A stretch of DNA of 64,000 nt from Sphingobacteriales bacterium (lineage in GTDB: Bacteria > Bacteroidota > Bacteroidia > Chitinophagales > JADIYW01), in NCBI GenBank assembly GCA_016719635.1, contig JADJYT010000001.1, forward strand, positions 641,205 to 705,204, in the 5' to 3' direction. The stretch's first letter is position 1, and every line of letters starts with the position of its first letter. Positions 1 through 64,000 of this stretch are shown here, piece by piece. The notes under the pieces are model-generated. The model was not told the origin of the DNA. It saw only the letters and a list, made by a program, of their open reading frames with translations, and ran no database searches. The position numbers were made by a program, and so were the translations under genes.

Positions 1-313
1 CTTCTGTGCAGTCTGTTATGCTTCCCATAGTGCCTTCTATGCCCGCATTATTGAAAGCGTAATCCAGCCTGCCATAAGTGGATATGGTTTTATCAACCAT
101 TTCTTTTACATCCCCTATTTTTGAGACATCACATTTTACAAACAGGGCATCGGCACCGTCTGCCTTAATCAAATGTATTGTTTCATCATTTTCAACATAA
201 TCTCCAATTACCACCTTAGCTCCCCTTCTTGCAAAAGCGATAGCAGTAGCCCTGCCGATTCCAAAACTACCCCCTGTAACGATAGCAACTTTGCCTTCAA
301 ATATTTTTTCCAT
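1..313 (-). CDS. short-chain dehydrogenase/reductase (SDR), N-terminal part; the 3' end runs off the window
   Basis: Not in the ORF track because it is partial. Minus strand from ATG 313-311 reads MEKIFEGKVAIVTGGSFGIGRATAIAFARRGAKVVIGD..., a TGxxxGxG Rossmann motif. It starts 12 nt downstream of the ppsA stop on the same strand. Confidence 0.8.
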   Translation of the reverse strand, partial: MEKIFEGKVAIVTGGSFGIGRATAIAFARRGAKVVIGDYVENDETIHLIKADGADALFVKCDVSKIGDVKEMVDKTISTYGRLDYAFNNAGIEGTMGSITDCTE

Positions 314-324
314 ATCGTTGAATT

Positions 325-2748
325 TTATTGATTTAATTTACATTCCGCATTTACCATATTTTCCATTCCCTTTAATAAGGCATCCGGGTTAAAGGAAATG
401 CTGTCAATGCCTTGTTCCACCAAAAAAGCAGCAAATGATGGGTCGTCGCTCGGCGCCTGACCACACAAACCTATCTTCACCTTATTTTCTTTGGCTGCCT
501 TAATGACATTGGCAATCATCGCTTTAACCGCCTGATTGTTTTCATCAAACAAATCACTGATGATGGCAGAGTCTCTGTCCAGCCCTAATGTCAATTGCGT
601 TAAATCATTGGAACCTATAGAAAATCCGTCAAAAACCTGTGCAAATTCTTTGGCTAAGATGACATTACTAGGTATTTCAGCCATTACATAAATTTCCAAT
701 CCATTATCGCCGCGTTTCAATCCATTGTCTTCCATAAGCTGCACGACTTTCTTCCCTTCCTCCACTGTCCTGCAAAACGGAATCATCAGTTTTACATTCG
801 TCAGGCCCATATCTTCTCTCACTCTTTTCATGGCGGCACATTCCAACTCAAAACCCTCTTTATACCGAATGTTGTAATACCTGGATGCACCCCTGAATCC
901 TATCATCGGATTTTCTTCCTTGGGTTCAAATTGTAATCCGCCGAGCAGGTTAGCATATTCATTTGTTTTAAAATCGCTCATGCGGACAATGACAGCTTTC
1001 GGATAAAAAGCGGCTGCGATTGTTGCTACAGCCTGTGACAACTTATCGACGAAATACTGTTTTTTATCAGCATACCCATAAGTCAGAGCCTCTATCTCTG
1101 ATTTAGCCTTTTTATCTTCCAGTACATCAAATTTCACCAGTGCCATCGGATGCACTCTAATGGAACTGTTGATGATAAATTCGAGACGCATCAATCCGAC
1201 ACCTTTATTCGGATAAAAAGACAATCGAAAGGCTTTATCAGGGTCGCCTAAAATCAACATGGGTGCAGTCGCCGGCATTTGAATCGTATCGAAATCAATT
1301 TCTTTTTGCGACCATTCCAACTGTCCGTCATACACTTCTCCTGTTTTTCCGGTCGCACAACTCACGGTTACCAGTTGTCCGTCTTTAATAATTTTAGTTG
1401 CATTAACCGTACCTACGACAGCAACCGCTCCCACTTCACGGGCAACGATGGCGGCATGGCTGGTCCGTCCGCCCTTGTTCGTCACGATGGCTGCCGCCTT
1501 TTTGAGAATCGGATCCCAGTCGGGATTGGTGATATCGGTAATCAACACCTCGCCCTGCTGAAGTTTATCTGCATCTTTCGGTGAAAGCAGGATACGGGCA
1601 CGCCCGCTTGCAATACCGGAACCTACCGCACTGCCTTTCACCAAAACGGTACCCTTGTCTTTCAACGCATACTCGGTGATATGTCTTTGCTTCTTTAAGG
1701 AATGTACGGTCTCCGGCCTGGCCTGTACGATAAACAACTCGTTGGTTATGCCGTCTTTTGCCCATTCTATATCCATCGGGCATTTATAATGCTGTTCAAT
1801 AAGGACAGCCCAACGAGCGATGGTTTGTATTTCATCATCATTCAATACCCATTGTTTTCTTTTTTCCGAAGGCGTTTCGATATTAATGATGGTTGGGCCG
1901 ACGCCTTTGGAATCTGAATATACCATCGTATTCGCTTTAGCACCCATTTTTTTGGAAAGAATGGCCATTTTCCCGGATGCCAATGTGGGTTTAAACACAT
2001 AAAACTCATCGGGATTCACAGCTCCCTGAACGATATTTTCTCCCAGGCCCCAGCAGCCGGTAATCGAAATGACCTGTTCAAAACCGGATTCCGGATCAAT
2101 CGTAAAACAAACCCCGGCAGAAAATAAATCGGAACGAACCATTACCTGCACGCCAACGGACAAATAGACCTTCATGTGTTCAAATCCGTTATCGTGACGG
2201 TATTTGATGGCGCGGCTGTTGAAAAGAGAAGCAAAACATTGCTGTACGGCAAGGACGACATCCTCCTCTCCTTTTCTGTTTAAAAAGGAATCGTGCTGAC
2301 CGGCAAAACTGGCATTGGGCAAATCTTCTGCAGTGGCGCTGCTGCGCACGGCAACATCCAGTTCACGACCGTGCTTTTCACATAAGCCGCGGTAAAAGGC
2401 AATAATATCCGAACGCAATACATCCGGCATTTTTGCCTCTGATACAAGCTGCTTACATTTTGTGCCAATTTCATTCAGATTGGAAAATGAAACCGTATCC
2501 AGATTTTGGAGTAAATCATGAAGTGCTTTTTCCAACTGATTTTCTTTTAGGAAAAAACGGAATGCATCTGCCGTTGTGGCGAATCCATCCGGGATACGGA
2601 TACCCCTATCGCCCAACGTACTGAGCATTTCTCCCAGGGAGGCATTCTTACCACCAACAATTGCAATATCTTTATTATGAATTTCAGAAAAGGGAAGAAT
2701 AAATGGAGCGTACACGTTGGGTAACTTTAGTTTTACTAATTTACGCAA
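325..2748 (-). CDS. ppsA: phosphoenolpyruvate synthase (pyruvate, water dikinase)
   Basis: 807 aa. N-terminal VGGKNASLGEM, swivel-His motif GGRTSHAAIVAREVG, C-terminal PEP-utilising domain (GSNDLTQLTLGLDRD). The track start is TTG and an in-frame GVG-proximal GTG 11 codons later is also possible. Confidence 0.9.
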   Translation of the reverse strand: MRKLVKLKLPNVYAPFILPFSEIHNKDIAIVGGKNASLGEMLSTLGDRGIRIPDGFATTADAFRFFLKENQLEKALHDLLQNLDTVSFSNLNEIGTKCKQLVSEAKMPDVLRSDIIAFYRGLCEKHGRELDVAVRSSATAEDLPNASFAGQHDSFLNRKGEEDVVLAVQQCFASLFNSRAIKYRHDNGFEHMKVYLSVGVQVMVRSDLFSAGVCFTIDPESGFEQVISITGCWGLGENIVQGAVNPDEFYVFKPTLASGKMAILSKKMGAKANTMVYSDSKGVGPTIINIETPSEKRKQWVLNDDEIQTIARWAVLIEQHYKCPMDIEWAKDGITNELFIVQARPETVHSLKKQRHITEYALKDKGTVLVKGSAVGSGIASGRARILLSPKDADKLQQGEVLITDITNPDWDPILKKAAAIVTNKGGRTSHAAIVAREVGAVAVVGTVNATKIIKDGQLVTVSCATGKTGEVYDGQLEWSQKEIDFDTIQMPATAPMLILGDPDKAFRLSFYPNKGVGLMRLEFIINSSIRVHPMALVKFDVLEDKKAKSEIEALTYGYADKKQYFVDKLSQAVATIAAAFYPKAVIVRMSDFKTNEYANLLGGLQFEPKEENPMIGFRGASRYYNIRYKEGFELECAAMKRVREDMGLTNVKLMIPFCRTVEEGKKVVQLMEDNGLKRGDNGLEIYVMAEIPSNVILAKEFAQVFDGFSIGSNDLTQLTLGLDRDSAIISDLFDENNQAVKAMIANVIKAAKENKVKIGLCGQAPSDDPSFAAFLVEQGIDSISFNPDALLKGMENMVNAECKLNQ

Positions 2749-2799
2749 TTCTGTCCGTTATGGTATGAAGCGGATATTAATTATCAGGATTATACACTT

Positions 2800-4110
2800 C
2801 TATATAACTTCACCATATAAATCAAAATCAGTGACGTCGTAGATTTTCACCTTACAAAAGTCCCCAACGCGGCAATAATTCTTCTTCGCATCTACCAATA
2901 CTTCGTTATCCACTTCCGGCGAGTCAAATTCGGTTCTTCCTACAAAATAGCCCCCTTCCTTTCTGTCAATTAAGACCTTAAAAACCTGACCGGCTTTAGC
3001 CTCATTTTTTTGAAAGGAAATCTCCTGCTGGATTTGCATCAGCCTTCCGGCACGTTCTTCCTTTATCTCCTGCGGGACATCGTCTTCCAAATTGTAGGCA
3101 GCTGTATCATCTTCATGTGAATACTGGAATACACCCAAACGTTCAAACTGCATTTCCTGAACGAAATCACACAAATCCTGAAATTCTTTCTCTGTCTCGC
3201 CTGGAAATCCAACCAGCATGGTGGTGCGGATGGCAATGCCCGGAATTTTTGCACGAATCTGCCGTATCAGTTCCCTGGTTTCTTTCTGTGTAATCTGTCG
3301 TTGCATGCGTTTCAGTACATATTTATTTGCATGCTGCAGCGGAATATCCAGGTATTTGCAGACCTTGTCACAATCTCGGATAGCATCCAGGACATCCAAC
3401 GGGAATTTACTCGGATATGCATAGTGCAGACGAATCCACTCGATACCTTCCACCTCATTGAGTTGATACAGCAATTTCGCCAATGCACGTTCTTTATAAA
3501 TATCCAGCCCGTAATAGGTCAGCTCCTGAGCAATCAGCATGATTTCCTTAACGCCTTGTCTGGCGAGATTCTTCGCTTCCGCCACTACATCATCTATCGT
3601 TTTGGAAATATGTTTGCCACGCATCAAAGGGATGGCGCAGAACGTGCAGGTCCTGTTGCAACCTTCGGATATTTTCAGATAAGCATAATGCTGTGGTGTT
3701 GTCAGGAATCGTTCACCAATCAGTTCATGCTTATAATCGGCATTTAATTTTTCCAGCAACTGAGGCAATTCCAGTGTGCCGAAATAGGCATCCACCTGCG
3801 GAATCTCCACCTCCAAGTCATCTCTATAACGCTGTGACAAACAACCCGTCACATATAATTTATCAATTTTGCCCTTTTCTTTTTGTTTGGCATAAGACAA
3901 AATCGTATTGATGGACTCTTCCTTGGCTCTGTCGATAAATCCGCAGGTATTTACTATGATGATGTTGGCATCCTTCTTTTCAGACTGATGCTCCACTTCA
4001 AAATCATTGTGTTTGAGCTGAGCCACCAATACTTCCGAATCGACCAGGTTTTTGGAGCAGCCCAGTGTAATGACGTTGTATTTATCTTTTGTATGGGATT
4101 TTGTCTTCAT
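2800..4110 (-). CDS. rimO: ribosomal protein S12 methylthiotransferase RimO (radical SAM MTTase)
   Basis: MTTase N-domain (NVITLGCSKNLVDSE), radical-SAM CNRTCTFC, C-terminal TRAM. The size of about 435 aa is typical of RimO. I prefer ATG at 4110 (MKTKSH...) over the GTG at 4119 used by the track. Confidence 0.85.
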   Translation of the reverse strand: MKTKSHTKDKYNVITLGCSKNLVDSEVLVAQLKHNDFEVEHQSEKKDANIIIVNTCGFIDRAKEESINTILSYAKQKEKGKIDKLYVTGCLSQRYRDDLEVEIPQVDAYFGTLELPQLLEKLNADYKHELIGERFLTTPQHYAYLKISEGCNRTCTFCAIPLMRGKHISKTIDDVVAEAKNLARQGVKEIMLIAQELTYYGLDIYKERALAKLLYQLNEVEGIEWIRLHYAYPSKFPLDVLDAIRDCDKVCKYLDIPLQHANKYVLKRMQRQITQKETRELIRQIRAKIPGIAIRTTMLVGFPGETEKEFQDLCDFVQEMQFERLGVFQYSHEDDTAAYNLEDDVPQEIKEERAGRLMQIQQEISFQKNEAKAGQVFKVLIDRKEGGYFVGRTEFDSPEVDNEVLVDAKKNYCRVGDFCKVKIYDVTDFDLYGEVI

Positions 4111-4177
4111 GAACGGCACAAAGGTAACTAGAATAAAGTAAACTGTTCGTCATCTGTACATTAATACACTTTAAATC

Positions 4178-4428
4178 CTATTCGGTAAAGGCATATGGCA
4201 GTTATCTCGTTCCTCCATAACCTGAGGTGCCAATTTGACACCACAAGTTATCAAACTATTCCTTTGTAAATTGAAACATAAAATCATTAAGAAAGCTGTC
4301 AATATTTCTGGTAACTGCCCTTTTTAAATTTTTAGTTTCAGTTTCGTATAGTGCAGCCAAATCATAATCCAACATAACTTTTACTCCCTAATGGTGTGGA
4401 TTCTGCTATTAATGAGTTCTGATTCCAT
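4178..4428 (-). pseudogene. decayed ORF6N-family (KilA-N-like DNA-binding, phage/mobile-element associated) gene
   Basis: Minus strand reads [15 protein letters not shown], then a frameshift, then [65 protein letters not shown]. There are three in-frame stops (4256-58, 4202-04, 4178-80) and the C-terminal third is missing. Confidence 0.6.
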
Positions 4429-4514
4429 TTGTATCATTCACTATTGAGATACAATAGAGCTACAAATTCCATAATTTTTTTTAAGAAACTGAGTTGCAAT
4501 TTTTCACTACAAAT

Positions 4515-5492
4515 TTACTCAAACAAGGTCTCAATAAATGCCTGACGGTTGAACACCTGGAGTTGTTCCATTTTCTCGCCTAAGCCAATATATTTGATGG
4601 GGATCTTAAATTCATCGGCAATACTTAATACAACTCCGCCTTTAGCAGTGCCGTCTAATTTTGTTAGAGCCAAAGCCGTGACCTGAGTGGCGGCAGAAAA
4701 ATGCTTTGCCTGTTCAATGGCGTTTTGACCTGTGGAAGCATCTAATACCAATAAAACCTCATGCGGAGCATCCGGTATGACCTTTGACATTACCTTTTTA
4801 ATCTTGGATAATTCGTCCATCAGTCCCTGCTTATTATGCAAACGACCCGCCGTATCCAGTATGATTACATCCACTCCCTTCGCTACGCCGGATTGCACGG
4901 TATCAAAAGCCACGGCAGCCGGGTCGCTTCCCATACTTTGTTTTACAATCTGAACACCTACCCGCTCGCTCCAGATGACAAGTTGATCCACGGCAGCTGC
5001 TCTAAAGGTATCTCCTGCGCCCAGCAAAACCTCCTTGCCTGCCTTTTTCAACTGATAGGATAATTTTCCGATGGTGGTGGTTTTACCTACTCCGTTAACA
5101 CCAACAACCATAATTACGTATGGTTTTTTATCCGTCGCAGGGATAAAGTCCATTAAGTCCTTTGTATTGTTTTCTGCAAGGATATTGCCTATCTCGTCTT
5201 TCAGGATTTGATTTAATTCATTCGTGTTCAAATATTTATCCTTGGACACGCGCGCTTCCAGACGATCGATGATTTTTATGGTGGTCGGTAAACCGACATC
5301 CGATGAAATCAGAATTTCCTCCAGTTCATCCAGGAAGGCTTCATCTACCGTCGATTTACCGGCAACAGCTTTGGTAATTTTGGAAAAAAATCCCTGTTTG
5401 GTTTTCTCCAAACCTTCATTCAGCTGCTTTTCTTCCGCCTGTAATTCCTCTTCCGGTTTAGAGTTGCCAAAAATTTTATCAAAAATACCCAC
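4515..5492 (-). CDS. ftsY: signal recognition particle receptor FtsY
   Basis: 325 aa. SRP54-type GTPase with GVNGVGKTTTIGKL (G1), DTAGR (G3), TKLDGTAKGG (G4/G5). GTG start (MGIFDKIFG). Confidence 0.9.
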   Translation of the reverse strand: MGIFDKIFGNSKPEEELQAEEKQLNEGLEKTKQGFFSKITKAVAGKSTVDEAFLDELEEILISSDVGLPTTIKIIDRLEARVSKDKYLNTNELNQILKDEIGNILAENNTKDLMDFIPATDKKPYVIMVVGVNGVGKTTTIGKLSYQLKKAGKEVLLGAGDTFRAAAVDQLVIWSERVGVQIVKQSMGSDPAAVAFDTVQSGVAKGVDVIILDTAGRLHNKQGLMDELSKIKKVMSKVIPDAPHEVLLVLDASTGQNAIEQAKHFSAATQVTALALTKLDGTAKGGVVLSIADEFKIPIKYIGLGEKMEQLQVFNRQAFIETLFE

Positions 5493-5558
5493 GGTAATAG
5501 ATTATTGTGATTGTTAAGTGTTATCCCTTCATTTTATAACAAGCAGACAAATATAAAC

Positions 5559-5587
5559 AAAAAAGCCTCTCATTCAGGAGAAGCTTT
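5559..5587 (-). terminator. putative Rho-independent terminator of the rpmB-rpmG-DUF4295 operon
   Basis: The minus-strand RNA AAGCUUCUC-CUGAAU-GAGAGGCUU forms a 9-bp stem with one G-U pair, followed by UUUUUG. It lies 22 nt after the DUF4295 stop. Confidence 0.5.
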
Positions 5588-5608
5588 GTAAATCGGCTTA
5601 TAATCAGA

Positions 5609-5779
5609 TTATAAATCTTTTAAAGTTTGCTGCAGTAAATCTTTGTGAACCACTTTCTCTCTGAAAGTATAAGCACCTGATTTTGTTGACTTAACGGCTT
5701 TAATGATTTTCACCATATTCTTGGATTCACCCACATTTTTACCTCTGTCAACTTTCGCGTTTTTGGATACTTTTGCCAT
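5609..5779 (-). CDS. small basic protein, DUF4295-like (third gene of the Bacteroidota rpmB-rpmG operon)
   Basis: 56 aa, below the ORF-track cutoff: MAKVSKNAKVDRGKNVGESKNMVKIIKAVKSTKSGAYTFREKVVHKDLLQQTLKDL. ATG 5779, TAA 5609-11. It starts 6 nt after the rpmG stop. Confidence 0.7.
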   Translation of the reverse strand: MAKVSKNAKVDRGKNVGESKNMVKIIKAVKSTKSGAYTFREKVVHKDLLQQTLKDL

Positions 5780-5785
5780 GACTTA

Positions 5786-5971
5786 TTATTTTATTTCTTT
5801 ATGAACAGTTACTTTTTTCATAATCGGATTGAATTTCTTCAACTCGATTCTTTCCGGTGTATTCTTTCTGTTTTTGGTCGTGATATAACGGGAAATTCCG
5901 CCTAACCCGGAAGTCTTATGTTCAGTACATTCTAATATGACCTGAATTCTATTGCCTTTCTTCTTTGCCAT
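5786..5971 (-). CDS. rpmG: 50S ribosomal protein L33
   Basis: 61 aa [22 protein letters not shown]...[19 protein letters not shown], the typical L33 sequence. Confidence 0.95.
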
Positions 5972-5982
5972 TGTTTAATAAT

Positions 5983-6228
5983 TTAGAATCCTAATTGAAT
6001 TTCGCCTTTTTTCTCTAATTCTTTCAGGTATGAATAAATGCCTTTCTTGTTGATGGTGCGAATCGCGGAAGTTGACACTTTCAACTCTATCCATCTGTCT
6101 ACTTCAGGGATAAAAAAAGTCTTTTTCTGTAAATTAGGATAAAATTTTCTCTTCGTCTTGATGTTAGAGTGAGAAACACTGTTACCTGTCATTGGACCTT
6201 TACCTGATAAATCACAAAACCTTGCCAT
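5983..6228 (-). CDS. rpmB: 50S ribosomal protein L28
   Basis: [34 protein letters not shown]... The true ATG is at 6228. The track ORF (to 6279) adds a 17-aa spurious extension. Confidence 0.9.
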
Positions 6229-6249
6229 ATTTTTATATTTAAAGAGGTG

Positions 6250-6280
6250 CAAATATCGGAAATAAATCCGATAAATCAAA
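6250..6280 (-). promoter_or_regulatory. candidate Bacteroidota sigma-A promoter for rpmB
   Basis: Minus strand has TTTG (6280-6277), a 19-nt spacer, then GATATTTG (6257-6250, one mismatch to TAnnTTTG). It ends 21 nt upstream of the rpmB ATG. Confidence 0.3.
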
Positions 6281-6316
6281 ACACCTTGTTCACAAATGTT
6301 TATTCTTCAAGAAATG

Positions 6317-6390
6317 TGAACCTGAAGGGAGTCGAACCCCTAACCTTCTCATCCGTAGTGAGATGCTCTATCCAGTTAAGCTACAGGTCC
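6317..6390 (-). tRNA. tRNA-Arg (anticodon ACG)
   Basis: 74 nt GGACCTGTAGCTTAACTGGATAGAGCATCTCACTACGGATGAGAAGGTTAGGGGTTCGACTCCCTTCAGGTTCA. 7-bp acceptor stem, GTTCGACTC T-loop, anticodon loop CTACGGA. No encoded CCA. Confidence 0.9.
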
Positions 6391-6405
6391 AATAAATTTG
6401 GAGTG

Positions 6406-6413
6406 CAAAGATA
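6406..6413 (-). promoter_or_regulatory. candidate -7 box for the tRNA-Arg gene
   Basis: Minus strand TATCTTTG matches TAnnTTTG. It lies 15 nt upstream of the mature tRNA 5' end. No clear -33 TTG. Confidence 0.3.
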
Positions 6414-6511
6414 ATACTAAATCTGAAGATTAAAAAAGGCTGGAATTTGAAAATGATGTTATGATAATGTATGTTTTTATTAAAGCCATACATATCTGGA
6501 AATCATTCTAA

Positions 6512-7165
6512 CTAGTTAATTATCAGGCCATCTTTCATCATCAGTTTCTTATCAGCCTTGGCTGCCAGCAAATCGTTGTGCGTCACGATGACGAAGGTTT
6601 GGTTAAACTCCTTCTTTAAATCGAAGAATAACTGATGCAGTTCCTCGCTTCTTTCTGTATCCAGGTTGCCTGTTGGTTCATCCGCAAGGATGACCAAAGG
6701 CTTATTCATCAGAGCCCTTGCAACGGAAACCCTCTGCTGCTCTCCGCCGGATAACTCGTTCGGCTTGTGCTGCATTCTGTCTTTTAACCCCAAAAAATCC
6801 AGCAAGTCTTCAGCTCTTCTTTTTGCCTCAGACTCGTTCATTTTAGCAATAAAGGCAGGAATACAGACATTTTCCAGAGCCGAAAACTCCGGCAACAGAT
6901 GATGAAACTGAAACACAAACCCCAGATACTTATTCCTGAAATCAGACAATGCCGCATCTTTTAAAGCTGCAATATCCTGCCCGTTAATCGTGACGGTTCC
7001 TTTATCTGCCTTGTCTAAAGTACCGATAATATGAAGCAATGTTGATTTTCCGGCACCGGAAGGCCCTACTATACACACCAGCTCCCCTTTCACAATATCC
7101 AGCGAAACACCTTTCAAAACATGAAGCTGATCGTACGATTTATAGATATTTTGACAGGAAATCAC
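6512..7165 (-). CDS. ABC transporter ATP-binding protein, LolD/MacB/FtsE type
   Basis: 217 aa. Walker [10 protein letters not shown], signature [15 protein letters not shown], Walker [16 protein letters not shown] start. Confidence 0.85.
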
Positions 7166-7190
7166 CGGTTATTACTATCGTGATGAAGGT

Positions 7191-8291
7191 TCAAAGGTTA
7201 CAATTGGTGCAAAACACCCATGCGCGCTGGTTGATATCGGCTTTAATCTTGGGAAGTGAAAGCTGTACCTGTTCATTGTCCAATTCTACACTCACCCTAT
7301 AAATCAGATTATCATAATCTGTAGAAATAACCGTATGGTAGCCTTTTGTTTCCGCCTGCTCTTTCATTCTTCTTGCATGTGTTTCATCAAAAAAAGCACC
7401 GACCACCACATAAGCTTTAGTGGTAGTTAAGATTATCTTTTCCGAAAGAGCAATAGTGGGTGACGCCTCCTCTTTAGCAGTCGCAACGACAGCGGCATTT
7501 GCCGGTATCTGCTCTGGCAACGGAATCTGTAGCGCTTCATTTAGTGCTGTTTCCGGCTCCGTTATCTCCGGTTCACTTACCGGTGTTACAACACGTTTCT
7601 GTTCAATTACAGGAGCTAAAGACGATTGGCTTTGATATTGACTGCCTTTATGAATATTCCATCCTAAGGAAGATACCAGGAAAGTTATGGCGATAACGGC
7701 CGTCAACCAATAAGAGATATATAATTCCTTTCGGGGTTGAACGGCATCTCCCATTTTTTCGGGGTTCATGATGCGTTGATAGTTTTCCTGAATCGCCACT
7801 TCCGCATCTTTTAATCGTTGTACCGGCTGAATGGATAAGCTTTCCAATGCAAAACTATCCAACAGATAGTTTTTGGTGAGAAAAGGCTGAAACTGGATAG
7901 TTAGATTTTCATCTAAAAACAATTTTCCTATATCTTTTAAGAGCAGGCTCTTATTCTGTTCCAGTATCACAGAACATTCTTTGCTAAAAGCCATTACCCT
8001 GGCTTCCGCTTCATTGTAGGGCAATGCATAATGGCTTGCGGCGGCATTTGTCAGTAATCCGTCATTCACCACTAACATTCTGTTGAATGCTAAATCTTTA
8101 TTCGGAGGATAGATTTTTTGCTCATATAAACGCAGTTCAGCCGGATGATAATTCCCGATGAAAGCCCCAAATCCGGGGATTATGACACAATTGTGAGATA
8201 ATAATAACTCCTGTATTAACTCTACCATATAGGCAAAGCTACTATTTTTTTCTGTTTTTTCAGGATAAAAATGGACATCCCGGGCTTCCAT
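7191..8291 (-). CDS. HU-like (HU-CCDC81 type) N-domain plus C-terminal SPOR-domain protein with one TM helix
   Basis: LIQELLLSHNCVIIPGFGAFIGNY at the N-terminus, a TM segment (YWLTAVIAITFLVSSLGW), and a C-terminal SPOR-like AYVVVGAFFDETHARRMKEQAETKGY. The start could be the internal ATG at 8228 (MVELIQ). Confidence 0.7.
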   Translation of the reverse strand: MEARDVHFYPEKTEKNSSFAYMVELIQELLLSHNCVIIPGFGAFIGNYHPAELRLYEQKIYPPNKDLAFNRMLVVNDGLLTNAAASHYALPYNEAEARVMAFSKECSVILEQNKSLLLKDIGKLFLDENLTIQFQPFLTKNYLLDSFALESLSIQPVQRLKDAEVAIQENYQRIMNPEKMGDAVQPRKELYISYWLTAVIAITFLVSSLGWNIHKGSQYQSQSSLAPVIEQKRVVTPVSEPEITEPETALNEALQIPLPEQIPANAAVVATAKEEASPTIALSEKIILTTTKAYVVVGAFFDETHARRMKEQAETKGYHTVISTDYDNLIYRVSVELDNEQVQLSLPKIKADINQRAWVFCTNCNL

Positions 8292-8305
8292 CAGCTTGCT
8301 ATGTA

Positions 8306-9640
8306 TCAGAAAGCGAGTTTCACACCTCCAATAACCTGAAACTGGTATGTGGGATATTTATAAAACCGCGGCCATTTTTGGAATCCGAGATTATTGACGT
8401 CCACAAAAACCCCAATATTTTTGGTGATAAAATAATTTGCTGACAAGTTCACGTCTATCAGTCCTTTCAGCGGATGAATGGTAGTTGTTGTCAATGGAGG
8501 AAATTCATTCGTGTTGACCTGAACTCCATTCACGTTGCTTTGTCCTGAAATATCCATGTTTACGTACAACTTGTCTTTCCAGTTATAGAAGGCTGAAAAT
8601 CCGTATTTAAACCTGGGTATGTAAGACAATTCTATTGCCGTGTTCTTATTATAGATAAAATAATCAAACCAGGCTTTAGCGCCAAACTGATTGCCTTTGT
8701 TGTAGGAAATGCCAACATGCGGATTCCAGGCACTCAGGCTGGCAACACTTTGTACGTCCATTGCCATATTTTCACCGGTGGAGAACAAGGTCGTATTGAC
8801 AAACTGAGCGTTCATTCTCGATCGTAAATGGCTGAAACGGAAATCGTAACCAAAGCCTTTGATACTGCCCCGCAAACCGATGATGGTTCGTGTTTCATCT
8901 ATCGAGTTGCTGTAATTGGCCGTAACGATGAAGGGATTTTCCAGTGACAGATTATACATGCTGTTTATCTTTATCTGTGTTTTCCACTCATTATACATGA
9001 CCAGGTAATCTTTATAAATCTGCAGTTGACTGATGATTTCAGGCAACACATAAAACCTTCTGTTGGTACTGAAAATATTAGGGCCGGCGGTCAACTGCCA
9101 TATTTTGAATTTAATTCTGGCATACGGGATGGCCTGAAAGGTAAAATGGTTCTGGTTGCCCAGGAAAATTGAATCATCCTTATACGACACATTGGTTAGG
9201 TTGATTTTGCCGCCAACCGTATAATTTGACTTAATCGTATAGCCGCCATCTGCATTCACATTAATGGTGAATTCTTTCGGAGCGTGAAAAACATTTCTAT
9301 TTTTTACGGTATTGAAATTCAACTCCCCGCCGTAATAGTAGGCGGCATCTTCAATTCCCCTTAATTTAACGGAACCGCCGAAGCGATTGTAGTTTGTTTT
9401 CAAAGAATCTTTAGAGAATACCATATCGGAATATCCATAAAAGTTATGCTGATTCAAGCGGTAAAAGAAATCACCGCCGATGGATGCCTTCTTCTTTATA
9501 AAATACTCTCCGAATCCTTTTATCTTCAGGTCGGTATAGTTCTGGAATTTGGTCTTATTGTGTATCGTCATCATAAAATCCACGTCCAGTCCTGCCCGGT
9601 AATTATTTTGAATGGGGTTGGTAAGAATCAATTTCAACAA
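8306..9640 (-). CDS. outer-membrane beta-barrel-like protein, C-terminal 444 aa of an apparently frameshifted gene
   Basis: Alternating aromatic/hydrophilic beta-strand pattern ending ...FQVIGGVKLAF (C-terminal Phe). No signal peptide. The track start is TTG. The reading frame stays open upstream to about 9815. Confidence 0.55.
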   Translation of the reverse strand: MLKLILTNPIQNNYRAGLDVDFMMTIHNKTKFQNYTDLKIKGFGEYFIKKKASIGGDFFYRLNQHNFYGYSDMVFSKDSLKTNYNRFGGSVKLRGIEDAAYYYGGELNFNTVKNRNVFHAPKEFTINVNADGGYTIKSNYTVGGKINLTNVSYKDDSIFLGNQNHFTFQAIPYARIKFKIWQLTAGPNIFSTNRRFYVLPEIISQLQIYKDYLVMYNEWKTQIKINSMYNLSLENPFIVTANYSNSIDETRTIIGLRGSIKGFGYDFRFSHLRSRMNAQFVNTTLFSTGENMAMDVQSVASLSAWNPHVGISYNKGNQFGAKAWFDYFIYNKNTAIELSYIPRFKYGFSAFYNWKDKLYVNMDISGQSNVNGVQVNTNEFPPLTTTTIHPLKGLIDVNLSANYFITKNIGVFVDVNNLGFQKWPRFYKYPTYQFQVIGGVKLAF

Positions 9641-9984
9641 AGGGGTGACGGGATAGCCAAATCCGATTTTTGCATAAAAGAACTGATTTTTCTCCGGCTT
9701 TTTTCCGGCTGATTTAATCGGTTTAATTTCTTCCGGCTGGTAATCAATTTTGCCTTTACATCCGAATACAGATAGGTTTGCGCATCCGGTTTTGTTTTCA
9801 CGATATTGGGAAGATTAGGCGCAAAAGGTACTTTGTTGGATAAAATCAATATGGGCTCATAGGCCTTGACGATGGAAACCTCATCCAGTTGAGGGAGCGT
9901 ATCTGTATTGTTTTGGGCGTTCACGGTGCTGAATGCGAAGAGCGAAATGCAAAAAGCTGGAATTGTATATTTTGAATGCTTCAT
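9634..9984 (-). CDS. signal-peptide-bearing N-terminal fragment belonging to the 8306..9640 gene
   Basis: MKHSKYTIPAFCISLFAFSTVNAQ signal peptide. The tail (KKLNRLNQPEKSRRKISSFMQKSDLAIPSPLC) looks out of frame. It overlaps the downstream ORF in another frame. Confidence 0.5.
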   Translation of the reverse strand: MKHSKYTIPAFCISLFAFSTVNAQNNTDTLPQLDEVSIVKAYEPILILSNKVPFAPNLPNIVKTKPDAQTYLYSDVKAKLITSRKKLNRLNQPEKSRRKISSFMQKSDLAIPSPLC

Positions 9985-10010
9985 CTGTTTTTCTTTTGGG
10001 TATTCATTAA

Positions 10011-13000
10011 TTATTTGCCGTTTTCAAACTGCATCTCCGTTCCGTTATCTTTTAATTTGAGGTTACTGCCTTCCATTTCCTTTTGCTGGATGGCTTCCAG
10101 TTTTTGTTTTGCCTCGGCCGTTACATCATCCTCCTGCGAGTAATTATCCAGCAGATTCTGCAAGGTTGCCTTTGCCTGAAGCAGTTTCTTATCTTCCAGA
10201 TAAATATCGCTCAGCAAAATAAACGTCTTACCGAGATAGTATTCATACGAAGGAAATTTATCCAGATAGTCGTTGCATTCTTTCTCAGCCTGTTTGTTAT
10301 TTTTCTTCAAGTAATACATCTTCGCCAACGTATATTTGGACTCTGCGGCCTGCTCATTGTTGGCATTTTTGGTTACATACTCCAGCTCTTTCTGAGACTT
10401 ATCATAATCCTTTAAGCTGAACAGGCTCATCCCTTTATAGTAAGCCATCTCCGCTTTATAAAATTCCGGAAGACCTTGCAAAACGGACACTTTTACGATG
10501 TTATCCAGACATTCCTGATACTTTTTCATAAAGAAAGATGTCCTCATCAGCCCAATCTGACATTCCCGCTTATTTTCATCCAATGTCGCTATCGACTGCA
10601 ACTTGCCATAGAGTTCATAGGAACGCACATAATTTCTTAAATCATAATAATTGATGTTGGCGGCACGAGCCGTAGCACGTTCCGTAAAACGGTTCTGCGA
10701 CTGATTGATAACGTACTCATACCCTTTCAGCGCATTCGGGAAATCCTGCTTGGTAAATAAACATTCTGACCTGTAAAAATTGGCCTGTAAGGCAAAGAAT
10801 CCTTTTGGGAATTGTGTTACATAATCTGTGAATCCCTGTAATGCCTTATCCATATTTCCTTTAAAAAACTGGTTTTCCGCCGCTAAATAAACAATGGAAT
10901 CCTGTTCTGTAGCCGTCACTTTGGAACCCGGATATTTGTTTGCAAAAGTTATATATCCGGACGGATCGCCTTTGGCAATATAGATTTCCTTGATTGCCAG
11001 CATCGCCTCGTTGGAAGCCGGTGTTGCCGGATAGTTTTGCACCACTTTCTGATACCACCTTAACGATTCGTCGTAATTATCCCTATTGAAATAAATCAAC
11101 CCCAGTTTCAGATAAGCTTCGGGAATCAAATCAGATTTCGGGTTTTTCTGCATCAGCGATTTATACGTCTCGATGGCATCATTGTCATTATCCAACGCCA
11201 GGTAGGTATTTCCCGTTTGCATAATGGCATCGTCCGCAAATGCCGAATTCGGGAAACGCACCACCAGCGCCTTCATACCTGCAATCTTATCTGTATATTT
11301 TCCGCCTAGTCCGTCGATAATGGATTTTTGATACAGGGCATAATCAGCACCCTGCGCATTGGCCCGGATGATCTCATCATAATACTGGGCGGAAGATTTA
11401 TACTGTTTCAGCATAAAATAACCATCTGCCAGGCGAATCACCGCATCCGGATAGACCTGCTGTTTATTGGAACTGTTGATGTCATTTTTGAGTGTGGCAA
11501 TCGCTTTTGAAAAATAACTGTTGGAATTGGTGTAATCCTTTTTCTTGAAATAATTATACCCCTGCAGATAATTGCCTGTTCCTTCGTTGACCTTTTCCGA
11601 ATGTTCCGGTTTTACGGATGAAGCAATGGGTAAAAATTTATTCAGCCAGCCGATAGATTTATCCAACTCACCTCTCTGGTGCGCCATGTCCGCTTTCCAG
11701 TAATAACAAAGGGCTTCAATGCTTTTGCTGTTTGGATGCTTAAGGGATTTATCAAAAAATGTTTCCGCATTGTCGAACTTATAATCGTTGTAATTCTCGA
11801 CAGCTCTGTAATATGCCATTTTTTGATAGGCATCCAGCAGTTTGGTGCTTTTAGCCGGTAAATTATCAATGATGCTCATCGCCTCTTCGTAGTTCCGCGT
11901 CATCAGAAACAAATCCGCCAGCAACTCATTGGCTTCAAGCAGGTATTTTGATTTCGGATAGGCCTGTATGAAATTTTTCAGCGATACAAGCGCATCATTG
12001 GTATATTCCAGTTCGTACGATAATTTGGCGTATTGGAACCAAGCCTCTTCCTGGATATTTTTATCAAAACTCATTCTCGCGGCCTGCAGGAAAGCTGTTC
12101 GAGCATCCGCTTTGTTTCCTGACTTCTCGTAGCATTGCCCCAGCAGGAACATCGCATTCTGCCCCAACGCATTTTGCAGCGGTGACAGTTCTACCAGATT
12201 GGCGATTGCCTTATCACATTTTCCTTTCTGTGCCTGCACGTACCCCAAAGCATAATAATCTTCGGGCATTACCTTTACCGCATTTTGTGTATATTTTTCT
12301 AAATAAAACAATGCTTTATCATAATCTTTCAGTTCGTAATAGGAACTTCCCAGCAAATGATGGATTTCATTCTGGTAACTTATATTTTCCTTTAACTTCG
12401 GTTCTGCATAATCCACCACCCCCTTGTAATCCTTATTGATGAATTTTACAGAGGCGATGTAATACGGAACGATTTTGCCGTATTTCTTCGATAACTCCAG
12501 TTGCTGAAAGCTTTTGTAAGCCGCGTTATAATCTTTCAGATAATAACTGGACAAGCCTGAATAATAATACCCTTCTTCATTGTATGGATGTTTTTTATCA
12601 CTGGCAATCAGGTTAAAATACATGCGGGACTGGCTGAATTTTTTCAGGGCAAAATAGGCGAAGGCCCTTTTGTACTGAAATTCCGTAACATCCCTGCCTG
12701 TCAGCGCCTTTTCATCCACTTTATCAAAAAAGACAATAGCATCCGTATAATTTGCTTTTGCATAGGCTAAATCACCGAGATGAAAGTAGGCGTTGTTTGT
12801 TTTGGGATGTCCTTTAAAATTATCCGCAAAATACTGCAAATCCTTTTCCGCTTCCGGAGATGCGGTTTCCTTTTCACACAGTGCTTTCAGATAAATGGCA
12901 TCCGCATAGATGAGACTGGATTTATCTAACGTTTTATTCTCATATTTCTGAATGAAATCATGGAGCAAAGGCTGGGCAACTGCATACTTCCCGAGATTAA

Positions 13001-13118
13001 CCAACTCCTCCGCTTCTTTATAGGATTTCAGGATATCAATTTGCTTAAAGGTAGCCTGTGTATAAGACTGTACAATAAATAAAAATGAAAAAATGGAAAC
13101 CGAAACTATTTTCCGCAT
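10011..13118 (-). CDS. large exported tetratricopeptide-repeat (TPR) protein
   Basis: 1035 aa. Signal peptide MRKIVSVSIFSFLFIVQSYTQA, then many 34-aa A/Y/L-patterned repeats throughout (e.g. YFHLGDLAYAKANYTDAIVFFDKV). Confidence 0.8.
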   Translation of the reverse strand: MRKIVSVSIFSFLFIVQSYTQATFKQIDILKSYKEAEELVNLGKYAVAQPLLHDFIQKYENKTLDKSSLIYADAIYLKALCEKETASPEAEKDLQYFADNFKGHPKTNNAYFHLGDLAYAKANYTDAIVFFDKVDEKALTGRDVTEFQYKRAFAYFALKKFSQSRMYFNLIASDKKHPYNEEGYYYSGLSSYYLKDYNAAYKSFQQLELSKKYGKIVPYYIASVKFINKDYKGVVDYAEPKLKENISYQNEIHHLLGSSYYELKDYDKALFYLEKYTQNAVKVMPEDYYALGYVQAQKGKCDKAIANLVELSPLQNALGQNAMFLLGQCYEKSGNKADARTAFLQAARMSFDKNIQEEAWFQYAKLSYELEYTNDALVSLKNFIQAYPKSKYLLEANELLADLFLMTRNYEEAMSIIDNLPAKSTKLLDAYQKMAYYRAVENYNDYKFDNAETFFDKSLKHPNSKSIEALCYYWKADMAHQRGELDKSIGWLNKFLPIASSVKPEHSEKVNEGTGNYLQGYNYFKKKDYTNSNSYFSKAIATLKNDINSSNKQQVYPDAVIRLADGYFMLKQYKSSAQYYDEIIRANAQGADYALYQKSIIDGLGGKYTDKIAGMKALVVRFPNSAFADDAIMQTGNTYLALDNDNDAIETYKSLMQKNPKSDLIPEAYLKLGLIYFNRDNYDESLRWYQKVVQNYPATPASNEAMLAIKEIYIAKGDPSGYITFANKYPGSKVTATEQDSIVYLAAENQFFKGNMDKALQGFTDYVTQFPKGFFALQANFYRSECLFTKQDFPNALKGYEYVINQSQNRFTERATARAANINYYDLRNYVRSYELYGKLQSIATLDENKRECQIGLMRTSFFMKKYQECLDNIVKVSVLQGLPEFYKAEMAYYKGMSLFSLKDYDKSQKELEYVTKNANNEQAAESKYTLAKMYYLKKNNKQAEKECNDYLDKFPSYEYYLGKTFILLSDIYLEDKKLLQAKATLQNLLDNYSQEDDVTAEAKQKLEAIQQKEMEGSNLKLKDNGTEMQFENGK

Positions 13119-13157
13119 AAAGAATATTTATTTATGAATGATAACGAATAAAATCAA

Positions 13158-13188
13158 AAATTATTCCAATCTAAAGTTGGAATAATTT
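13158..13188 (-). terminator. putative terminator after the 13275..13763 gene
   Basis: A 12-bp perfect stem, aaattattccaa / ttggaataattt, with a 7-nt loop. On the minus strand it is followed by TTGATTTTATT. Confidence 0.45.
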
Positions 13189-13274
13189 TAAGTGCAAAAA
13201 AACGCAAGGTTATGCACTCTTGTTGAATAATTAAAAAACTTTGAATGCAGGCAGGATGACCTGGCAGTAAACTG

Positions 13275-13763
13275 TTACTCCTCCTTATGATGTTCAAATA
13301 AACCTTTAGTCGCCTTGGTTATTTTTCTGAAATTGTGTGAGATAAGCAGTCCTTCATCCATCTCTTCCTTTTTCAGTTCCTGTATGGAATCCAGCTCAAT
13401 ATTTAATGAGTGTACGGAAATCCAGATTTCACGGGCTGCCAGCAACATGGAATAGACTAAAAACAGTAAACTCAGGCCAAACAACACAAACCCTATCTTT
13501 TGTTCTTCAATATAGATAAAGATAATGGTGACCACGCTCAGAATCAGAGAGGTGATGCCTGCAAACTGCATATTCCTGATAAGCAATACCCTCGTTCTTA
13601 AATTGGAGATTTGTTTCAAGATTCCCTCATCTTTCGTTTCATCAAAACGGGTCTTTAAATTTCGAATAAGATTGGAAATGGCCACAAACCGAGTTGTATA
13701 GGCTACATACAATAAAGAAACCGTAGAAAACAGGATGGCCGGTGTGGTGAGAGTAATTTCCAT
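13275..13763 (-). CDS. small integral membrane protein, DUF2721-like
   Basis: MEITLTTPAILFSTVSLLYVAYTTRFVAISNLIRNL... with about 3 TM helices. I prefer ATG 13763 over the TTG at 13778. Confidence 0.55.
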   Translation of the reverse strand: MEITLTTPAILFSTVSLLYVAYTTRFVAISNLIRNLKTRFDETKDEGILKQISNLRTRVLLIRNMQFAGITSLILSVVTIIFIYIEEQKIGFVLFGLSLLFLVYSMLLAAREIWISVHSLNIELDSIQELKKEEMDEGLLISHNFRKITKATKGLFEHHKEE

Positions 13764-13828
13764 AACAGCATAACACAAACAATTAAGAATTAGTTCTTAG
13801 AATAAAAGAGAGGCAATACGTACCGTTC

Positions 13829-14323
13829 TTACGAAGATGGTTGCAACAGATTTTCCTCACTGACGATGACTCCATCCTCATCACTGTATACGTATTGTCC
13901 GGGTTCAAAGCCGACATTGGCGAAGTTTACGGGTTCATTGACAATTCCGGGATAGCGTTTATGAGATTTAGTCGGGTTGGTATTCAACGCCTTCACGCCT
14001 ATTTCCATTCCATTCACCACGGCTGAATCCCGGATACAGCCATTAATAATGACACCTTCCCATCCATTCTTGACGGCAGCAGATGCAATTAAATCCCCCA
14101 GCAAGGCACACCTCAATGAACCTCCGCCGTCTACGACCAATACTTTCCCTTTTCCATTTTCGTTGCGCAGCATTTCTCCTACCGGGGTATTGTCTTCATG
14201 ACACTTTACGGTCACAATTTCTCCGTAAAATTTTTTCTTTAATCCATAAGAATGAAAAAGTGGCATGGCGACCTGCACCTTTCCTTCATGCGCATCATAC
14301 AAATCGGCCGTTGAAAAACTCAT
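13829..14323 (-). CDS. rraA: RraA family protein (RNase E regulator / 4-hydroxy-4-methyl-2-oxoglutarate aldolase fold)
   Basis: 164 aa. TADLYDAH..., VLVVDGGGSLRCALLGDLIASAAVKNGWEGVIINGCIRD is the family core. Confidence 0.8.
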   Translation of the reverse strand: MSFSTADLYDAHEGKVQVAMPLFHSYGLKKKFYGEIVTVKCHEDNTPVGEMLRNENGKGKVLVVDGGGSLRCALLGDLIASAAVKNGWEGVIINGCIRDSAVVNGMEIGVKALNTNPTKSHKRYPGIVNEPVNFANVGFEPGQYVYSDEDGVIVSEENLLQPSS

Positions 14324-14389
14324 ATGCTTATAATTTAAGTATGAAATTACAATTTTAACACAAAAAATCCTATTTCAACAAGTAAATAC

Positions 14390-14397
14390 TAAATTTG
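14390..14397 (+). promoter_or_regulatory. candidate -7 box (TAAATTTG), 4 nt before the ATG
   Basis: Exact match to TAnnTTTG. The G at 14397 is only 4 nt from ATG 14402. No clear -33 TTG. Confidence 0.3.
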
Positions 14398-14401
14398 TCA
14401 C

Positions 14402-15328
14402 ATGAGCAAACAATGTGCCTCCCATTTAATGATGGTTCGTCCTGCAAGTTTTCAGTTTAATGCAGAAACGGCGTTATCCAATGCCTTTCAGAAAAAATTG
14501 GATTCGCTCACACCAGCTCAGATTAATCGGAAGGCCATTGAAGAATTTGACAATTATGTGGCTAAATTGAGAGCCAATCAAATGGATGTGCTGGTTATAG
14601 AAGATACGCCGGAGCCACCCAAACCGGACGCTATATTTCCAAACAACTGGATCAGTATGCACCGAAGCGGGCTGATATGTCTGTACCCGATGTGCACACC
14701 CAACCGACGATTGGAGATGCGCAAAGACATCCTCAAGATACTGAAACAAAATTTCGTGGTCAAGAATATCAAAGATATGAGTGGTTATTCCAAAGACAAC
14801 TTATTTCTGGAAGGTACCGGCAGCATTATTCTTGACAAGATCAACAAAGTGGCTTATGCCTGCCTCTCACCCAGAACGGATAGTGACCTGTTCAACGTTC
14901 ATTGCCATTCACTCGGGTATGAACCCGTCTCTTTTAGCAGTTATGATTCCAACAACACATTGGTTTACCACACCAATGTGATGCTTACTGTCGGAGACGG
15001 ATTTGCCGTCATCTGCCTGAAAAGTATCAAAAGCTTGACGGAACGAAAATATGTAAGGGAAAAATTAAAAAATACCGGACATGAATTGATTGAAATCAGT
15101 TTTGAGCAGATGAATGCATTTGCCGGAAACATGCTTCAGGTAGAAAACAAGGACGGAAAAACATTTTTAATCCTGTCTGAAACCGCATTCCATAGTTTAA
15201 ACAATCGCCAAATTTCCAAAATTGAAAAATACACCACGATTTTACCCGTTTCCATACCAACCATTGAAACCATCGGAGGCGGCAGTGCCAGGTGTATGAT
15301 TGCCGAAATCTTTCTGAGCGAAAAATAA
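14402..15328 (+). CDS. amidinotransferase-fold hydrolase, CtlX (citrulline utilisation)/DDAH-like
   Basis: 308 aa. LMMVRPASFQFNAET at the N-terminus and a C-terminal catalytic-Cys motif GGGSARCMIAEIF. Confidence 0.65.
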   Translation: MSKQCASHLMMVRPASFQFNAETALSNAFQKKLDSLTPAQINRKAIEEFDNYVAKLRANQMDVLVIEDTPEPPKPDAIFPNNWISMHRSGLICLYPMCTPNRRLEMRKDILKILKQNFVVKNIKDMSGYSKDNLFLEGTGSIILDKINKVAYACLSPRTDSDLFNVHCHSLGYEPVSFSSYDSNNTLVYHTNVMLTVGDGFAVICLKSIKSLTERKYVREKLKNTGHELIEISFEQMNAFAGNMLQVENKDGKTFLILSETAFHSLNNRQISKIEKYTTILPVSIPTIETIGGGSARCMIAEIFLSEK

Positions 15329-15361
15329 TTATACTGACTTTGAATTAATAAACAAACCTGA

Positions 15362-16120
15362 ATGCGCCTTCTTCTTTTCTCTGTTATTGCATGGACAATT
15401 ATTGAAACTCATTGTTTCGCTCAGTCAGCAGCCGGTACCCCGACAATTGCTATTTCGGTAAAGAAAGACAGTATCCTACCCATAGACGCTGATACATTGG
15501 AACATACCATATCTGCTACATCAATTGGGCATGATAAAACAACGCTGCTAAAAAGATTCCCTCCCTACCGTGATTCCTTTACAGAAAAAATGGTGCTTCG
15601 CAACCAGAATGCGTCTTTTGGACAAAAATTCCTCAGGAGCAGCGGGATGGTTTTCGGAATACAGGTGACCACGTTCTGCCTCCTGCTTGCACTGCCTGAA
15701 CGCTTCAGTAACTGGGAAAAAAATGGTTTGAAGGAATACCGGCAAAATTTCAGGGATGCCCTTACCAAACCTCCGGTAATAGATAATGACAGCTGGGTAA
15801 TCAATTATATAGGCCATCCTTATCAGGGCTCCTATTATTATAACTCCACCCGTTCACAAGGTGCCAAAGTTTGGCAGGCAGCATTGGTATGCATCGGACA
15901 TTCCCTGCTTTGGGAATATACCATAGAGGCAGGCTTTGAGCGTCCCAGCGTACAGGATATGATTGTTACGCCAGCAGCCGGTATTTTACTGGGAGAATTG
16001 TTTCATTTTGCAGCTGTTAGAATGAGTAAGAATGGGTTTAAATGGTATGAAGCGGCTTTTGTCAGCATCTTCAATCCGATGTATGCCATCAATAACGGTT
16101 TCAGATTTGCAAAAAAATAA
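15362..16120 (+). CDS. exported protein, DUF3943-like
   Basis: Signal peptide MRLLLFSVIAWTIIETHCFAQ and a core DSWVINYIGHPYQGSYYYNSTRSQG. Confidence 0.5.
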   Translation: MRLLLFSVIAWTIIETHCFAQSAAGTPTIAISVKKDSILPIDADTLEHTISATSIGHDKTTLLKRFPPYRDSFTEKMVLRNQNASFGQKFLRSSGMVFGIQVTTFCLLLALPERFSNWEKNGLKEYRQNFRDALTKPPVIDNDSWVINYIGHPYQGSYYYNSTRSQGAKVWQAALVCIGHSLLWEYTIEAGFERPSVQDMIVTPAAGILLGELFHFAAVRMSKNGFKWYEAAFVSIFNPMYAINNGFRFAKK

Positions 16121-16152
16121 TTTGCACATATTCATTCCTTTGTGTATATTTG
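16121..16152 (+). promoter_or_regulatory. candidate Bacteroidota sigma-A promoter for the 16250 gene
   Basis: TTTG (16121-24), a 20-nt spacer, then TATATTTG (16145-52), matching the -33/-7 consensus. Confidence 0.4.
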
Positions 16153-16249
16153 CTATACATAAAACCCGCGCCATCACCTACTTACTTTTTTTAAGATGAG
16201 TTTTGCACGGTTTTTATGTAAAAACCCATACTATACCAACTTATAGTAA

Positions 16250-18433
16250 ATGAGAGAAACGTACACCCTGATCCTTGCTCCTGTGGCAAAAATTTTTCGC
16301 ATAATCTATTCTGTGATTTATGACATGTGCCTATTTGGGCGCCCAATATTAATGGGATTTGCAGCCCTTATAATACATCAACATGCATCTGCTCAATGTA
16401 TGACTTATAGCATACCCATAACCCAACGCATTGAAAACAGCCGGTATATCGTAAAAGGAAAAGTATACAAACAAATGACCTATAAGGATTCTAAAGGGAA
16501 TATTTACACCCTGAATGTATTGGATGTTTCTAGGATGCTGAAGGGCAATACCTCTGTCCATGAAATTGGCATCATTACGTTAGGCGGAGAGTTCGGTCAT
16601 GAAATGCAGTTATCCTATCCATCTCTGCAGTTAAATACCGAAAAAGAATATCTCTTTTTTGTAGAAGACGATAACCATACCATTGACCATAAAGAAATCA
16701 GGTCACTCTACCCCTCCATGATACAATCGAACGTGTATGCAGAATCACAGGGGGCCTTACCTTATGAAAATGGTTATTATCAGGATGCCGCGGGGAAACA
16801 TGAGTATATTGAAGAAAAATCCCTTTTTGATTTAATTCAAAAATCAGATACCGGGAATATAGTGACTACAACAATACAGCCGGTCAGAAGATTGGGTCAA
16901 AATAGCTCTATAGCCAATGCCGCCGTTATCACTTCCGTTTCACCGAACGTCACTAAAGCAGGTACCGTTGCCGCAGGAGATTATATCACCATCACAGGAT
17001 CAGGATTTGGAGCAACGCAAGGCGCCAATCATGTCAGTTTCCTGAATGCAGATGACGGTGGTGCCAGCTGGATTAATCCTATCGCTTCGGATTATCTTTC
17101 CTGGTCAGACGGCAGCATTACGGTAAAAGTACCCGAACGTGCAGGCAGCGGGAATATTAATGTTGCCGGTTCACTGTCTGCTTCACCTATTTCTGTCGGG
17201 TATGCTCATTCTGCCATCAGTTCTACTTTCAGCGGATTTGGTTCCAGTACAAGGCAGCGATACTACCTGCGTGATAAAAATGGCAGTGGCGGTTATACGT
17301 TTTCACTGAATTCCACTTCCGGATTTTCCGCCAATGCAACAGCAGTCAATACATTACAGGATGCTATGGATACCTGGACATGTAACACATCCATTAACTG
17401 GATTCTTGGTTCTAGCACCACCACCGGATTTGGTAATGACGGCGAAAATGTCGTATTATTTGACAATACACTGCCTGCAGGCGTTCTGGGAAGATTGACC
17501 AGCAGATTTTCAGCGAGTTCGACTGGTGCCTGCAATACCACCAATACCGTCTGGTGGGTCAATGAACTGGATTTACAAGTCAGGCCGGACCCTCCTACCG
17601 CAGGAACATCATGGGAATACGGTCCCAGCTCACCAATTTCCACAGAATATGACATGGAAACGCTTTTGCTGCATGAACTGGGACACGCTCACGGGCTGGG
17701 GCATCGAATTGCACCGGGACAGACGATGCATTACGCCATGAGCAACGGGTCATCTGCCCGAAGTTTGGACACCAACGAAATCAGGGCCGGTCAGGAAAAA
17801 ATAGCCTATTCCATCGCATCTACCTGTTTTGACCCTTCAGGATCAGGCGGACCTATGGTTGCGTATAGCTGCTCATTTTTACTGCCTGTAGAACTGATTG
17901 TTTTTGAAGGGGAAAAAGTAAACTCAACCGTACTGCTTCACTGGGCAACGGCCAGCGAGCAAAATAACCAGCAGTTCATTATTGAAAGAAGCAAAGATGC
18001 CATTCATTTTGAACCTATAGGAACGATTGCCGGTGCAGGCAACTCAAACAGGATACTAAACTACACCTTTACCGACAATCAGACACTTGAAGGCATTTGC
18101 TATTACAGGCTCAGACAAAGGGACTTTGACGGTAAAATTTCCTATTCAAACATTATACGGATAATATTTGAACCGGAGCAAAATTTCATTATGCAAATCA
18201 ACCCGAATCCGGCGTTTGAAAATATCAATCTGTTGTTCAATTCTGCCAACAGGGAAGAAGGTTCTATCCATATATATGAGATAAGCGGAAAGCGTGTATT
18301 TTCAGAACAGTTTTCTTTTCAGGAAGGAATCAACAGAAGAGAAATAGATATCAGTAGTTTTGCAAAGGGTGTATATTTCATCGAAATTAACACCGGAGTA
18401 AAAAGTTACAGGAACAAGCTGGTAAAATACTAA
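16250..18433 (+). CDS. secreted metzincin-type zinc metalloprotease with IPT/TIG-like domain and T9SS C-terminal sorting domain
   Basis: HELGHAHGLGH matches the HExxHxxGxxH signature. An Ig-like segment reads ITSVSPNVTKAGTVAAGDYITITGSGFG. The C-terminus QINPNPAFENINLLF...GVYFIEINTGVKSYRNKLVKY is a T9SS type-A CTD. The start is uncertain (internal MCLFGRPILMGFAALIIHQHASAQ signal). Confidence 0.75.
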   Translation: MRETYTLILAPVAKIFRIIYSVIYDMCLFGRPILMGFAALIIHQHASAQCMTYSIPITQRIENSRYIVKGKVYKQMTYKDSKGNIYTLNVLDVSRMLKGNTSVHEIGIITLGGEFGHEMQLSYPSLQLNTEKEYLFFVEDDNHTIDHKEIRSLYPSMIQSNVYAESQGALPYENGYYQDAAGKHEYIEEKSLFDLIQKSDTGNIVTTTIQPVRRLGQNSSIANAAVITSVSPNVTKAGTVAAGDYITITGSGFGATQGANHVSFLNADDGGASWINPIASDYLSWSDGSITVKVPERAGSGNINVAGSLSASPISVGYAHSAISSTFSGFGSSTRQRYYLRDKNGSGGYTFSLNSTSGFSANATAVNTLQDAMDTWTCNTSINWILGSSTTTGFGNDGENVVLFDNTLPAGVLGRLTSRFSASSTGACNTTNTVWWVNELDLQVRPDPPTAGTSWEYGPSSPISTEYDMETLLLHELGHAHGLGHRIAPGQTMHYAMSNGSSARSLDTNEIRAGQEKIAYSIASTCFDPSGSGGPMVAYSCSFLLPVELIVFEGEKVNSTVLLHWATASEQNNQQFIIERSKDAIHFEPIGTIAGAGNSNRILNYTFTDNQTLEGICYYRLRQRDFDGKISYSNIIRIIFEPEQNFIMQINPNPAFENINLLFNSANREEGSIHIYEISGKRVFSEQFSFQEGINRREIDISSFAKGVYFIEINTGVKSYRNKLVKY

Positions 18434-18438
18434 TCTTA

Positions 18439-18975
18439 TTATTTAAAATTCTTCCACATCATGCTCTCCATAGGTTTGGGTGTTCGTTGGTTATATTTTG
18501 CGGATGATTTTTTGTTGTAGGCATTTTCAATTTCCCCCTGAACGACAAAATAGATGAGCTGCCCAACGGGCATGCCTGCATAAATCCGAACAGGCTGAAT
18601 ACAGGAAATTTCCAAGGTCCAGTGGTTGCAAAATCCGACATCTCCTTTACCGGCAGTCGCGTGAATATCAATCCCCAGCCTGCCCATAGAGGATTTGCCT
18701 TCCAGAAAAGGGACATGAGCATGGGTTTCCGTATATTCCTCGGTGGAACCAAGATACAAGACACCCGGTTCCAGGACGTAACCGTCTTCCGGTATCTCAA
18801 AATGATGTATGGTATTGTGTTTCCGAGCATCCAGCAGCTGAGTGTTGTAAGTGGCCAGGAATCTGCTCAAATGAACGTCATACGAATTGGTACCCAGACA
18901 CTCCGGGCGGTAAGGTTCAATCAGGATAGTGCCTTTTTGAATTTCCAGTAAAATCTCTTTGTCGGATAAAATCAT
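18439..18975 (-). CDS. dcd: dCTP deaminase
   Basis: MILSDKEILLEIQKGTILIEPY...GKSSMGRLGI... The size of 178 aa from ATG 18975 fits. The track adds 5 aa. Confidence 0.85.
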   Translation of the reverse strand: MILSDKEILLEIQKGTILIEPYRPECLGTNSYDVHLSRFLATYNTQLLDARKHNTIHHFEIPEDGYVLEPGVLYLGSTEEYTETHAHVPFLEGKSSMGRLGIDIHATAGKGDVGFCNHWTLEISCIQPVRIYAGMPVGQLIYFVVQGEIENAYNKKSSAKYNQRTPKPMESMMWKNFK

Positions 18976-19069
18976 GGAGCAAAAATACAAACGAAATAAT
19001 GAAACATTGAAATAATCTTAAAACCGGACGGACTATTTAGAGGCACCCTCCTGTTCACTCATTATTTGA

Positions 19070-19777
19070 TTAAACCAAATGATTCTCGACCAGCTTATAA
19101 CCCTGACCGTGTATATTCAGGATTTGCAGGCGCTCATCATCTTTCAAATATTTTCTGATTTTAGAAATAAAGACATCCATACTGCGGGCTGTGAAATAGC
19201 TGTCATCCTGCCATACATGTTTCAGCGCCAGTTCTCGTTCCAGTATCTGATTTTTCTTTTCAAAGAACAGGCGTAATAACTCATTCTCCTTGGTCGTCAG
19301 TTTGACCTCATTGCCTTTCACAAACAACTTATGGTTCTTGTAATCCAATTTGCAATCCCCTGCAAAGTATTCGTCCTGAGCCGTCTGAACTTCATGTTTT
19401 TCTGTCCTGCGCAGAATCGCGTTCATCTTCAACTCCAGGATTTCCATACTGAAAGGTTTCGTGATATAATCATCCGCTCCAAGTGTGAGCCCCTTAATCT
19501 TATCTTCCTTCAAAGATTTAGCCGTCAGGAAAATGATAGGAATATCTTTGTCATCTCGCCTGATTTCTTCCGCCACGGAAAATCCATCCTTCTTAGGCAT
19601 CATAACATCGAGCAGTATAATGTCGTATGAATTTTTCCGATAAGCAAATAAACCTTCCACACCATCTCGTTTCAATTCTACCTCAAAGTTTTTATGTTTT
19701 AAGTATTCCTGCAGCAACATGCCTAAGTTCGGGTCATCTTCTACAAGTAAAACTTTCTTTTTAATGGTTGTATTCAT
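19070..19777 (-). CDS. two-component response regulator, OmpR/PhoB winged-helix family
   Basis: Receiver domain (VLLVEDD, ILLDVMMPKKDG, LTAK) plus a C-terminal trans_reg_C-like domain (LTTKENELLRLF...YKLV). Confidence 0.9.
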   Translation of the reverse strand: MNTTIKKKVLLVEDDPNLGMLLQEYLKHKNFEVELKRDGVEGLFAYRKNSYDIILLDVMMPKKDGFSVAEEIRRDDKDIPIIFLTAKSLKEDKIKGLTLGADDYITKPFSMEILELKMNAILRRTEKHEVQTAQDEYFAGDCKLDYKNHKLFVKGNEVKLTTKENELLRLFFEKKNQILERELALKHVWQDDSYFTARSMDVFISKIRKYLKDDERLQILNIHGQGYKLVENHLV

Positions 19778-19803
19778 AATAGTGATTTTTTGGGTGAATA
19801 TTT

Positions 19804-21300
19804 TTACGATTTTATGTCAAATGGTAACTGAATAATGAATTTTGATCCTTCCTTAAACCTGCTTTCTACTTTTATTTTTCCCTGGTGTTTTTCAACAATC
19901 GACTTCACATAACTCAACCCCAGCCCAAACCCCTTGGTATCGTGGACATTTCCTCTGGAAACACGGTAGAATTTATCAAACACCTTCTGCTGATCCTCTC
20001 TGGAAAGTCCGACCCCATTATCTATAACTTCAATTTGTATGCCTGACGTATAGTTAAAAGTGTTAATTTTTATTAACGGCTTTTTATCATTGTACTTTAT
20101 AGCATTGTCAATCAGGTTGTTAATGACACTTGTAAAGTGCATTTCGTCAATTTTGGTGATGGGCTGTTCCGCCTTTAGGTTCAGTTCAATCCTGCCCTCC
20201 AAATCTTCCAGAATAAGATTGAATCTTGCAGCAGTGGCGGTAATAATAGCGTGAATATCCCTGTCTTCGAGGTTCAGCTGCAGCTCCCCTTTTTCCAATC
20301 GGGCCAGTTGTAATACCTGTTCAACATGATTGTACAAACGCTTATTCTCATCAAAGATGATTCCCGCATATTTTGCCCGGTTGTCCTCCGAAGAAGAGAT
20401 GGAATTATCTTTCAGCATTTCGCTGGCGATGGAAATGGTGGCTATCGGCGTCTTCAGTTCATGGGTCATATTGTTGATAAAATCTGTCTTCATATCCGAC
20501 AATTTCTTTTGCTTGAAAATTATCTGGAACAGCAGTATAAAGGAACCCACTACCATTAAAAAGAAAAAGGAAGAAGACAAAATCATCGGCGACATGGATG
20601 CATATAAATATTTCTTTCTGTCCGGCAGCATCAGTTTCAATGTCTTACATTCATTGATCATACTTCTTCTGAACAAGTCAATGGAATAAGGGGTCTTGTA
20701 TAGTTCCAGTAAAGGAGCGTTTTTAGAAAGCAACACAAAATTATTGGGTGCATATTCTGTAATACCGTAATGTGCTCTCGTTTTTATACCATGTGCCCTC
20801 AGTGCTTCGTCTATTATCTGTTTCAACCTGGAGGTATCAAGTAATTCAGTTACGGGCTGCAGGCTCGTCATTTGCTGCATCATAAACTCCTGCAGATTGT
20901 CTATTTCCAATGACAAATCAGCGGCGGCATTGCTTTCCGGTGACGGAAGCAGCGGATTGGTGTGGCTATGCTCATATTCACCATTCGTCAGTGGCGGACT
21001 CAGACGTTTAGGAGTATCAAATTCAGTATTCTCATCCTCATCACTTGACATTTCGATGATAATTCCGCCATTTTCATCCAGGTGAATCTTTCTGGACTGA
21101 ATCATTTTATTTACAATTGGCTGATAGGCCAAATCCTCAATTTTGGCGGACATATCAATCATCGCATCGTAAACCGCTTTGTCAAATTCCTGTTCACGCG
21201 ATTTTATAGCTCCCTTCAGCCAAAATAGTTGTACCACTCCGATTCCGAATAACCCTAGGAATAAAAGGATGGCAATGAAAAGCAGCAGATTTTTATTCAC
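19804..21300 (-). CDS. sensor histidine kinase (2 TM, HisKA + HATPase_c)
   Basis: H-box NNMTHELKTPIATI, N-box NLIDNAIKY, G-boxes DNGVGL and GFGLGLSYV. It lies 26 nt upstream of the regulator gene on the same strand. Confidence 0.9.
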   Translation of the reverse strand: MNKNLLLFIAILLFLGLFGIGVVQLFWLKGAIKSREQEFDKAVYDAMIDMSAKIEDLAYQPIVNKMIQSRKIHLDENGGIIIEMSSDEDENTEFDTPKRLSPPLTNGEYEHSHTNPLLPSPESNAAADLSLEIDNLQEFMMQQMTSLQPVTELLDTSRLKQIIDEALRAHGIKTRAHYGITEYAPNNFVLLSKNAPLLELYKTPYSIDLFRRSMINECKTLKLMLPDRKKYLYASMSPMILSSSFFFLMVVGSFILLFQIIFKQKKLSDMKTDFINNMTHELKTPIATISIASEMLKDNSISSSEDNRAKYAGIIFDENKRLYNHVEQVLQLARLEKGELQLNLEDRDIHAIITATAARFNLILEDLEGRIELNLKAEQPITKIDEMHFTSVINNLIDNAIKYNDKKPLIKINTFNYTSGIQIEVIDNGVGLSREDQQKVFDKFYRVSRGNVHDTKGFGLGLSYVKSIVEKHQGKIKVESRFKEGSKFIIQLPFDIKS

Positions 21301-21454
21301 ATTTCAAAATTACACCCCGGCATACTTGCAAAATGTTAACAATTCTTAATGTATTGATTCCTATCAGTTTAAAATTGAAAATCAAGTAATTACATAATTT
21401 ATAAAAACGAACTTTATCTTTACGGAGCGCTCAAAAACGGGCATACGGCAACAA

Positions 21455-22744
21455 ATGAAAAAAGCTATCCTTTCCGTATCCATTTTAATGGTAATAAAAA
21501 TGAATGCCTGCAGCCAGCAAGATCTACCGGTAGCGGGAAAGGTAAACGATCAGATACGCATTACAAGTGATTCCACTTTATCTTTTGCCTTTTATCCACC
21601 ACTAGATACCGTTCAACCAACTAAAGTGGCATTTATTTTTTTTGATCCGAGCGGGAATGGAGCCTTACCGGTTCATTTGTATAAGAAACTGGCAGATAAA
21701 TATAATATCGCTTTAATTGGAAACAACAACTCCTCCAATACGAATGATTTCAATTCCATAAGCGCTCATTTTGCGGCACTTTTGGGTGAATTAAAAACCA
21801 TCTATCATTTATCAGAAAAAAATATCGCTTTGTGGGGGTTTTCGGGAGGTGCAAAAGCGGCACTAAAAAACATTGGCCTGAACAACCAGATTAATTACTG
21901 CATCTACGGAGGTTCGGTCATGGATATTGAAAACAACCGCTGCGAATTACTGGGATTTAACGGAAAGCAGGATATGAATTATACCGATCTGCTTTGGTTT
22001 GCCAACGAACAACAGAAAAACCTTCGGCATTATCAGATTCAGTTTACAGGGAAACACACCTGGCCGGATACCATTACGGCAGAAAATGCATTTCGTTGGC
22101 TGCTCTTAAAAAAGATGCAGCGGAAGGAACTGGATAAAGACTCTAAATTAATATCCGGCACAAAATCGGCATTTAAGAAAGAAATTAAAAAGAAATTAAT
22201 CGCCACACACTATTTAGATGCGGTGAATGCCTGCAATAAGGCCATCTTCTTTCTGCAACAACTGACAGATGTCAGCCAATTTGAAACCCAAAAGGCATAC
22301 ATTCTGAACATGCCGCAATTTACCGCCGAATACAAAGCTTTTGAAACGTCCATACTCAAAGAAACAACACTAAAAAAGGAATACCTGCAAAACCTGTTCA
22401 GTAAAGACACGACTTACTGGAATAAGACAATCACTGAATTATTTGCGTCTTCAAAATCAGATAACTCAGGCGTTTACAACCGGTTGCTGGGATTTCTATC
22501 ACTGGCCGGTTATACCTATGCCAGCCGGTTGTTTCAGGTGAATGATATCAAGGCTTTAGAACAGATATTGTGCATCTACCATCATTCCGACCCAAGCAAT
22601 CCGGAGCAGGCTTATATGAGCGCAAAATTGTGGCTGCTGAAAAACGAACCTGAAAAAGCTAAAGAGATGCTGAAGGAATCCATACAATTAGGGATGGATA
22701 ACAGCAGGATCCAATCCGATGAAATCTTTAAACTTTTGAGATAA
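21455..22744 (+). CDS. exported hypothetical protein (esterase-like N-half with GFSGGA, helical-repeat C-half)
   Basis: 429 aa. Signal-like MKKAILSVSILMVIKMNACSQ, a GxSxG-like GFSGGA, and a C-terminal TPR-like helical region. No confident family. Confidence 0.5.
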   Translation: MKKAILSVSILMVIKMNACSQQDLPVAGKVNDQIRITSDSTLSFAFYPPLDTVQPTKVAFIFFDPSGNGALPVHLYKKLADKYNIALIGNNNSSNTNDFNSISAHFAALLGELKTIYHLSEKNIALWGFSGGAKAALKNIGLNNQINYCIYGGSVMDIENNRCELLGFNGKQDMNYTDLLWFANEQQKNLRHYQIQFTGKHTWPDTITAENAFRWLLLKKMQRKELDKDSKLISGTKSAFKKEIKKKLIATHYLDAVNACNKAIFFLQQLTDVSQFETQKAYILNMPQFTAEYKAFETSILKETTLKKEYLQNLFSKDTTYWNKTITELFASSKSDNSGVYNRLLGFLSLAGYTYASRLFQVNDIKALEQILCIYHHSDPSNPEQAYMSAKLWLLKNEPEKAKEMLKESIQLGMDNSRIQSDEIFKLLR

Positions 22745-22747
22745 AAA

Positions 22748-23086
22748 CTATCCTTGTATGATAGTTTTAGCTTCAGCGAGCTTTTTATCTATCTGTCCGG
22801 TCCAGAAATGGAAGTACATAATAAAATCTGACGCAAGGCTGAACAACGGATACTGGAAGGTGGCTGGTTTATTTTTCTCAAATATAAAATGTCCCATCCA
22901 TGCGAAACCATATCCGAAAACAGGCAGCAGAAAAAACATCCACCATTTATGTGTCAGGACTGCGGCAATGATGATAACAAACAAACCTGTTGTACCGATG
23001 TAGTGAAACATACGGCAGGTCGGATCGCTGTGTTCCGTCAGATAGTAGGGATAAAAATCTTTAAGTGTCTGATATTTTCTTTCCAT
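22748..23086 (-). CDS. DUF962 / Mpo1-like membrane protein
   Basis: 112 aa. FYPYYLTEHSDPTCRMFHYIGT, two TM helices, HFIFEKNKPATFQYPLFSLASDFIMY. Confidence 0.6.
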   Translation of the reverse strand: MERKYQTLKDFYPYYLTEHSDPTCRMFHYIGTTGLFVIIIAAVLTHKWWMFFLLPVFGYGFAWMGHFIFEKNKPATFQYPLFSLASDFIMYFHFWTGQIDKKLAEAKTIIQG

Positions 23087-23172
23087 AAATTCGGTTTAAA
23101 CGGTATGACCGAATAAAAATAATCATAATTTAGATATAATACACCCTTTTCGACTGCGGGATATACACTTTT

Positions 23173-23180
23173 TATCTTTG
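23173..23180 (+). promoter_or_regulatory. candidate -7 box (TATCTTTG), 4 nt before the ATG
   Basis: Exact TAnnTTTG. The G at 23180 is 4 nt from ATG 23185, the same geometry as at 14390. Confidence 0.3.
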
Positions 23181-23184
23181 CAGC

Positions 23185-24075
23185 ATGCAATTACGCAGCA
23201 AAGCATATGCTCAAATGCATGCCGCCACCTTTTTGTGGGGGATTACGGCTATACTCGGGAAGTTGATTAGCATCCGCGAATTTCCCCTAGTGTGGTACCG
23301 TATGTTTTTCATCAGCATCGTATTGTTTTTCATTCCAGGTTTAATATCCAAACTTAAAGCATTATCGAATAAGGAGATCCGTATTCTTTCAGGGATTGGC
23401 GTCATGATTGCGCTGCATTGGGTGGCATGGTATGGTTCTATTAAGTTTGCAAACGCCTCGGTAGCCGTAAGCTGTATCGCGCTTGTATCCTTATTCGTGG
23501 CATTACTGGAACCCCTGATTAATCGCACCCCGTTTATTAAATCCAATATTATCCTGGGGTTAGTCGTTATTCCGGGAATTCTGTTAATCAACGAATCACT
23601 GGACTTGAATTTTAAATTCGGATTTTTTCTGGGCATACTGGCAGCGTTGTTTGCGGCTGTTTTTACGATTCTGAATAAGCGGTTTACGCAGGCATTGGAC
23701 CCCAACCTCATTACCTTTACACAGATGCTGAGCGGTTGGATATTCCTGACCCTGTGCCTGCCTTTGTATATCCTGGAAAACCCGGGTAGTTTTCATTTAC
23801 CCGGTTGGAATGATTTTATACTGCTGCTTATATTATCTATCTTTTGCACCATTATTCCTTACAATCTTTTTTTAAGGGCGCTGAAAGCAAGCAATGCATT
23901 CACCACTTCCCTGATTAATAATCTGGAGCCGGTATATGGCATTCTGCTGGCGGTGATCTTCCTTCAGGAGAACAAACAGTTAAATCCTAAATTCTATTTC
24001 GGAACCGGAATTATTTTATCTGCAGTCTTTATTCATGCCTTTCTTAGCAACCCGAAGAAAACAACCATCATTTGA
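23185..24075 (+). CDS. DMT superfamily transporter (EamA-type, 10 TM)
   Basis: 296 aa, two EamA-like halves, highly hydrophobic. The antisense 166-aa ORF is a shadow. Confidence 0.8.
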   Translation: MQLRSKAYAQMHAATFLWGITAILGKLISIREFPLVWYRMFFISIVLFFIPGLISKLKALSNKEIRILSGIGVMIALHWVAWYGSIKFANASVAVSCIALVSLFVALLEPLINRTPFIKSNIILGLVVIPGILLINESLDLNFKFGFFLGILAALFAAVFTILNKRFTQALDPNLITFTQMLSGWIFLTLCLPLYILENPGSFHLPGWNDFILLLILSIFCTIIPYNLFLRALKASNAFTTSLINNLEPVYGILLAVIFLQENKQLNPKFYFGTGIILSAVFIHAFLSNPKKTTII

Positions 24076-24457
24076 ACACCGTTCCTTTCCTTGTCATCCA
24101 AGGGTGAATTTCATATGCCAGCCTACCGGACGTTATAGCAGGATCCGTTTGCAACACTTTCTCCACTTCAGTTGCATCCTTTAGATCAAAGATGAATATT
24201 CCGCGCCATAAGCCATCATCCAAAAACGGCCCGGAAACCAACAGCTTTCCCTCTTCTGACAGCCTGCCTATATTTTCCAGATGGCCTTTCTGGATCTGTT
24301 CCGCTGTGGAAGAATCCTGTGTCCTGTTTTTGCCCTTCGTCAGCATAACAAAGTAATACTGCTTCATTGCTGTATTTTCCCTTTTATCTTTTTCTTTCTT
24401 TCCGAAAGCAAATGACACAATAATACTTGCAATGGAAAAGGTGATTATTTTTTTCAT
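24068..24457 (-). CDS. YciI-like (Dabb-fold) protein with an N-terminal signal peptide
   Basis: MKKIITFSIASIIVSFAFG then YYFVMLTKGKN...HLENIGRLSEEGKLLVSGPF...LQTDPAITSGRLAYEIHPW. ATG at 24457, 20 nt after the acylase stop. Confidence 0.55.
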   Translation of the reverse strand: MKKIITFSIASIIVSFAFGKKEKDKRENTAMKQYYFVMLTKGKNRTQDSSTAEQIQKGHLENIGRLSEEGKLLVSGPFLDDGLWRGIFIFDLKDATEVEKVLQTDPAITSGRLAYEIHPWMTRKGTVFK

Positions 24458-24477
24458 GGTTTGGTGTTTGCCGTTAA

Positions 24478-26550
24478 TTACTCCCACGGATGGTAGCTAC
24501 GTTCTGCACTATTCAGAACCTCTTCTTTTCTTAATGACATTTTCTTGGTTTGCCCGTTTATAAATAACTCCATTTGGTCCGTATAATGTTTGCTATCCGG
24601 ATGCGTCGATGCACCAAACGGAGAAACGGTGTTGATTTCAACATTTTCTCTGCCAAATTTTATAAATTGCATATAGCCGTCTCCTGCCGTCATTTTGTAA
24701 ATACCCAGCTTCTTATCATACTTGGTATCGACCGCCCTGGGCACCTCAGACAAACCACTGATTGGGTAGCTTTTATTGCCCCTGACGAGACGCTGCAAAT
24801 GACCTAATTCCACATCTGTAGTTTTGAATTTTTTTAACAAATAATTTTTGGCTTTTGACAAAGCATCAATGACCTGTTCTTCCGATAGCGGTTTTTCCTT
24901 TATCATCAAGAAAGCAAATGGAATCTTTGACCTCCCATTCATGAATTTATTGGTCAACATGGCTATGCCGGCATTTTTGTCCGTTGAATGTCCGCTTAGA
25001 TCCCATTCTTTTATTTTAATAATGACATCTTTCAGTTCCGGATATTTAGATGTATCCAGTGTGAAAAGCGCACTGAAATTTCGTTTGTATCGGCCGTCCG
25101 GCTCATACGACAAATCGAATTTAATACGCTTAAAATCCTCCCAGGTAAATTTACCCGTATGTTCATTTAACAGGCTGGAAAAGCGTTCATTCCTGTTATA
25201 GGTGAACATCTGCAAGCCGACAAAATAATCTTTCGAATTTTCATCGTAGGCAGTGGCCTGCAAGGGTGTACCATTGCAATTGAATAAAAAACCGCATTCA
25301 GGGTTCAGGTATTTTATTTTTCGTTCATAGGATAACAGTTGTGTCCACCTATACCGCGACGACGTTCCCGCTACCGGGCGCTGCCAGTCAAGTGTCGAAT
25401 CACGGAGCGGTATTTTACCATCGGAAATAAAAAAGATATTACCTTCTTTATCGCCATAGGTGGTATTAAACAATGGCAAAGCATCCATTTTCAATACCTG
25501 CTGAAACTCCTCCAGATTAGCAGCTTTGTTCATCTTAAACCATTCCTCTGCACCGCGAATATCGGAAGCGGAAGGATAACGCAAGGCATACCAGCCCTGT
25601 TTGGTTTTAAAGACCGGTCCGTATTCACAAACAGGGATTTTACGCCGGACAGGAATCCTGATGGCACCTAATTTTATTTTAAGATGGACTGGCTTATAGC
25701 TGAAATCTTTCCAGGCGCCATCATACCAGTACCGTTTCTTACCGGCACTTAATTTCATTTTATAGACATCCCCGAAATTATGGTAATCAGTGGTGTGCGC
25801 CCAGCCCAGATGTTCGTTGCATCCAACAAAAACAGATACTCCACCAGGGAATAAACCTCCCAGACAGTTCCAACCTTCGCTGCTGTTGATATGCGCCTCG
25901 TACCAAGCCATCTGTCCTTCAACTGGCTGATGCGAGTTGACGAGCAGCCATATTTTACCGTCCTCTGTCCGCGAAGGCGCAAGTACCATCGCATTGGAAC
26001 CCGAACCTTTTTCATTGGGTTGAAAAAATTCAGTAGTGAGATTCTCTTTTATGGCTTTTAAGTCCATACCCGCCCCTGCCAGCAGAATGCCTAACGTAAC
26101 ATATCCTTTGATTACATCCTGTGGTGAAAACGGAAAGGTGTTTTTTACCAAAACCTCTTCCGGATGTTTCGACGCATAATCATTCACTCCCTGTGTGTAG
26201 CCTTCCACCACTTTCCTGAATTCAGGGGATAAATCGTTTTCATACCTGTTTTCCACCAGTGTATCAACGCCGAAGAACTGTATCGCATAATCAATCAACA
26301 CTCCATTTTTTCCCAATACACTTCCTAACATATTTTTGGAAGACAATAAATTATACTGTATCAATTTGAATGCATCTTCACTATGTGCCCAGGCCAGGCC
26401 ATATGCCGCATCGGCATCCGCTTTACCGTAAATGTGCGGCACCCCGAATGTATCCCGGACAATGGTTACATTTTCTTTCCGGTAGATATAGGCGGATTGT
26501 GCCGAGAAAGTACAGACTGCCACAAGTAACGAAAAGAATATTTTTTTCAT
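24478..26550 (-). CDS. penicillin acylase / AHL-acylase family Ntn-hydrolase (peptidase S45)
   Basis: 690 aa. Signal peptide, RDTFGVPHIYG N-terminal motif, predicted autoprocessing site GSGSNAMVLAP (Ser nucleophile). Confidence 0.85.
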   Translation of the reverse strand: MKKIFFSLLVAVCTFSAQSAYIYRKENVTIVRDTFGVPHIYGKADADAAYGLAWAHSEDAFKLIQYNLLSSKNMLGSVLGKNGVLIDYAIQFFGVDTLVENRYENDLSPEFRKVVEGYTQGVNDYASKHPEEVLVKNTFPFSPQDVIKGYVTLGILLAGAGMDLKAIKENLTTEFFQPNEKGSGSNAMVLAPSRTEDGKIWLLVNSHQPVEGQMAWYEAHINSSEGWNCLGGLFPGGVSVFVGCNEHLGWAHTTDYHNFGDVYKMKLSAGKKRYWYDGAWKDFSYKPVHLKIKLGAIRIPVRRKIPVCEYGPVFKTKQGWYALRYPSASDIRGAEEWFKMNKAANLEEFQQVLKMDALPLFNTTYGDKEGNIFFISDGKIPLRDSTLDWQRPVAGTSSRYRWTQLLSYERKIKYLNPECGFLFNCNGTPLQATAYDENSKDYFVGLQMFTYNRNERFSSLLNEHTGKFTWEDFKRIKFDLSYEPDGRYKRNFSALFTLDTSKYPELKDVIIKIKEWDLSGHSTDKNAGIAMLTNKFMNGRSKIPFAFLMIKEKPLSEEQVIDALSKAKNYLLKKFKTTDVELGHLQRLVRGNKSYPISGLSEVPRAVDTKYDKKLGIYKMTAGDGYMQFIKFGRENVEINTVSPFGASTHPDSKHYTDQMELFINGQTKKMSLRKEEVLNSAERSYHPWE

Positions 26551-26588
26551 AAAATTGTATCTGCTGAAAATAATAAAAAATAATAAAA

Positions 26589-26619
26589 TTGTATACCTGC
26601 TGGATTTAAATTAAATTTG
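26589..26619 (+). promoter_or_regulatory. candidate promoter for the thioesterase gene
   Basis: TTG (26589-91), a 20-nt spacer, then TAAATTTG (26612-19). It ends 13 nt before ATG 26633. Confidence 0.4.
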
Positions 26620-26632
26620 AGAAAAATCTTCC

Positions 26633-27037
26633 ATGACTTTCGAACAACGTGCGGAACTATCGGAAACACATATATTCAAGGCTGTATTTCCAAATACGAC
26701 TAACCACTACGATACATTGTTTGGGGGCACGGCCATGCAATTAATGGATGAGGTGGCGTTTATAACCGCTACCCGTTTTGCCCGGCAAAAGATGGTAACC
26801 GTCACTTCCGACAGGATTGATTTCAACATTCCCATCCCGAGTGGCACTATCATTGAGTTGATTGGAAAAGTGGTAAAGATGGGCAATACCAGTCTGGATA
26901 TCAAAGTGGAAATATTTATTGAACTTATGAACTCAGACAAACGGGAATTGGCCATTTCAGGCATGTTCAAGTTCGTGGCAATCGGAGAAAACAAGAAGCC
27001 GCTTAAAATTGATATTTCAACCATTAAACAAGATTAA
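26633..27037 (+). CDS. acyl-CoA thioesterase (hotdog fold, YciA-like)
   Basis: 134 aa. FPNTTNHYDTLFGGTAMQLMDEVAFITA is the typical 4HBT/BFIT hotdog core. Confidence 0.8.
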   Translation: MTFEQRAELSETHIFKAVFPNTTNHYDTLFGGTAMQLMDEVAFITATRFARQKMVTVTSDRIDFNIPIPSGTIIELIGKVVKMGNTSLDIKVEIFIELMNSDKRELAISGMFKFVAIGENKKPLKIDISTIKQD

Positions 27038-27042
27038 TCAAA

Positions 27043-28203
27043 ATGAAACACCTTTTATTCTTAATTTTCACTTCACTCACAATTCTATTAGCCGCGGAAG
27101 AAACAGGTATCCGGTTTGAACACGATGCCACCTGGCAGCAAATACTGGATAAAGCGAAGAAAGAAAATAAATTCATACTGCTGGATGCCTATGCCAGCTG
27201 GTGCGGCCCCTGCAAATGGATGGCGAAAGAGATATTTCCAAGGCCGGAAGTTGGAAAAACCATAAACCCATACTATGTGAGTGCCAAAATCGATATGGAA
27301 AAAGGGGAAGGCATTGAATTGTCCAAAAAATATGAAGTTCGAAATTATCCTACCTATCTATTCTTTGACCCGAATGGTAATCTGGTACACCGTAGCCTTG
27401 GTTCCATGATGGCTAAGGATTTCATGCAGGTCTGCAACGATGCACTGGACTCCACCAAACAATATGTGACATTGAGAAACAAATACCTGCAAGGCCAGCG
27501 AGACAGCGCCTTTCTGAAACAGTTTTCCTATATTGCCTCCAATGCTCAGGACAGCCTGTCTGCCATGTCAATGCTGAAATATTTCCAGGCCAACAACAAC
27601 CAGCTGAACAGCAATACCATTCAGTTTATTTTTGCATTGACCGCCAGCATCAATGATACAGGATTCAACATGATTTTAAATAACAAAGATGCATTCTATA
27701 AAGAAATAGGAAAAGACAAGGTAGATGAGTTACTGGAAGAATTGGTTTGGAATGAAGCCAAAAAAGCCGCAAAGAAAGGGACGGATAAAGATGCTTTCCG
27801 AAAAGTCATCCGGCAATACCTGCCGGACAAAACGGACCTGCTCTGTGCCGAATATGAATTGAGTTTGCTGAAACGAACTGGCAACTGGAAAGAATATGCG
27901 GTGAAGGCTGAAAAATTCGCGAACACTTACTGCCAGAATGACTATGAACGACTGAACAGCATCGCATATAATCTTTTTGAAAACTATACATCCAAGTCTG
28001 TTTTGGAATCAGGTCTTAAACTGGGTCTGCGATCGGTGGAATTGAAGAGTACGTTTGAAAACAACGACACTGTTGCCCGTTTGTATTACAAGCTAAATAA
28101 CAAAGCGAATGCAAAGCAGTATGCACAAAAGGCATATGATTTGGCAAAAGCCGCCGGCGAAGAGTCCTATGAACTTGAGGCATTTCTGAAATCACTGAAA
28201 TAG
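27043..28203 (+). CDS. exported thioredoxin-fold protein with helical C-terminal extension
   Basis: Signal peptide and a CxxC active site in YASWCGPCKWM. Confidence 0.75.
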   Translation: MKHLLFLIFTSLTILLAAEETGIRFEHDATWQQILDKAKKENKFILLDAYASWCGPCKWMAKEIFPRPEVGKTINPYYVSAKIDMEKGEGIELSKKYEVRNYPTYLFFDPNGNLVHRSLGSMMAKDFMQVCNDALDSTKQYVTLRNKYLQGQRDSAFLKQFSYIASNAQDSLSAMSMLKYFQANNNQLNSNTIQFIFALTASINDTGFNMILNNKDAFYKEIGKDKVDELLEELVWNEAKKAAKKGTDKDAFRKVIRQYLPDKTDLLCAEYELSLLKRTGNWKEYAVKAEKFANTYCQNDYERLNSIAYNLFENYTSKSVLESGLKLGLRSVELKSTFENNDTVARLYYKLNNKANAKQYAQKAYDLAKAAGEESYELEAFLKSLK

Positions 28204-28530
28204 TCATTTCATTAAGATCAGCTTTACCGTCTCGCTTTTGCGCATATCCGAATTCAGGATGAATGTTTTAGTCGTGTCATTATCATCTACGGAAATAGCG
28301 GCGGTATTGGGTGGTATCTTCCCCAGGTTTTCTGCAAACAATAACAACAGATTGTTTTTAGTTTTTAATTCTACGGGAACAGATAATTTTTCCTTTTTCA
28401 GCTGATAATTCATGAGAATCCAGTTTTCATTCAGCTTCAGCGAAACAATATCCCCATCTTCCTGATTGTTGTCCCAAATCTGCAGGCTGACTTTCTCACT
28501 CTTCACCGTACATTCTTTCTCCGCCACCAC
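28204..28530 (-). CDS. C-terminal part of a frameshifted exported protein gene (28204..29093)
   Basis: GTG-started 108-aa ORF. Its frame stays open upstream to 28614 (YSFSVLEKKTDSIINGKKSKSLELAKRK...). Confidence 0.5.
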   Translation of the reverse strand: MVAEKECTVKSEKVSLQIWDNNQEDGDIVSLKLNENWILMNYQLKKEKLSVPVELKTKNNLLLLFAENLGKIPPNTAAISVDDNDTTKTFILNSDMRKSETVKLILMK

Positions 28531-29093
28531 TTTTCTCTTCGCCAGCTCCAGTGATTTACTCTTCTTACCGTTGATGATGGAATCGGTTTTCTTTTCCAGA
28601 ACAGAAAAAGAGTATCATTTTGAACAGGCTTCAGCAAGACTGATGTAAAACATTCAAATACCGGGCTGTAGCTGCCCGAACTGTCTTTCAAAATAAAATC
28701 GGCGGTCTTTCTGAATACCGGATTTCTATACAAGTCCAGTTCCCGTTTACTATCACCGGTTTTTCGGAGTTTAAAATATCCTGAAAAACAATCCCGGATA
28801 TGGGGGTACATATATGGAAACTCATTGACTACTTTAAAAGAATCAATCCACAGTTTGTCAGGTTGCTGAAAATGCATGGATAATAAAAACTCGCCGGAAT
28901 AATCCCCGCTGAATAAATTCAGCCGCATGCTGCAGGTCTCATTCTTAGATTCCATTAAATCTGACTTTATGAAATAATCCCGATTATCTACATGTCCCAT
29001 AATCACCCCCCTCCATTTACCGGAAACATCTTCACTTCTGGAGAATGTTGCAGATAGAGAAAAGAGTATTGCTAAAACAAGCTTAGTTCTCAT
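28503..29093 (-). CDS. N-terminal part (signal peptide) of the same frameshifted gene, translationally coupled to folP
   Basis: MRTKLVLAILFSLSATFS signal peptide. The tail KRKPIPSSTVRRVNHWSWRREKWWRRKNVR looks out of frame. Its ATG overlaps the folP stop (ATGA). Confidence 0.5.
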   Translation of the reverse strand: MRTKLVLAILFSLSATFSRSEDVSGKWRGVIMGHVDNRDYFIKSDLMESKNETCSMRLNLFSGDYSGEFLLSMHFQQPDKLWIDSFKVVNEFPYMYPHIRDCFSGYFKLRKTGDSKRELDLYRNPVFRKTADFILKDSSGSYSPVFECFTSVLLKPVQNDTLFLFWKRKPIPSSTVRRVNHWSWRREKWWRRKNVR

Positions 29094-29926
29094 AGGGTAT
29101 TCATCATCTCATAAATTTTTATACATTCCATCGCTTCCTTCACATCGTGCGCTCGTAAGATGGCTGCTCCGTTTTGCAAAGCAATCATGTGAACTGCCGT
29201 GGTGGCATTCAAAGCATTTTCAGGTGTTGTTTCCAATAACCTGTACAACATACTTTTTCTTGAAAGACCGGTGAGTATGGGTATGCCTAAGATCTCAAAT
29301 ACCTTTAAATGCTTCAACAGGTAGTAATTCTGTTCAAGCGTTTTGGAAAATCCGAAACCAACATCCAGTATAACATCTTTAATGCCAAACATTTTGGCCC
29401 GCTTCGTTTGCGCAATGAAATAATCCATCATATCCGGCAGTAAATTATTGTAATGCTGAATTTGATGCATATTAGAAATACCACCCTGTAGATGCATCAG
29501 GATGAATGGACAATTCAAATCCGCCACGATTTCAAACATCTTTTCATCTTCCGTACCGCCGGAAATATCATTTACAATCATTGCCCCCTGTTCAACAGCC
29601 TCTTTTACCACGCGGCTTCTGAATGTATCGATACTGATAACAATATCCGGGAACTCTCGGATAATAATTTTGATGGCAGGAATAACCCTTTGCAACTCTT
29701 CCTCCGCAGAAACCATGGATGCACCGGGCCGGGAAGACATACCGCCGATATCAATCATGGCAGCTCCCTCACTCAGCATTTTTTCCACTTGCATTATCAA
29801 TTGAGCGTCTGCTACATAATTGCCTCCATCAAAAAAGGAATCCGGCGTAACATTCAATATACCCATTACAATAGGCTTATTGATTGTCAGTAACTTACCT
29901 CTGCAATTAAATGTAAAATTTTGCAT
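29090..29926 (-). CDS. folP: dihydropteroate synthase
   Basis: 278 aa. GILNVTPDSFFDGG, IDIGGMSSRPG, GFGFSKT and LRAHDV motifs. Confidence 0.9.
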   Translation of the reverse strand: MQNFTFNCRGKLLTINKPIVMGILNVTPDSFFDGGNYVADAQLIMQVEKMLSEGAAMIDIGGMSSRPGASMVSAEEELQRVIPAIKIIIREFPDIVISIDTFRSRVVKEAVEQGAMIVNDISGGTEDEKMFEIVADLNCPFILMHLQGGISNMHQIQHYNNLLPDMMDYFIAQTKRAKMFGIKDVILDVGFGFSKTLEQNYYLLKHLKVFEILGIPILTGLSRKSMLYRLLETTPENALNATTAVHMIALQNGAAILRAHDVKEAMECIKIYEMMNTL

Positions 29927-30007
29927 AAAAATTCCTACCGCTGTAACTTTTGGTTGAAAACGAAGTTAAAGTTATGTATTTTTAGCGATTGAACTAAAGT
30001 ATTTCTT

Positions 30008-30553
30008 GTGAACGAAAAGACATTGAAACAATACGAACGTGCATTTGCAAGATGTGCCGCTGTTTTTGTCAATAAAACAAAAGATTACGGAACCTCCTGG
30101 CGGATATTGCGGACCCGCTCCATTACAGACCAGATATATATAAAAGCAAAACGTATCCGTACAATTGATGAAACGGGCGAAAACAAAGTGGGCGACAGTA
30201 TTGAATCTGAATTTACAGGTTGTGTCAATTATGGTATTATCGCATTGATACAGTTAAGTCTGGAAAACAAAAAAGATGTTCCGGTTGAACTGAATGCGGA
30301 AGATGCAAATGCAATGTACGACCATCAATACGATACTATAAAGAAATTATTTCTGGCAAAAAACCATGATTACGGCGAAGCCTGGAGAGATATGCGTATC
30401 AGCTCCTATACGGATTTAATCTTATCCAAACTGCATCGCATCAAGCAGATTGAAGAGAATAAAGGGCAAACGATCATTTCTGAGGGAATTGATGCTAACT
30501 ATATGGATATCGTCAATTATGCCATTTTTGCAATCATTAAATTAAATGAATAG
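30008..30553 (+). CDS. DUF1599 domain protein (conserved divergent neighbour of folP in Bacteroidota)
   Basis: 181 aa, two internal repeats (DYGTSWRILR... / DYGEAWRDMR...). GTG start. Confidence 0.7.
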   Translation: MNEKTLKQYERAFARCAAVFVNKTKDYGTSWRILRTRSITDQIYIKAKRIRTIDETGENKVGDSIESEFTGCVNYGIIALIQLSLENKKDVPVELNAEDANAMYDHQYDTIKKLFLAKNHDYGEAWRDMRISSYTDLILSKLHRIKQIEENKGQTIISEGIDANYMDIVNYAIFAIIKLNE

Positions 30554-30615
30554 ATTTTCCGTATGCGTCTTACAACGCTCAAACGGTATTTTTTTATATT
30601 AAAAATATTTAAACC

Positions 30616-31845
30616 ATGGATCTAATTACACTTATAGGACTTTTTGCTGCCATCGCATTTGCATTGACAATTTTAGGAAAATTCCTCCTGAAGCAACAAA
30701 ATATAGCCATTAATTTCATACGCTATTTCGTCGGAGTATGGTTTATCTTTTCAGGTGTTGTAAAAGCCATTGACCCCACAGGCACCGCCATAAAAATGGA
30801 GGAATATTTTGAAATGTTTGAAAAATATGTTCCGGCCCTGACTTTTTTGTGGAAGATAATGGCCGAGCAGGCTTTGGCTGTTTCAGTATTGATGATTGTA
30901 CTGGAGATTTACCTGGGCATCGCATTGATTTTAGGAACCTGGAAAAAAAGCACCATATGGCTGCTGGTGCTGTTGATTGCCTTCTTTACGTTCCTGACCG
31001 GATTTTCCGCCAAAACAGGTAAGGTAACAGACTGCGGATGTTTTGGTGACTTCATAAAACTTGCGCCTGTTCAGTCCTTTTATAAGGATGTTTTCCTGAC
31101 TGCACTGATACTCATTATCTTATTCGGACAAAAATCAATCAAGGAAATTCTTCCCAAAAGAATAAACAAAGTTGCACTCCTCCTGCTGACGCTTGCAGCG
31201 GTTGTATTTACATTCAGAAATATCTATTATGAACCGATTAAAGATTTTCGTCCCTATTCAGTAGGAACCTCCATTCCGGATTGCCTGAAACTGCCGCCAA
31301 ATGCCAAACCCTATAAGTATGAAAACACCTTTATCTATAAAAACAAGAAAAGCGGTGAGGTAAAAGAGTTCAAAAACAGCTGGCCGCAGGATATGGATAA
31401 CTGGACATTTGTGGACAGGAAAGATGTAATGATTCAAAAAGGCGATGATCCTAAGTGCAAGGATTTTGCCATCAAGGATGCCAACGGAGGCGACAATTCC
31501 TCCTCCTTCTTTGAAGAAGAAGAGCATATATTTTTCATCATTATCCCGGATCTGAAAAAAGTCTGCGACAAAGGGTTTGATAAAATCAGGCCAATTGCTG
31601 AAGCTGCCGCTAAAGAGGGGAAATATGTTTTTATACTTACAGGCAGCATCATCAGCGATGTGCAGGCATATGAGAAAAAGTACAATATGGATTATGAAAT
31701 CTATAATGCGGATGCCACCCCGTTAAAAACCATCATGCGTTCCAATCCTGGATTACTGATTCTGAAAAAGGGCGTTATCGCCGGAAAATACCATTACAAT
31801 GAATTAAGCACCTACGATGCGTTGAAAAAAAGTGTTTTAAAATAA
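30616..31845 (+). CDS. DoxX-like membrane domain fused to a thioredoxin-like domain (BT_3928-like)
   Basis: 409 aa. About 5 N-terminal TM helices with a DCGCFGD motif and a soluble C-terminal half. Confidence 0.55.
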   Translation: MDLITLIGLFAAIAFALTILGKFLLKQQNIAINFIRYFVGVWFIFSGVVKAIDPTGTAIKMEEYFEMFEKYVPALTFLWKIMAEQALAVSVLMIVLEIYLGIALILGTWKKSTIWLLVLLIAFFTFLTGFSAKTGKVTDCGCFGDFIKLAPVQSFYKDVFLTALILIILFGQKSIKEILPKRINKVALLLLTLAAVVFTFRNIYYEPIKDFRPYSVGTSIPDCLKLPPNAKPYKYENTFIYKNKKSGEVKEFKNSWPQDMDNWTFVDRKDVMIQKGDDPKCKDFAIKDANGGDNSSSFFEEEEHIFFIIIPDLKKVCDKGFDKIRPIAEAAAKEGKYVFILTGSIISDVQAYEKKYNMDYEIYNADATPLKTIMRSNPGLLILKKGVIAGKYHYNELSTYDALKKSVLK

Positions 31846-31876
31846 TTATCTTTCCGTTCATCTTTCAGGGCAATCT

Positions 31877-32938
31877 ATGTACAAATTCATACTTACTAAA
31901 TTTTTCTACGGAATACTGGTGTTGATTGGCGTCATTTTCGTCATTTTCGCCTTGTTCAATCTTTTACCGGTTGATCCTGCACGTCTGACACTGGGGCAAC
32001 GCGCAGATGTGGAATCGGTGGAAGCCATCAACAAAGAACTCGGACTGGACCAACCAAAATACATTCAGTTTGCTTTGTATTTGAATGACCTCTCTCCTAT
32101 TGCCGTTCACTATGATGATGTGGCCACCGAACAAAAGTATAAATATCAAAAAATCCTCTCTGTCAGTAAAGAGAAAGCACTGGTCATCAAAGCTCCGTTT
32201 TTGCGCCGCTCTTACCAAACCAAAGAAGAAGTCTTAGCAATACTTAAGCGGGCCCTACCTCAAACTATCATTCTGGCTTTTGCTGCGATGATTATTGCGA
32301 GTATTGTTGGCATTTTCCTCGGAGTGATTGCCGCCGTTAAGCAACATTCCTGGTTTGATAATTTAGCCATGTCCCTGTCTGTATTGGGTATTTCTGTTCC
32401 TTCTTATTTTTCAGCCATAGTGTTGGGTTATTTCTTCGGAATTGTCCTTCATAATGTTACCGGTCTTGAACAAACTGGCGGGCTCACGGTGATTGATGAT
32501 TACGGCAACGAAATTCTGGAATTAAAGAATCTGATATTGCCGGCAATTGCACTCGGCTCCCGACCGATTGGAATCATCTTTCAGCTGACCAGAAGCGCCA
32601 TGCTCGATGTATTGTCGCAAGACTATATACGTACAGCCAGAGCAAAAGGACTGGCATTTAAAAGTGTGTTGTTTAAACATGCCCTGCGCAATGCGTTGAA
32701 TCCGGTGGTAACTACGATTTCCGGCTGGTTCGCCTCATTGCTGGCAGGTGCATTTTTTGTGGAAGTGATTTTTGATATAAAAGGACTGGGATATACCGCC
32801 GTTGATGCACTTCAAAAATTTGACTTTCCCGTGGCTATGGGTACCGTTTTATTTACCGCATCGGTTTTTATTGTGATGAGTTTTCTGGTAGATATCCTAT
32901 ATGCTGTACTGGATCCAAGAATCAGAATCGGGAAATAA
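31877..32938 (+). CDS. ABC transporter permease, Dpp/Opp (binding-protein-dependent) type
   Basis: 353 aa. N-terminal TM plus LGLDQP motif, EAA-like loop DYIRTARAKGL. No cognate ATPase or binding-protein gene adjacent. Confidence 0.85.
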   Translation: MYKFILTKFFYGILVLIGVIFVIFALFNLLPVDPARLTLGQRADVESVEAINKELGLDQPKYIQFALYLNDLSPIAVHYDDVATEQKYKYQKILSVSKEKALVIKAPFLRRSYQTKEEVLAILKRALPQTIILAFAAMIIASIVGIFLGVIAAVKQHSWFDNLAMSLSVLGISVPSYFSAIVLGYFFGIVLHNVTGLEQTGGLTVIDDYGNEILELKNLILPAIALGSRPIGIIFQLTRSAMLDVLSQDYIRTARAKGLAFKSVLFKHALRNALNPVVTTISGWFASLLAGAFFVEVIFDIKGLGYTAVDALQKFDFPVAMGTVLFTASVFIVMSFLVDILYAVLDPRIRIGK

Positions 32939-32978
32939 GCAAATTTCACCGACATAGAAATAATATAAAACACAAACA

Positions 32979-33491
32979 ATGCTTGTATTTCTAATAGGCT
33001 TCATGGGTTGCGGAAAATCATACGTAGGAAGAAATCTGGCTCCCCTGATGGGTTTTGATTACCTGGATATTGACAAACACATTGAAGAAATGGAAGGACT
33101 AACCGTGAAAGAAATCCTTGAACAGAAAGGCGAAGCCTATTTCAGGCAAAGAGAGCGGGAAATCATACTAGCGTTGGACAGTTCGGAAAACAGGATAGTG
33201 AGTACAGGGGGCGGTGCGCCTTGTTTTTTTGACAACATGGATTTGATGAATGAAAAAGGACTGACCATTTACTTAAACAGGACAAAAAAACTGGTCGTTT
33301 ACCGTTTACTGAAAGGACAACATAAGCGGCCTTTGCTAACAGGCTTATCCACGGAAGAACTGGAAAAATTCTATGATGAACGTTTAGAAATCAGAAAATC
33401 CTATTATGAAAAGGCAAAAATTTTTGCTGGGGATGCCGGTGTGGAAGAAATAAGGGAAATGATTGACAATTCCAGTCAACACAACCAATAA
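32979..33491 (+). CDS. aroK: shikimate kinase
   Basis: 170 aa. P-loop GFMGCGKS, FRQREREI, STGGG. Confidence 0.85.
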   Translation: MLVFLIGFMGCGKSYVGRNLAPLMGFDYLDIDKHIEEMEGLTVKEILEQKGEAYFRQREREIILALDSSENRIVSTGGGAPCFFDNMDLMNEKGLTIYLNRTKKLVVYRLLKGQHKRPLLTGLSTEELEKFYDERLEIRKSYYEKAKIFAGDAGVEEIREMIDNSSQHNQ

Positions 33492-34145
33492 TCAGATGGC
33501 GATTTTTTTGCCGAGAAAATGAGGCTGTGTATTAAAAACATATAAATCAGCAAAAAGCAAGACCCTCGCCATCTTTTCCCTGACCATGTTGTACAGGTTA
33601 TCCCTGAAACTGACCATCTGAGCATTAAACCCGACAGCTTCCAGTCCATATCGCCGTGCTATAAATAAGGCTCGTTCATTGTGAAATTGCTGGGAAATGA
33701 TAGTCACCGTCTTTTGACCGAACACTTTCTTACAGCGAATAACCGAATCATGTGTACGGAAGCCCGCAAAATCACAAACCATTGCAGAATCCGGAATGCC
33801 TAACTTATGAAAGGCATCTATAAAATCCTCCGGTTCATTGTAGCCGTGCCAGCCATTATCCCCGCTGATTAGAATCTTATCTATCTTTTTTGCTTTCCAT
33901 AATTTATAGGCTGCTTCCACCCTGAACTGCCAGAAAGGATTGATGGTCTTTTTATCATTCATCGTCTTACAGGTGCCTAACAGCAGCCCAATTCTGTTGT
34001 AAGGGACCTTATCAATGTCATCATAAGTTTTACCAGTTGCATTATTCTCCACTCTGTAGGTACAATAAACAACAATTCCCCATCCGATGAGAACCAACGG
34101 AAGATAACCCCTCAGAAACATTTTAACGGAAACTAATTTACGCAT
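33492..34145 (-). CDS. SanA/YdcF (DUF218) family protein
   Basis: 217 aa. N-terminal TM, ILISGDNGWHGYNEPEDF, ISQQFHNERALFIARR. Confidence 0.75.
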   Translation of the reverse strand: MRKLVSVKMFLRGYLPLVLIGWGIVVYCTYRVENNATGKTYDDIDKVPYNRIGLLLGTCKTMNDKKTINPFWQFRVEAAYKLWKAKKIDKILISGDNGWHGYNEPEDFIDAFHKLGIPDSAMVCDFAGFRTHDSVIRCKKVFGQKTVTIISQQFHNERALFIARRYGLEAVGFNAQMVSFRDNLYNMVREKMARVLLFADLYVFNTQPHFLGKKIAI

Positions 34146-34158
34146 TTAAAACAATTCA

Positions 34159-35244
34159 TTATTTTATCTTATAAAAATATTTCAGTTGCAAATCTAGAGG
34201 CAATGATGCGTAACTGAAAAAATTGTCTTTATAGGGAACCTTGTGTTTTTCCAGCAATCGTACCATATTATAACCCGTTGTTCCGACATAAAAGTTCTCA
34301 TCTTTCAGCTCGGTATAAAAAGAGATTTCAGAAGGGTCCGTTTCTTTAAATGAAAATGACTTATCAAACATCGGGTCATTTTTCAGCAGATATTCTGTAG
34401 GCGGTATTTTATTGAAATTTCCTTTCAGTTGATTTTCCATCATAAGGCAGGAGCCTTCCAGTTTTTCCCAGAAGTTCTCAGGGGTGGTAATCCAGAATTT
34501 CTTCTTTTTGAAATAATCCAGATTTCGTTTATTCCTCAGCTTCAAAAACCGGGTAAACAGGAGCTTTTCCTCCTCGATACTGGTGGAGGCATAGGCTTTT
34601 TTCAACAGTTCATTTTCCATTGCAATCGTATCCCTGAAGGCCTGATTGCTCAGATAAATCGTTTGCAGACTGTCCATATCAATCATTTTCTTTTCCTGAT
34701 ACAAACGCAGCACATAAGTCAGGATGGCCTCATTGGCATATTGATATTGATGGTACAACTCATGCATCAGCGCTATAGACCACTCCTGTGTGGTGCCTAT
34801 CACTACTTTTTCCTTTTTGGTAAGTTCCGGAGAACTGCAAAACAATACCGGCGTTCTGTAATTAATATATTCCTTTGCTTTCGGATCAAACTGGAAGGTA
34901 GTTTCCATCACAAATTTGGCACTATCCAAAGGCATCCGCAGCTTCCAGATATTCCAGTCGTAGTCGTTATATAAAAGGCTGTATTTACTTACCTTTTCTT
35001 TCATTTCCGGCATTGGATGAATGAAATAGGAGGCAGAATCCGTAAAATAAACGATGGTACCCGGGAAGTCATTTTTAGCAAAATTATTCCAGTACAATTC
35101 TCCGATATAATTTTTAATCTGACGGATATATTCAAAGCGTTCCGTAATGAGTTTTTCCTGTTCTGTCGGCTGTAGTATTTGTGCATCGACGAGTTGGAAA
35201 GAACCAACAAAAAACATCGCACACCATAGGATTTTCTTATACAT
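34159..35244 (-). CDS. exported hypothetical protein with an HExxH motif
   Basis: I prefer ATG 35244 (MYKKILWCAMFFVGSFQLVDAQ signal peptide), which also removes the overlap with the upstream gene. Contains ALMHELYHQY. No confident family. Confidence 0.5.
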   Translation of the reverse strand: MYKKILWCAMFFVGSFQLVDAQILQPTEQEKLITERFEYIRQIKNYIGELYWNNFAKNDFPGTIVYFTDSASYFIHPMPEMKEKVSKYSLLYNDYDWNIWKLRMPLDSAKFVMETTFQFDPKAKEYINYRTPVLFCSSPELTKKEKVVIGTTQEWSIALMHELYHQYQYANEAILTYVLRLYQEKKMIDMDSLQTIYLSNQAFRDTIAMENELLKKAYASTSIEEEKLLFTRFLKLRNKRNLDYFKKKKFWITTPENFWEKLEGSCLMMENQLKGNFNKIPPTEYLLKNDPMFDKSFSFKETDPSEISFYTELKDENFYVGTTGYNMVRLLEKHKVPYKDNFFSYASLPLDLQLKYFYKIK

Positions 35245-35275
35245 AATTTTTAATTTACAAATATTATTCCACAAT

Positions 35276-35794
35276 TCAAAATAAGTAGGCACCTTCCGCT
35301 TTTTCTTCCATAAACCGGACAATAATATGTTCATTTAATGTAGTGGCGATGGGAAAACCAACTATATCCGCCTTTATCGGAAAGGTTTTATGGGTTCTAT
35401 CCACCAGCACCGCTATAATTATTTTTTTCGGCTGATACATGGTCAGCGGTTTCAACGCAAAAAACAACGTCCTTCCCGTATTGCCTACATCATCCACCAG
35501 CAGAATCGTCTTTCCGTTTAAATCAATGTCATCTCGCAGTCGAACCTCTTCGCTTAACGGTTGCGGCTTATTGATATAAACGGAGGAAAATTCAATTTTC
35601 TTATCCTTGTCGTATTCTTTGAGTTTTGAAGTAATGGTTCTGGCTAAGGCGATTCCGCCACCCGGTTCTATTCCCAATACCACCAGATGGTCATCACCGT
35701 ATGTCAGTTCCAACGCCTGAAAAGACATTCTGTCTAATTTTAATTCTATCTTGGAGGTATCTAATATTTTTTGGGCAGTGGTCGGAATTATCAT
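35276..35794 (-). CDS. phosphoribosyltransferase family protein, PyrR-like
   Basis: 172 aa. PRPP-binding loop ILLVDDVGNTGRTL and AVLVDRTHKTFPIKADIVG. Confidence 0.65.
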   Translation of the reverse strand: MIIPTTAQKILDTSKIELKLDRMSFQALELTYGDDHLVVLGIEPGGGIALARTITSKLKEYDKDKKIEFSSVYINKPQPLSEEVRLRDDIDLNGKTILLVDDVGNTGRTLFFALKPLTMYQPKKIIIAVLVDRTHKTFPIKADIVGFPIATTLNEHIIVRFMEEKAEGAYLF

Positions 35795-35908
35795 GAAAAA
35801 TAATTTAGATTATTTCTAAATAAATAGTAATTTAAACATTCGTTCAAATATAGACTTAAAAATAAATAGATATTGGTGTATTTTCGCAATAATTTCAAAT
35901 AAAATAGC

Positions 35909-37198
35909 ATGAGTTTTTTAACTATCATCCAAATCCTGTTGTTTATCACTCTTGTCGGCGCTTCCTTTTTCGTTGCTTTTCGCAAGTTTAAGGAAATCTA
36001 CGACAACATCAATATGGGAAAACCGGAGCAGATTGACACAACCCTGGGTTTCCGATTGAAGAGTATGTTCCTGATTGCATTCGGACAGAAAAAAATGTTC
36101 AAGCTCACATTTGCTACTCAGATAGAACTAATAGAAATATTTATTGACGGACTGACCGGTAAACACCGCATTTTATATCATGCTTTTGAAGGCAGCTTTC
36201 TGGAAAGCCTTTATGTGTTTGTCATCAACTTCATAGAAATATTATCCCTGCTGACGTTCATCGTGACGATTATTTTCATCTTGCGCAGAACCACGTTTAA
36301 AGTGGCTCGTTTTCAGATGCCGGAACTGAAGGGGTGGCCGTGGAGAGATGCCTTGAACATTCTGGCATTTGAATTGACGTTGATTACATTCATCTTCATG
36401 ATGAACTCGGGTGACAGTGCACTGCACATGAAAGAACACGGTGAAGGATACGGCTTTATTTTAAGCGGTTTTCTGGGGAATATGATATCCTCTTTTCCAA
36501 ATGGGTTATTACACTTTATTGAAAAAACAGGCTGGTGGGGTCATTTATGCATGGTCATGGTCTTTTTGGTATACCTTCCTTATTCCAAACATTTACATAT
36601 CCTGCTAGCATTTCCAAACACCTTCTTCACCCGCCCGGAACCCAAAGGTGAGATGCGCAACATGACAGCGATCGAACACGAAGTGAAGTCGATGCTGGAT
36701 CCGAGTTTTGTCGTACCGGCTACAGACGGTGAAATCAAATTCGGCGCGAAGGATGTATATGATTTATCCTGGAAAAGTTTGCTGGATGCCTATTCCTGCA
36801 CAGAGTGTGGCAGATGTACCGCTGCCTGCCCGGCCAACCAAACCGGCAAAAAACTCTCTCCGAGAAAAATCATGATGGATACCCGCGACCGGATGGAAGA
36901 TATTTCTAAAGGCAAAAAAGAACACGGCCCTGATTTCGCCGACAACAGAAACCTGTTAGGTGATTATGTTACAAAAGAAGAACTGCGCGCCTGCACCACC
37001 TGCAATGCCTGCGTGGAAGAATGTCCCGTTAATATAAGTCCGTTGAATATCATTCTGGAGCTGAGAAGAAACATGATTATGGACGAAGCAGATTCTCCGG
37101 CTGAATGGAACACCATATTCGCCAATATGGAAAATAACCAGGCGCCCTGGCAGTTCTCCCCGGATGACAGATTGAAATGGACGGAAGAACTGAATTAA
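35909..37198 (+). CDS. membrane-anchored (Fe-S)-binding protein with two 4Fe-4S ferredoxin motifs
   Basis: 429 aa. N-terminal TM helices, then CTECGRCTAACP and CTTCNACVEECP. Confidence 0.8.
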   Translation: MSFLTIIQILLFITLVGASFFVAFRKFKEIYDNINMGKPEQIDTTLGFRLKSMFLIAFGQKKMFKLTFATQIELIEIFIDGLTGKHRILYHAFEGSFLESLYVFVINFIEILSLLTFIVTIIFILRRTTFKVARFQMPELKGWPWRDALNILAFELTLITFIFMMNSGDSALHMKEHGEGYGFILSGFLGNMISSFPNGLLHFIEKTGWWGHLCMVMVFLVYLPYSKHLHILLAFPNTFFTRPEPKGEMRNMTAIEHEVKSMLDPSFVVPATDGEIKFGAKDVYDLSWKSLLDAYSCTECGRCTAACPANQTGKKLSPRKIMMDTRDRMEDISKGKKEHGPDFADNRNLLGDYVTKEELRACTTCNACVEECPVNISPLNIILELRRNMIMDEADSPAEWNTIFANMENNQAPWQFSPDDRLKWTEELN

Positions 37199-37243
37199 TC
37201 ATAGAATAACCTTTTTACCAGTAATCTATAACATATTATCAAC

Positions 37244-38029
37244 ATGCAATACAACGTACCAGTACTATCAGAATTAGTTGCCGAAGGCAAAACTCCTGAC
37301 GTCGTGTTTTGGGTAGGCTGTGCAGGCAGTTTCGACCAGCGTGCTCAGCGTGTAACCGTCGCATTCACAAAAATTTTAAACCGGCTTCAAATCAACTTTG
37401 CGGTTTTGGGAACGGAAGAGGCCTGTACCGGCGATCCGGCCAGACGTGCGGGCAATGAATTTGTATTTCAGATGCTGGCTCAGCAGAATATCGCTGCCCT
37501 AAATAATTATGGAGTGAAAAAGATTGTAACCACCTGTCCTCACTGCTTCAATACCCTGAAAAATGAGTACCCCGCATTGGGTGGCAATTACGAGGTTGTG
37601 CATCATTCCACCTATTTACAGCAATTGATCAATGAGGGTAAGCTGAAAGTGGAAGGCGGTACCTTTAAAGGAAAAAAAATCACCTATCATGACTCCTGCT
37701 ACCTTGGCAGAGCCAATGATATCTACGAAGCGCCGCGTGCGGTGATTGAGGCGCTGGACGCTGATTTGGTAGAAATCAAAAAATGCAAAACCAATGGCTT
37801 GTGCTGCGGAGCTGGTGGCGGGCAAATGTTTAAAGAGGACGAGCCGGGCAAAAAGCGCATCAACATCGAACGTACGGAACAACTTATGGAAGTAAATCCG
37901 GATGTGATTGCCGTTGCCTGTCCTTTCTGCAATACCATGATAACAGATGGCGTTAAGAACGAAAACAAACAGGATACGATCAAAGTGGTGGATATAGCGG
38001 AACTGATTGCACAGGCGAACAGTTATTAA
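37244..38029 (+). CDS. (Fe-S)-binding oxidoreductase subunit with two CCG cysteine-rich domains (HdrD/GlcF-like)
   Basis: 261 aa. VGCAGSF...TTCPHC and DSCYLGR...CCGAGGG...ACPFC patterns. Partner of the preceding gene. Confidence 0.8.
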   Translation: MQYNVPVLSELVAEGKTPDVVFWVGCAGSFDQRAQRVTVAFTKILNRLQINFAVLGTEEACTGDPARRAGNEFVFQMLAQQNIAALNNYGVKKIVTTCPHCFNTLKNEYPALGGNYEVVHHSTYLQQLINEGKLKVEGGTFKGKKITYHDSCYLGRANDIYEAPRAVIEALDADLVEIKKCKTNGLCCGAGGGQMFKEDEPGKKRINIERTEQLMEVNPDVIAVACPFCNTMITDGVKNENKQDTIKVVDIAELIAQANSY

Positions 38030-38116
38030 TATTCACGAACGTCATTACCGGGAATAAAGCAATCCTTTCTTATTTAGAGATTGATTCACTTCGTTCGCAA
38101 TGAGAAAAAATGAAAA

Positions 38117-38605
38117 ATGCTGACACCTTACCATATACTGCCAGATGATGCTAAAGTCTGGATTTACCAGGCAAACAGAAGTTTCACGCCCGAAGAGGTT
38201 TGGGATATCAGTGATATACTGGAGAATTTTGTAGATAAATGGCAATCCCACCAACGGGATGTAGCCGGATATGGTTCGCTGTATTACAGACGTTTCCTAG
38301 TGTTGATGGCAGATGAGAATAAATGCGACGTGAGTGGCTGTTCCATAGACAGTTCGGTGAAATTAATACGGGAACTGGAACAGGCTTATGACATTAATTT
38401 CTTTGACCGGATGAAAGTCTGCTATAAAATCACCAATGAACTGGTGGGCAGTTTTCCGTTGCTGCAACTGAATGAACTGATGGAAAAAGGAAAGCTGACT
38501 GAACAGACCATCATTTTCAATAATCTGGTATCCACCAAAAAAGATTTTGAGACGAAGTGGGAAATCCCATTAAATGAAAGTCCGTTCATCAAATTCACCG
38601 TATAA
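38117..38605 (+). CDS. conserved hypothetical cytoplasmic protein
   Basis: 162 aa. ILPDDAKVWIYQANRSFT...DVSGCSIDSSVKLIRELE. I recall homologues across Bacteroidota but no established function. Confidence 0.55.
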   Translation: MLTPYHILPDDAKVWIYQANRSFTPEEVWDISDILENFVDKWQSHQRDVAGYGSLYYRRFLVLMADENKCDVSGCSIDSSVKLIRELEQAYDINFFDRMKVCYKITNELVGSFPLLQLNELMEKGKLTEQTIIFNNLVSTKKDFETKWEIPLNESPFIKFTV

Positions 38606-38642
38606 CAATCTTTTTTCTTATATTTAGGTCAAACATTTCGCA

Positions 38643-39248
38643 ATGCGAACTCGCACCGTCATCCTTTTTGCTGCCATTATCCTGATTTCCAGTTGTGCCC
38701 GGCCCTACCGCAGGATCAACATGTCTTCCATTCCATTCATCAATTTCCGGGAACAGAACACCATTTCCTATTCCATCCGGCAGGGGGTCATGTATAATAT
38801 GAGGAATTACTTTTTTGCCAGACGGGAACAGAAGCAGGATTTGAGTTTAATAGCGCTGAAGATTGTCAATAAATCGGAATTGCCGATCAACATCAGAGAT
38901 TTACAATATTCCTGCGGGGCAACGGTACCGATTGCACCGGTGAGCATGGATGAATACAACAGGGCCATAAAACAAAAGTCAGGCTTATACTGGCTTTATT
39001 CTCTTGGAGTAGTAGTATATCCCAAACCACCCAGAGAGAGTAAAAAATTTATCCCGCTACCATTTGGTATTCCTGTAGCAGCAGCCAATTTTGCCATTGC
39101 ATACACTGCAAACAAGAAAATGGAAAAGGATTTAAGGCAATTGGATTTATCCAATAAGGTAATTCAGCCCGGAGACAGTATCCAGGGAGTGCTGCCCTTC
39201 AAGAATGTTGCAAACTGTGCTGATATTTTTATATCTGTCAGGGAATAA
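38643..39248 (+). CDS. hypothetical lipoprotein
   Basis: MRTRTVILFAAIILISSC lipobox-like signal peptide. 201 aa. Confidence 0.55.
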   Translation: MRTRTVILFAAIILISSCARPYRRINMSSIPFINFREQNTISYSIRQGVMYNMRNYFFARREQKQDLSLIALKIVNKSELPINIRDLQYSCGATVPIAPVSMDEYNRAIKQKSGLYWLYSLGVVVYPKPPRESKKFIPLPFGIPVAAANFAIAYTANKKMEKDLRQLDLSNKVIQPGDSIQGVLPFKNVANCADIFISVRE

Positions 39249-39458
39249 TTCTATGAATATAAAATAATAATAAATTCCGCTGAATCATGTGTTCGGATAT
39301 TTTTTTGCTTCATTTCCTGAAGATATTCCCGGCAAATACCCTCTTTCAATTTATTTATTAAAATTATCAATTATACGAAATAATAAATTCGTTTTCAAAG
39401 CAGAAAGAATTTAAATTTACCCCTTATTTATCAACTATATATACCATTAACATTGCTT

Positions 39459-39758
39459 ATGAATGATGACATCACCGTAGCCGAAAAGGATGTGAAAAAC
39501 TTTATTTTTGTCGGAAAAACGGAAGGCTATAGTTTTTTAGTTCTGCTTTTTATCGCTATGCCTTTAAAGTACATGGCGGGTTATCCTTTGGCGGTGAGAC
39601 TTGTTGGTTCCCTGCATGGCATATTCTTTATCGCATTTATGGTTACCCTCTTTATTTTAGTCAAGAAGAATCGTATCAGCCTGGAGAATGCCACTTATGC
39701 TTTTCTTTTATCGCTGGTACCATTCGGCACTTTCTATCTGAACAGACTGGTGAAATAA
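39459..39758 (+). CDS. DUF3817-like small membrane protein
   Basis: FVGKTEGYSFLVLLFIAMPLKYMAGYPLAVRLVGSLHGIFFIAF. ATG at 39459 (the track uses TTG 39453). Confidence 0.55.
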   Translation: MNDDITVAEKDVKNFIFVGKTEGYSFLVLLFIAMPLKYMAGYPLAVRLVGSLHGIFFIAFMVTLFILVKKNRISLENATYAFLLSLVPFGTFYLNRLVK

Positions 39759-39798
39759 CGGCTGGTTATCTTTCTTTTGCAAAAAAAACTATAAATTA

Positions 39799-40347
39799 CT
39801 ATGGAGCAATTTTGTTCTGATATTTTTCTATGGCATGCAACTGAATTTTTGGAAGCTGCACAAAAATAAACCAACAAATCAGAAACCCGATTACGAGCAT
39901 AATCACCGTTCCGATAAGCGCCAGAAGCATACTATAATGAAACATCCAGCCAAAACTGCCGAATGCAATATCCGAGATACCTTTGCCGGCTATTTCTGAC
40001 GCATCCGTTTTCACCTCATTATATTGATGAAATAATCGGCAGACTTGACTCAGCATGTATACTCCATATCCTCCCAAACATGCCATAAAAACCCGATTGA
40101 TTCGCAACATATTTTTATACCTGAACCACCTGCTGTCGTATTCTGTGTGTAATCCCGTTCGTTCCCGGCGATTATACAGCCACCTTCCTAATCCGGTAGC
40201 CGGAAATAAGAAAAGATGGACAAACTCTTTTGTATTGGTGATAGATTTTTCTTTAATGTAGTAATAAAAAGTTAAAAATAATCCTGCTGCGACATTGAAT
40301 ACCAGATAAACTGCAATAAAAGATGCTATTAAAATAAGTAAGGCCAT
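39799..40347 (-). CDS. hypothetical membrane protein (about 4 TM)
   Basis: 182 aa, hydrophobic segments at both ends, no recognised motif. Confidence 0.45.
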   Translation of the reverse strand: MALLILIASFIAVYLVFNVAAGLFLTFYYYIKEKSITNTKEFVHLFLFPATGLGRWLYNRRERTGLHTEYDSRWFRYKNMLRINRVFMACLGGYGVYMLSQVCRLFHQYNEVKTDASEIAGKGISDIAFGSFGWMFHYSMLLALIGTVIMLVIGFLICWFIFVQLPKIQLHAIEKYQNKIAP

Positions 40348-40358
40348 ACTTCAGTTAT

Positions 40359-40694
40359 TTATTTCCAAAAGTAAAACATCCATACAATACAGCAGTGCCG
40401 GTTTTTGTATAGCAGAATCAAACATTGGCATAGTGAGTTTATATACTTTTCCAGCGTAGAGTACGGATGGTCAACGGCATAAATAAGTATTGAGTCATTC
40501 CTGTAAACATAACTATCATAGAAACTATACATGCTGCTGCGCTGCTGTGCCAGCCTTCCCTGGGCATCACAGGCATAAAACACATCTATACCATCCTCAC
40601 TTTTCAGGCGCACCCTGTCTGCAGGATTTTGTGCTACCATTAAAAAAGCGGTCGTGTAAACAGAAGAAATCCGGCATGTTTCATCATAATTCAA
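40359..40694 (-). CDS. hypothetical ORF, possibly a gene fragment
   Basis: TTG start, no signal peptide. The composition resembles the upstream lipoprotein (Y/D/S-rich beta pattern) and the tail is Cys/Trp-rich and odd. Confidence 0.25.
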   Translation of the reverse strand: MNYDETCRISSVYTTAFLMVAQNPADRVRLKSEDGIDVFYACDAQGRLAQQRSSMYSFYDSYVYRNDSILIYAVDHPYSTLEKYINSLCQCLILLYKNRHCCIVWMFYFWK

Positions 40695-40705
40695 TTTGTT
40701 ATAGA

Positions 40706-41443
40706 TTAATAATAGCTATAAAGTCGTATGCTGGCTACCGTGCCATCTTTTGATTTTACCCGCTTTATCACCCTGTCAGCCATATCAAAATCATAGGTGT
40801 ATTCGGTAGTGCTATTATTCGTCTCATCTTTCTGAGTCAGGATAAGGTTCTCATTGAGTGCCTCGAACCCAAAAAGATTTAACGGACTGTATAATCCACC
40901 ATACAGAGCCTTAAAATCCTGCCCAAATGCTTTTTTAGTCAATGTGTTAATTTTGTCTGAATAGGTATTTGTATATATTACCGTATCCCATCTTCCCCCA
41001 TTTACTAAAGTATATGTTTTTTGTGTAGTAATATTGTTATTGGTATAATAAAAAGAATCCCGTATCATCCTGATGAAATTTGCCGGAAAATCAGCAAAAT
41101 TAGTTTCGGCAAAAATAAGCCTGTTATGTGCATCAAATTTATAGGTATAAAAATTAGTAGGATATGCAGAAATACGAGATGAAGTATTAAGCCAAAAAGT
41201 GTTTAGCTTATGTATTAATGTTGAAAAATTAGTACCAGAAGCATTAAATAATCTCTCCTGAACAGAGTCAGTTCCCAAATACTTAAAGGTAACCAGCTCC
41301 TCATTCTTGGTATTTATCATAACAGCTCTGTTTAAGCTATCGTAAAATATAGTATCAACATCGGTACCATTGTTGACCGTTTTTATCAGAGATACCGATA
41401 AATCATTCTGTTCTTTTTTACACGCTGCTATTCCTAACAGCAA
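40706..41443 (-). CDS. hypothetical lipoprotein (YD-like short repeats); no canonical start codon in front of its lipobox
   Basis: The frame reads (stop)RNKLKTYYSNSFLLLGIAAC KKEQ..., a full lipoprotein signal peptide, but the only in-frame start candidates are TTG/CTG 5-7 codons before the Cys. Confidence 0.45.
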   Translation of the reverse strand: MLLGIAACKKEQNDLSVSLIKTVNNGTDVDTIFYDSLNRAVMINTKNEELVTFKYLGTDSVQERLFNASGTNFSTLIHKLNTFWLNTSSRISAYPTNFYTYKFDAHNRLIFAETNFADFPANFIRMIRDSFYYTNNNITTQKTYTLVNGGRWDTVIYTNTYSDKINTLTKKAFGQDFKALYGGLYSPLNLFGFEALNENLILTQKDETNNSTTEYTYDFDMADRVIKRVKSKDGTVASIRLYSYY

Positions 41444-42012
41444 AAAGGAATTGGAATAGTATGTTTTTAATTTATTACGTTAATAATACTATAAAACTCG
41501 GTCAATGAGTCTTCAGAAACATCCCTGAAAACCCCTGAAATCAAATCTCATGGCATTCCTTTTTAACATATAAAAAATCAACTGACACTGTTTTTTAAAT
41601 TCATCCTAAATAATAGGGATATCTGATATTGGTATTCGTATTTTTAGTTCTCAAAACCTATGGAAAAAAACTCATAAACTTACATCATACTTGTTAATCC
41701 AAAACCCGTCATTCCACGAGGCATCTTTTTTATGACTGTCGTCTTAATTTCCTGCTTTGGTTTACCATCAAATCTTATCTGAAGTAGGCATTTATTTAAC
41801 TTATCATACAAGGCAGTACCTCATCATTCTGCTATTTGTTATAGCAATCTGTTTGCTTGAATTAAAAATTGAAGAACAAGTTCTCAGTTAAACATCGCTA
41901 TTCATATCATAAAAAAAGTGACTTCCATCATTTTACGTCATTTTGTCATGCTTTTGCCGTTGGCATATTAGTTGAACAACAGAAGGAAACTTCAAATTAG
42001 TAAATTAATATC

Positions 42013-43920
42013 ATGGGAAAAATAATTGGAATCGACTTAGGAACTACCAACTCGTGCGTAGCCGTTATGGAAGGCAGCGAACCGGTAGTCATTACAACAG
42101 ATGAGGGGCAAAGAACCCTGCCGTCTATCGTAGGATTTTTGGAAAATGGCGAACGTAAAGTGGGAGCTCCCGCCAAACGCCAGTCAATCACCAATCCTAA
42201 AAACACCGTCTCTTCTATTAAACGGTTTATGGGGAAACATTTCAGCGACACGACTACGGAACAAAAGTACGTTTCGTACACTGTAGAAAAAGGAGATAAT
42301 GACACCGTTCGTGTTCGTCTGCATGACAGAATGTACACGCCACAGGAAATTTCTGCCATTATTTTACAAAAATGTAAGAAAATGGCGGAAGACTACTTAG
42401 GTCAGACAGTTACCGAAGCGGTAATCACCGTTCCTGCTTACTTTAACGACTCTGAACGTCAGGCGACCAAAGAAGCGGGTCTGATAGCCGGGTTGGATGT
42501 AAAACGTATCATCAACGAACCAACGGCTGCAGCTTTGGCTTACGGCTTAGACAAAGGCGGCAAGGATATGAAAATTGCCGTTTATGACTTAGGTGGCGGT
42601 ACTTTCGACGTATCTATCCTGGAATTGGGTGAAGGCGTTTTCGAAGTAAAATCTACCAATGGTGACGTACACTTAGGAGGTGATGATTTTGACCAAACCA
42701 TCATCGACTGGCTGGCAACCGAATTCCAGAATGAAGAACGCGTGGATCTGCGCAAAGATCCGATGGCATTACAGCGCCTGAAAGAAGCAGCCGAAAAAGC
42801 GAAGATAGAATTATCCTCTTCCACAGAAACGGAAATCAACTTACCTTATATCACGGCGACAGACGGTGTTCCAAAACACCTCGTAAAAAAATTATCCCGT
42901 GCCAAGTTCGACCAACTGACAGAAACATTGGTGGAAAGAACATTGGAACCGTGCAGAAAAGCACTGAAAGATGCCAACTTATCCGCTTCTCAAATCGATG
43001 AAGTGATATTGGTGGGTGGTTCTACCCGTATTCCGAAAATCCAGGAAGTGGTAGAAAAATTCTTTGGCAAAAAGCCTTCCAAAGGAGTGAATCCGGATGA
43101 AGTGGTGGCCGTAGGTGCCGCCATTCAGGGAGGTGTATTGACCGGTGACGTGAAAGATGTGTTGTTGCTCGACGTAACGCCATTATCACTGGGTATCGAG
43201 ACATACGGAGGTGTATTCACCAAGCTGATTGAATCCAACACGACCATTCCTACTAAAAAATCAGAGGTGTTCTCAACCGCATCCGACAACCAGCCTTCTG
43301 TGGAGTTGAATGTACTGCAGGGAGAAAGACCAATGGCTAAAGACAATAAAAGTTTAGGTCGTTTCCACTTAGACAGCATTCCACCGGCACCACGTGGTGT
43401 TCCGCAAATCGAAGTAACGTTTGATATAGACGCGAATGGCATACTGAGTGTGACCGCAAAAGACAAAGGAACCGGCAAAGAGCAAAATATCCGCATCACC
43501 GCTTCTTCCGGGTTGAGCAAGGAAGAAATTGAAAAAATGAAAGCCGAAGCGAAAGCCAACGAAGCGGCGGATAAAGAAGCCCGCGCTAAAGTGGACAAGC
43601 TGAACGAAGCAGACAGCCTGATTTTCCAGAGTGAAAAACAACTGAAGGAATTTGGCGACAAATTGCCCGCTGATAAAAAAGAAACTTTAGAGGCAGCTGT
43701 CAACAAACTGAAAGAAGCACACAAGAATCAGGATATGCCTGCAGTGGAAGTTGCTTTAACAGAACTGAACAATGCATGGCAGGCTGCATCACAGGATTTG
43801 TATACTGCTTCCCAACAGGCTGGCGGCGCAGAACAAGGCGGTGCATCCGACAATGGTTCTGCCAACACAGGCGGCAATACAGAGAATGTAACCGATGCAG
43901 AATACGAAGAGGTGAAATAA
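42013..43920 (+). CDS. dnaK: molecular chaperone DnaK (Hsp70)
   Basis: 635 aa. [39 protein letters not shown]. Confidence 0.97.
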
Positions 43921-44065
43921 TATCACTTTTTTTTCAACAATATAAAAATCGATTAATGGTAAATTTTCAGATATCCTTTGCCATACAATTTTACATAAAA
44001 AACCATATCAAACTGATATAGAAATATATACAAATGCCTCTGAACTGAAAAATCAAACATCGGCT

Positions 44066-44073
44066 TAAATTTG
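44066..44073 (+). promoter_or_regulatory. candidate -7 box (TAAATTTG) for the 44126 gene
   Basis: Exact TAnnTTTG, 52 nt upstream of ATG 44126. No clear -33. Confidence 0.3.
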
Positions 44074-44207
44074 TATTTATCTTATATACAATTATAGTGC
44101 AACTTTAAACAAAAAAACAAACCATATGAAAAAATATAATCGCTCTCCTGCTATTTACACTTTCCTTCACCTTCGCGAAGGCACAGGTAACCATCGCTTA
44201 CAAAAAT

Positions 44208-46829
44208 GTGATGCGTGAAAAGGCAGATCTGGATCTGCCCAACCAATGGAACATTGGTATCATTGCTAAAAAAACCAATGACAATAAGATCATTATCGTC
44301 CGAAGTTTTAAACGGAACAATGCCCAGTCCATTTCACATTACAAGTGCAGATTTGACAGCGTATCCATTACCAAGTTCGACCTGAACGGAAATACACTCT
44401 GGCAAAAAAGACTGGCCTTTAACAATTCAGGCTATGTTTCCGATATCTGCCCGACTGCAGATGGCGGCTATATCATTTGCGGTGACCAGAACATGAGCAA
44501 TTTCGTTCTAAAGATAGATGCTGACGGCAACTCCGTCGGTGTGAAGGAATATGACAATCCGAACTCCAATTACTACTTCAATAAAATCACAGAACTGTCC
44601 AACGGCAACTATGCAATAGCCAGTATTGAATATATTTTCCAGTTTGCTTCACCGGAGTATAGCTGGACATGGTGGTTAAGTATAATGGGATACAGGCATT
44701 ACTACACCATCAAATATACCTTGGGGTTAACGGACGCAGCCGGAAATGTGCAGTGGTCGGTACCGGTTGGCCAATCGGATGAAAACTATTATCAGTACGG
44801 AGTTGTCCAGGACCGGAATTTAGCGGGAGACAAATTTAATCCAAAATTAAACGTAAACATCTATCCGGTGAAGGTGGACAACAATGATTATATAGATATC
44901 GCTGTCAATCTGAATAATGCGACCACTTCATTGAGAAGCAAATCCATCATACGGTACAACACGGGCGGAACAGTAGCCGGCAGCAAGATATTTGATACGT
45001 ATAATAGTTCTTATCGGTATAACAGTCTCGGATACTGGAAAGTGAAAGACGGCTATTTGTTTATGACAGACAGCAGCGCAAATAATGTTTACAGAAGTTA
45101 TTTTGTAAAAATGGATCTGTTCGGAACCATAAAGGGATATTATCAGACAGCCTTTTTAGACTGGGAGTACGGACGAAACCTCGAATCCGCACAGATTCAT
45201 ATCAACGGTGACAGCACTATTTTCCTGTTTGAAAAAAGTCAGTATGGCGGTAATAAACTGGTTCGTTGCTTCAAGGATTTAAGTGTAGACTGGAACTATT
45301 CATTGCCGTATATACCGGAGAGAGAATATGGCAACTTACTGATTACAGAAACAGACGACCATAATCTCCTCGTCGTATCGGATGAATACAATTATGACCA
45401 GTGGGAAAACGTTAATTTCTATAAACTATCCTCCGATGCGGCAGAACTGCATTATCAGGTTTACATAGACAGAAATGACAACAATCGTTTTGATGCGGCA
45501 GACACAACCTTTAATGAATGTATAATCTACCAAACACACAATGGCGTTACACAGCAATTTTACCCTGATTATTATGGAAAATACGAGATGTTCGCAGATA
45601 CAGGCATCTATGAATCCCATATCGAATCCTACAGCCAGACGTTGAAATATTATTTTGCACCGACAACACCTGAAATTACGCATATCACCAGCTACACGCA
45701 GGAAGATACGGTCTTCTTCAAGCTGGTAGAAAAGAAGAATGTCAGGGACTTACAGATCTCTCTGGCCCCTAATATACCGGTACGTCCCGGGTTCCAAAGT
45801 TCCTATACGCTGAGTGTAGGCAACATCGGTACCGTGACAGTACAACGTCCGAGAGCATTATTTATTAAAGATCCGCTGCAAAGTTTCGACACGCTCACCG
45901 CGCCATTCCCATTCAGAGGCGATACCATGTTCATTGAATATGACTCACTCACCGTATTTCAGCAGCAGTATTACGAGGTTTATTTAAACAATCCGATACC
46001 TCCTATTATCGATGCAGACGACACGATATATGTGAAGGCTGTCATCGAACCGATAGATGGTGATATCTATCCCGATGACAATGTGTTTGAACTGACTCAG
46101 ACGGTTGTGAACTCCTATGACCCGAATGATAAACTGGAATCACATGGCGGAGCAATCACGCAGGCGGAACTGGCTAACGGAGATTATCTGTATTATACCA
46201 TTCGATTCCAGAATTCCGGAAACTATTATGCATCCATCATAAAAATCACCGATACGCTTTCCGACAAACTGGATTGGAGTACACTGGAAGTATTGACCAA
46301 CAGCCATAACCTGGAATTCAAGGTAGAAAATAAGCGGTACCTGACCTGGTGGAGCAATAACTTTTATCTGCCGGACAGCACGAGCGATGAGCCGGGCAGT
46401 CATGGTTTCGTCAGTTTCCGCATCAAGCCGATTGCCGGATTAAGTGTATCTGATGAAATCGATAATAAGGCGCACATTTATTTTGATTACAACCCGCCAA
46501 TTGAAACGAATACGGTGACTACCAAAATTGTGATAGAGCGGATTCTGAGAACCCCCAAAAACCTGATGGACGTTAAAAAACTGAAAGTGTATCCCAATCC
46601 GACCAATGACCTGCTGACGCTGGATATGACTGTGATAAAACCCGGGAAATATACGATTCAGCTGATAGATTTCAGTGGCAGAAACACACGAAGTGAAGAG
46701 CTGGACTGGACAAGCGGTAAACAATTATATTCGTTATCTTTACAAGGATTGGAAAACGGAATGTATATTTTAAGCATCAGCAATCCACAGCAGAAGGCAC
46801 TCTATACGAGCAAGATCTTGAAGCAATAA
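44208..46829 (+). CDS. large T9SS-sorted surface protein; its signal peptide is encoded upstream but out of frame with its ATG
   Basis: C-terminal KVYPNPTNDLLTLDM...GMYILSISNPQQKALYTSKILKQ is a T9SS CTD, and an NSYDPNDK motif domain is present. The frame is open back to 44130 (KNIIALLLFTLSFTFAKAQVTIAYKNV), but ATG 44126 is in the other frame. Confidence 0.7.
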   Translation: MMREKADLDLPNQWNIGIIAKKTNDNKIIIVRSFKRNNAQSISHYKCRFDSVSITKFDLNGNTLWQKRLAFNNSGYVSDICPTADGGYIICGDQNMSNFVLKIDADGNSVGVKEYDNPNSNYYFNKITELSNGNYAIASIEYIFQFASPEYSWTWWLSIMGYRHYYTIKYTLGLTDAAGNVQWSVPVGQSDENYYQYGVVQDRNLAGDKFNPKLNVNIYPVKVDNNDYIDIAVNLNNATTSLRSKSIIRYNTGGTVAGSKIFDTYNSSYRYNSLGYWKVKDGYLFMTDSSANNVYRSYFVKMDLFGTIKGYYQTAFLDWEYGRNLESAQIHINGDSTIFLFEKSQYGGNKLVRCFKDLSVDWNYSLPYIPEREYGNLLITETDDHNLLVVSDEYNYDQWENVNFYKLSSDAAELHYQVYIDRNDNNRFDAADTTFNECIIYQTHNGVTQQFYPDYYGKYEMFADTGIYESHIESYSQTLKYYFAPTTPEITHITSYTQEDTVFFKLVEKKNVRDLQISLAPNIPVRPGFQSSYTLSVGNIGTVTVQRPRALFIKDPLQSFDTLTAPFPFRGDTMFIEYDSLTVFQQQYYEVYLNNPIPPIIDADDTIYVKAVIEPIDGDIYPDDNVFELTQTVVNSYDPNDKLESHGGAITQAELANGDYLYYTIRFQNSGNYYASIIKITDTLSDKLDWSTLEVLTNSHNLEFKVENKRYLTWWSNNFYLPDSTSDEPGSHGFVSFRIKPIAGLSVSDEIDNKAHIYFDYNPPIETNTVTTKIVIERILRTPKNLMDVKKLKVYPNPTNDLLTLDMTVIKPGKYTIQLIDFSGRNTRSEELDWTSGKQLYSLSLQGLENGMYILSISNPQQKALYTSKILKQ

Positions 46830-46843
46830 AATTTATAAAAAAA

Positions 46844-46872
46844 GAAGCGCCATCGCGTTGCGATGGCGCTTC
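46844..46872. terminator. bidirectional hairpin terminator between convergent genes
   Basis: A 13-bp perfect GC-rich stem, gaagcgccatcgc / gcgatggcgcttc, with a 3-nt loop. It is flanked by an A-run on the left, which is a T-run for the minus-strand gene. Confidence 0.6.
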
Positions 46873-46901
46873 GACTATTATAGCATTTGTATCGTAATGG
46901 A

Positions 46902-47369
46902 TTACTTATTAAATAACTTACCTAAATCCACACCCATCTTGCCCATCATCTCCTGCGCTTTCTCCTTTATTTCATCGACAGAAACCTTACTGATAATCTT
47001 ACTGATATCCGGTTTTCCGTTTTCATCAGTAAACTCCCTGCGGAAGGCATCAAACACTTCTGTAATGGATAAATCCCGCACCTTCTGCGCCGTCTCATTC
47101 GGCAGTCCTACCTTATTCACCAGATCATTTAAAAAATTCTCCCTTAAATTATTCAAGGTAGGATTTGACTTAATATCTGAAATGCCATTGCTCATCAACT
47201 CCCTTAACCCGCTCATGCCGCCGGCCATCAGGTCCTCGGAAAAGAATCGCCTGAAGTTTTCCAGCAACAAACCGGTACTTTGTGTGGTCTGATCTTCACT
47301 CAGTCCGAATTTTTCCTGAATCTGCTGTTGTATTTTCGCCTGTACCTCATTAAAGATATCCTGTAACAT
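46902..47369 (-). CDS. hypothetical helical cytoplasmic protein
   Basis: 155 aa with a balanced charged/helical composition. The overlapping plus-strand 144-aa ORF is S/L-rich junk. Confidence 0.55.
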   Translation of the reverse strand: MLQDIFNEVQAKIQQQIQEKFGLSEDQTTQSTGLLLENFRRFFSEDLMAGGMSGLRELMSNGISDIKSNPTLNNLRENFLNDLVNKVGLPNETAQKVRDLSITEVFDAFRREFTDENGKPDISKIISKVSVDEIKEKAQEMMGKMGVDLGKLFNK

Positions 47370-47499
47370 ACTATTTAGAATTTAGACTCCAAATATACAC
47401 ATTAATCGATTGCATTGCTATATTGCAGTCTTGATTAAATAGGATTAAATTATCCCGGATGACGTTAAACTTATAACGAATAACTCATAACTTAGCAGA

Positions 47500-48891
47500 A
47501 TGAAACTACAAATTTGCGGCGCAGCAGAAACCGTTACGGGCAGCTGCCACCTTCTTACATTGGAAAATGATTACAAACTCCTTTTAGACTGCGGGCTTTA
47601 TCAGGGAGCAGATGCCGTTTTTGATGAATTCAATCATCAATGGTTTTTCAAGCCCGATGAAATTGATGCGCTGATATTATCACATGCACACATCGACCAT
47701 TGCGGCAGGATTCCGAAACTGGTAAAAGATGGTTTTAAAGGAAAAATCATCTGCACATCGGCTACTCGCGACTTAGCGGCCATCATGCTTTTGGACAGTG
47801 CCCATATTCAGGAAGGCGATGCCGAATATGAAGCGAAAAAATACGGTGGCAAATTTGATCCGCTTTATACGGAATGGGACGTCAAGCAATGCCTGCGCTA
47901 TTTTTATTGTGTGGAATACGATAATTGGTTTAATGTCACCAATGAAGTCAGCCTCCTGTTCTCCGATGCCGGCCATATTTTAGGAAGCGCCTCTGTAACG
48001 CTGAAAATCAAGGAAGCAGGCAGGGAAACGTTTTTCGGATTTACCGGAGATGTAGGCAGATACAATCGACCTATACTGAAAGACCCGGTTCCAATGCCTC
48101 AGCTCGATTACCTGATATGTGAATCTACCTACGGCGGCAAGACCCATGATGAAACGCCGGAAAACGATGATCATTTCATGCAGATCATTTACGATACCTG
48201 TGTGGCCAAACGAGGCAAACTGATTATACCTGCCTTCAGTTTGGGAAGGACACAGGAAATACTCTACCGGCTGGATAAATTGTATAATTCAGGCAGGCTG
48301 CAAAATATCAATGTATATGTCGACAGTCCGCTTGCCATGAATGCTACGGAAATATATACCATACATCCGGAATGTTTCGACAATGAAATCCACCATTACA
48401 TGTCTGAAGATGACAGTCCTTTCGGCTGGAACAATATGCGCTATGTACGAAAGGCAGACCAGTCCAAACAACTGAACGTATCGGATGAACCTTGTATCAT
48501 CATTGCCGCATCAGGCATGGCCAACGCCGGAAGAGTAAAACACCACCTGTACCATCAAATTGAGAAGGCGGAAAATACCGTCTTGATTGTGGGTTATTGT
48601 GCAGAAGGGACACTCGGACAACAGTTGGTGCAGAAACCGGATACGGTAACTATCTTTCATCAGGAAAAGAGAGTGCGTGCGCAGATTGAAGTCATGAGCA
48701 GCATGAGCGCCCATGCCGATGAACCGGAATTATTGAAATTTTTAGCCAATCAGCAAAAAGAAAAACTGAAAAAGATATTTTTAGTCCACGGCGAGACGAA
48801 AAGGCAGGCAGCTTTTAAAATAACCTTACAGAATAACCAATTCAAGAATGTCGAAATACCCAAACTGGGCGATATATTTGAATTGGAATAA
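47500..48891 (+). CDS. MBL-fold beta-CASP family hydrolase (RNA-metabolising nuclease type)
   Basis: 463 aa. HAHIDHCG motif 2, later DAGH, ESTYG, and C-terminal SAHAD/HGE beta-CASP motifs. Confidence 0.8.
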   Translation: MKLQICGAAETVTGSCHLLTLENDYKLLLDCGLYQGADAVFDEFNHQWFFKPDEIDALILSHAHIDHCGRIPKLVKDGFKGKIICTSATRDLAAIMLLDSAHIQEGDAEYEAKKYGGKFDPLYTEWDVKQCLRYFYCVEYDNWFNVTNEVSLLFSDAGHILGSASVTLKIKEAGRETFFGFTGDVGRYNRPILKDPVPMPQLDYLICESTYGGKTHDETPENDDHFMQIIYDTCVAKRGKLIIPAFSLGRTQEILYRLDKLYNSGRLQNINVYVDSPLAMNATEIYTIHPECFDNEIHHYMSEDDSPFGWNNMRYVRKADQSKQLNVSDEPCIIIAASGMANAGRVKHHLYHQIEKAENTVLIVGYCAEGTLGQQLVQKPDTVTIFHQEKRVRAQIEVMSSMSAHADEPELLKFLANQQKEKLKKIFLVHGETKRQAAFKITLQNNQFKNVEIPKLGDIFELE

Positions 48892-48949
48892 TTAGTTCAT
48901 ACAACTCTATTCACAATTTATTATTTTTACCCGACAAAGCAAACTATCC

Positions 48950-50500
48950 ATGGCAAATCAGGACGAATTCATTCAGTTAATCAACAAAGGCTATACATTC
49001 AGCACCAGCTCCATCGTTGTCGGAACCGCGATGCTGGATGGCAAAGCAATTCCAAATACACCGGTAAGAATTCCTTTAAAAACCATGAACCGGCACGGAT
49101 TGATAGCAGGTGCGACCGGAACCGGTAAAACCAAAACGATTCAGTCCCTTTCGGAGCAGTTAGCGGAAAACGGAGTATCTGTTTTAATGATGGACATAAA
49201 AGGTGATTTCTCCGGTATCGCCGAGCCTGGTGTTTCCAACCCTAAGATTGAAGAACGTGTCGCCGCTATCGGCAACAAATGGACACCCAAAGGTTATCCG
49301 GTGGAGCTGATGTCTATTTCCAATCAGGATGGCATTCGCCTGCGGGCAACCGTTTCTGAATTCGGGCCTGTGTTGATTTCAAAGATCCTGGACCTTAACG
49401 ACACCCAGCAGAGCGTGGTGGCCATGGTGTTTAAATTCAGCGATGACGAGCAATTGGCACTGGTGGATTTAAATGATTTTAAAAAAGTTCTGCAGTTTCT
49501 GACGAACGAAGGAAAAGGCGTTTTTGAAAAAGACTACGGTTCTATCAGTCCCGCTACGATGGGAACCATTCTACGTAAGGTGGTGGAACTGGAACAACAG
49601 GGCGCAGGTATATTTTTCGGAGAGAAGTCATTTGACGTGGATGATTTATTACGCAAAGATGAAAACGGATACGGATACATCAATATTGTTCGCCTGACAG
49701 ACATTCAGGATAAACCTAAATTATTTTCTACCTTTATGTTAAGCCTGTTGGCGGAAGTTTACCAGAAATTCCCCGAAAGAGGCGATGTGGAACAGCCGGA
49801 ACTGATCATTTTTATGGATGAGGCTCATCTGGTTTTTAATAATGCTTCTAAAGCCTTACAGGAGCAGCTGGAAGCCATCATCAAACTTATACGCTCCAAG
49901 GGGGTTGGAATTTTCTTTTGTACCCAAAATCCGATTGACATTCCCGAAAGCATCTTAGCACAGCTGGGATTAAAGGTACAGCATGCGCTGAGAGCCTTCA
50001 CGGCTAAAGACCGTCAGGCAATCAAACTGGCTTCAGAAAACTATCCGGAAACTTCATTTTATAAAGTGGAAGATCTAATGACACAGCTGGGGATTGGAGA
50101 AGCCTTCGTTTCCGCACTCAATGAAAAAGGCATACCTACACCGCTGGCACATACGTTAATGGCACCGCCACAGTCACGCATGGATATTTTAACAGATGCA
50201 GAAATGAAAACATTCATCGCAGCATCCAAACTTTATCCAAAATATAAAAACCCGGTTGACCCCGAAAGTGCTTATGAAATTCTGACTGCTAAAATTGAAC
50301 AGGCTCAGCAACAGCAGGCCGCTGATGATCAGGCAGCACAACAAGTGAAAGAAACCACGACCACCAAGACGACAAAACAAGGAAAATCAACACTGGATAA
50401 AGTTTTAAGCAACACGGTAACCCGGCAAATTGCCCGTACCGCCACTACCACCCTTGCCAGAGGTTTGCTGGGTGTTTTAAAAGGAATGTTAAAAAAATAA
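48950..50500 (+). CDS. HerA-like P-loop ATPase, DUF853 (YjgR) family
   Basis: 516 aa. Walker A GATGTGKTKT, Walker B LIIFMDEAHL. Low-complexity basic C-terminal tail. Confidence 0.8.
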   Translation: MANQDEFIQLINKGYTFSTSSIVVGTAMLDGKAIPNTPVRIPLKTMNRHGLIAGATGTGKTKTIQSLSEQLAENGVSVLMMDIKGDFSGIAEPGVSNPKIEERVAAIGNKWTPKGYPVELMSISNQDGIRLRATVSEFGPVLISKILDLNDTQQSVVAMVFKFSDDEQLALVDLNDFKKVLQFLTNEGKGVFEKDYGSISPATMGTILRKVVELEQQGAGIFFGEKSFDVDDLLRKDENGYGYINIVRLTDIQDKPKLFSTFMLSLLAEVYQKFPERGDVEQPELIIFMDEAHLVFNNASKALQEQLEAIIKLIRSKGVGIFFCTQNPIDIPESILAQLGLKVQHALRAFTAKDRQAIKLASENYPETSFYKVEDLMTQLGIGEAFVSALNEKGIPTPLAHTLMAPPQSRMDILTDAEMKTFIAASKLYPKYKNPVDPESAYEILTAKIEQAQQQQAADDQAAQQVKETTTTKTTKQGKSTLDKVLSNTVTRQIARTATTTLARGLLGVLKGMLKK

Positions 50501-50502
50501 GT

Positions 50503-51246
50503 ATGTCAGAAATCAAACTCGGTAAAATTGCTACCGTCCACCCAAAAGGAGTAGATAAAGATGCCACTAAGGCAAAAACCAGGATATTAATTGAAGAGAT
50601 GGCCCAGCTGCAGGATATCCTGATTGCATCGAACAACCAGAGTCTTTTAGTTGTATTGCAGGGAATGGATGCGAGCGGCAAGGATGGAGTGACTAAAAAT
50701 GTTTTCGGAGGGTTGAATCCGTTGGGAGTGACGGTTGCGCCATTCAAAAAACCCACCCCTCTTGAAATGGAGCATGATTTTTTATGGCGGATACATCAGG
50801 TGGCCCCCAAGAAAGGATGCATTACCATTTTCAACCGCTCCCATTACGAAGATGTTTTGATACAACGGGTGCACAAATGGGTAGATGAAAAAACAATCAA
50901 GCAACGGTTTGACCATATCAATAATTTTGAAAAACTATTGGCAGAAACAGGAACAAAAATCTTGAAATTTTATATGCACGTTTCCCCTGCCGCACAATTA
51001 GAACGGCTGGAAGAACGCAAGACGAATCCGGAAAAGATGTGGAAATTCAATGAGCAGGATTTCGAAGAACGGAAATTCTGGAAACAATACATCAAGGCAT
51101 ATGAAGATGTATTTAAACACTGCGATAAGGCTGCCGAATGGCACATCATCCCTACAGACAGCAACTGGTACAAAGAATATCTGGTGGCTCAAAAGGTATG
51201 TGATACACTGAAAAACATGAAACTTAATTATCCGTCCTTAAAATAA
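50503..51246 (+). CDS. polyphosphate kinase 2 (PPK2) family protein
   Basis: 247 aa. VLQGMDASGKDG Walker-A-like motif and FNRSHYEDVL. It starts 2 nt after the preceding stop. Confidence 0.85.
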   Translation: MSEIKLGKIATVHPKGVDKDATKAKTRILIEEMAQLQDILIASNNQSLLVVLQGMDASGKDGVTKNVFGGLNPLGVTVAPFKKPTPLEMEHDFLWRIHQVAPKKGCITIFNRSHYEDVLIQRVHKWVDEKTIKQRFDHINNFEKLLAETGTKILKFYMHVSPAAQLERLEERKTNPEKMWKFNEQDFEERKFWKQYIKAYEDVFKHCDKAAEWHIIPTDSNWYKEYLVAQKVCDTLKNMKLNYPSLK

Positions 51247-51263
51247 ACACAAAAACATCATCT

Positions 51264-52610
51264 GTGGCAAAACTCTGGCAAAAAGGCAAACAGAAGCAAA
51301 ATGAATTGACATCGATCGTCGAGGCATTCACCATCGGTACTGACAGGGAGCTGGATGTTATGCTGGCAAAATATGATGTGCTGGGCTCCCTGGCACATAC
51401 CAAAATGCTGGCGCTGATCGGGTTACTTTCGAAAGAAGAACTTGCTCCCATTCAGAAAGAATTAAAATCCATGTACAGGGAAATAGTAAAAGGAAATTTC
51501 ACCATCTCAGACAGCAACGAAGATATCCATTCTGAAATCGAATTCCGGCTCACTGAAAAACTGGGAGATAACGGAAAGAAAATCCACAGCGGCAGAAGCC
51601 GCAATGATCAGGTACTGCTGGACCTCAAGCTTTTTACCCGGGACAAGTTGATAGAGGTGGTTTTAGAAACGGTTACTGTCTTTAACACCTTAATTAACCT
51701 GAGTGAGCAGCATAAAGATAAACTGCTTCCCGGCTATACCCACCTCCAATTAGCCATGCCCAGCAGTTTTGGCTTATGGTTCGGGGCTTATGCTGAAAGC
51801 CTGGTGGATGATATACAAACGATTTACTCAGCCTTTACCTTAGCCAACAAAAACCCGCTCGGTTCAGGAGCAGGATATGGCGGCTCGTTTCCTCTAAACA
51901 GAAGAAAGACAACAGAATTGCTGGGATTCGAAAACATGAACTACAACGTTGTTTATGCGCAGATGAACCGCGGCAAGATGGAAAAACACGTGACATTTGC
52001 ACTGGCTTCCGTCGCTGCCACTTTATCCAAACTGGCGATGGACTCCTGCCTGTATATGAATCAGAATTTTGCATTCATTTCGTTTCCGGATGCATTAACA
52101 ACAGGTTCCAGCATCATGCCACACAAAAAAAATCCGGATGTGTGGGAACTGATTCGCGCCAAATGCAACCGCCTTCAGCAGTTGCCTGCCCAGATAAATT
52201 CCATTCTCACCAACCTGCCATCCGGCTACCACCGCGATATGCAGGTTATCAAACAGGATTACCTGCCTGCTTTTGACGAACTCATCAGCTGCCTGAAGAT
52301 GGCCAACCTGATGCTGGAAAACATTCAGGTCAGAGATAAGATTTTGAAGGATGATGCTTATAAACTGCTCTTTACCGTTGAATCTGTGAATGAACTGGTT
52401 CATAAAGGAATGCCGTTCAGGGATGCTTATGTCAAAGTAGGCAATGATGTCGAAAGTGGTAATTATAAGAAACCCGGCACCCTGAAACATACACACGAAG
52501 GCAGCATGGGAAATTTGTGCAACAAGGAGATCAAAGAGAATATGAAACGAACAGTCCAGCTGTTTCCCTTCTTTGAGATAGAGACTAAACTTAAAAAACT
52601 GGTTAAATAA
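51264..52610 (+). CDS. argH: argininosuccinate lyase
   Basis: 448 aa. GRSRNDQV, GYTHLQLAMP, fumarate-lyase signature GSSIMPHKKNPDV. GTG start. Confidence 0.9.
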   Translation: MAKLWQKGKQKQNELTSIVEAFTIGTDRELDVMLAKYDVLGSLAHTKMLALIGLLSKEELAPIQKELKSMYREIVKGNFTISDSNEDIHSEIEFRLTEKLGDNGKKIHSGRSRNDQVLLDLKLFTRDKLIEVVLETVTVFNTLINLSEQHKDKLLPGYTHLQLAMPSSFGLWFGAYAESLVDDIQTIYSAFTLANKNPLGSGAGYGGSFPLNRRKTTELLGFENMNYNVVYAQMNRGKMEKHVTFALASVAATLSKLAMDSCLYMNQNFAFISFPDALTTGSSIMPHKKNPDVWELIRAKCNRLQQLPAQINSILTNLPSGYHRDMQVIKQDYLPAFDELISCLKMANLMLENIQVRDKILKDDAYKLLFTVESVNELVHKGMPFRDAYVKVGNDVESGNYKKPGTLKHTHEGSMGNLCNKEIKENMKRTVQLFPFFEIETKLKKLVK

Positions 52611-52707
52611 TCGGCCATTAAGCTATCTTACCTCACTTTTTAAATTTTTGGCAAAGTTTTTGATTTCCATCAGGAAATAGTATTTTTAGCTTTCTAAAAA
52701 AGAAATA

Positions 52708-53523
52708 ATGAAAAAGATTACCAGTATTTTATCTTTAACAACCATCCTGTTGGGATCACAGATCAGCGCATTCGCGGAAACAGCAGTGGAAGTCATGCAA
52801 AAGAGCCTAACAGCCATGGGGACTGTAAAAACCATGAAGTATCATTTTTATGCGCAGGAACGCATGGATGACGGAAAATACAGTAAAAGTGACGTTGAAT
52901 TCAATGTGATTGCATCTCCTTTTCACGTGTTCGCAAAAGCTCACTTACCACAATCAGCACAGCTGATTCACGATGCTGCCAACTCGCCGGATGTACGGGT
53001 AAAGAAAGGGTTTAAACTTACCTTATCCCCTACGAATAAATTACTCATGAAAGGTGTCCACAATCCTATCACAAGAGCTGGATTTGCACAAATCAAGAAG
53101 ATACTGGAAATGAGCATGGCTCAGCGCAAAGGCGAAAACTATGCTGATTTTGTAAAATTAATTGGGTCTGTCGTATATGACAACAATGAATGCTGGAAAG
53201 TAGAGATCAATGATCCTGATTATAAAATTATAGATTATACAGTTGCGTCCAATGAAACTTCTGTATGGCAAATCGGAAAAAAACTGGCGATTTCAGAATA
53301 TAAAATCAAAGAATTGAATAAGATTGGCGATGAAGTGAAAGCAGGACAGAAACTGAAAATACCTTCGTCTTACGCAAAGAAAACAACTCTATACATTGAC
53401 AAAACAAACTACCTGCCCATCTATCATAAAATGGAGGATGAAAAAGGAATTTATGAGATCTATGAATTTAAAGGTTTAAAAACCGGAGTTACCTTCAGCA
53501 ATACTGATTTTGAATTTGATTAA
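52708..53523 (+). CDS. exported protein with a C-terminal-half LysM-like motif
   Basis: Signal peptide MKKITSILSLTTILLGSQISAFA. A LysM-like segment reads YTVASNETSVWQIGKKLAISEYKIKELNKIGDEVKAGQKLKIP. Confidence 0.5.
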   Translation: MKKITSILSLTTILLGSQISAFAETAVEVMQKSLTAMGTVKTMKYHFYAQERMDDGKYSKSDVEFNVIASPFHVFAKAHLPQSAQLIHDAANSPDVRVKKGFKLTLSPTNKLLMKGVHNPITRAGFAQIKKILEMSMAQRKGENYADFVKLIGSVVYDNNECWKVEINDPDYKIIDYTVASNETSVWQIGKKLAISEYKIKELNKIGDEVKAGQKLKIPSSYAKKTTLYIDKTNYLPIYHKMEDEKGIYEIYEFKGLKTGVTFSNTDFEFD

Positions 53524-53543
53524 CGGATAAGCAATATATATAG

Positions 53544-53570
53544 ACCTGCATTTTATGCAGGTTTTTTTTT
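53544..53570 (+). terminator. Rho-independent terminator
   Basis: A 7-bp stem, acctgca-tttta-tgcaggt, followed by a 9-nt T-run. It lies 21 nt after the stop. Confidence 0.65.
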
Positions 53571-53689
53571 GCCTGAAGATCATAACGCTGCCAATTATCA
53601 GGAAATTAACAAAGATTAAATCTAATAATGCGGGGTGAATTGTTAAATTCGGAACGAATTTTGTGAACCTACTATTGAAATCCAAATCA

Positions 53690-55117
53690 ATGAAACGAAC
53701 GATTACACTTTTTTTGTCACTTACGTTTGCCCTTCTCTCCCTTTCTGTAGAAAAAAATTACAACATCACCATTACCGTAAAAGGTATGGAGAATAAGATT
53801 GGCGTACTGGCCTATTACTATGGTGAGAAACGATTTGTAAAAGATACCTTGTTCTTTGATACAAAAGGTAGTGCCGCGATAAAGGGTAAAAAAAATATTG
53901 CCTCCGGCGTTTATCTGATTGCCTTTCCGTCAATGCGCTATAACTCCTTTGATGTAATATTAAATGAAACCAGTTTCAGCATTTCTACAGACACCTTCAA
54001 CTTCATCAAAAATGCAACGGTAAAAAATTCTGTGGAGAACCAGCAGATGTTTGAGGATATGAAATATATGCTGCCGCTGGGCAAAGAAAATGATTCTATT
54101 CAAAAGCTCATAAAAACAGTGGCTAATAAAGAATCTTCCGAATTCAAGACCTTATTATCCAAAACAGATGAAATATCCAAAAAAATTATTCTGCACAGGA
54201 AAGAAATCGCTAAAAAATATCCGGCAACCTATTACACAAAACTCCTGAAAATCATGATGGATATTGAAGTTCCCGCTCCACCCCGGAAAAAGGATGGAAG
54301 CCTGGTGGATACTTTTTTCAATTACCATTACATCAAACAACACTATTACGATGATGTGGACTTCGCCGATTCAGGCATCCTTCGCAGCCCGGTGTTTCAG
54401 CACAAGTTCTTGAAATATTTTGACAGCTACTCCCATCCCCACTTTGATTCTATTATTGTCACGATAGATTCGATGCTGAACCTGGTAAGAGGAAAAAATG
54501 CGGAAATGTTTCAGTACTGCCTGAATGAATTATTTCTAAAGTATGCCAAAAGTGAAATCATGGGCCATGATGCCATCTATGTCCATCTTGCTGAAAAATA
54601 TTATCTGGCAGGGCTGGCCTGGTGGGCAAACCCGAGCAGTTTAACGGAATTGAGGGAACGTGTTGAGGGACTCAAGCCAACCTTAATCGGCAGAATTGCA
54701 CCCAATTTCTTTGTTCAGGATTCGTCCGGAAAGACACAGATGTTCCATGATTTTATCCCAAGAAACAAATACACGGCTCTCGTCTTCTGGAACTCCGACT
54801 GTGGGCACTGTCAGCAGGAAATTCCACACTTAAAACAACTCTATACCGATTCCCTGAAAGCAATGGGTGTTCGCATTTTTGCGGTTTCAACAGAACAGAC
54901 AGACAGCTCTTTCAGGGCGTTCGCAGCAAAAAACTGTTCCCCCGACTGGATTACCTGCGCCGATATGCGCGGGGTGAGTGCCTTCCGGAAAGAATACGAT
55001 GTGATTACCACGCCAAAATTGTTTTTGATTAACAAGAACTTTAAAATTATTGCAAAAAACATCCCGATAAACAATCTGGTTGATTTCATAAAATTTGAAG
55101 ACGGACTGCCGGAGTAA
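53690..55117 (+). CDS. exported TlpA/AhpC-like thioredoxin-fold protein with long N-terminal domain
   Basis: ATG 53690 (MKRTITLFLSLTFALLSLS). CxxC in FWNSDCGHCQQEIP. Confidence 0.75.
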   Translation: MKRTITLFLSLTFALLSLSVEKNYNITITVKGMENKIGVLAYYYGEKRFVKDTLFFDTKGSAAIKGKKNIASGVYLIAFPSMRYNSFDVILNETSFSISTDTFNFIKNATVKNSVENQQMFEDMKYMLPLGKENDSIQKLIKTVANKESSEFKTLLSKTDEISKKIILHRKEIAKKYPATYYTKLLKIMMDIEVPAPPRKKDGSLVDTFFNYHYIKQHYYDDVDFADSGILRSPVFQHKFLKYFDSYSHPHFDSIIVTIDSMLNLVRGKNAEMFQYCLNELFLKYAKSEIMGHDAIYVHLAEKYYLAGLAWWANPSSLTELRERVEGLKPTLIGRIAPNFFVQDSSGKTQMFHDFIPRNKYTALVFWNSDCGHCQQEIPHLKQLYTDSLKAMGVRIFAVSTEQTDSSFRAFAAKNCSPDWITCADMRGVSAFRKEYDVITTPKLFLINKNFKIIAKNIPINNLVDFIKFEDGLPE

Positions 55118-55118
55118 G

Positions 55119-55139
55119 ACGAAAAATAATCTTTTTCGT
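55119..55139. terminator. weak AT-rich hairpin between convergent genes
   Basis: An 8-bp stem, acgaaaaa-taatc-tttttcgt, whose right arm touches the stop of the minus-strand gene. Confidence 0.3.
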
Positions 55140-55885
55140 TACCAGATAAGATACAGCAGCAGGGTTGCTGTCATTTGCAGAAAAAAATTATCAAAGCCTC
55201 TTGGTGACAAGGCTTCTGTGATGGTACAACAAAAAGCAATCAGAAGTATCAGTGGCCATGAAAATGCACTAATGAAAACAGATCTTATAACAATCGCTGC
55301 AACAAACACCGTTGCAATAAAAACGGCCGTGCTGCCTTCCAGGCTTCTGTAAGCAGGCTGCCTGTTAAATGTAAATACCTTGTAACGATGCCTGCCAAAT
55401 CTTGTACCCACAGGCTCTGCAACCGCATCGGCTAATCCGGTGATGGCATATCCCAACATGGCAAAATGCCCGAAAAGCAGATTAGAGAGTATGCCGCCGC
55501 AAAAGGTAGCGATGTACGAAAAAAGGATGTAGTGTGTTCGTTGCGGTGCATCCGTTTCTCTTGCCAATGCTTCATACAGGACAAAACCGTCGCCCTTATA
55601 AATTGCCAATCCCAATAGAATGGTGACCGCCCAACCCAAAATGAATACGCCGCCGATTCCAATGGTAAGTTGTAATCCGAAAGCGGAAAAGAAAATCAGG
55701 AAATGAAATAATTTCCGGCTGTAACCGGTTTTCCATAAAAGTGCTTTCTTACAAATGCCTGCTGTGAATAAGGATAGAAAACTGTACAACAACGCAACCG
55801 GAAACAACCAAAGTATAAGTCGGGGTGCAGGCAAATTATCTGCAAAGAAATAAATCAATCGGCTGAAATCAACGGATGCCGTCAT
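55139..55885 (-). CDS. polytopic membrane protein, CTP-dependent lipid kinase / cytidylyltransferase family-like (dolichol/phytol kinase type)
   Basis: 248 aa, 6-7 TM helices. GLADAVAEPVGTRFGRHRY and SLEGS resemble the CTP_transf_1 C-terminal motifs. Assigned by eye only. Confidence 0.45.
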   Translation of the reverse strand: MTASVDFSRLIYFFADNLPAPRLILWLFPVALLYSFLSLFTAGICKKALLWKTGYSRKLFHFLIFFSAFGLQLTIGIGGVFILGWAVTILLGLAIYKGDGFVLYEALARETDAPQRTHYILFSYIATFCGGILSNLLFGHFAMLGYAITGLADAVAEPVGTRFGRHRYKVFTFNRQPAYRSLEGSTAVFIATVFVAAIVIRSVFISAFSWPLILLIAFCCTITEALSPRGFDNFFLQMTATLLLYLIW

Positions 55886-55894
55886 ACAGGAATT

Positions 55895-56758
55895 TTAGTG
55901 ATTGATGTTACCGTACTCTTTCAGTCCCGTCAACTTCATACTAATCTCCCACAGTCGTTTTGCATTTTCTGAGCTGATGGCCTCCAATGAAGGCACAGTA
56001 GGATTTTTTCTGTACCAGTATAAACCTGTCTTTCCTTTTACTTCGGGTGCAGTGGCTAAATAGATGGAAGTCTCGGCACCTTTTTCCGGAGACGTTAAAA
56101 CGAAACCAAAGTTATCCATTAGAAATTTGAGGACAGGGTTTCCCGTTCTTCCAAAATTGGAGTTGATATTGCCGGGATGCAGGCAATTTACAGTAACATT
56201 GGTTGAATTTTTTAACAGCCTCGCGAGTTCCTTATTAAAAAGGATGTTGCACAACTTGGTAAATCCATATTGTATCATCGAATTAAAACTCTTTTCCGCC
56301 TGCATATCATCCCATCTCATATTTGTAAACCGGTGTGCCAAAGAGGCGACATTCACAATCCGCCCCTGCTCTGATTTTCTTAATAAATCCAGTAAATAAT
56401 GCGTTACCAGAAAATACCCAAGGTGATTGGTTGCAAACATCATCTCATAACCATCTTCATTCACCTGCCGCTCGCCAATAATGGCACCTGCATTATTAAT
56501 CAGCACATCCACCTTATCGTATTTTTTATGAAACTCTAACCCAAAATTCCGGATGGATGCATGTGAACTAAAATCGCAGATATACAAATCACAGTTATTC
56601 AGACCAGTTAAGGCATTAATATCATCCTGCACCGCTCTCGCTTTTTTCTCATTACGGCAAACTAAGACGACCTTCGCCCCCATCTTTGCAATTTCTGTTG
56701 CTGTTACACGGCCAATTCCGGAATTTCCTCCGGTGATTACCACAACTTTATTTTTCAT
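55895..56758 (-). CDS. SDR family oxidoreductase (retinol-dehydrogenase-like)
   Basis: 287 aa. VVVITGGNSGIGR, NNAG, YGFTK (catalytic YxxxK). Confidence 0.85.
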   Translation of the reverse strand: MKNKVVVITGGNSGIGRVTATEIAKMGAKVVLVCRNEKKARAVQDDINALTGLNNCDLYICDFSSHASIRNFGLEFHKKYDKVDVLINNAGAIIGERQVNEDGYEMMFATNHLGYFLVTHYLLDLLRKSEQGRIVNVASLAHRFTNMRWDDMQAEKSFNSMIQYGFTKLCNILFNKELARLLKNSTNVTVNCLHPGNINSNFGRTGNPVLKFLMDNFGFVLTSPEKGAETSIYLATAPEVKGKTGLYWYRKNPTVPSLEAISSENAKRLWEISMKLTGLKEYGNINH

Positions 56759-56767
56759 TTAATCAAT

Positions 56768-57448
56768 TTACTGAGAGCGATTTTGAAATACTTTATATAT
56801 AAACGGAATACTGACGACATACATAAACAGCAGCCGCAAATATGATACAGATTCAGGTTTGTAAATTTTAAATCCCGTTACAAGGATAACAAGGAGTATG
56901 GCTGCAATAGCCAGTCCCTTCATCCACCGGCCTTCATAAAACCCTGTCTGCTGAATAGCATACTGAGGCAACGACATATTTATGTGGGCAATATAGGCTT
57001 TTAACTGCTCTCCAAACAACAGGAACGCTTCCGGCTCATCCTGCACAAGCGGAAAAAGTAAAATCGATTTGAGGGGTGATTGCGTTTTAATGGAGATGAA
57101 CGCCCTGCCATTAGTATCTTCTTCAACAGAAAACAGACGTAAGCTGGAGAATGGAATCTGTTGTATTTTAGGAAAAAAAATGCTGTTAGAAAGTATGGTT
57201 ATCGTCAGCCCGAACCCGTCATAGTCTAACTGTGCCTTTGTTATTATACCTTTTATGATTATCAGCACACTGGATCCTATTACTATAAAAGTGCCAACAA
57301 AAATAAATATTGTCATCAGTGTTTCCGAAAATTCATATTTCTTTAGCCCTGTCATCAACAAAATAAACAGCAGTACCAATACCGTCGGAATAAGGATCAT
57401 TCCCAGCACCTGCTTTAGTATTTCCGTATATCGAACCTGAATGTACAT
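56768..57448 (-). CDS. hypothetical membrane protein
   Basis: 226 aa. Two N-terminal and two C-terminal TM helices around a soluble middle. Confidence 0.45.
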   Translation of the reverse strand: MYIQVRYTEILKQVLGMILIPTVLVLLFILLMTGLKKYEFSETLMTIFIFVGTFIVIGSSVLIIIKGIITKAQLDYDGFGLTITILSNSIFFPKIQQIPFSSLRLFSVEEDTNGRAFISIKTQSPLKSILLFPLVQDEPEAFLLFGEQLKAYIAHINMSLPQYAIQQTGFYEGRWMKGLAIAAILLVILVTGFKIYKPESVSYLRLLFMYVVSIPFIYKVFQNRSQ

Positions 57449-57502
57449 GAAAGTATGAAAGTATAAAAGTAGTAAATTCCTGTTTCAATTCCTTTTAAAA
57501 TA

Positions 57503-57528
57503 AAAGAGCAGCTGGACAGCTGCTCTTT
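57503..57528 (-). terminator. Rho-independent terminator after the SCP2 gene
   Basis: An 11-bp perfect stem, aaagagcagct-ggac-agctgctcttt. The minus strand continues TTATTTTAAAAGG. Confidence 0.6.
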
Positions 57529-57548
57529 AAAATATACTTTCTGTCCGG

Positions 57549-57878
57549 TTATGATTCAGCAGGCATATCATTAAACATACCGATGAATTTCAACATCGCA
57601 CCAAGGTTGCTGATTTTGATTTTACCCATCATTACTGCCATTTGTCTGTTTACTCTTCCCAATTCAGCATCTTCAAAATCCGTTGCCAATGCCGAGATGA
57701 CACAATCCGGCTCGCCGGATAAACCATCTGTTACCGTGCATTGTCCTTCTGCTACGTTTACTGTAAATTCTCCGCCTGTTTCACCTTCCAATTGAAAATG
57801 AAAAACACCGCTTTGTCCCGCAGCTTCTTCCACTTTCAATCTTCCCGGTAATGCTAATACAATCTCTTTTGCTGTCAT
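57549..57878 (-). CDS. SCP2 sterol/lipid-carrier domain protein
   Basis: 109 aa. GVFHFQLEGETGGEFTVNV...GKIKISNLGAMLKF is the SCP2 pattern. Confidence 0.7.
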   Translation of the reverse strand: MTAKEIVLALPGRLKVEEAAGQSGVFHFQLEGETGGEFTVNVAEGQCTVTDGLSGEPDCVISALATDFEDAELGRVNRQMAVMMGKIKISNLGAMLKFIGMFNDMPAES

Positions 57879-57948
57879 TTTTATTCTTTTTGTTGGTTAA
57901 AAATTGATTTCTAACCCAAATGTAAAATATTTTTTTTGAATAAACAAA

Positions 57949-57963
57949 ATTTTACCAAACGTT
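57949..57963. promoter_or_regulatory. candidate operator, copy 1 (ATTTTACCAAACGTT)
   Basis: Identical 15-mer to 58036-58050. Here it continues into inverted arms CAAACG-TT-CGTTTG. Confidence 0.4.
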
Positions 57964-58035
57964 CGTTTGTTAATATTCCACAAGTTACTGAAAAACTATT
58001 AATTACGAACTATTAACATAAATTTTACATGAAAT

Positions 58036-58050
58036 ATTTTACCAAACGTT
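58036..58050. promoter_or_regulatory. candidate operator, copy 2 (ATTTTACCAAACGTT)
   Basis: Contains the perfect palindrome AAACGTTT. It lies 24 nt upstream of a -7-like TAAACTTG (58074-81) and 78 nt upstream of ATG 58128. Confidence 0.4.
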
Positions 58051-58127
58051 TAGTCAAATAGAAAGAAATTGCGTAAACTTGTTTATCTGTTTAAACCATA
58101 AATCCATTCATCCAAACTTAGACAATA

Positions 58128-59726
58128 ATGAGTGTCATAAAATCTAAAGTCAATACCAATTCAGCCGCTTACAAAGAGAATTATCAGAAGATGCTGGTGA
58201 AGATTGAAGAGTTGAATAAGCACCTAAAACAATCCTTGTATCAGGGAGAAGAAAAACATCTTGCTAAGGCAAAATCTCAAGGCAAATTTCTGGCACGCGA
58301 ACGCATAGAACTCGTACTCGATCAGGACTCCCCTTTTTTAGAACTTTTGCCATTGGCTGGATTGGGTGTTAAAGGTGGTTTTGGAACAGGCGGTACCATG
58401 GTAGCCGGCATTGGGTTCGTTTCAGGCAAAATGTGTCTGATTACAGCCAATGTGGGCACCAATAAAGGCGGTGCCATTGATATCGCTACCTTGAAAAAAG
58501 CCTTGCGCATCAACGAAATCGGGAATGAGAACAACCTGCCATCCATCAACCTCGTGGAAAGTGCGGGTGCCAACTTACCCGATCAGGCGCAGGTATTCAA
58601 TTTAGGTGGCAATAATTTTAAAGAAATCACCCGCCGTTCTAAGAAAGGCATTCCAACCATTTCTATTGTATTTGGCAATTCCACTGCCGGCGGTGCCTAT
58701 ATTCCGGGCATGTCCGATTATACCATCTTCATTAAAGGAAAAGCAAAAGTATTTTTAGCAGGACCTCCACTGGTAAAAATGGCAACCAATGAAATTGTAG
58801 ACGATGAAACCTTAGGCGGCGCAGAAATGCACTCCAAAATTTCAGGTGTATCCGATTACCTGGCACAGGACGAACTCGACGGCATCCGAATTGCACGTGA
58901 ACTAATGGCAAATCTGGATGTAAAACATGACACAAAAAACACAGGCGTTTACAAAGAACCTAACTATTCCATTGACGAGTTACTTGGCATTGTTTCAGTA
59001 GATACAAAAGTGCCGTTTGATTGCCGTGAAGTGATTGCCCGTTTAGTAGATGGCTCTGAGTTTCATGAATTCAAGAAAGAATACGGCACTACCTTAATCT
59101 GTGGCTATGCCAAAATACACGGTTATCCGATTGCTATTATAGGTAATAATGGTGTGCTCTTTAATGACTCCTCTAACAAAGGCGCACATTTTATCCAGTT
59201 GTGCAACATGAACAACACACCTATTTTATTCCTGCAAAATATCACCGGATTTATGGTGGGTAAAGAATACGAACAAAACGGAATGATCAAAGACGGAGCG
59301 AAAATGATAAACGCTGTCTCCAACTCTGAAGTGCCGATGTTCACCCTGATGATGGGTGCTTCTTACGGTGCGGGCAACTATGCGATGTGCGGCCGCGCCT
59401 ACAATCCGCGTTTCCTGTTCTCCTACCCGAACAGCATGATTGCAGTCATGGGTTCTGAACAATTGGCCGGTGTGATGCAGATGGTGAGCCGTGAAGCCGC
59501 CATCAAAAGCGGACAGCAATTCGATGAAGCGCAGGCAGCGCAGATGAAAGAATTCATGAAAGCGGAAATTGAAAAACAAAGCAATGCATTCTTCGCTACC
59601 GGTCAGCTCTGGGATGACGGCATCATCGACCCGAGAGATACTCGTCATGTGTTCGGACTGGTCTTAGCCTTAACCTATATGAATGAAGTGAAAGGCACGA
59701 ATGCCTGGGGAGTTTACCGCATGTAA
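58128..59726 (+). CDS. acyl-CoA carboxylase carboxyltransferase (beta) subunit, methylcrotonyl-CoA / geranyl-CoA carboxylase type
   Basis: 532 aa. N-terminal ...GKFLARERIELVLDQDSPFLELLPLAG is typical of MccB/AtuC rather than PccB. Two crotonase-like CT domains. Confidence 0.85.
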   Translation: MSVIKSKVNTNSAAYKENYQKMLVKIEELNKHLKQSLYQGEEKHLAKAKSQGKFLARERIELVLDQDSPFLELLPLAGLGVKGGFGTGGTMVAGIGFVSGKMCLITANVGTNKGGAIDIATLKKALRINEIGNENNLPSINLVESAGANLPDQAQVFNLGGNNFKEITRRSKKGIPTISIVFGNSTAGGAYIPGMSDYTIFIKGKAKVFLAGPPLVKMATNEIVDDETLGGAEMHSKISGVSDYLAQDELDGIRIARELMANLDVKHDTKNTGVYKEPNYSIDELLGIVSVDTKVPFDCREVIARLVDGSEFHEFKKEYGTTLICGYAKIHGYPIAIIGNNGVLFNDSSNKGAHFIQLCNMNNTPILFLQNITGFMVGKEYEQNGMIKDGAKMINAVSNSEVPMFTLMMGASYGAGNYAMCGRAYNPRFLFSYPNSMIAVMGSEQLAGVMQMVSREAAIKSGQQFDEAQAAQMKEFMKAEIEKQSNAFFATGQLWDDGIIDPRDTRHVFGLVLALTYMNEVKGTNAWGVYRM

Positions 59727-59766
59727 TTACGATTTCAGATTTATGAATTAAGATTTAAACAGCAGC

Positions 59767-60126
59767 ATGAATTCGACTGAATTAAAAGATAGAACTAAGA
59801 AATTTGCAGTGAATACTATAAAATTCACAGATGGAATTAAGCCAACTTATGCAAATGTTGTAATAATTAAACAAGTTATTAGATCGGCAACTTCTGTTGG
59901 TGCAAATTACAGGGCTGCATTACGCGGAAAATCTAATCCTGATTTCGTAAACAAAATAAATATTATTCAAGAAGAAGCTGATGAATCAATTTATTGGTTT
60001 GAACTATTAGAAGAAACAAATACACAATTAAAAGGAATTGATGAATTGATAAAGGAAGCTAATGAATTAACTGCAATATTTTCTGCAATTCTAAAAACAC
60101 TTAAATTTAAAAATAACAAAAAATAA
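59767..60126 (+). CDS. four-helix-bundle protein (23S rRNA intervening-sequence protein / Avd-like family)
   Basis: 119 aa. IRSATSVGANYRAALRGKSNPDFVNKINIIQEEADESIYWFELL is the family core. Strongly AT-rich (15 G+C in 59821-59880). Confidence 0.8.
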   Translation: MNSTELKDRTKKFAVNTIKFTDGIKPTYANVVIIKQVIRSATSVGANYRAALRGKSNPDFVNKINIIQEEADESIYWFELLEETNTQLKGIDELIKEANELTAIFSAILKTLKFKNNKK

Positions 60127-60129
60127 TTT

Positions 60130-60188
60130 GAATTCTGAATTCATAAATCATGAGTAAAACAAATCTGAATTCTGAAATCATAAATCAT
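60130..60188 (+). repeat. 22-nt direct repeat (21/22 identical) built from 7-nt tandem units, carrying a duplicate of the downstream start region
   Basis: gaattctgaattcataaatcat (60130-51) versus gaattctgaaatcataaatcat (60167-88). ATGAGTAAAA occurs at 60150-59 and again as the real start at 60193-60202. Confidence 0.8.
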
Positions 60189-60192
60189 AAAT

Positions 60193-62211
60193 ATGAGTAA
60201 AATAACCAAACTACTAGTAGCGAACCGCGGTGAAATTGCGGTGCGTATATTCAAAAGCTGCAAAGAAATGGGCATCGCCACCGTGGCTGTTTTTTCAGAT
60301 GCAGATGAACATGCGCTATTTGTAAAGCTGGCAGATGAAGCGGTGCGCATTGGCGGCAAACAACCTGCCGAGTCGTATTTGGTCATGGATAAAATCATCG
60401 ATGCTGCGAAACGAACCTGTGCCAATGCCATCCATCCGGGCTATGGTTTCTTATCTGAACGCACGGAATTTGCCAAACGCTGCAACGACGAAGGCATCAT
60501 CTGGGTCGGACCGCATCCGCAGGCGATTGAAGTGATGGGCTCCAAAATCGGCGCCAAGAAAATCATGCAGTCGCACAATGTGCCTACCATTCCGGGTTAT
60601 CAGGGCGACGACCAGAGCGAAGCCACTATTAAAGCAAAAGCCATAGAAATCGGATTTCCCGTGTTGCTGAAAGCCAGTGCAGGCGGCGGCGGAAAAGGGA
60701 TGCGTATCGTGCGTCAGGAAAGCGAACTCGACAAAGCCATCAACGAAGCAAAATCAGAGGCCTTATCCGGTTTTGGTGATGATACCTTATTGATTGAAAA
60801 ATATTTCGACACGTCACGCCATGTGGAGTTTCAGATTTTCGGTGATAAACACGGCAACGCGATTCATTTATTTGAACGCGAGTGCAGCATTCAGCGCCGG
60901 TATCAGAAAGTGGTGGAAGAAAGTCCTTCACCGTTTATCACGGAAGAAACGCGACAAAAAATGGGCGATGCTGCAGTTGCGGCGTGCAAAGCCATCCAAT
61001 ACGACAATGCCGGAACCGTAGAGTTTATTGTAGCTCCCGACCAGTCCTTCTATTTCCTGGAAGTCAATACACGCTTACAGGTGGAACATCCAATTACGGA
61101 AGAAGTGACCGGTTTGGATTTGGTGCGTCTGCAAATTGAAGTAGCTGCGGGCAACTCTATTCCGTTCAAACAGGAAGACGTACAACAATGCGGACATTCC
61201 ATTGAAGTGCGTTTTTATGCGGAAGATCCGGCCAATAATTTCATGCCGGTGAATGGGAAAATCCTGGACTGGATTCCAGCTAATTCAGAAGGTTTGCGTT
61301 ATGATACGGGTATTGAAAGCGGCTCTGAAATTTCCACGTACTACGACCCTATGATTGCTAAAGTAATTGGTTCGGGTAAAAACAGAAACGAAGCCATCAA
61401 TCGTTTAAAGAAATGCTTACAGGAAACGGTTTGTACAGGTTTCACTACCAATAAAAACTTCCTGATTGCCATTTTAGAGAATGAACATTTTCAGAAAGGC
61501 GAATTTGACACCCACTTTTTAGATAAGGTATTCAAATACGAAGGAGAAAAATATCCGCAGGAAACGCTGGATATCCTGACCTGTGCATTGATTCACTATA
61601 GATTCCTGCAACGTCAGCAGGAACGAACCGTGGCACAAGGTGTTCCGGCAGGCTGGAGAAACAATGCGTATCAGCCTCAAAAGGAAACCTACTCCTTCCA
61701 CGGATTTGAATTCCCGATTACATATATCAGCAACAACAACGAACTGCAGATTTCTTTTGCCGATAAAGAATTTACATCTATTTATCATAACGCAAATGAG
61801 CGCCGTCATTCCGAGCCGCCAACTGGCGGATCGGAATCTCATCCTGTTTGGCACACCCTCGAAATAAACGGCATCCGTCGTAACTTCTTCATTTCCAAAA
61901 ACGGACATCAGTACTTCATACAGTCCGCGCAACTCGGACAAATCGTATTGAATATCGTGGACCGTTTCCCGAATCCGAATGAGGAAGTCGTGAAAGGCGG
62001 TTACATCGCTCCTATGCCGGGTGAAATCACATTAGTATTGGTAAAACCGGGCGATGCGGTAAAATCAGGCGATGCCTTATTGAAAATGATTTCTATGAAA
62101 ATGGAAAGCACCATAGAAGCCCATACCGACGGCGAAGTGGAAGAAGTATATGTAACGGATAAACAGTTTTTGGAAGCGGGAACGTTGTTGTTGAAGATGA
62201 AGGAAGAGTAA
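60193..62211 (+). CDS. acyl-CoA carboxylase biotin-carboxylase + biotin-carrier (alpha) subunit, MccA/AtuF type
   Basis: 672 aa. ATP-grasp biotin carboxylase (KLLVANRGEIAVRI, GGGGKGMRIV, EVNTRLQVEHP) and a C-terminal biotinyl domain with SMKME. Confidence 0.9.
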   Translation: MSKITKLLVANRGEIAVRIFKSCKEMGIATVAVFSDADEHALFVKLADEAVRIGGKQPAESYLVMDKIIDAAKRTCANAIHPGYGFLSERTEFAKRCNDEGIIWVGPHPQAIEVMGSKIGAKKIMQSHNVPTIPGYQGDDQSEATIKAKAIEIGFPVLLKASAGGGGKGMRIVRQESELDKAINEAKSEALSGFGDDTLLIEKYFDTSRHVEFQIFGDKHGNAIHLFERECSIQRRYQKVVEESPSPFITEETRQKMGDAAVAACKAIQYDNAGTVEFIVAPDQSFYFLEVNTRLQVEHPITEEVTGLDLVRLQIEVAAGNSIPFKQEDVQQCGHSIEVRFYAEDPANNFMPVNGKILDWIPANSEGLRYDTGIESGSEISTYYDPMIAKVIGSGKNRNEAINRLKKCLQETVCTGFTTNKNFLIAILENEHFQKGEFDTHFLDKVFKYEGEKYPQETLDILTCALIHYRFLQRQQERTVAQGVPAGWRNNAYQPQKETYSFHGFEFPITYISNNNELQISFADKEFTSIYHNANERRHSEPPTGGSESHPVWHTLEINGIRRNFFISKNGHQYFIQSAQLGQIVLNIVDRFPNPNEEVVKGGYIAPMPGEITLVLVKPGDAVKSGDALLKMISMKMESTIEAHTDGEVEEVYVTDKQFLEAGTLLLKMKEE

Positions 62212-62257
62212 TGTAAAAATGTAACAATGTAGCAATGAAATAATGGAATAATGCAAG
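62210..62257 (+). repeat. six phased 8-nt AATGNNNN units forming a start-stop mini-ORF ladder
   Basis: aatgtaaa aatgtaac aatgtagc aatgaaat aatggaat aatgcaag. ATGs at 62211/19/27/35/43 are each closed within 0-1 codons. The sixth (62251) opens the 262-aa ORF. Confidence 0.85.
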
Positions 62258-63039
62258 AAGAAAAAAATAAAATATCTTTAAACGACAAAATTGTAAATTT
62301 TGTTTCTAATAATATCGTTTGGGTATTTCTAGGATTTATTGTTATTGTAATCATTCTTCCAAGATTATTTATAAAAGACTCTCCTTTAGGAATTTTTAAT
62401 GGCTTAAAAGCAAATGAAATAGGTGATGCAATTGGAGGAATGACAGCACCTATTATTGGCTTATTTTCATCATTCTTAGTTTATATTGCATTTAGAGAAC
62501 AAGTAATTGCAAATAGAATGTTAAAAGAACAAAACATACATAATACAATAGACAGACACTTAAAAATAATAGAAAACATAAGACACGACATCCAATCTTT
62601 TAAAATAAATATAAATCCATCTGTTTATAACAAAGCCACTTACTTAAGAGGGATTGAATCAATTGAACATATATTCACTCTACTCAATCCAGGTGGCTTT
62701 ATGAAAGCAGATATTTATCTAAGAAAACACTATGAAGATATTATTCGAACTTATTTACTTTCATTAAGAATAATTCAGGACATTAAGGAACTAGACTCAA
62801 ACATAAACGAAAAGATATTACTCTTAAATAAACTAACATTCTTAAAAACGAACAACCTTTCTGAAATTGAAATTATACAAAATTTCAAAAAAGGTACTTT
62901 TGGAGAAGATGAATATAAACTAAAAGTTTTCATCAAAGACAACTTACTTAAAATTTTAAATGAATTCAATGACGAATACAATAAAACATACAATTTATAT
63001 ATAACAAAACTTATCAACCCATTACCTAAAATAAATTAA
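62251..63039 (+). CDS. AT-rich 2-TM protein, tentatively AbiC-like (putative abortive-infection) family
   Basis: 262 aa. TM1 IVWVFLGFIVIVIILP, then EIGDAIGGMTAPIIGLFSSFLVYIAFREQ (as I recall, a GD-x-GG...P motif leading into TM2, typical of putAbiC-type proteins), then a helical N/K/I-rich C-domain. 14 G+C in 62281-62340 against 24 in 62041-62100. Confidence 0.4.
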   Translation: MQEEKNKISLNDKIVNFVSNNIVWVFLGFIVIVIILPRLFIKDSPLGIFNGLKANEIGDAIGGMTAPIIGLFSSFLVYIAFREQVIANRMLKEQNIHNTIDRHLKIIENIRHDIQSFKININPSVYNKATYLRGIESIEHIFTLLNPGGFMKADIYLRKHYEDIIRTYLLSLRIIQDIKELDSNINEKILLLNKLTFLKTNNLSEIEIIQNFKKGTFGEDEYKLKVFIKDNLLKILNEFNDEYNKTYNLYITKLINPLPKIN

Positions 63040-63052
63040 AAAGACATAACCC

Positions 63053-63877
63053 ATGCTATACACACAACAAGACATCAGTAATTTCTCCGAACAATCTTTC
63101 GCGTATCTGATTGTGGAAGAAAAGGACAATGTGCTCAGCATCACGCTCAATCGTCCGGATAAACGCAATGCCTTTCATATGCCATTGGCGAATGAATTGG
63201 CTTATGCCCTCGCCTACGCGCATTACAACAATGCCATCTGGGCGGTCGTGCTGAAAGCCAACGGACCGACGTTTTGTGCTGGTGCGGATTTAAAGGCCTT
63301 CGGCGGAGCGGATACCACCGAAAAGCCATCCACGATTCCCATGCCTAAAGATATGGTAAAACTGGGCGATGAATTCAACGGTCTGCACAAGCCCTGCATC
63401 GCACAGGTACATGCAGATGTGTACGCCGGCGGCTTCCTGATGATTGGCGGTGCTACACATGTCGTCGCTGTGGAAGAGGCGAAATTCGGCTTGCCTGAAG
63501 TGAAACGCGGTATTTTCCCGTTTCAGGTCATGGCTACGTTGGAACCCTTAATGTCCGCACGGCAATTGCTGGATTTATGTCTGCGCGCCAAAACACTGAC
63601 GGCTCAGGAAGCAAAAGAAATTGGTCTGGTTTCTGCCGTGGTGAAAGCAGATGAATTGGAAGTTACGGTACAACAACTCGTGGAAGACATAAAAGAACAA
63701 TCACCTACGGCAATACGCTTGGGGTTGAAAGCCTTTCATGAAATGAAATCCCTGAAAGCAGATGAGAAACACAAATACCTGCACGCCATGCTGATGCAAT
63801 GCCTGAGCAGCAAAGATGCAGCGGAAGGATTGGCTGCGTTTAAGGAAAAAAGAAAAGCGAGTTGGACTGGAAATTAA
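63053..63877 (+). CDS. enoyl-CoA hydratase/isomerase family (methylglutaconyl-CoA / isohexenylglutaconyl-CoA hydratase-like)
   Basis: 274 aa. Crotonase fold with LNRPDKRNAF, FCAGADLK, GLPEVKRGIFP. Confidence 0.85.
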   Translation: MLYTQQDISNFSEQSFAYLIVEEKDNVLSITLNRPDKRNAFHMPLANELAYALAYAHYNNAIWAVVLKANGPTFCAGADLKAFGGADTTEKPSTIPMPKDMVKLGDEFNGLHKPCIAQVHADVYAGGFLMIGGATHVVAVEEAKFGLPEVKRGIFPFQVMATLEPLMSARQLLDLCLRAKTLTAQEAKEIGLVSAVVKADELEVTVQQLVEDIKEQSPTAIRLGLKAFHEMKSLKADEKHKYLHAMLMQCLSSKDAAEGLAAFKEKRKASWTGN

Positions 63878-63887
63878 TCAATTAGAA

Positions 63888-63935
63888 GATGTACCAATGT
63901 ACCGATTAAGTTCATTGTTACATCGTTACATCGTT
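63888..63935 (+). repeat. 8-nt phased tandem units in the operon spacer (gATGTACC aATGTACC ... ACATCGTT ACATCGTT)
   Basis: Read directly. The 8-nt register persists from 63888 to the ATG at 63949-51. Confidence 0.7.
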
Positions 63936-63948
63936 AAATTAGTACATT

Positions 63949-64000
63949 ATGAAGACAATCAGAATAGCAGGCGCACAGGGTTTCTACGGAGACTCTCCTT
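63949..64000 (+). CDS. AtuA-like (DUF1446, acyclic terpene utilisation) protein, first 17 codons only
   Basis: MKTIRIAGAQGFYGDSP... matches my recollection of the DUF1446 N-terminus (IRIG.G.GFWGDS). It runs off the window. Confidence 0.45.
   Translation, partial: MKTIRIAGAQGFYGDSP

Follow-up and report, generated by a model that had tools for sequence, protein, structure and literature searches.

The intervening-sequence (IVS) protein family PF05635 is large, occurs in most bacterial phyla and is related to the DGR protein Avd. Members of this family, S23p, are encoded by 23S rRNA IVSs of Coxiella, Leptospira, Xanthomonas and Brucella, which sit in helix 25 or 45 of the rRNA. In Coxiella burnetii, the S23p IVS has a 28-bp terminal stem, and RNase III cuts within that stem (Warrier et al. 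2016, PMC4990558). In this IVS, GACAGAT stands two or three times in tandem immediately ahead of the start codon, with a copy number that differs among strains, while the ORF itself is decaying and apparently untranslated (PMC4990558). Genes of the family have also been found lodged within cas operons (PMC3936711), and Avd, the DGR accessory protein, belongs to the family and has a homologous four-helix-bundle fold (PMC10053308).

Heptanucleotide repeats have a literature of their own. Over-represented intergenic heptamers include GGGAATC in Xanthomonas, where 70–75 convergent (inverted) pairs occur, and GGGGAYT in Nostoc (Rehm et al. 2015, PMC4692102), and among the TAACTGA repeats of Beggiatoaceae, Cyanobacteria and Bacteroidetes many stand immediately ahead of a start codon (MacGregor 2015, PMC4679880). 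Both studies take the arrays by themselves, interpreting them as G-quadruplexes or as sites of a post-transcriptional regulator, and the names of the PF05635 gene family are absent from both texts. A full-text literature search returned no paper linking heptamer arms to PF05635-family genes outside rRNA. What is in print is a family gene inside a 23S rRNA IVS, with a stem, heptamers and RNase III cleavage; the arms described here belong to an operon-borne cassette. At this locus the PF05635 family and over-represented heptanucleotide repeats come together, and the setting is an ordinary metabolic operon instead of rRNA.

The window, that is, the whole stretch of DNA that was analysed, spans 64,000 nt of a Sphingobacteriales genome. 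At 59727–60192, a 466-bp segment of low G+C (approximately 29%, versus approximately 47% in the flanking genes) holds a 119-aa gene together with both of its arms (Table 1). Very probably, in our view, this segment is a four-helix-bundle cassette of the IVS type that carries heptamer arms and was inserted into the spacer of an operon. A first-pass annotation, made from the sequence alone, had placed a four-helix-bundle gene between two carboxylase genes, and both the family and the coordinates are correct. The protein scores 49.4 bits against PF05635 (cut-off 33.8) and 78.1 bits against TIGR02436 (cut-off 24), and it matches the solved structure PDB 2RLD with E=5e-16. The stop codon of the beta-subunit gene lies 4 nt ahead of the first heptamer, and the alpha-subunit gene is followed on its 3' side by genes for an enoyl-CoA hydratase, AtuA, an AtuA-ferredoxin-domain protein and an acyl-CoA dehydrogenase; the operon is a Liu/Atu-type catabolic cluster. 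The genome has three genes of the four-helix-bundle family in all, one of them 5.3 kb downstream within the same cluster, and the arms of the three copies are of three different flavours.

Table 1. Positions of the cassette, its parts and the two host genes, in window coordinates.
Feature	Position	Strand	Basis
Acyl-CoA carboxylase beta subunit (carboxyltransferase), upstream host gene	58128..59726	+	PF01039, E=2e-127
Predicted long-range closing stem, ~29 interrupted pairs, 59720-59757 with ~60160-60195	59720..60195	+	MFE and centroid folds; 21-pair stem kept in nine orthologs
Left spacer	59727-59766		
5' arm: four tandem 7-nt units GATTTCA GATTTAT GAATTAA GATTTAA (GAWTTNN)	59731..59758	+	Read directly; TRF period 7; inverted repeats I1-I4; matching array in eight orthologs
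Four-helix-bundle gene, 119 aa (23S rRNA IVS protein / Avd-related family)	59767..60126	+	PF05635, TIGR02436, PDB 2RLD
Right spacer	60127-60192		
3' arm, copy 1: TGAATTC TGAATTC ATAAATC (NNAAWTC); contains the 12-nt perfect complement of 59738-59749	60129..60149	+	Sequence, repeat search
Duplicate of the alpha start (ATGAGTAAAAC); begins a uORF of 16 codons, which stops 3 nt beyond the real ATG	60150..60200	+	D3, 13 nt, 92%
3' arm, copy 2: ACAAATC TGAATTC TGAAATC ATAAATC ATAAAT; adjoins the alpha start codon	60159..60192	+	D1 tandem repeat, 37 nt, 84%; MFE and centroid fold
Acyl-CoA carboxylase alpha subunit (biotin carboxylase and biotinyl domain), downstream host gene	60193..62211	+	PF02786, PF00289, PF02785, PF00364

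By analogy, we read the cassette as an operon-borne counterpart of the ORF-bearing 23S rRNA IVSs. The first-pass annotation had been reminded of these elements, and the resemblance turns out to be specific, with the Coxiella IVS sharing the gene family, the terminal stem and the heptamers before the start codon. Stem-forming terminal inverted repeats surround the ORF so that it would lie in the loop of the stem, tandem heptamers lie directly upstream of it, and elements of both kinds measure approximately 430–470 nt. The host differs, however, since the site is the spacer between two enzyme-subunit genes, in an mRNA, and not a helix of 23S rRNA. RNase III cleavage has been shown for the Coxiella IVS, whereas the stem of the cassette is a predicted substrate by likeness. 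The ORF of the Coxiella IVS is decaying, while that of the cassette is under purifying selection (see below). An Rfam search of 57800–64000 gave neither a match nor an rRNA, save one chance snoRNA hit far under the gathering score. A relationship to DGR Avd had also been mentioned; the cassette is not a DGR, because the only reverse-transcriptase (RVT_1) hit of the genome lies 139 kb away (C1:839976), and neither a reverse transcriptase nor template/variable repeats, which adjoin Avd, are found near it. With PADLOC, neither the four-helix-bundle gene nor a neighbouring 262-aa orphan matched a defence system.

Two pairs of complementary stretches had been pointed out in the spacers, gatttcaga (59731–39) with tctgaaatc (60171–79) and gatttatgaatt (59738–49) with aattcataaatc (60138–49), and both are exact in letters and position. 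They had been taken for two separate stems, of 9 and 12 bp, and here the matches stand but the alternatives do not. All units share a GAWTT/AAWTC core, which allows several pairing registers, so that what had looked like two stems is one heptamer array in different registers; a repeat search accordingly returned inverted arms of 22–25 nt, 80–86% complementary, in several registers (I1–I4). On the coding strand, the 5' arm is rich in G and poor in C. A 22-nt direct repeat described in the right spacer (60129–60150 versus 60166–60187, 21/22 identical) is also there, and the spacer as a whole is a tandem duplication (D1, 37 nt at 84%, and D3, 13 nt at 92%). When the region 59720–60210 was folded as RNA, as the annotation had advised, the MFE and centroid structures alike contained a closing stem that is predicted to enclose the entire ORF and to take in the beta stop and the alpha AUG, with the second copy of the 3' arm as partner of the 5' arm. 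The fold energy of the whole region is unexceptional (z = -1.4). Chance alone produced the perfect 12-nt complementary run between spacers in 5 of 5000 shuffles and a 9-nt run in 150 of 5000, as well as in 6 of 192 AT-rich genomic 66-mers; at these frequencies the 9-mer alone is weak and the 12-mer moderately significant. The real support for pairing of the putative arms comes from relatives, rather than from shuffle odds.

The duplicated alpha start is a different matter. The first-pass annotation had found ATGAGTAAAA both at 60150 and at the real start, 60193, the upstream copy opening a uORF of 16 codons that ends at 60198–60200 in a frame other than that of alpha, and all of this is correct (the offset is 43 nt). 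It is not a conserved decoy device, as it was seen in this genome only among nine cassette-bearing orthologs. The right spacers of all eight others (L006–L019) have a single right arm, without the second start or the duplicated arm. A uORF that stops 3 nt beyond the alpha ATG could couple translation, and the duplicated start matches the real one at 12 of 13 positions, but with its restriction to one genome and its location inside a tandem duplication of 37 nt (43 nt counting one extra heptamer), which is typical of slippage, we think it very unlikely that the copy and its uORF are a regulatory decoy start or a translational coupling that controls the alpha subunit. Its sequence marks the decoy start as a recent product of slippage in the repeat array, 43 nt long, and not as a designed feature.

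To see what stands at the same place in relatives, we compared the beta|alpha junction of 30 genomes from this genus and family. The cassette is present at exactly this junction in nine species of the genus, with protein identities of 64–81%. Elsewhere the junction is occupied in other ways: two genomes have a 49-nt spacer with left-arm units only (L012, L016), one has a right arm and left-end remnants (L022), two have long, decayed, gene-less arrays (L023, L029), five have unrelated hairpins without a gene (L005/L007, L015/L017, L020), and three have other inserted genes (L010, L021, L026). Seven more distant genomes represent other families of the order, except L198, which is another genus of this family; in four of the seven, the spacers are approximately 16–60 nt long and free of GAWTT arrays. 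These short, array-free outgroup spacers indicate that the arms are part of the cassette and that the cassette is an insertion. The earlier proposal of an inserted cassette is thus borne out by the drop in G+C, by the outgroup spacers and by filled, scarred and otherwise occupied sites within the genus. Spacer sequences conserved in relatives that lack the cassette had been named as evidence to the contrary, and this applies in part: L012, L016 and L022 keep one arm, while the outgroups have no arrays. Judged by their sequences, the one-arm spacers look like deletion scars. Taken together, the comparison shows a DNA insertion, in or before the ancestor of this genus, into a spacer that is short in the outgroup families covered, and the insertion has been retained since.

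A second site in the same operon, between the AtuA gene and the ferredoxin-domain gene, offers a similar picture. Empty junctions there measure 0–17 nt, TGA|ATG included, three are filled, one carries a 42-nt scar in which the left arm survives together with ~15 nt from the 5' end of the ORF, and in other relatives other hairpin families stand at the same spot. No target-site duplication was seen when filled and empty sites were compared at either junction, and no recent movement was seen among the orthologs, whose synonymous sites are saturated. With array-free outgroup spacers, nine filled sites, one-arm scars and a second site within one operon, the locus is an unusually clean natural series. 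The many gene-less hairpin or solo copies beside few gene-bearing ones, and the insertions at gene junctions, are also features of REP/RAYT elements and MITEs. Unlike these, the cassette has arms that differ among the copies of one genome, and neither a linked transposase nor a target duplication was seen. A MITE or TIR transposon was rejected on the three arm flavours in three copies and the lack of a duplication at filled versus empty sites. The genome has four weak PF01797 (Y1/RAYT) hits, all at C1:17–29 kb, ~670 kb off and far from the arrays examined.

Both the protein and the arms have been kept by selection, or at least well beyond what neutral change would leave. Between orthologs, dN/dS of the small gene is 0.05–0.09, with dS at a saturated 1.3–2.0, and the four-helix-bundle protein is under strong purifying selection. 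Among six orthologs with type A arms, ungapped arm identity is 0.80–0.82, compared with 0.64–0.71 for heptamer-block shuffles and 0.38–0.45 for four-fold sites of the adjacent genes. A gapped measure of arm identity was dropped as uninformative because shuffled arms scored as high as 0.78–0.89. When the arms of the nine orthologs were joined and passed to RNAalifold, a 21-pair stem emerged in which 93.1% of cells are paired, versus 14–59% for sliding partners. Both sides have changed at three of its pairs, and the covariation score was matched by 3 of 500 shuffles; the covariation traces to the type B lineage alone, and so may reflect one evolutionary event. The two arm types are A (CAGATTT/AAATCTG) and B (GGGATTT/AAATCCC), and left and right arms complement each other better within a type (A–A 18.6, B–B 19.0) than across types (12.5, 15.4). 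In L014, three units are mirrored in order between the arms, at 26/28. Horizontal exchange of the two types was considered and set aside, as vertical descent is not rejected by the host tree, in which one change suffices (tree without L014). The alignments show that the predicted arm-to-arm stem has been retained across orthologs, and arms and stem have been kept far beyond neutral expectation.

The same build is found well beyond this operon. We pooled 138 loci: 32 came from relatives, one of which had too little sequence for scoring, a further 80 were spread over many phyla, and 29 encode relatives of this very protein in other families of the class. The locus search used an eight-sequence subgroup alignment. 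A census of family flanks had been suggested in the first-pass annotation, and the inverted repeats are indeed shared, with 69 of 138 loci exceeding the 95th percentile of a mismatched-pair null and 38 of 138 the 99th. Duplex energy is -30.1 kcal/mol for a locus's own flanks versus -18.4 for mismatched flanks. The arms have a period of 7 (autocorrelation 0.73, versus 0.2–0.3 at periods 5, 6, 8 and 9) and approximately 4–6 units (median 39 nt). Tandem 7-nt units, mostly about four per array, intergenic and with indels in 7-nt steps, are likewise seen in the published heptamer repeats. Of 38 strongly armed loci, 36 have a 5' arm with more G than C, as read on the coding strand, and 2 have the reverse. 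Where the two neighbours lie on one strand, the cassette is co-oriented with them in 103 cases and opposite in 3. In the larger subfamily the core is N4-A(86%)-G(86%)-T/G, at 2.91 bits versus 1.99 +/- 0.08 in column-permuted controls. Periodic GA[AT]T precedes the gene in 18 of the 23 loci from the subgroup to which this cassette belongs, versus 11 of 94 in the other, a contrast whose Fisher p=1e-9 is overstated because related loci are not independent. Periodic AG[TG] stands upstream in 63 of 94 loci of the other subgroup, and the reverse orientation in just 4 and 7 of 94. These counts show a repeat core that, as far as sequences can tell, is oriented and specific to the protein subfamily. 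The heptamer-arm build appears to hold across the whole gene family, while in print it exists only for the ribosomal-RNA copies.

Heptamer arrays also occur where there is no such gene. The period-7 arrays of this genome number 137, and an inverted partner above control occurs only here and at C3:318201–318367, a hairpin without a gene; with just 2 of 137 arrays having such a partner, arms are not a general property of heptamer arrays. Triple GAWTT units number 1151 in 33 genomes of the genus, compared with 103 for the reversed pattern. The median number of GAWTT arrays per genome is 32 with the subgroup gene versus 28.5 without it (p=0.17), and genomes that lack the gene have up to 68. Array number is thus unrelated to gene presence, so the arrays do not depend on the protein; as they outnumber and outlive the genes, a model in which arrays exist only as sites of a cognate protein is weakened. 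A role of the arrays as three-frame stop codons was discarded, since GC-rich arrays such as CAGTGGG contain no stops.

How the cassette acts is less firm than what it is. With a probability of about 0.45, we favour a cassette that acts mainly through RNase III processing of an RNA stem, perhaps under the influence of the protein that it encodes. The cassette would be transcribed within the beta–alpha mRNA, where the arrays would pair into an interrupted stem of ~21–29 bp around the ORF, touching the beta stop and the alpha start. If it behaves as in the rRNA copies, RNase III would recognise the double-stranded stem and cut it, which would release the mRNA of the small gene and uncouple beta from alpha. 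The encoded oligomeric protein may also recognise the 5' array, as suggested by the oriented, subfamily-specific heptamer core. On the side of an RNA role are the rRNA-borne relatives that RNase III cuts in a heptamer stem, the presence of an RNase III gene (rnc) in this genome and the strict co-orientation and polarity; on the other side, the arms are AT-rich and lie ~400 nt apart. Across the 138 loci, arm mismatches comprise 83 that are G:U-compatible, 88 of the A:C type (p=0.76) and 121 transversions. A stem selected as RNA ought to show more of the G:U kind; the even split gives no sign of RNA-level selection for pairing and weakens a purely RNA-level reading. Duplex energies are alike on both strands (-30.1 vs -31.8). 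Symmetric mismatches and equal strand energies resemble the outcome of neutral decay in arms that started out complementary, or of constraint at the DNA level.

The main rival to the RNA-stem reading, and one that does not exclude it, is a selfish element that acts at the DNA level, which we regard as possible but doubtful. In such an element, the arms would be cruciform or single-strand hairpin ends for insertion and loss at stop/start junctions, with host replication or repair enzymes, or a further enzyme, as agents; the arms would be born complementary and then decay, and pairing in the mRNA would be incidental. Two junctions of one operon that are filled, empty, scarred or differently filled would suit it, and so would the gene-less hairpins at the same junctions (CGCAAAG type in L005/L007, CACAGAG type in L174/L176/L191), the symmetric mismatch spectrum with its many transversions, the low GC and arrays far more numerous than genes. 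However, the cassette has no transposase or nuclease and no visible target-site duplication, the three copies in the genome differ in their arms, and the orthologs are old and show no recent movement. The 103:3 co-orientation and 36:2 polarity would be unexpected for a symmetric DNA hairpin, and the preservation of arms and stem goes far beyond what neutral decay predicts.

A heptad operator, in which the four-helix-bundle oligomer would bind both arrays as double-stranded DNA and repress or loop its own gene, strikes us as unlikely. There is a precedent on DNA in the omega/ParB protein of pSM19035, for which contiguous 7-bp heptads, direct or inverted, are the binding sites (PMC9499535), and a conserved, oriented, subfamily-specific core with about four to six units per arm would fit. 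The complementarity of the arms would then reflect two oppositely oriented sets of one site. Yet site recognition alone needs no mirroring of the variable unit positions, which are mirrored too in L014, no promoter was identified in the cassette and none can be made out in the arms, the cassettes point the same way as the operon around them, and arrays persist in genomes without the protein. That there is no element at all, only low-complexity AT-rich slippage in the spacers with complementarity by chance, is scarcely credible. It could draw on the ~3% of shuffles that yield a 9-nt run and on the period-7 arrays of this genome, most of which have no inverted partner and score like random controls. 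It is already contradicted by the family-wide controls, in which matched flanks pair far better than mismatched ones at 138 loci from many phyla, and by the rarity of the 12-nt run in shuffles, a stem kept in nine species and the polarity of the arms.

Returning to the RNA-stem reading, a bolder form of it, which we offer as speculation and think rather improbable, would make the proteins of the family ring-shaped readers of heptamer-spaced cores (N4-AG-T/G, GAWTT and others, one flavour per subfamily). Such a protein would bind the G-rich 5' arm of its own transcript in competition with the long-range stem, and would in this way govern RNase III cleavage and the translation of the neighbouring host genes. 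If true, the cassette would be a self-contained, portable riboregulatory module, and this module would account for the ORF-bearing rRNA intervening sequences as well as for the heptanucleotide repeats of many bacterial genomes. HutP and TRAP are RNA-binding regulators of ring shape that recognise repeated triplets. A protein that works in a comparable way is HutP, which reads XAG-N4 triplets on single-stranded RNA, three per face, in competition with a stem (PMC2425495). The likeness to HutP/TRAP would be one of working only: the 5' arm of the larger subfamily, with N4-A-G-(T/G) every 7 nt, has the HutP spacing, whereas the alpha/beta fold of HutP is unrelated to a four-helix bundle, and the subgroup of this cassette has GAWTT as its core instead of NAG.

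Hairpin elements unrelated to the four-helix-bundle cassettes, built from other short repeats and carrying no gene, were found in sister species at exactly the stop/start junctions that these cassettes fill. Two lie between the carboxylase beta- and alpha-subunit genes (L005 and L007) and four at the AtuA junction (L174, L176, L183, and L191), and their short-repeat types include CGCAAAG... and CACAGAG.... Since unrelated hairpins occupy identical junctions, these junctions are hot spots for several hairpin families. The AtuA junction itself is occupied in the genome under study by a second four-helix-bundle cassette, with arms of the ATGTAnn/nnTACAT type, flanked on one side by AtuA (PF07287) and on the other by a separate AtuA-ferredoxin-domain gene (PF23544). 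Among relatives, this junction spans 0–17 nt (TGA/ATG), is filled, or holds a 42-nt scar, CACAGAG hairpins, or inserts of ~900 nt.

Features outside the main cassette (G000, genome under study; C, contig; L, locus; G006, G020, and G045, other genomes)
Feature	Location	Details
Second four-helix-bundle cassette	G000:C1:706599-706907 (L002:1468-1824)	1.4 kb past window end, same catabolic cluster
Third four-helix-bundle copy	G000:C2:545879-546202 (L001)	AATGRAG units upstream; TATCAAT/TTTCAAC units downstream
Tandem four-helix-bundle genes	L051 (G045:C1:4046553-4048294)	
Gene-less hairpin, GAWTT flavour	G000:C3:318201-318367	arms GAATTATGATTTGAGAATTGAGAATT and TTAAATCGTAATTCTGAAATCATAATTC, 114 nt between
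Solo right-arm-type arrays	G000 C1:101469-101503, C9:160541-160561, C16:11843-11870, C7:232259-232286	coding strand AAATCNN
Solo heptamer array	window 62212-62250	TGTAAAA ATGTAAC AATGTAG CAATGAA ATAATGG; precedes orphan ORF
Orphan ORF, 262 aa	window 62251-63039	in insert 62212-63039
Inserts, 1.06-1.17 kb	L010 (G006), L199 (G020)	two ORFs each; beta/alpha junction

On the sense strand, the arms of the third copy are predicted to pair weakly (-17.1 kcal/mol); the antisense strand gives a stronger predicted pairing (-30.7 kcal/mol). At one beta/alpha junction (L019, in G014), the four-helix-bundle ORF has lost its stop codon, and its frame continues through the right arm to a TAA that overlaps the alpha-subunit start (ATGTCTAAA). 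In the tandem pair, the open frames reach about 50 codons further upstream across long heptamer arrays, which in translation give a peptide with a seven-residue period (RITNYEL...).

Arrays of the main cassette's flavour also occur without the gene. The GAWTT hairpin on C3 is possibly a decayed cassette. The four solo AAATCNN arrays stop 9–14 nt 5' of the start codons of ordinary genes, a placement also seen at the alpha subunit; they resemble TAACTGA repeats, for which a location upstream of start codons has been described (PMC4679880).

Within the window, a second AT-rich insert separates the alpha-subunit gene from that of enoyl-CoA hydratase. Its orphan ORF had no match in Pfam or PADLOC searches, and no array complementary to the preceding one was found on its 3' side. 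That array is of the AATGTAn flavour, as are the arms on the four-helix-bundle gene 4.3 kb downstream. The 1.06-1.17 kb inserts at the beta/alpha junction share their second ORF (MKKEIQELVEYALTSETNKK...); the ORFs of the L010 insert encode 185 and 143 aa, and the first ORF of the L199 insert is instead similar to the 160-aa insert of another locus, L021.
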